Positions 1 through 12,467 of a DNA stretch of 12,467 nt are shown here, in pieces; the first letter of the stretch is position 1, and each line of letters opens with the position of its first letter. The stretch lies in the NCBI GenBank assembly GCA_003221005.1, contig QHTZ01000019.1, forward strand, positions 1 through 12,467. Reading direction: 5' to 3'. The translations under genes were made by a program, and so were the position numbers. Source of the stretch: Gemmatimonadota bacterium (GTDB lineage Bacteria; Gemmatimonadota; Gemmatimonadetes; Gemmatimonadales; GWC2-71-9). Below the pieces are notes generated by a model. It was not told the origin of the DNA, did not search any database, and saw nothing but the letters and a program-made list of their open reading frames with translations.

Positions 1-2
1 TC

Positions 3-422
3 AAGGTCCTGAACGCGATCGGGACGTACAACCCGCAGTACAAGTTCTCGTCGTGGATCTTCAAGATCGCGAACAACGCCGCGATCGATCACCTGCGCAA
101 GCGCGAGATCGATACGCTGTCGCTCGACGGCTCGCCCCACGCCCGGACGCCCGACGAGATGAGCGCCACGGCCCTGCAGCTGGGCGACCGCGGCGAGTCT
201 CCGCTCCAGCAGGTCGAGTCGCGCGAGCTGGGCGGCGCGATCGAGCGGGCCATCGCGCAGCTGCGCCCGGAGTACCGCGCCTGCATCCTGCTGCGCCACG
301 TGGAGGGGCACAGCTACGAGGAGATCGCTGAGATCCTAGACTTGCCGCTCGGCACGGTCAAGACGTATATCCATCGGGCGCGCAACGAATTGCGGGGTTA
401 CCTGCAGGACCGGAAAGAGTGA
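3..422 (+). CDS. ECF-type sigma-70 factor (SigW/RpoE-like), 5'-truncated by the window edge
   Basis: The frame of the 159..422 ORF is open from position 3. KVLNAIGTYNPQYKFSSWIFKIANNAAIDHLRK matches the sigma region 2 motif FxxWlxxIAxNxxiDxlRK. LRPEYRACILLRHVEGHSYEEIAEILDLPLGTVKTYIHRAR is a region 4 helix-turn-helix. Stop TGA 420-422. Confidence 0.95.
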   Translation, partial: KVLNAIGTYNPQYKFSSWIFKIANNAAIDHLRKREIDTLSLDGSPHARTPDEMSATALQLGDRGESPLQQVESRELGGAIERAIAQLRPEYRACILLRHVEGHSYEEIAEILDLPLGTVKTYIHRARNELRGYLQDRKE

Positions 423-447
423 AACCGGCGTCCCCGCGCGCGCGTAA
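420..447 (+). promoter_or_regulatory. Putative ECF-sigma promoter TGAAAC-N17-CGTAA upstream of the anti-sigma gene
   Basis: TGAAAC at 420-425 (overlapping the sigma stop codon) and CGTAA at 443-447. Very close to the Bacillus SigW consensus TGAAAC-N16-CGTA. The anti-sigma ATG is at 460. Confidence 0.6.
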
Positions 448-459
448 GGCTGGGCCAAG

Positions 460-708
460 ATGACCCCGACACCCGACACCCAACACCTGACCCCCGACGA
501 GATCGAGCTCTGGGCTCAGGGTCTCCTCCCGGCCGCGCGCGACGTCCACCTCGCGCAGTGCGCCGAGTGCCGGCAGACCGCCGAGCGCGAGCGCAAGCTG
601 CTGCGCGAGCTGGCGCAGCTGCCGCGGTTTGCACCGGAGTTCGGGTTCGTCGAGCGGGTGATGGCGAAGGTGAAGATCCCGACGCCGTCGGGGGGATTCA
701 AGAGCTGA
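460..708 (+). CDS. Small zinc-binding anti-sigma factor (zf-HC2/ZAS-like), 82 aa, no transmembrane helix
   Basis: HxxxCxxC motif (HLAQCAEC) with an upstream His (H9), followed by a helical segment and P..F..RVM..V. Lies directly downstream of the ECF sigma gene. Confidence 0.85.
   Translation: MTPTPDTQHLTPDEIELWAQGLLPAARDVHLAQCAECRQTAERERKLLRELAQLPRFAPEFGFVERVMAKVKIPTPSGGFKS
465..499 (+). repeat. Imperfect 7-bp tandem repeat (CCCGACA x5) in the anti-sigma 5' end
   Basis: cccgaca cccgaca cccaaca cctgacc cccgacg at 465, 472, 479, 486 and 493. Confidence 0.6.
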
Positions 709-731
709 CCTGACCCGCGGATGAACGAAGC

Positions 732-768
732 AGCCGAGCGATCGCTAGGGACCGCTCGGCTTTTTCTT
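732..768 (+). terminator. Rho-independent terminator, possibly bidirectional, between convergent genes
   Basis: Stem AGCCGAGCG (732-740) pairs with CGCTCGGCT (753-761), plus inner TC/GA pairs, followed by a T-rich tail (762-768). Outer ATGAA (721-725) and TTCAT (772-776) are also complementary. Lies between the stops at 708 (+) and 777 (-). Confidence 0.85.
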
Positions 769-776
769 GCATTCAT

Positions 777-2096
777 TCACGGTCGCCACGAGGCGCACCG
801 TGTCGCCGCCTGGCCGCCGTCAGCGGCCGGGTTGTTGGTGAGGTTGAGCTGACCCGAGCCGTCGGCGTTCATCACGTAGATCTCAGCGTTGCCGTCGCGG
901 TTGGTGAAGAAGGCGAGCTTCGTGCCGTCGGGCGACCAGTCAGCGCACCAGTCAACGGCCGGGTTGTTGGTGAGCCGCGTGACGGCCAAGCCATCGGCGT
1001 TCATCACGTAGGCCTCCCGGTTCCCGTCGCGGTTGGTGGCGAAGGCGATCCTAGTGCCGTCCGGCGACCAAGCCGCTGGGGTGTCGTCCTCGGCCGAACT
1101 GTTGGTCAGGTTGCGGAGACCCGAGCCGTCGGCGTTCATCACGTAGATCTCACCGTTGCCGTCGCGGTTGGTGTAGAAGGCGAGCTTCGTGCCGTCGGGC
1201 GACCAAACGGCGCAGCAGTCAAAGGCCGGGTTGTGGGTGAGGTTCACGAGGCCGGTGCCGTCGGCGTTCATCACGTAGATCTCGGCGTTGCCGTCGGGGT
1301 CGCTGTAGAAGGTGAGCTTCGTACCGTCGGGCGACCAGGCGTGTGCGAACTCGGGGGCCAGGTTGTTGGTGAGCCGGATGACGCCCGAGCCGTCGGCGTT
1401 CATCACGTAGAGCTCACCGCCGTCGTCGCGGGTGCTCTGGAAGGCGAGCTTCTTGCCGTCGGCCGACCAGACGGCGCAGCAGTCAAAGGCCGGGTTGTTG
1501 GTGAGGTTGAGCTGGCCCGAGCCGTCGGCATTCATCGCGTAGATCTCACCGTTGCGGTGGAAGGCGAGCTTCGTGCCGTCGGGCGACCAGACGGGGAACC
1601 CGTCCGAGGCCAGGTTGTTGGTGAGGTTGAGGACGCCCGAGCCGTCGACCTTCACCACGTAGATCTCACGGTTGCCGTCGCGGAAGGTTTCGAAGGCGAT
1701 CTCGCCGCCGTTGCGCATCGCGGTAATCGCCACCGTGGCCGTGAACGATTTGGTGTTGTCGGTCACCGAGGTGGCGGTGACGCCCAGGTGGGCGTCGGAT
1801 GGCACCGGCGTAGGGGCGGCATAGGTCGTCGTGGTGTTCGTGACATTGGTCAGGCTGCCACACGCCGCTGCGCCGCCGACGCATCCCGTGATGGTCCAGG
1901 TGACGCCCTTCGTGCCAGGGTCGTTCGCAACCATCGCCGTGAAATCCTGGAACCCGCCAGCGAGCAGGCTCGCATTGGTGGGGAGGACGGAAACCGAGAT
2001 CGGCGTAGGGGCTGCGGTCTCGTCCCCGCACCCCGAAACCAGCGCCACTGGAAGGAATCCACACGCAACACACGCAGTCCAGATGCACTGTCTCAT
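777..2096 (-). CDS. Lipoprotein with an N-terminal Ig-like domain and a TolB-like (PD40) beta-propeller
   Basis: ATG 2096 has a GGGAG SD 7 nt upstream and is preferred over 2180. Signal peptide ends in lipobox VSG-C23. Thr-rich Ig-like segment (ISVSVLPTNASL...VTWT...YAAP...VTATS). Seven repeats of about 44 aa, LAF...DGNxEIYVMNADGSG..NLTNNPA.D....WSPDG. Confidence 0.88.
   Translation of the reverse strand: MRQCIWTACVACGFLPVALVSGCGDETAAPTPISVSVLPTNASLLAGGFQDFTAMVANDPGTKGVTWTITGCVGGAAACGSLTNVTNTTTTYAAPTPVPSDAHLGVTATSVTDNTKSFTATVAITAMRNGGEIAFETFRDGNREIYVVKVDGSGVLNLTNNLASDGFPVWSPDGTKLAFHRNGEIYAMNADGSGQLNLTNNPAFDCCAVWSADGKKLAFQSTRDDGGELYVMNADGSGVIRLTNNLAPEFAHAWSPDGTKLTFYSDPDGNAEIYVMNADGTGLVNLTHNPAFDCCAVWSPDGTKLAFYTNRDGNGEIYVMNADGSGLRNLTNSSAEDDTPAAWSPDGTRIAFATNRDGNREAYVMNADGLAVTRLTNNPAVDWCADWSPDGTKLAFFTNRDGNAEIYVMNADGSGQLNLTNNPAADGGQAATRCASWRP
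780..1706 (-). repeat. Seven tandem intragenic propeller-blade repeats of about 132 bp
   Basis: Recurrent gccgtcggcgttcatcacgtagatctc and ggcgagcttcgtgccgtcgggcgacca blocks at roughly 120-135 bp spacing. Confidence 0.85.
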
Positions 2097-2266
2097 GGTC
2101 ATGCTCCCTGCTCGAGCAGCCCCACCGGACTCTCCAGCAGCCAAGCTGTCGACGATCGCTACCGCTCTACTCAATGCCATACTTGCACTCTTGCTGTGGC
2201 GTCGGCTTCCCGTACAGCCTCAGGTGCTGCATGCCTTTCTCCAGCCACTCACGTCGTGACACGGTT

Positions 2267-2294
2267 CCTGCTCCCTGCACCCTGCTCCCTCCAC
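2267..2294. repeat. Intergenic 7-bp tandem repeat (CCTGCTC-like x4)
   Basis: cctgctc cctgcac cctgctc cctccac at 2267, 2274, 2281 and 2288. Confidence 0.55.
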
Positions 2295-2402
2295 TCAACA
2301 GCTCGTCCCGTCCGTCTCCGCGATCCGCGCAGTGGCGAAAGGCTCGAACAGCGGCGGCGCCGCTCCGGCCTCCCGGCTGATTCTTGCGTCCAAGACCCCG
2401 AG

Positions 2403-3635
2403 TCACTCCTGCTGAGGATGAATGACTCCTTCTGTGTCGACAGAAAAGACTCCGGTCGTATACCCTTCCACTGCGCCGTGCTTCAACCACTCCTTGGAAA
2501 TGTGGTGCAGCACCCTGCGCTGCCGTTCCCAGACCATGAAGTGTCCCGCGCAATCAACTCTGAACAACAGCTTGTGGCTGTGCGGGATGGTCTCGTAGAG
2601 GTTGAAGAAGGAGTGCGGGAATTTGGGAAACCCTTCGACTTGCAAGTCCAGTGCGCCGACGATGATGAGCACCGGAACCGAGAGCCTGGAAACCGTCCCG
2701 GAGTTCCAGCCCCATAGAAAGGGCGACCTCACCCGCATCACACCGTCCGAGGGCCCCCACGTGCGTCCTATCTCATCGTTGTCCATGATGGCGCTCCACA
2801 CCACGTCCTGAATCCCGTCCTCTACCTGACCGTCGCACTGGATCTCGGGGTCCCAGCGATTCATGAAGGCGGGTCGGGTCGTCAACGTCATGGGCGTTCC
2901 GGGCTGAGGCAACGCAACGGGTGGATCGAAACCATCGGGCCCGACACCCGCGCGCCCCTCGGGGTTGTAGATCGGAGCGTACAGCAGCAGGCTTTCGACC
3001 TTGTCCGGATGCTGGACGGCGTAGGGGCCGACGCGGAATGAGCCCTGCGACCAGCCTACGAGAGCGACCTTATCCACTCCGCGAATCGCCCTGATGTAGT
3101 CGACCACCGCATCGAGCTCATCCCAATCGCTGTGTGCGTTGATGAGCTGAAACGGGTACGATGGCGGGCACGTGGCGGACAGAGGATTTGGAATCAAGAT
3201 GCTCTGTTGCTGAGCCGTGGGGACGTTGCATGGGTCGTCCATCTTGGGGCGTGGCGACAAGCCTGATCCCTGGAAATCGAGCATGAACACGTCGAAGCCA
3301 CCTGCCTGCGCCAACCAGAGAGCCCAATCATAGTGGTCAGTTCCCAGATCACCGCCCGGCAACACCGGAACGCTGGCTCCGTGGATCATGAGGACGACTT
3401 GGCGAGCGTCCCTATTGCTGGCAACTCGCTCCCGAACGAACAGCTGGACCAAGTCACCGGCGTTCGCCGGCACAGTGGAAATGTGGGGAACCTGATGATC
3501 GATCGTCAGGATCTGGGGGGTGTCGTCGTTGGCGAAGCTCGGCGCTCCGATCCGCGCAGGAAGAGAAGAGTCGCGGCATGCGGCCAGCGTGAGAATGGCG
3601 AACCAGAGTGTCAACCGTGCGCGTCGTGCGTTCAT
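2403..3635 (-). CDS. Alpha/beta-fold hydrolase lipoprotein (esterase/lipase/peptidase-like)
   Basis: ATG 3635 has an AGGAG SD and is preferred over 3710. Lipobox LAA-C20. Motifs: IHG (oxyanion), DFQGSGLS, nucleophile elbow GWSQG, candidate acid in GALD, catalytic His in AGHFMVWE. Confidence 0.9.
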   Translation of the reverse strand: MNARRARLTLWFAILTLAACRDSSLPARIGAPSFANDDTPQILTIDHQVPHISTVPANAGDLVQLFVRERVASNRDARQVVLMIHGASVPVLPGGDLGTDHYDWALWLAQAGGFDVFMLDFQGSGLSPRPKMDDPCNVPTAQQQSILIPNPLSATCPPSYPFQLINAHSDWDELDAVVDYIRAIRGVDKVALVGWSQGSFRVGPYAVQHPDKVESLLLYAPIYNPEGRAGVGPDGFDPPVALPQPGTPMTLTTRPAFMNRWDPEIQCDGQVEDGIQDVVWSAIMDNDEIGRTWGPSDGVMRVRSPFLWGWNSGTVSRLSVPVLIIVGALDLQVEGFPKFPHSFFNLYETIPHSHKLLFRVDCAGHFMVWERQRRVLHHISKEWLKHGAVEGYTTGVFSVDTEGVIHPQQE

Positions 3636-3720
3636 GGTGCATTCTCCTGAGAGTCGTTCGCTGCTCTCCGCTCCCTCCGCTCGGCTCTTTGTTACGTGCA
3701 CAACACCCACTCGCGCCGGC

Positions 3721-4743
3721 CTATTCCGGCCCCTGACCCTCTCGCGCCCGCGTGCTCACAAAGAGGTCGCGGTCAACCGCCGGCGGGGTCGCGACGTTGC
3801 GCGTGAAAAACAGCTCCTCGGTCTGCCGGTGGGAGAAGATGACCGCACCGCTTTCGTCCGCCGCCGTGTTGATCGGGGCACGCAGATTCGTCGGGGGTGA
3901 CCAGGGCGCGAGCACGCTCTCTCGGGTCGAGACCCAAATGTCGTTGGACGTCGTCGTGCCAAGGGGGTCGAGAGTAGAACCGAGCCGGTTCGAGTGGAAG
4001 TAGATCTCCACCCCATTGGGAGCGACGGAGGGGTGCTGGTCGGTCGAATCGGTGTTCAGCTCTGGTACTGGAACCGCCGTGCCCCAGGACCCATCAGGCG
4101 CCTGCTCGCTCACGTAGATGTCGCCGCCGGTGTTGACTGGTAAGGGGTTTCTGTTGAACAAGAGCTGCGGCGCGCCCACGTCGTCGTTTTCGAAGTAGGC
4201 GGGACCGCCTTCAAAGCCTGACGTGTTCACGCCAGCCCCGAGGTTCACCGGCGCCTGCCAGCCGAAGTCGTCATGTACGTTTGCTCGGAACGAAACCCAG
4301 ATATCACCCGACCCGGCTGCCCCCGCTTGACGACCAGAACCGAAGAAGAGCCAGTGCTCGTCCCGCGAGAGCGCCGGGGCGAAGTCAGAGGCAGAACTGT
4401 TGACGGTGGGTCCTAGGCTCACGGGCGTGCCCCACGGACAGCTCGCATCGGCACAGGCGCGCTGGGAGACCCAGATGTCGAGGAGGCCCTGGGTGCCCAG
4501 GGCACCAGGCCGATTCGAGGCGAAGTACAGGCTCAGCCCGTCCTTGGAAAGGACCGCCTGCTGGTCGTTGAAACCCGGGGTATTAATGGCCGGACCGAGG
4601 CTGACGGGCTCGGACCAGGCCGAAAAGTTGGACGTGTGGTTCGCGACAAGCGTCCCCGCGATGCTCCGGTCGGACTCTGTTCGACATCCGACGAGCAATG
4701 CCATGGGGACCAGCAAAGCGAGCCCGGGTGGTGCGGTCTTCAT
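3721..4743 (-). CDS. PD40/WD40-like beta-propeller lipoprotein (paralog A)
   Basis: AGGAGG SD before ATG 4743. Lipobox LVG-C20. About five repeats W..PV.LG..VN....D..P..S.DG..LYF.S.R......DIWVS. Confidence 0.88.
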   Translation of the reverse strand: MKTAPPGLALLVPMALLVGCRTESDRSIAGTLVANHTSNFSAWSEPVSLGPAINTPGFNDQQAVLSKDGLSLYFASNRPGALGTQGLLDIWVSQRACADASCPWGTPVSLGPTVNSSASDFAPALSRDEHWLFFGSGRQAGAAGSGDIWVSFRANVHDDFGWQAPVNLGAGVNTSGFEGGPAYFENDDVGAPQLLFNRNPLPVNTGGDIYVSEQAPDGSWGTAVPVPELNTDSTDQHPSVAPNGVEIYFHSNRLGSTLDPLGTTTSNDIWVSTRESVLAPWSPPTNLRAPINTAADESGAVIFSHRQTEELFFTRNVATPPAVDRDLFVSTRAREGQGPE

Positions 4744-4767
4744 ATATCCTCCTAGTCTCGTGTTCCG

Positions 4768-6546
4768 TCAGCACGTCCCGCTCGTTCCGGTCTGGACGGG
4801 GCAACTCTTGCCGTTCGTCAGCCCTTCGGCGTCCTGCACGGTGAGCTGGACGTTGTACGTCGTGCGCGAGCCGAAGGTCTTGGTGAGTCTGATCCCACTG
4901 CCCGTGGTCCCGTCGCCGAAGTCCCACGACCAGCCGGTCACGCCGTGGTCGTCGCTGGAATTGCCGCCGTCGAACGTGCACAGGCGGCCACCCTTGATCT
5001 TGCCGCAGCTCCAGGTGTAGCGCGCCACCGGCGGAGCGTTCGTGGTTACGGTGGCGACGTTCGAGTACTCGGACGGCCCACCGGCATTCCGGGCCCGCAC
5101 GCGATAGGAGTACGTCGTGCCGACCGTCAGGCCGGTGTTGGTGAAGCTCGTCACGTTGGCGCCGCGGACCGCGATCTGGGAGAAGTCGGTGCATCCCGCG
5201 CCGGTGCAGCGTTCGATCTCGAACCGATCTTCGTTGGTCGCGTTATCGGTCCACACGAGATCGATGCGCATGCTGTTGACCGCAGTGGCGGTGAGCCCGC
5301 TTGGCGGAGCAGGCGCCGGGGGCGGAGGGCTGCCGATGAAGCCGCTGTACAGGAGGTAATCCCGGCCCACCTCCGGCGGCGGGGGCTTGTTGGCCCACCA
5401 GGGATCGTTCCACACGATCTTGCCGATCGTGGCTTGCTCCTTGAGCGCGGCGTCCACGTCGGCAGGCATGGCGACGGGATTCGTCTCGAGATAGAGCGCT
5501 GCCGTCCCAACTACGTGGGGCGTGGCCATCGAGGTGCCACTCCACGTCTCGGTCGCGTTGTCGTCGGCGATGCCCGCCGACGTGACGTTCACGCCCGGCG
5601 CCCAGATATCGAGGCAGCCGCCGCGGTTGGAGAACTCCGCCTCAATGTCGTCGCTGTCGCTTGCGCCCACCGTCGTCGCGGCAGGCGTGCTCGCCGGCGA
5701 ATAGTAGCAGGCATCGTCGTAGTCGTTCCCCGCCGCGACGCCATAGAACACGCCCGCGGTCACGGAGTTGGTCACCGCGTCGTTCAGCGCCTGGGAGTAC
5801 CCGCCGCCGAGCGACATGTTGGCGACCGCCGGGCTCTGGTGATAGGCGGTCACCCAGTCCACGCCAGCGATCACCTCCTCATAGGTGCCCCACCCTTCGC
5901 AGTTGAGCACTCGCACCGAGTAGAGACTCACCGCCTTCGCGACGCCGTAGGTGATGCCGCCGACCGTGCCGGCGACGTGCGTGCCGTGCCCATAGCAGTC
6001 GCTGCCGTCGCCGCCGAGATCTATTTCGTCGATCCCCAGGGACGCCCGGCCACCGAACTCGGAGTGCGAGTACCGGATGCCCGTATCGATGATGTAGACG
6101 TGCACGCCGAGGCCCGTCGCGTTGTACACGTAGCTGCCGCCCAGGGGGAGACTGCGCTGGTCGATGCGGTCCAGGCCCCAGGTGGCGCCCGGCTGCTCCT
6201 CGATCGCGTACGCCAGCTGGTCTTGCTCGACGTAGGCGACGAGGGGGCTCGCGCTCAACGCAGCGGCCCGGTCGGCCGAGAGATTCGAGACCGTGAAGCC
6301 GCGGAGCGCCGCCGTGTAGACCCGCCGCAGCGTGCCGCCATGCTGCGCGGCGAGGCGCTGGGCAACCCCGCGGACGTCGGCCACGTTGCCCCGCAACACG
6401 ACGATGTAGCGGCCCGGGATGACGTGGCGCGGGGCGGCGGTTTGTGACGCGTGCGGCGCTGTTCTCGGTATCGCCGGGGGTGACGTGACGTCCTGACATC
6501 CGATGATACTGGCCGCCAGTAGGGCGAGCGAGCCGATTCTCTTCAC
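4768..6546 (-). CDS. S8 subtilisin-like serine protease (proteinase K/aqualysin type) lipoprotein with I9 propeptide, FN3 and PKD domains
   Basis: GTG start 6546 with a GAGGAAAGGA purine tract upstream. Lipobox IIG-C17. I9 propeptide (YIVVL...GF...VAYVEQD). WGLDRIDQR, catalytic Asp (IIDTG), His (HGTHVAG), oxyanion Asn (AAGN) and Ser (GTSMATP). FN3 (LVWTD...YSYRVRARN) and PKD (WSWDFGDG...VQLTV). Confidence 0.95.
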
Positions 6547-6582
6547 CGGGCAGTCCTTTCCTCAAATCGGGAGTCGTTCCCC

Positions 6583-6610
6583 AGACAGACGCATCGGGGT
6601 AGGGTTCTCA
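6583..6610 (-). promoter_or_regulatory. Variant bipartite ECF-like promoter TGAGAA-N18-GTCT upstream of the S8 gene
   Basis: Minus strand TGAGAA (6610-6605), 18 nt, GTCT (6586-6583). Same geometry as the two copies at 8899-9003. Confidence 0.4.
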
Positions 6611-6621
6611 TCGATCCCTCT

Positions 6622-7571
6622 TCACTTGGCGCTCACCGTGCGGATCGACATCCAGATATCCAGGCTCCCACCGATGCTGCCCGACCGATTGGAAGCGAAG
6701 ACCAGGGTCCGGCCGTCAACCGACAGACCTGGCTGTTGGTCGGCGGCGGCCGTGTTTAGCGGTAGCCCCGGATTCAGGGGCGGGGACCAAGGATCGTGGA
6801 TGTTCTGACGAGTCGACACCCAGAGATCGTTCCCGCCGAGCCCACCGGGGCGGTTCGAGTAGAAAAGCACCTCGCGCCCATCGGTGCGCAGCGTCGACGC
6901 TGCGTCATTGGCCGCGGGGTCGCTCAGTTCCAACACGAGCACGGCAGGGCCCAGCGTCTCCCCGTCGCGCGTCACCGCTGCAAGGTAGATGTCTTGAGAG
7001 GTGCCGGTCGGCCCTCTGTTGAAATAGAAGTTGGCGACCCCACCTTCGGCGCTTTGGAGGTATTCGGGTCCTGCCTCGAACGCCGCCGTGTTCACTTCAC
7101 CGCCCAGAGACACTGGGGGCCGCCACCCGAAGTCGTCCTTGGGATTCGTCCGACGCGATACGTAGATGTCGTTGAGACCCTGGCCACCGGAGCGGCTGCT
7201 GGTGAAAAAGAGGAGGTGCCCGTCAATGGACAGCGAGGGGCCGGCATCACCAGCGGTGCTATTCACGACCGACCCCAAGTTCACGGGCGCGTTCCAGGGA
7301 CACTCACCGCAGTCCCGCTGCGACACCCAAAGGTCGGTGGCGCCGAGACCACCCGGTCGGTCCGAGCTGAAGTAAAGACTGAGACCGTCAGGTGAAAGTG
7401 CGGGGGCCTGCTCCGTAGCAGGAGAATTGACCGGGGCTCCGAGATTCACGGGTGTAGACCACTCGGCGTTCTCGAACAGGTCCCCCCGGAGCTCGACGCG
7501 GATTGGATCGGATCCCTTCCCGCAGGCGAGCAGCAGGGCAAGAGCTGGTGCTCCGTACGCAGATATCTCAT
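6622..7571 (-). pseudogene. PD40 beta-propeller lipoprotein (paralog B) with an apparent 1-nt deletion in the signal-peptide region (pseudogene or sequence error)
   Basis: AGGAGG SD plus ATG at 7571 reads MRYL and then falls out of frame with the propeller. The propeller frame (ORF 6622..7449) extends upstream as YGAPALALLLAC-GKGSD...EWSTPVNLG but has no ATG/GTG/TTG before an in-frame TAG. Adding one G near 7560 gives MRYLAYGAPALALLLA-C17. The body is collinear with 3721..4743. Confidence 0.75.
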
Positions 7572-7632
7572 AGCGCCTCCTCGGCTAATGGTCGCCCACT
7601 GCCTTGCGCGACGCGGATTCCCGCCCTGGCCG

Positions 7633-8871
7633 TTACGGCACCACGCGCGTCGGGGTATACCGGTCGGTCCTGGTCCCGTCACCCAACTGGCCCCAGTAAT
7701 TGCCACCCCAGCAGTAGGCGGCACGCGCAGCCGTGACTCCGCAGGTGTAGGCATAGCCGGCGCTCATCGTGGCGAAGCTCACGCCACCCGACACGGGCAC
7801 CGGGACGGTGCTGCAAGGAATCTCCGTCTGGTCATAAGGACACGATTCAGGACCCGTCGCCGTCCCGACGCCGAGCTGCCCTAGGAGATTATTTCCCCAG
7901 CAGAAGGCCGCGCCGGCGCTGGTGAGCCCGCAAGTGTGTGCGCCACCCGTCGCGAGGGCAGTGAAGCTCAAGCCGCCGGCGACGGCGACCGGGCTGGAGT
8001 TGCTCGTGGTCGAGCCGACGCCGAGCTGCCCTTCGAGATTCAATCCCCAGCAGTAGGCCGCGCCGGCGCTGGTGAGCCCGCAGGTGTGTGCGCCACCCGT
8101 CGCGAGGGCAGTGAAGCTCAAGCCGCCGGCGACGGCGACCGGGCTGGAGCTGCTCGCGGTCGAGCCGTTGCCGAGCCGCCCTGCGAGATTCGATCCCCAG
8201 CAGTAGGCCGCGCCGTCGGCCGTGACCGCGCAGCTATAGTCGTAGCCGACGCTCACCGCGGAGAACGTCAGCCCTCCGGCGACAGCCACGGGCGTTGAGC
8301 TCCAGGTCGTGGAGCCGTTGCCCAGCTCGCCGTTATCGTTCCGCCCCCAGCAGTAGACCGTTCCGTTCGTCGTGAGCCCGCAGGTGTGATAGTCGCCCGT
8401 GGAGACGCTACTGAAGCGCAAGTTTCCGGCGACAGCCACCGGCGTTCCGCTAATCGAGGTCGAGCCGTCGCCGAGCTGGCCCTCGACGTCGTTTCCCCAA
8501 CAGTAGGCCACGCCGGGGGCCGTAATGCCGCAGGAGTACAGGAAGCCCGCGCTCACTGCGGCGAAGCTCCTGCGGCCCGCTACGCGTACTGGGACGGTGC
8601 TGCAAGGCAGAGGTCCCCCGGCCCCGGGACACGTCTCGGAGGTCGTGGTCGGATCAACCCCGAGCTCGCCGTATAGATTATGTCCCCAGCAATAGGCGTC
8701 CCTCGCCGCCGTCACCCCACAAGTGTGAATCCCGCCGGCGCTCACCGCGGCGAAGCTCCGCACCGACGCGACACCGGCAGGATTATCGGAGCAACCAGCG
8801 AGCCACCCCAGCGCGCCCAGCACCGCGATGGCGATACCCCCACGCACACCCCTCATGATATGGGGCTTCAT
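7633..8871 (-). CDS. RCC1/BLIP-II-type seven-bladed beta-propeller lipoprotein
   Basis: GGGAGG SD before ATG 8871 (ATG 8856 is an alternative). Lipobox LAG-C. Seven repeats F..vs.G..HTCGlT..G.AYCWG.N..GQLG.G. Confidence 0.92.
   Translation of the reverse strand: MKPHIMRGVRGGIAIAVLGALGWLAGCSDNPAGVASVRSFAAVSAGGIHTCGVTAARDAYCWGHNLYGELGVDPTTTSETCPGAGGPLPCSTVPVRVAGRRSFAAVSAGFLYSCGITAPGVAYCWGNDVEGQLGDGSTSISGTPVAVAGNLRFSSVSTGDYHTCGLTTNGTVYCWGRNDNGELGNGSTTWSSTPVAVAGGLTFSAVSVGYDYSCAVTADGAAYCWGSNLAGRLGNGSTASSSSPVAVAGGLSFTALATGGAHTCGLTSAGAAYCWGLNLEGQLGVGSTTSNSSPVAVAGGLSFTALATGGAHTCGLTSAGAAFCWGNNLLGQLGVGTATGPESCPYDQTEIPCSTVPVPVSGGVSFATMSAGYAYTCGVTAARAAYCWGGNYWGQLGDGTRTDRYTPTRVVP
7895..8194. repeat. Near-identical 150-bp tandem duplication inside the RCC1 gene
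   Basis: 7895-8044 vs 8045-8194 differ at 9 of 150 positions by manual count, with a 66-bp identical run (7934-7999 = 8084-8149). Confidence 0.9.
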
Positions 8872-8898
8872 GGCGCCCGCCTCCCGAGAGACACCGGC

Positions 8899-8930
8899 GT
8901 GATACGGACCGCAATGGATCGGTTGCTCAG
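8899..8930 (-). promoter_or_regulatory. Putative ECF-type promoter, proximal copy CTGAGCA-N19-TATCAC
   Basis: Minus strand CTGAGCA (8930-8924), 19 nt, TATCAC (8904-8899). Ends 27 nt before ATG 8871. Confidence 0.6.
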
Positions 8931-8971
8931 GGGAGATTCAACGGGGAGCCAGGGACCAGAGCGAGCCGGGG

Positions 8972-9003
8972 GTGATATCGAAGGGCGCGGCCGAACTGCT
9001 CAG
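8972..9003 (-). promoter_or_regulatory. Putative ECF-type promoter, distal copy CTGAGCA-N19-TATCAC
   Basis: Minus strand CTGAGCA (9003-8997), 19 nt, TATCAC (8977-8972). Same half-sites and spacing as the proximal copy but with a different spacer sequence. Confidence 0.6.
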
Positions 9004-9006
9004 TGC

Positions 9007-12000
9007 TTACCGCCCCCTCACCAGGGCGAATCCCGCCCAGAAGAACGGGTGCACCGTCCCGGGCTCACGCAGAGCCACCCGCTGCGCCAGGGCGAGCGCT
9101 TCCGCCTCCGGTCGCCCCGCGGCGAGCTCGCTATAGAACCGCTCCATCAGCCGTGCCGTCGCGACATCGGCGACCGGCCAGAGCGTCGCCAGGACGTTCG
9201 ATGCGCCGGCGTAGAGAAACCCCTGCACCAGCCCCACCCAGTCGTCGCCCGGGGGGACGTCGGCCAGCGCCCCGGCCGCGACTCCAGTCTGACACGCGCT
9301 CAGCACCAGCAGGCGCGCATGCAACGTGAGCCCGAAGACCTCGTGGACCTCCAACCGCCCATCCTGGCCGTCCCCGGCACCGAGCTCGACGAACGAGAAG
9401 AGCGGGTTGTGCTTATTGAGGACGCCGTAGGTGGCGAGGTGAATGATGCGCTGGTCCCCAGCCAGCGCTCGGAACGCCTGCTCCGTCGCTGGCGGGCCGA
9501 CCAGCACGCGCGCCTGCACACCGTAGATCCTCCCGATGGCGGCGACTTCGGCCTGCGAGCCCGGCAATGCACCGGCGCGGGGAGCAAGAGCGAGCACGCC
9601 GGTCCGCGCCGACGGCGCCGCTCGCTCGCGCAGCCGGAGCCACACCGACGCCGACGGCACGTACTCGAGGAGATAGCGCTCGACGAGGAGCTGCTCCGGC
9701 GGACCCGGCCGCAGGAGCGCCGCGAAGGGCAGATAGTGGAGCTCGAGGTGCGGCGCGATGAGCAGGCGCCGCTTGCCCGCGAGCAGGCCGCTCGCCTCCA
9801 CTGGCGCGACCAGCTGCCGATACAGCCGCCGGAGCGACGGCCGCCAGGCCCCGCGCGCGGCCCCCGCCGTGGGGCTCGCGAGCGTGGCGCGCGCGAAATC
9901 CACCGACGCGGTGAGGGCGCTGTGGCTCACATGCAGGTCCAGCGCCACCAGGGTGTCCGTGGTGACGACGAAGACGACCGTGGTCGAGTCGCCCACCAGG
10001 TACTCGAGTAGCGCCTCGTCCGGCGCGAGCGCGGCCATCACCGCGCGCGCGGGCACGATCTCCCCGCGGACGAGCGCCGCGTACGCCGGGTTGGCCTGGC
10101 GCATCGCGATCAGTAGCTCGCCGTAGGCCTCCTGGGCGCGGGCCAGCGCTGCGTGCGTTGCCTCGGTGGCCGCGTCTGCGTGCGCCGGGTCGCGGAGACC
10201 CGATTCGCTGTGAGGCGGAGCCTCGAGCTGCCGGGTCAGCTCCGCCATCCGGCGGCGGAGGTCCTGCTCCCGGGTCGCCAGCCCCCGCCCCGCCTCGCCC
10301 TCCGCGATGCGCCCGCGCACCAGCACGTCGAGCATCTGGCGCTCCCGCAGCCGCTCGCTGGCCTCAAACGCGGTCTCGGTCAGCCCCCGCTCCCGTTCGA
10401 CGAGCGCGAGCTCGACGTACACATCCCACTTGTCCGCCCGAAACGCGGCCCGGTGCTCAGGAAGCGGGAGATCTCCGGAAGCTCGCTCGATCTGCCCAAT
10501 GCCCGCACGCAACTCGCTCGCGGCCTCCGCGAGCGCACCCCGGCGCCGCAGGGCGCCCGCCAGGCCCGCGTGCAGCTGCCAAGCGCTGCTCGCTGGTCGG
10601 GCGCCGAGGCCGGTGATCGCGCGCCGGTAGAGCGATTCCGCCGCGAGTGCCCGTCCCGCGCTCACCTCGAGATCGCCGAGCGTGGCAAGCGCTTCGGCTT
10701 CGTCGTTCGCTGCGCCCAAGGAGCGTAGGGTGTCAATGGCCTCAGCGAAGGCCCGGCGCGCGGTCGCAGTATCTCCGCGCCGCCACGCGGCCAGGCCGAT
10801 CCCCAATCGGATTTCGGCCCTGTCGTGGGGATCGGACGCGCTCGGCAGCAACTGCTCGAGCATCACTTGAGCGCGCCGATAGCTCTCACGCTTCAAGAGC
10901 ACACCCGCCATCCGAAGCTCTAGCCGGAATCGCTCCTCCCGCTCTTCAAGTCCCGCGCCCTGCACGAGCCGCCGAGCGCGTTGGTACTGCCGCTCGGCTT
11001 CGGCCAACTGGTTGAACTCCAACGCGAGATCCGCGCGCGTTCGCGCGAGCGCAGCCAGCGATGCCCCACTCTTCGGCCTGTCGGGGCGTACCGCGAGCGC
11101 TTCGGCCCGCTGCAGCTCGGTGCGGGCGCCCTGCACGTCGCCCATGTGCGCACGGGCCTGCGCGAGCTCCACGTAGTTGTCGATCGCGTTAACCGAGGGA
11201 CCCGAACCGATGCGCCGCATGATCCCTGCGGCCTCCGAAAGCGTCGCCACGGCCGCCGGAAAATCTCCGCGCATCATCGCCAACCTCCCAAGGTCGACGA
11301 GCACCTGCGCCTCGTACATCCGATTGCCCTGCTCGCGATAAATCGAGAGTGCCTCGCTCTCTCTGGCTCCGGCCTCGGCATAGTCACCCTCCCGCTGCGC
11401 GAGGCCTGCCAGATTGCTGAGGATGAGCGCGGCGCCCTCGGCTTCACCGAGACTCCGAGCGGCAGGCAGCGCCGCTTCCCAGGCCCGGCGCGCCTCCGCA
11501 AAGTCGCCCATGGAGGCCGCAACGGCACCGAGATTGGTCTGATCGACCGCGAACCCGACGACGTCTCCGCTCCGCTCCCGGAGCGGCTTGGCGCGGGTAT
11601 AGAAATCGCGTGCGCGCTGCAAGTCCCCCTGCTTCCAGCTCAGGATCCCGAGCAGGCTCCAGACGTTGCCCAACATTCGGTAGTCGCCGACGCGCTCGGC
11701 ATAGCCATGGGCCAAGGTGAGATACGCTTCGGCGCTGTCGGACTGTTGGGCGTAATGGAACCCCGCTCCGATGGCGGTGAGGACGGACGCGATTCCCGCC
11801 GTGTCGGCCAAGGCCTCGTAGCGGCGCAGGCTCTCGCGCCACGCTCGCAGCGCGACGTCGGCCCCGCCACGCACGGCCGCATTGCCCGCGAGTCGGATGC
11901 TGTCCGCGGCAAGGGTCGCCAGGCGGTCCGCTGGTGACAGGGACCGAAAACGCCCGATCTGGCGCACGAAGAAGGAGTCCTGCCAAGCCACGGCGTAGGC

Positions 12001-12231
12001 GCGAGCGAGCCGCTCCGCGGCGATGAGGGCGACCTCGCCGGAATCGCCGCCACGCCCGGCCGCCGCCCGGAGTTGGCTCAACGCCTTGCGCGCGGCATCG
12101 TTGCGCTGCCGCACCCGCTCGACGAGCACCGAGTCGGGCCCGTTGCTCGCGAGCGCGCGGATCGAGTCCACCTCTTGCGGGGCCTGCGCGGCCAGGGCCA
12201 GGACGGGGAGCGCCGTCAGGAGAGCGATCAT
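9007..12231 (-). CDS. TPR repeat + CHAT (caspase/HetF-like, clan CD) domain protein, 1074 aa, probable signal peptide, catalytic His replaced by Tyr
   Basis: ATG 12231 overlaps the upstream TGA (ATGA). Hydrophobic N-terminus MIALLTALPVLALAAQA. Many TPR-like units (LG.....GD...A......AL). AFEASERLRER plus a coiled-coil region. CHAT motifs LLEYLVG, LHYLPFAAL, HLATYG, LLVLSACQTG, LYAGA...TLWPVAD, HPFFWAGF. Confidence 0.93.
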   Translation of the reverse strand: MIALLTALPVLALAAQAPQEVDSIRALASNGPDSVLVERVRQRNDAARKALSQLRAAAGRGGDSGEVALIAAERLARAYAVAWQDSFFVRQIGRFRSLSPADRLATLAADSIRLAGNAAVRGGADVALRAWRESLRRYEALADTAGIASVLTAIGAGFHYAQQSDSAEAYLTLAHGYAERVGDYRMLGNVWSLLGILSWKQGDLQRARDFYTRAKPLRERSGDVVGFAVDQTNLGAVAASMGDFAEARRAWEAALPAARSLGEAEGAALILSNLAGLAQREGDYAEAGARESEALSIYREQGNRMYEAQVLVDLGRLAMMRGDFPAAVATLSEAAGIMRRIGSGPSVNAIDNYVELAQARAHMGDVQGARTELQRAEALAVRPDRPKSGASLAALARTRADLALEFNQLAEAERQYQRARRLVQGAGLEEREERFRLELRMAGVLLKRESYRRAQVMLEQLLPSASDPHDRAEIRLGIGLAAWRRGDTATARRAFAEAIDTLRSLGAANDEAEALATLGDLEVSAGRALAAESLYRRAITGLGARPASSAWQLHAGLAGALRRRGALAEAASELRAGIGQIERASGDLPLPEHRAAFRADKWDVYVELALVERERGLTETAFEASERLRERQMLDVLVRGRIAEGEAGRGLATREQDLRRRMAELTRQLEAPPHSESGLRDPAHADAATEATHAALARAQEAYGELLIAMRQANPAYAALVRGEIVPARAVMAALAPDEALLEYLVGDSTTVVFVVTTDTLVALDLHVSHSALTASVDFARATLASPTAGAARGAWRPSLRRLYRQLVAPVEASGLLAGKRRLLIAPHLELHYLPFAALLRPGPPEQLLVERYLLEYVPSASVWLRLRERAAPSARTGVLALAPRAGALPGSQAEVAAIGRIYGVQARVLVGPPATEQAFRALAGDQRIIHLATYGVLNKHNPLFSFVELGAGDGQDGRLEVHEVFGLTLHARLLVLSACQTGVAAGALADVPPGDDWVGLVQGFLYAGASNVLATLWPVADVATARLMERFYSELAAGRPEAEALALAQRVALREPGTVHPFFWAGFALVRGR

Positions 12232-12467
12232 CGCGCGGGCCCGACGAGCTGAAACTCCACGAGATCCGAGGCCGCCCATCGCCGCCACTCAATCTGCGCC
12301 TCGACCTTCCAGAAATACGTGACACGACGCGCGAGCACGACGGTGTCGGGCAGCGCCACTAAGGTGTCCGCCGTCTCTGCGGTCCATAGGACGACACCCT
12401 CCGTGTCGTATAGCCGCAAGCGGTACCGCTCGGTGCGCGGCACACTCGACCAGACGAGCCGGTCTAC
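12228..12467 (-). CDS. Partial gene, C-terminal beta-sandwich (FN3/Ig-like) domain; possibly the extracytoplasmic part of an anti-sigma factor
   Basis: Frame is open to the window edge: VDRLVWSSVPRTERYRLRLYDTEGVVLW...YFWKVEA...SDLVEF, an FN3-like W...Y.l.l...Y.W.V.A pattern. The stop overlaps the CHAT gene start. The anti-sigma role is inferred from context only. Confidence 0.7.
   Translation of the reverse strand, partial: VDRLVWSSVPRTERYRLRLYDTEGVVLWTAETADTLVALPDTVVLARRVTYFWKVEAQIEWRRWAASDLVEFQLVGPAR

Follow-up and report, generated by a model that had tools for sequence, protein, structure and literature searches.

The closest known system to the locus described here is DdvA/DdvS of Myxococcus xanthus. 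DdvA is a periplasmic TPR-CHAT domain fused to an anti-sigma factor, and the published account presents it as the sole characterised anti-sigma factor with a TPR-CHAT domain so far and reports DdvA-like proteins from Myxococcota and a single Comamonas species only (PMC11506125). The DNA analysed in this study, a 12.5-kb contig from a soil member of the Gemmatimonadales whose whole length we call the window, is rather likely to hold the distal portion of an envelope-signalling module conserved in Gemmatimonadales, and the order of that module is probably an ECF sigma factor (off the contig), a zf-HC2 anti-sigma factor, a TPR-CHAT protein, an ECF-type promoter and a lipoprotein cassette. We infer the module in the source organism from its relatives because its own sigma gene and the N-terminus of its anti-sigma factor are absent from the assembly. 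A search of the open-access literature found no paper on such a module in Gemmatimonadota. The module is a two-protein relative of DdvA/DdvS and not an entirely new kind of system.

Both systems combine an ECF sigma factor, a one-span anti-sigma factor with an N-terminal zinc motif and an extracytoplasmic TPR-CHAT region, the sigma factor and the anti-sigma N-terminus of the module being those seen in relatives. In contrast to DdvA, the TPR-CHAT region of the module is a separate, predicted-exported protein, and an FN3-like domain is left on the anti-sigma factor. The catalytic histidine is replaced by tyrosine in the module protein, whereas DdvA keeps H862/C907. Between its regions 2 and 4 the sigma factor of the module carries about 85 additional residues as compared with the DdvS system, and the neighbouring target genes encode surface lipoproteins, whereas those of DdvA/DdvS form a CBASS/CRISPR island. 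Sequence similarity of the TPR-CHAT protein to DdvA was not detectable.

Three other systems share parts of this arrangement. The type III-E Craspase, whose system comprises the TPR-CHAT protein Csx29, Csx30 and an RpoE-like sigma factor, is a cytoplasmic, RNA-guided enzyme bound to Cas7-11, and like the module it links a TPR-CHAT protein to ECF-like sigma control. The module differs from it by predicted export, a membrane ZAS anti-sigma partner, a broken protease dyad and the absence of cas genes from the window, where none of the eight proteins has a Pfam match to a Cas family. The sequence-only reading of this DNA had taken Csx29/Csx30 as its comparator; DdvA/DdvS fits better. In the E. coli sigma-E system, RseB is a separate periplasmic protein that binds the periplasmic domain of RseA and gates regulated proteolysis, which offers a functional analogy only, since RseB has neither a TPR nor a caspase fold and is not homologous. 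Finally, the ECF54 group also has an ECF sigma factor genomically linked to CHAT and subtilase genes, along with carboxypeptidase-domain genes, and is described as actinobacterial and without an anti-sigma factor (PMC8999054, PMC7826278). By that description, the ZAS anti-sigma factor and the phylum Gemmatimonadota set the module apart from ECF54.

Results

The partial gene at the contig end and its relatives

The window had been described as a co-oriented array of a partial gene, a TPR-CHAT gene, a motif and lipobox-bearing genes, and this array is real, running on the minus strand throughout. The contig end falls inside its first gene. The two genes at this end, and two codons of importance for the second, are as follows.

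12228..12467, minus strand: 3′ end of the anti-sigma gene, comprising the last 79 codons and the stop, with a predicted FN3-like periplasmic domain
9007..12231, minus strand: TPR-CHAT protein of 1074 aa, a probable pseudoprotease (Pfam, model and alignment)
9427..9429, minus strand: codon (TAC) of Tyr935, at the catalytic-His position of CHAT/caspase-fold proteases (alignment)
9292..9294, minus strand: codon (TGT) of Cys980, the retained catalytic-site cysteine in LSACQT (clade alignment)

No Pfam match was obtained for the partial gene. Its AlphaFold2 model, made from 44 sequences, has seven strands and a pLDDT of 94.2, and the best Foldseek matches are FN3 domains (EphA2 FN3: TM 0.73, rmsd 2.3 Å), at an E-value of only 0.012 and with no match at E ≤ 0.001; the earlier description of this product as FN3-like agrees with the model at that level of significance. 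The partial gene is 45-57% identical to the C-termini of zf-HC2 proteins in relatives, its homologues forming the C-terminal domain of proteins that are 190-275 aa long and carry a zf-HC2 motif at the N-terminus. The HxxxCxxC pattern is found in all 43 homologues, with Pfam zf-HC2 matches also obtained, and 33 of the 43 have a hydrophobic span by a strict rule with a 19-residue window. The anti-sigma linker in relatives includes a conserved proline-rich stretch. These homologies and the model indicate that the partial gene is the FN3-like periplasmic end of a zf-HC2 anti-sigma factor, and the zinc finger, the membrane span and the sigma gene are expected to lie beyond the contig end.

Relatives show what is found there. 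An ECF sigma gene lies directly upstream of the anti-sigma gene, and in all seven co-oriented loci first examined the zf-HC2 protein is encoded with a Sigma70_r2/r4 gene on one side and the TPR-CHAT gene on the other. Of 15 loci fetched from relatives, 13 have a sigma gene next to the CHAT gene. Among the public Gemmatimonadota loci (79 in all), 60 have at least 1.5 kb of upstream DNA, and 53 of these carry a sigma and an anti-sigma gene on the same strand no more than 2.6 kb ahead of the CHAT gene, which bears out the expectation that CHAT homologues are recurrently linked to ECF pairs. The accompanying prediction, that an ECF sigma factor and a zf-HC2/membrane-span N-terminus would be found upstream, holds in the relatives but is unreadable in the source genome because the contig ends at the anti-sigma gene. 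A tblastn search of the 93.9%-complete assembly did not find its own sigma gene or anti-sigma N-terminus. One independent soil contig extends 278 nt further.

The TPR-CHAT protein

The TPR-CHAT gene is joined to the anti-sigma gene by the ATGA stop/start overlap that had been proposed, which we confirmed at 12231-12228 (...CGC GCG ATG ATC... at the start against ...GCG CGA TGA at the stop). Its translation begins with a hydrophobic, signal-like segment, MIALLTALPVLALAAQA, by which the protein is predicted to be exported and extracytoplasmic. About 700 aa of helical repeats are followed by a CHAT domain from approximately residue 730 to 1074, and Pfam matches include CHAT (E 2.3e-60), TPR_12 (E 5e-26) and other TPR families. 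The model, with a pLDDT of 88.7, matches separase (6.7e-16), Csx29 (4.6e-14) and DdvA (8rot_A, 2.7e-14) in Foldseek. VIA-align ranks Csx29 first (Z 32.5 over 564 residues), ahead of separase (Z 27.6) and of residues 373-991 of DdvA (Z 23.3, rmsd 6.1 Å, 601 residues aligned); the type III-E Craspase structures are 7y9x and 8eey. The protein is thus predicted by its model to have the separase/Craspase/DdvA fold.

The sequence HLATYG, noted previously in this protein, is real, and it places Tyr935 where the catalytic histidine would be, with Cys980 kept. Histidine occupies this position in 11 of 15 aligned homologues. Across 80 clade members, however, the position holds Y in 55, F in 10, N in 5, H in 4, R in 3, S in 2 and L in 1, so that the catalytic histidine is missing in 76. 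The cysteine is kept in all 79 clade sequences that reach its position. In the clade alignment we saw no alternative conserved histidine near the active site, H941 not being conserved. From these residues the protein is a probable pseudoprotease. Strict conservation of Cys980 is an observation that a purely non-catalytic role leaves unaccounted for.

Although the anti-sigma factor and the TPR-CHAT protein are encoded by separate genes in the window, three related loci (L100, L107 and L113) carry the anti-sigma factor, membrane span, FN3 domain and TPR-CHAT region as one uninterrupted ORF, that is, in the single-polypeptide form of DdvA. An internal signal peptide is absent from the fused proteins, the TPR-CHAT domain follows the membrane span, and all three have tyrosine at the catalytic-His position. 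This is the architecture of DdvA, and it places the TPR-CHAT region outside the cytoplasm.

The candidate promoter

Two copies of a bipartite motif lie between the TPR-CHAT gene and the first lipoprotein gene.

8969..9003, minus strand: degenerate upstream copy CTGAGCAGTT...TTCGATATCAC, which begins immediately past the stop codon of the CHAT gene
8896..8930, minus strand: ECF-type promoter candidate CTGAGCAACC-N-GTCCGTATCAC

A tandem motif had been claimed, and two copies do exist, but they are unequal: on a matrix trained on other genomes, the second reaches 29.7 bits and the first only 11.3. An ECF-type promoter has AAC in its -35 element and CGT in its -10 element, about 16 nt apart at a constant distance, and stands ahead of the genes of a regulon. 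The site at 8930-8896 has GAGCAAC as its -35 and TCCGT as its -10 element with a 13-nt spacer, leaving 15 nt between AAC and CGT, and it ends 25 nt upstream of the start of the RCC1 gene; it fits this definition and is therefore a candidate ECF-type promoter. In scans with a matrix trained on other genomes, the window being left out, it was the sole site of at least 18 bits in the 2.79-Mb assembly, the next best scoring 17.5.

The motif precedes downstream lipoprotein genes of relatives too. In the 79 related loci the operon strand carries 48 occurrences of the core pattern and the opposite strand 3, and 27 of the 48 operon-strand sites are found no more than 300 nt ahead of genes +1 to +5 past the CHAT gene. 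A site of at least 14 bits is present within 400 nt past the CHAT stop in 21 of 74 loci, as against none of 234 control windows, with the qualification that bit scores in related loci are inflated because these very loci, read on their operon strand, had served to train the matrix that then scored them. The strand count by plain pattern and the window and genome scans are free of this inflation. The spacer is 13 nt in 49 of 59 motif instances. At the base before GCAA, the short-sigma clade has C in all of its 8 sites, and the long-sigma clade has A in 27 of 28; such a clade-specific flank could stem from shared descent instead of co-adaptation.

In only 3 of 54 loci does the motif stand before the sigma gene itself, so the usual autoregulation argument that would tie this promoter to the ECF sigma factor is missing. 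In 4 loci a promoter-like site stands before the anti-sigma/CHAT pair and not before the sigma gene.

The lipoprotein cassette

Six genes follow the promoter, all on the minus strand.

7633..8871, minus strand: RCC1-type beta-propeller lipoprotein, 412 aa, lipobox LAGC (Pfam WD40_RLD E 1e-96, RCC1 repeats)
6622..7571, minus strand: PD40 (TolB-like) beta-propeller lipoprotein gene, frame-disrupted (Pfam PD40 E 3e-28)
4768..6546, minus strand: subtilase lipoprotein, 592 aa, lipobox IIGC (Pfam Peptidase_S8 E 8.9e-38, fn3, PKD_4)
3721..4743, minus strand: second PD40-type beta-propeller lipoprotein, 340 aa, lipobox LVGC (Pfam PD40 E 2e-11, Shine-Dalgarno)
2403..3635, minus strand: alpha/beta-hydrolase lipoprotein, 410 aa from ATG 3635, lipobox LAAC (Abhydrolase_1 E 7e-12, Hydrolase_4)
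777..2102, minus strand: third PD40 beta-propeller lipoprotein, 441 aa from ATG 2102, lipobox VSGC (PD40 E 6e-61, six repeats)

The RCC1 gene is the first past the promoter, and the idea of a promoter-linked cassette stands for that gene, while the other five have no motif of their own. All six lipoboxes of the four beta-propellers, the subtilase and the hydrolase could be read as claimed (LAGC, LLAC, IIGC, LVGC, LAAC and VSGC, by the pattern [LVI][ASTVI][GAS]C ending a signal peptide), but one of the six N-termini has no in-frame start. This is the first PD40 gene, in which a Shine-Dalgarno-preceded ATG at 7571 opens a frame of 41 codons, and the lipobox (LLLAC) and propeller are in another frame with no start codon before GTG 7449; since ATG 7571 is out of frame with the lipobox and propeller, we regard the gene as frame-disrupted. 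Independent soil assemblies have the same sequence at this place, and one of their contigs has an extra 1-nt deletion at 6889. A stricter lipobox heuristic flagged 3 of the 6 genes and assigned to the last an upstream TACVAC instead of VSGC. The subtilase has an I9 propeptide and an S8 domain followed by fn3 and PKD domains, and its translation contains DTG, HGTH and GTSMA (GTSMATPH), the motifs of an Asp-His-Ser triad. The hydrolase has a GWSQG nucleophile elbow, and a spacer of about 300 nt separates its gene from that of the last PD40 protein. Terminator-like sites in the window numbered 6 against 5.4 expected, no excess over chance.

A second ECF sigma/anti-sigma pair, missing from the sequence-only reading, occupies 3-708 on the plus strand, with its sigma gene at 3-422; the pair is convergent to the last gene of the cassette.

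The link between CHAT genes and lipoprotein cassettes recurs in relatives, as had been anticipated, with the ECF-type motif ahead of the genes. The first downstream gene encodes a Big_5 Ig-like domain in 57 of 65 cases and a beta-propeller in 47 of 65, and 25 of 51 second downstream genes encode a beta-propeller. Lipoboxes, as judged by one heuristic, were found in 98 of 188 downstream genes versus 41 of 364 other genes. Throughout the related loci the TPR-CHAT gene lies between the regulatory pair and the lipoprotein genes, and cassette content varies widely among close relatives, whereas the trio of sigma, anti-sigma and CHAT genes is constant.

Discussion

Our favoured explanation, which we consider reasonably probable as a whole, is a sigma switch in which the TPR-CHAT protein is a non-catalytic co-receptor. 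The sigma factor would be held at the membrane by the anti-sigma factor, and the TPR-CHAT protein, made in step with the latter by way of the ATGA overlap, would dock on its periplasmic FN3 domain, its proline-rich linker or both. The role is taken to be non-catalytic because the catalytic histidine is replaced by tyrosine. The complex would be altered by a cue from outside the cytoplasm, most likely a protein or peptide that the TPR solenoid binds, in such a way that other envelope proteases, of the site-1/site-2 type, could then degrade the anti-sigma factor. The freed sigma factor would transcribe from GAGCAAC-N13-TCCGT at 8930-8896 and turn on the RCC1 lipoprotein gene; read-through from the same site would probably extend the response to the lipoprotein genes behind it, those of the PD40 proteins, the subtilase and the hydrolase.

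The TPR-CHAT protein could instead be an active cysteine protease, in which Cys980 with another general base would clip the periplasmic linker of the anti-sigma factor at site 1 upon a signal. This would be a two-protein form of the autoproteolysis model, self-cleavage having been proposed for DdvA (PMC11506125). The unbroken conservation of Cys980 suggests selection on the active-site pocket, the proline-rich linker could be the cleavage site, and histidine is kept in four clade members and in all 11 more distant homologues; yet the general-base position is Y, F, N, R, S or L in nearly the whole clade, which fits lost catalysis, tyrosine is present in every natural fusion, and the clade alignment offers no conserved histidine nearby in its stead, so that we consider an active protease unlikely. 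It is also improbable that the TPR-CHAT protein stands outside the switch as one of its outputs, acting in the periplasm as a scaffold or chaperone by which the Ig and beta-propeller lipoproteins are assembled, sorted or anchored, and is merely co-transcribed with the anti-sigma gene. TPR solenoids are generic protein-binding platforms, the gene always sits between the regulatory pair and the lipoprotein genes, and the four loci with a promoter-like site before the anti-sigma/CHAT pair would suit such a role. Three independent in-frame fusions and the stop/start overlap, however, tie the protein to the anti-sigma factor; the cassette has its own promoter past the CHAT stop codon, and its content changes among close relatives that all retain the regulatory trio.

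A last alternative, which we regard as very improbable, is that the cassette is unrelated to the module, its promoter being read by another sigma factor such as the one at 3-422 and its adjacency to the CHAT gene being incidental. The convergent pair at the left edge and the scarcity of the motif before the module's own sigma gene would be compatible with this. For the left-edge sigma factor, however, the 79 related loci offer no close homologue (the top hits, which are module sigma factors, are 23-31% identical), the motif still follows the CHAT gene in those loci, and the -35 flank of the motif tracks the clades of the module sigma factor.

Returning to the non-catalytic co-receptor, a more specific form of it can be put forward tentatively, as a possibility that we consider less likely than not. 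The His-less TPR-CHAT protein may be a dedicated periplasmic receptor that clamps the FN3 domain or the proline-rich linker of the anti-sigma factor in its dead active-site cleft, the conserved cysteine being kept for substrate-like binding. Cleavage of the anti-sigma factor at site 1 would be blocked as long as the TPR solenoid is not engaged by a foreign protein, whose source might be, for example, a phage, a predator or a polymeric substrate; once it is engaged, the freed sigma factor would serve a private, single-promoter regulon of fast-diversifying surface lipoproteins. If this were true, Gemmatimonadota would have turned a DdvA-like, protease-type anti-sigma factor into a two-piece, non-proteolytic receptor.

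In soil Gemmatimonadota the logic of DdvA is thus widespread in the form of two genes. Judged from the aligned residues, loss of the histidine in most members argues that this caspase-like domain signals by binding and not by cutting, at least in this clade. The candidate output promoter is short and well defined, with no second strong copy in the assembly, and the genes that it would control lie beside it. Because the partners are separate proteins, binding and cleavage can be tested with purified parts, and a question that is open for DdvA, the role of the TPR-CHAT domain in the release of the sigma factor, becomes directly testable.

Gene content of the contig

The assembly (G000; 2.79 Mb in 141 contigs, 93.9% complete) contributes the window as one complete contig, C76, of 12,467 bp with a G+C content of 61-74%, and the public records of its relatives are labelled Gemmatimonadales or Gemmatimonadaceae. 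Genes were called by a codon-usage score, after GC3 thresholds had missed four of the window's genes; because this caller trims some starts, promoter-to-start-codon distances are approximate. The minus strand carries eight genes, and the plus strand two further coding regions that converge on them.

Coding regions of the window (coordinates, strand, description)
12228-12467, minus: open-ended frame; no Pfam match
9007-12231, minus: TPR-CHAT gene, 1074 codons; Pfam CHAT (E 2.3e-60) and TPR families
7633-8871, minus: RCC1 gene; Pfam RCC1 (E 1e-96); lipobox LAGC
6622-7449, minus: first PD40 gene; Pfam PD40; lipobox LLAC
4768-6546, minus: subtilase gene; Pfam Peptidase_S8 with fn3 and PKD; lipobox IIGC
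3721-4743, minus: second PD40 gene; Pfam PD40; lipobox LVGC
2403-3710, minus: alpha/beta hydrolase gene; Pfam Abhydrolase_1; lipobox LAAC
777-2180, minus: last PD40 gene; Pfam PD40; lipobox VSGC
3-422, plus: second ECF sigma factor, C-terminal 139 aa; Sigma70_r2/r4_2; convergent to the last cassette gene
460-708, plus: 82-aa protein with an HxxxCxxC motif; no Pfam match; convergent to the last cassette gene

The ATG of the TPR-CHAT gene overlaps the stop codon of the preceding gene as ATGA, and a spacer of 135 nt separates the TPR-CHAT gene from the first of the six further genes, all six of whose products carry a lipobox near the N-terminus. The array described in the sequence-only reading is thereby confirmed in its minus-strand genes, its ATGA overlap, its protein families, its six lipoboxes and the two motif copies discussed below.

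A sigma factor, an anti-sigma factor and a TPR-CHAT protein recur together

The proposal that the partial gene is the C-terminus of an anti-sigma factor was borne out by the relatives, whose zf-HC2 proteins share this C-terminal domain. When the 79 residues were searched against 41 genomes (G000 and 40 relatives), 10 genomes had matches, most of which adjoin a match to a TPR-CHAT protein. Fifteen regions were fetched and their genes scanned with Pfam. All seven of the loci L023-L029 have a Sigma70_r2/r4 gene followed by a gene for a protein of 180-275 aa and then by TPR-CHAT; the C-terminus of the middle product matches the window's fragment, and zf-HC2 was found in 6/7 (not in L026). Across the 15 loci a sigma gene adjoins the CHAT gene in 13, the exceptions being L034 and L035. 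Full-length anti-sigma partners consist of an HxxxCxxC zinc motif, a hydrophobic span, a proline-rich linker and a conserved domain of 80 residues, which is modelled as a seven-stranded sandwich (pLDDT 94.2) with FN3 domains as its best structural neighbours (TM 0.73, though with an E of only 0.012). A PDB sequence search with the periplasmic half of a relative's anti-sigma factor returned no matches. Judged by these comparisons, the window's fragment encodes the periplasmic end of an anti-sigma factor.

Scanning a single genome of each species found 133 relatives, and 79 loci (41-75% identity) were kept, nearly all of them from Gemmatimonadota MAGs; these were annotated by our own gene calls, by HMMs built from the first loci and by a six-frame check. 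The ECF sigma factor and zf-HC2 N-terminus that had been predicted upstream are present in the relatives: among the 60 loci with at least 1.5 kb of upstream DNA, 53 have a sigma and an anti-sigma gene on the same strand, at most 2.6 kb upstream of the CHAT gene. The remaining seven comprise two with the anti-sigma gene only and five with neither within 2.6 kb, although in four of these five the sigma and anti-sigma genes lie further upstream with other genes inserted between. In G000 itself, where contig C76 ends inside the partial gene, a search of the other contigs found neither the sigma gene nor the anti-sigma N-terminus and gave just weak matches, of 28-30% identity, to other ECF pairs. 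Two soil contigs extend past position 12467, X9 by 278 nt and X10 by 33 nt. The module's sigma factor (4372-5148 in the related locus L038, and its relatives) is unusually long at ~257 aa, its region-2 and region-4 matches being ~85 residues apart. The sigma factors of a sister clade measure ~170-233 aa, and the -35 flank there differs slightly.

Three of the related loci, from Gemmatimonadota/Longimicrobiales MAGs, encode the anti-sigma factor, membrane span, FN3 domain and TPR-CHAT protein in one uninterrupted ORF of ~1270-1360 codons.

Fused ORFs in related loci
L100, 3909-7400
L107, 9263-13198
L113, ORF ending at 13183

All three fusions lack an internal signal peptide, have Tyr at the position of the catalytic His and reproduce the architecture of DdvA, the Myxococcus xanthus anti-sigma factor fused to a periplasmic TPR-CHAT region. 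Such natural fusions argue that the anti-sigma factor and the TPR-CHAT protein are functionally tied, and they place the TPR-CHAT protein outside the cytoplasm.

Several neighbouring arrangements were seen in the same survey. In L023 (7498-11045), L027 (4603-6975) and L033 (10243-12882) the sigma gene of the module is immediately preceded by one or two Ser/Thr protein kinase genes, a hint that the sigma factor receives a second input. L031, L032, L033 and L037 encode more distant CHAT proteins that are membrane-anchored at the C-terminus; their genes converge on the sigma/partner pair, with overlapping 3′ ends, and thus arrange these three parts differently. The window genome has a TPR-CHAT paralogue of its own (L035, on contig C8; 5497-12963), in which the His-Gly motif is intact. 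Its neighbours encode a PKD-domain protein and a Ser/Thr protein kinase, and no sigma gene was observed at this locus.

The TPR-CHAT protein has lost its catalytic histidine

The AlphaFold2 model of the TPR-CHAT protein, made from an alignment of 51 sequences (pLDDT 88.7, pTM 0.81), consists of ~700 residues of helix pairs and, C-terminal to them, an alpha/beta domain. Foldseek ranked separase (6.7e-16), DdvA (8rot_A, 2.7e-14) and Csx29 (4.6e-14) in that order, and VIA-align gave Z scores of 32.5 for Csx29, 27.6 for yeast separase and 23.3 for residues 373-991 of DdvA. A PDB sequence search with the same protein found TPR proteins only, plus Csx29 at an E of about 4e-4, and did not detect DdvA.

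Tyr935 in the motif HLATYG aligns with the His of 11/15 homologues, and in the window protein and its 79 relatives the position is occupied by Y in 55, F in 10, N in 5, H in 4, R in 3, S in 2 and L in 1. A general base that has been lost and freely replaced argues for a pseudoprotease. The Cys of LSAC(Q/E)T, in contrast, is kept in 79/79 of the sequences that reach the position; the pseudoprotease reading leaves this invariance unexplained, and it speaks for the less probable alternative that the protein is still an active enzyme.

A bipartite promoter motif follows the TPR-CHAT gene

The spacer after the CHAT stop codon contains two copies of a bipartite word, and the equivalent spacers of the relatives give the consensus cTGAGCAA(C/T)-N13-TCCGTnTCAC, with the 13-nt spacer in 49 of 59 instances. 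The AAC...CGT arrangement of this consensus is that of ECF promoters. The shorter pattern GCAA[CT]-N13-TCCGT occurs in the 79 loci 48 times on the operon strand versus 3 times on the other, and for 27 of the 48 sites one of the first five genes behind CHAT begins no more than 300 nt downstream. A looser pattern, with a 13-17-nt spacer, was rejected when it caught conserved coding sequence (…NPxTxHPFYW…) from the C-terminus of CHAT in ~14 loci; instances of this type were dropped from the list of 59 and from the training set, and the 13-nt count pattern gave none. A weight matrix trained without the window scored its two copies as follows.

Motif copies in the window
9003-8969, minus: first copy, 11.3 bits
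8930-8896, minus: second copy, 29.7 bits

The cassette strand holds no further site of at least 8 bits, including before the other cassette genes. The second copy is the only site above 18 bits on either strand of the whole assembly (next best, 17.5), and a shuffled-genome control gave one site of at least 18 bits and none of at least 20. In 21/74 loci, versus 0/234 opposite-strand control windows, a site scoring 14 bits or more lies no further than 400 nt behind the stop codon of CHAT, and many such sites overlap that codon. The scores are inflated, the matrix having been trained on the same loci and strand.

Since the motif precedes the sigma gene in only 3/54 loci, the pairing of promoter and sigma factor rests on their co-location and a single covariation, in which GCAA is preceded by C at 8/8 sites of the short-sigma clade and by A at 27/28 sites of the long-sigma clade. 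This pattern could also stem from shared descent. The other ECF sigma factor of the window (3-422, plus) has no close homologue in any of the 79 related loci.

The lipoprotein cassette is variable

In the relatives, the first gene after CHAT encodes a Big_5 Ig-like domain in 57/65 cases and a propeller (RCC1, PD40 or Kelch) in 47/65, and the second encodes a propeller in 25/51, with M6 peptidase, PPC, PAP2 or alpha/beta hydrolase occasionally. Even L038, L073 and L111, which are among the closest relatives, have fn3 proteins after CHAT versus RCC1 in the window. By one crude lipobox rule, 98/188 downstream genes encode lipoproteins versus 41/364 other genes of the same loci. The neighbourhood survey suggested by the sequence-only reading found recurring links to lipoprotein-type genes as well as to ECF pairs.

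Within the window the promoter motif stands before the first cassette gene only. The intergenic gaps are ~10-85 nt, with ~300 nt before the last gene, and terminator-like sites occur at chance level; co-transcription of all six genes is plausible. Short RNA-library contigs are identical to the window at 9374-9634, 8246-8413, 1665-1991 and 474-686, but leave most of it uncovered; those that match the CHAT, RCC1 and last PD40 genes come from two soil metatranscriptomes. They are at most a weak hint of transcription, as they may derive from DNA carry-over.

The six lipoprotein genes first proposed do all carry a lipobox, but one has a faulty start: in the first PD40 gene (6622-7571), the ATG at 7571, which has a good Shine-Dalgarno sequence, opens a different frame from that of the lipobox/propeller ORF. 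The disruption lies in the signal-peptide region, and because the same sequence recurs in independent soil contigs it looks like gene decay rather than an assembly slip. One soil contig has an additional 1-nt deletion at 6889, and the gene may be decaying in the population. G+C content is 0.61-0.65 at ~2000-5000 versus ~0.70 in the CHAT gene, and the RCC1 gene, two PD40 genes and the hydrolase gene have lower codon-usage scores (regions ~2000-5000 and 6600-8900). Taken with the differing cassettes of close relatives, this suggests that cassette genes were recently exchanged. In the RCC1 gene, two adjacent blades (7930-8150, minus) are near-identical in DNA, with …SPVAVAGGLSFTALATGGAHTCGLTSAGAA… present twice, and soil contigs show several joints inside the gene, a pattern that recombining repeats or a recent duplication within the gene would produce. 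The region 7600-9600 has at least 92% of its sampled words in 18 soil-metagenome DNA runs, 8 of which may be the source of the DNA, and some part of it occurs in 20 runs from 17 studies; in the soils sampled, this organism or strains close to it are common.

Relation to known systems and a proposed mechanism

As described in PMC11506125, the DdvS/DdvA sigma/anti-sigma pair of M. xanthus is the closest known system. Unlike DdvA, however, the TPR-CHAT protein and anti-sigma factor of the window are not one polypeptide and the TPR-CHAT protein is without an intact dyad, and the regulon differs as well. With two defining features of DdvA absent and a different regulon, the locus is a variant of the DdvS/DdvA type and not a member of it; the Gemmatimonadota locus probably works in a similar way. 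Craspase (Csx29) has its fold in common with the window's TPR-CHAT protein but not its location, partners or CRISPR context. ECF54 resembles the locus only in being loosely linked to CHAT and subtilase genes; as an actinobacterial group without an anti-sigma factor, it was set aside as the sigma group of the module. No description of the module in Gemmatimonadota was found in the open-access literature searched.

Our results support the earlier interpretation at the level of architecture. A sigma factor, a zinc-motif anti-sigma factor and an exported TPR-CHAT protein form a conserved trio, the latter two being translationally coupled and occasionally fused, and behind the trio lies a dedicated ECF-type promoter with a variable lipoprotein cassette under it. 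In the mechanism that we propose, the TPR-CHAT protein would act as a non-catalytic co-receptor that binds the periplasmic part of the anti-sigma factor, binding of a protein-like cue to the TPR solenoid would leave the anti-sigma factor exposed to other proteases, and the released sigma factor would then switch on the cassette.
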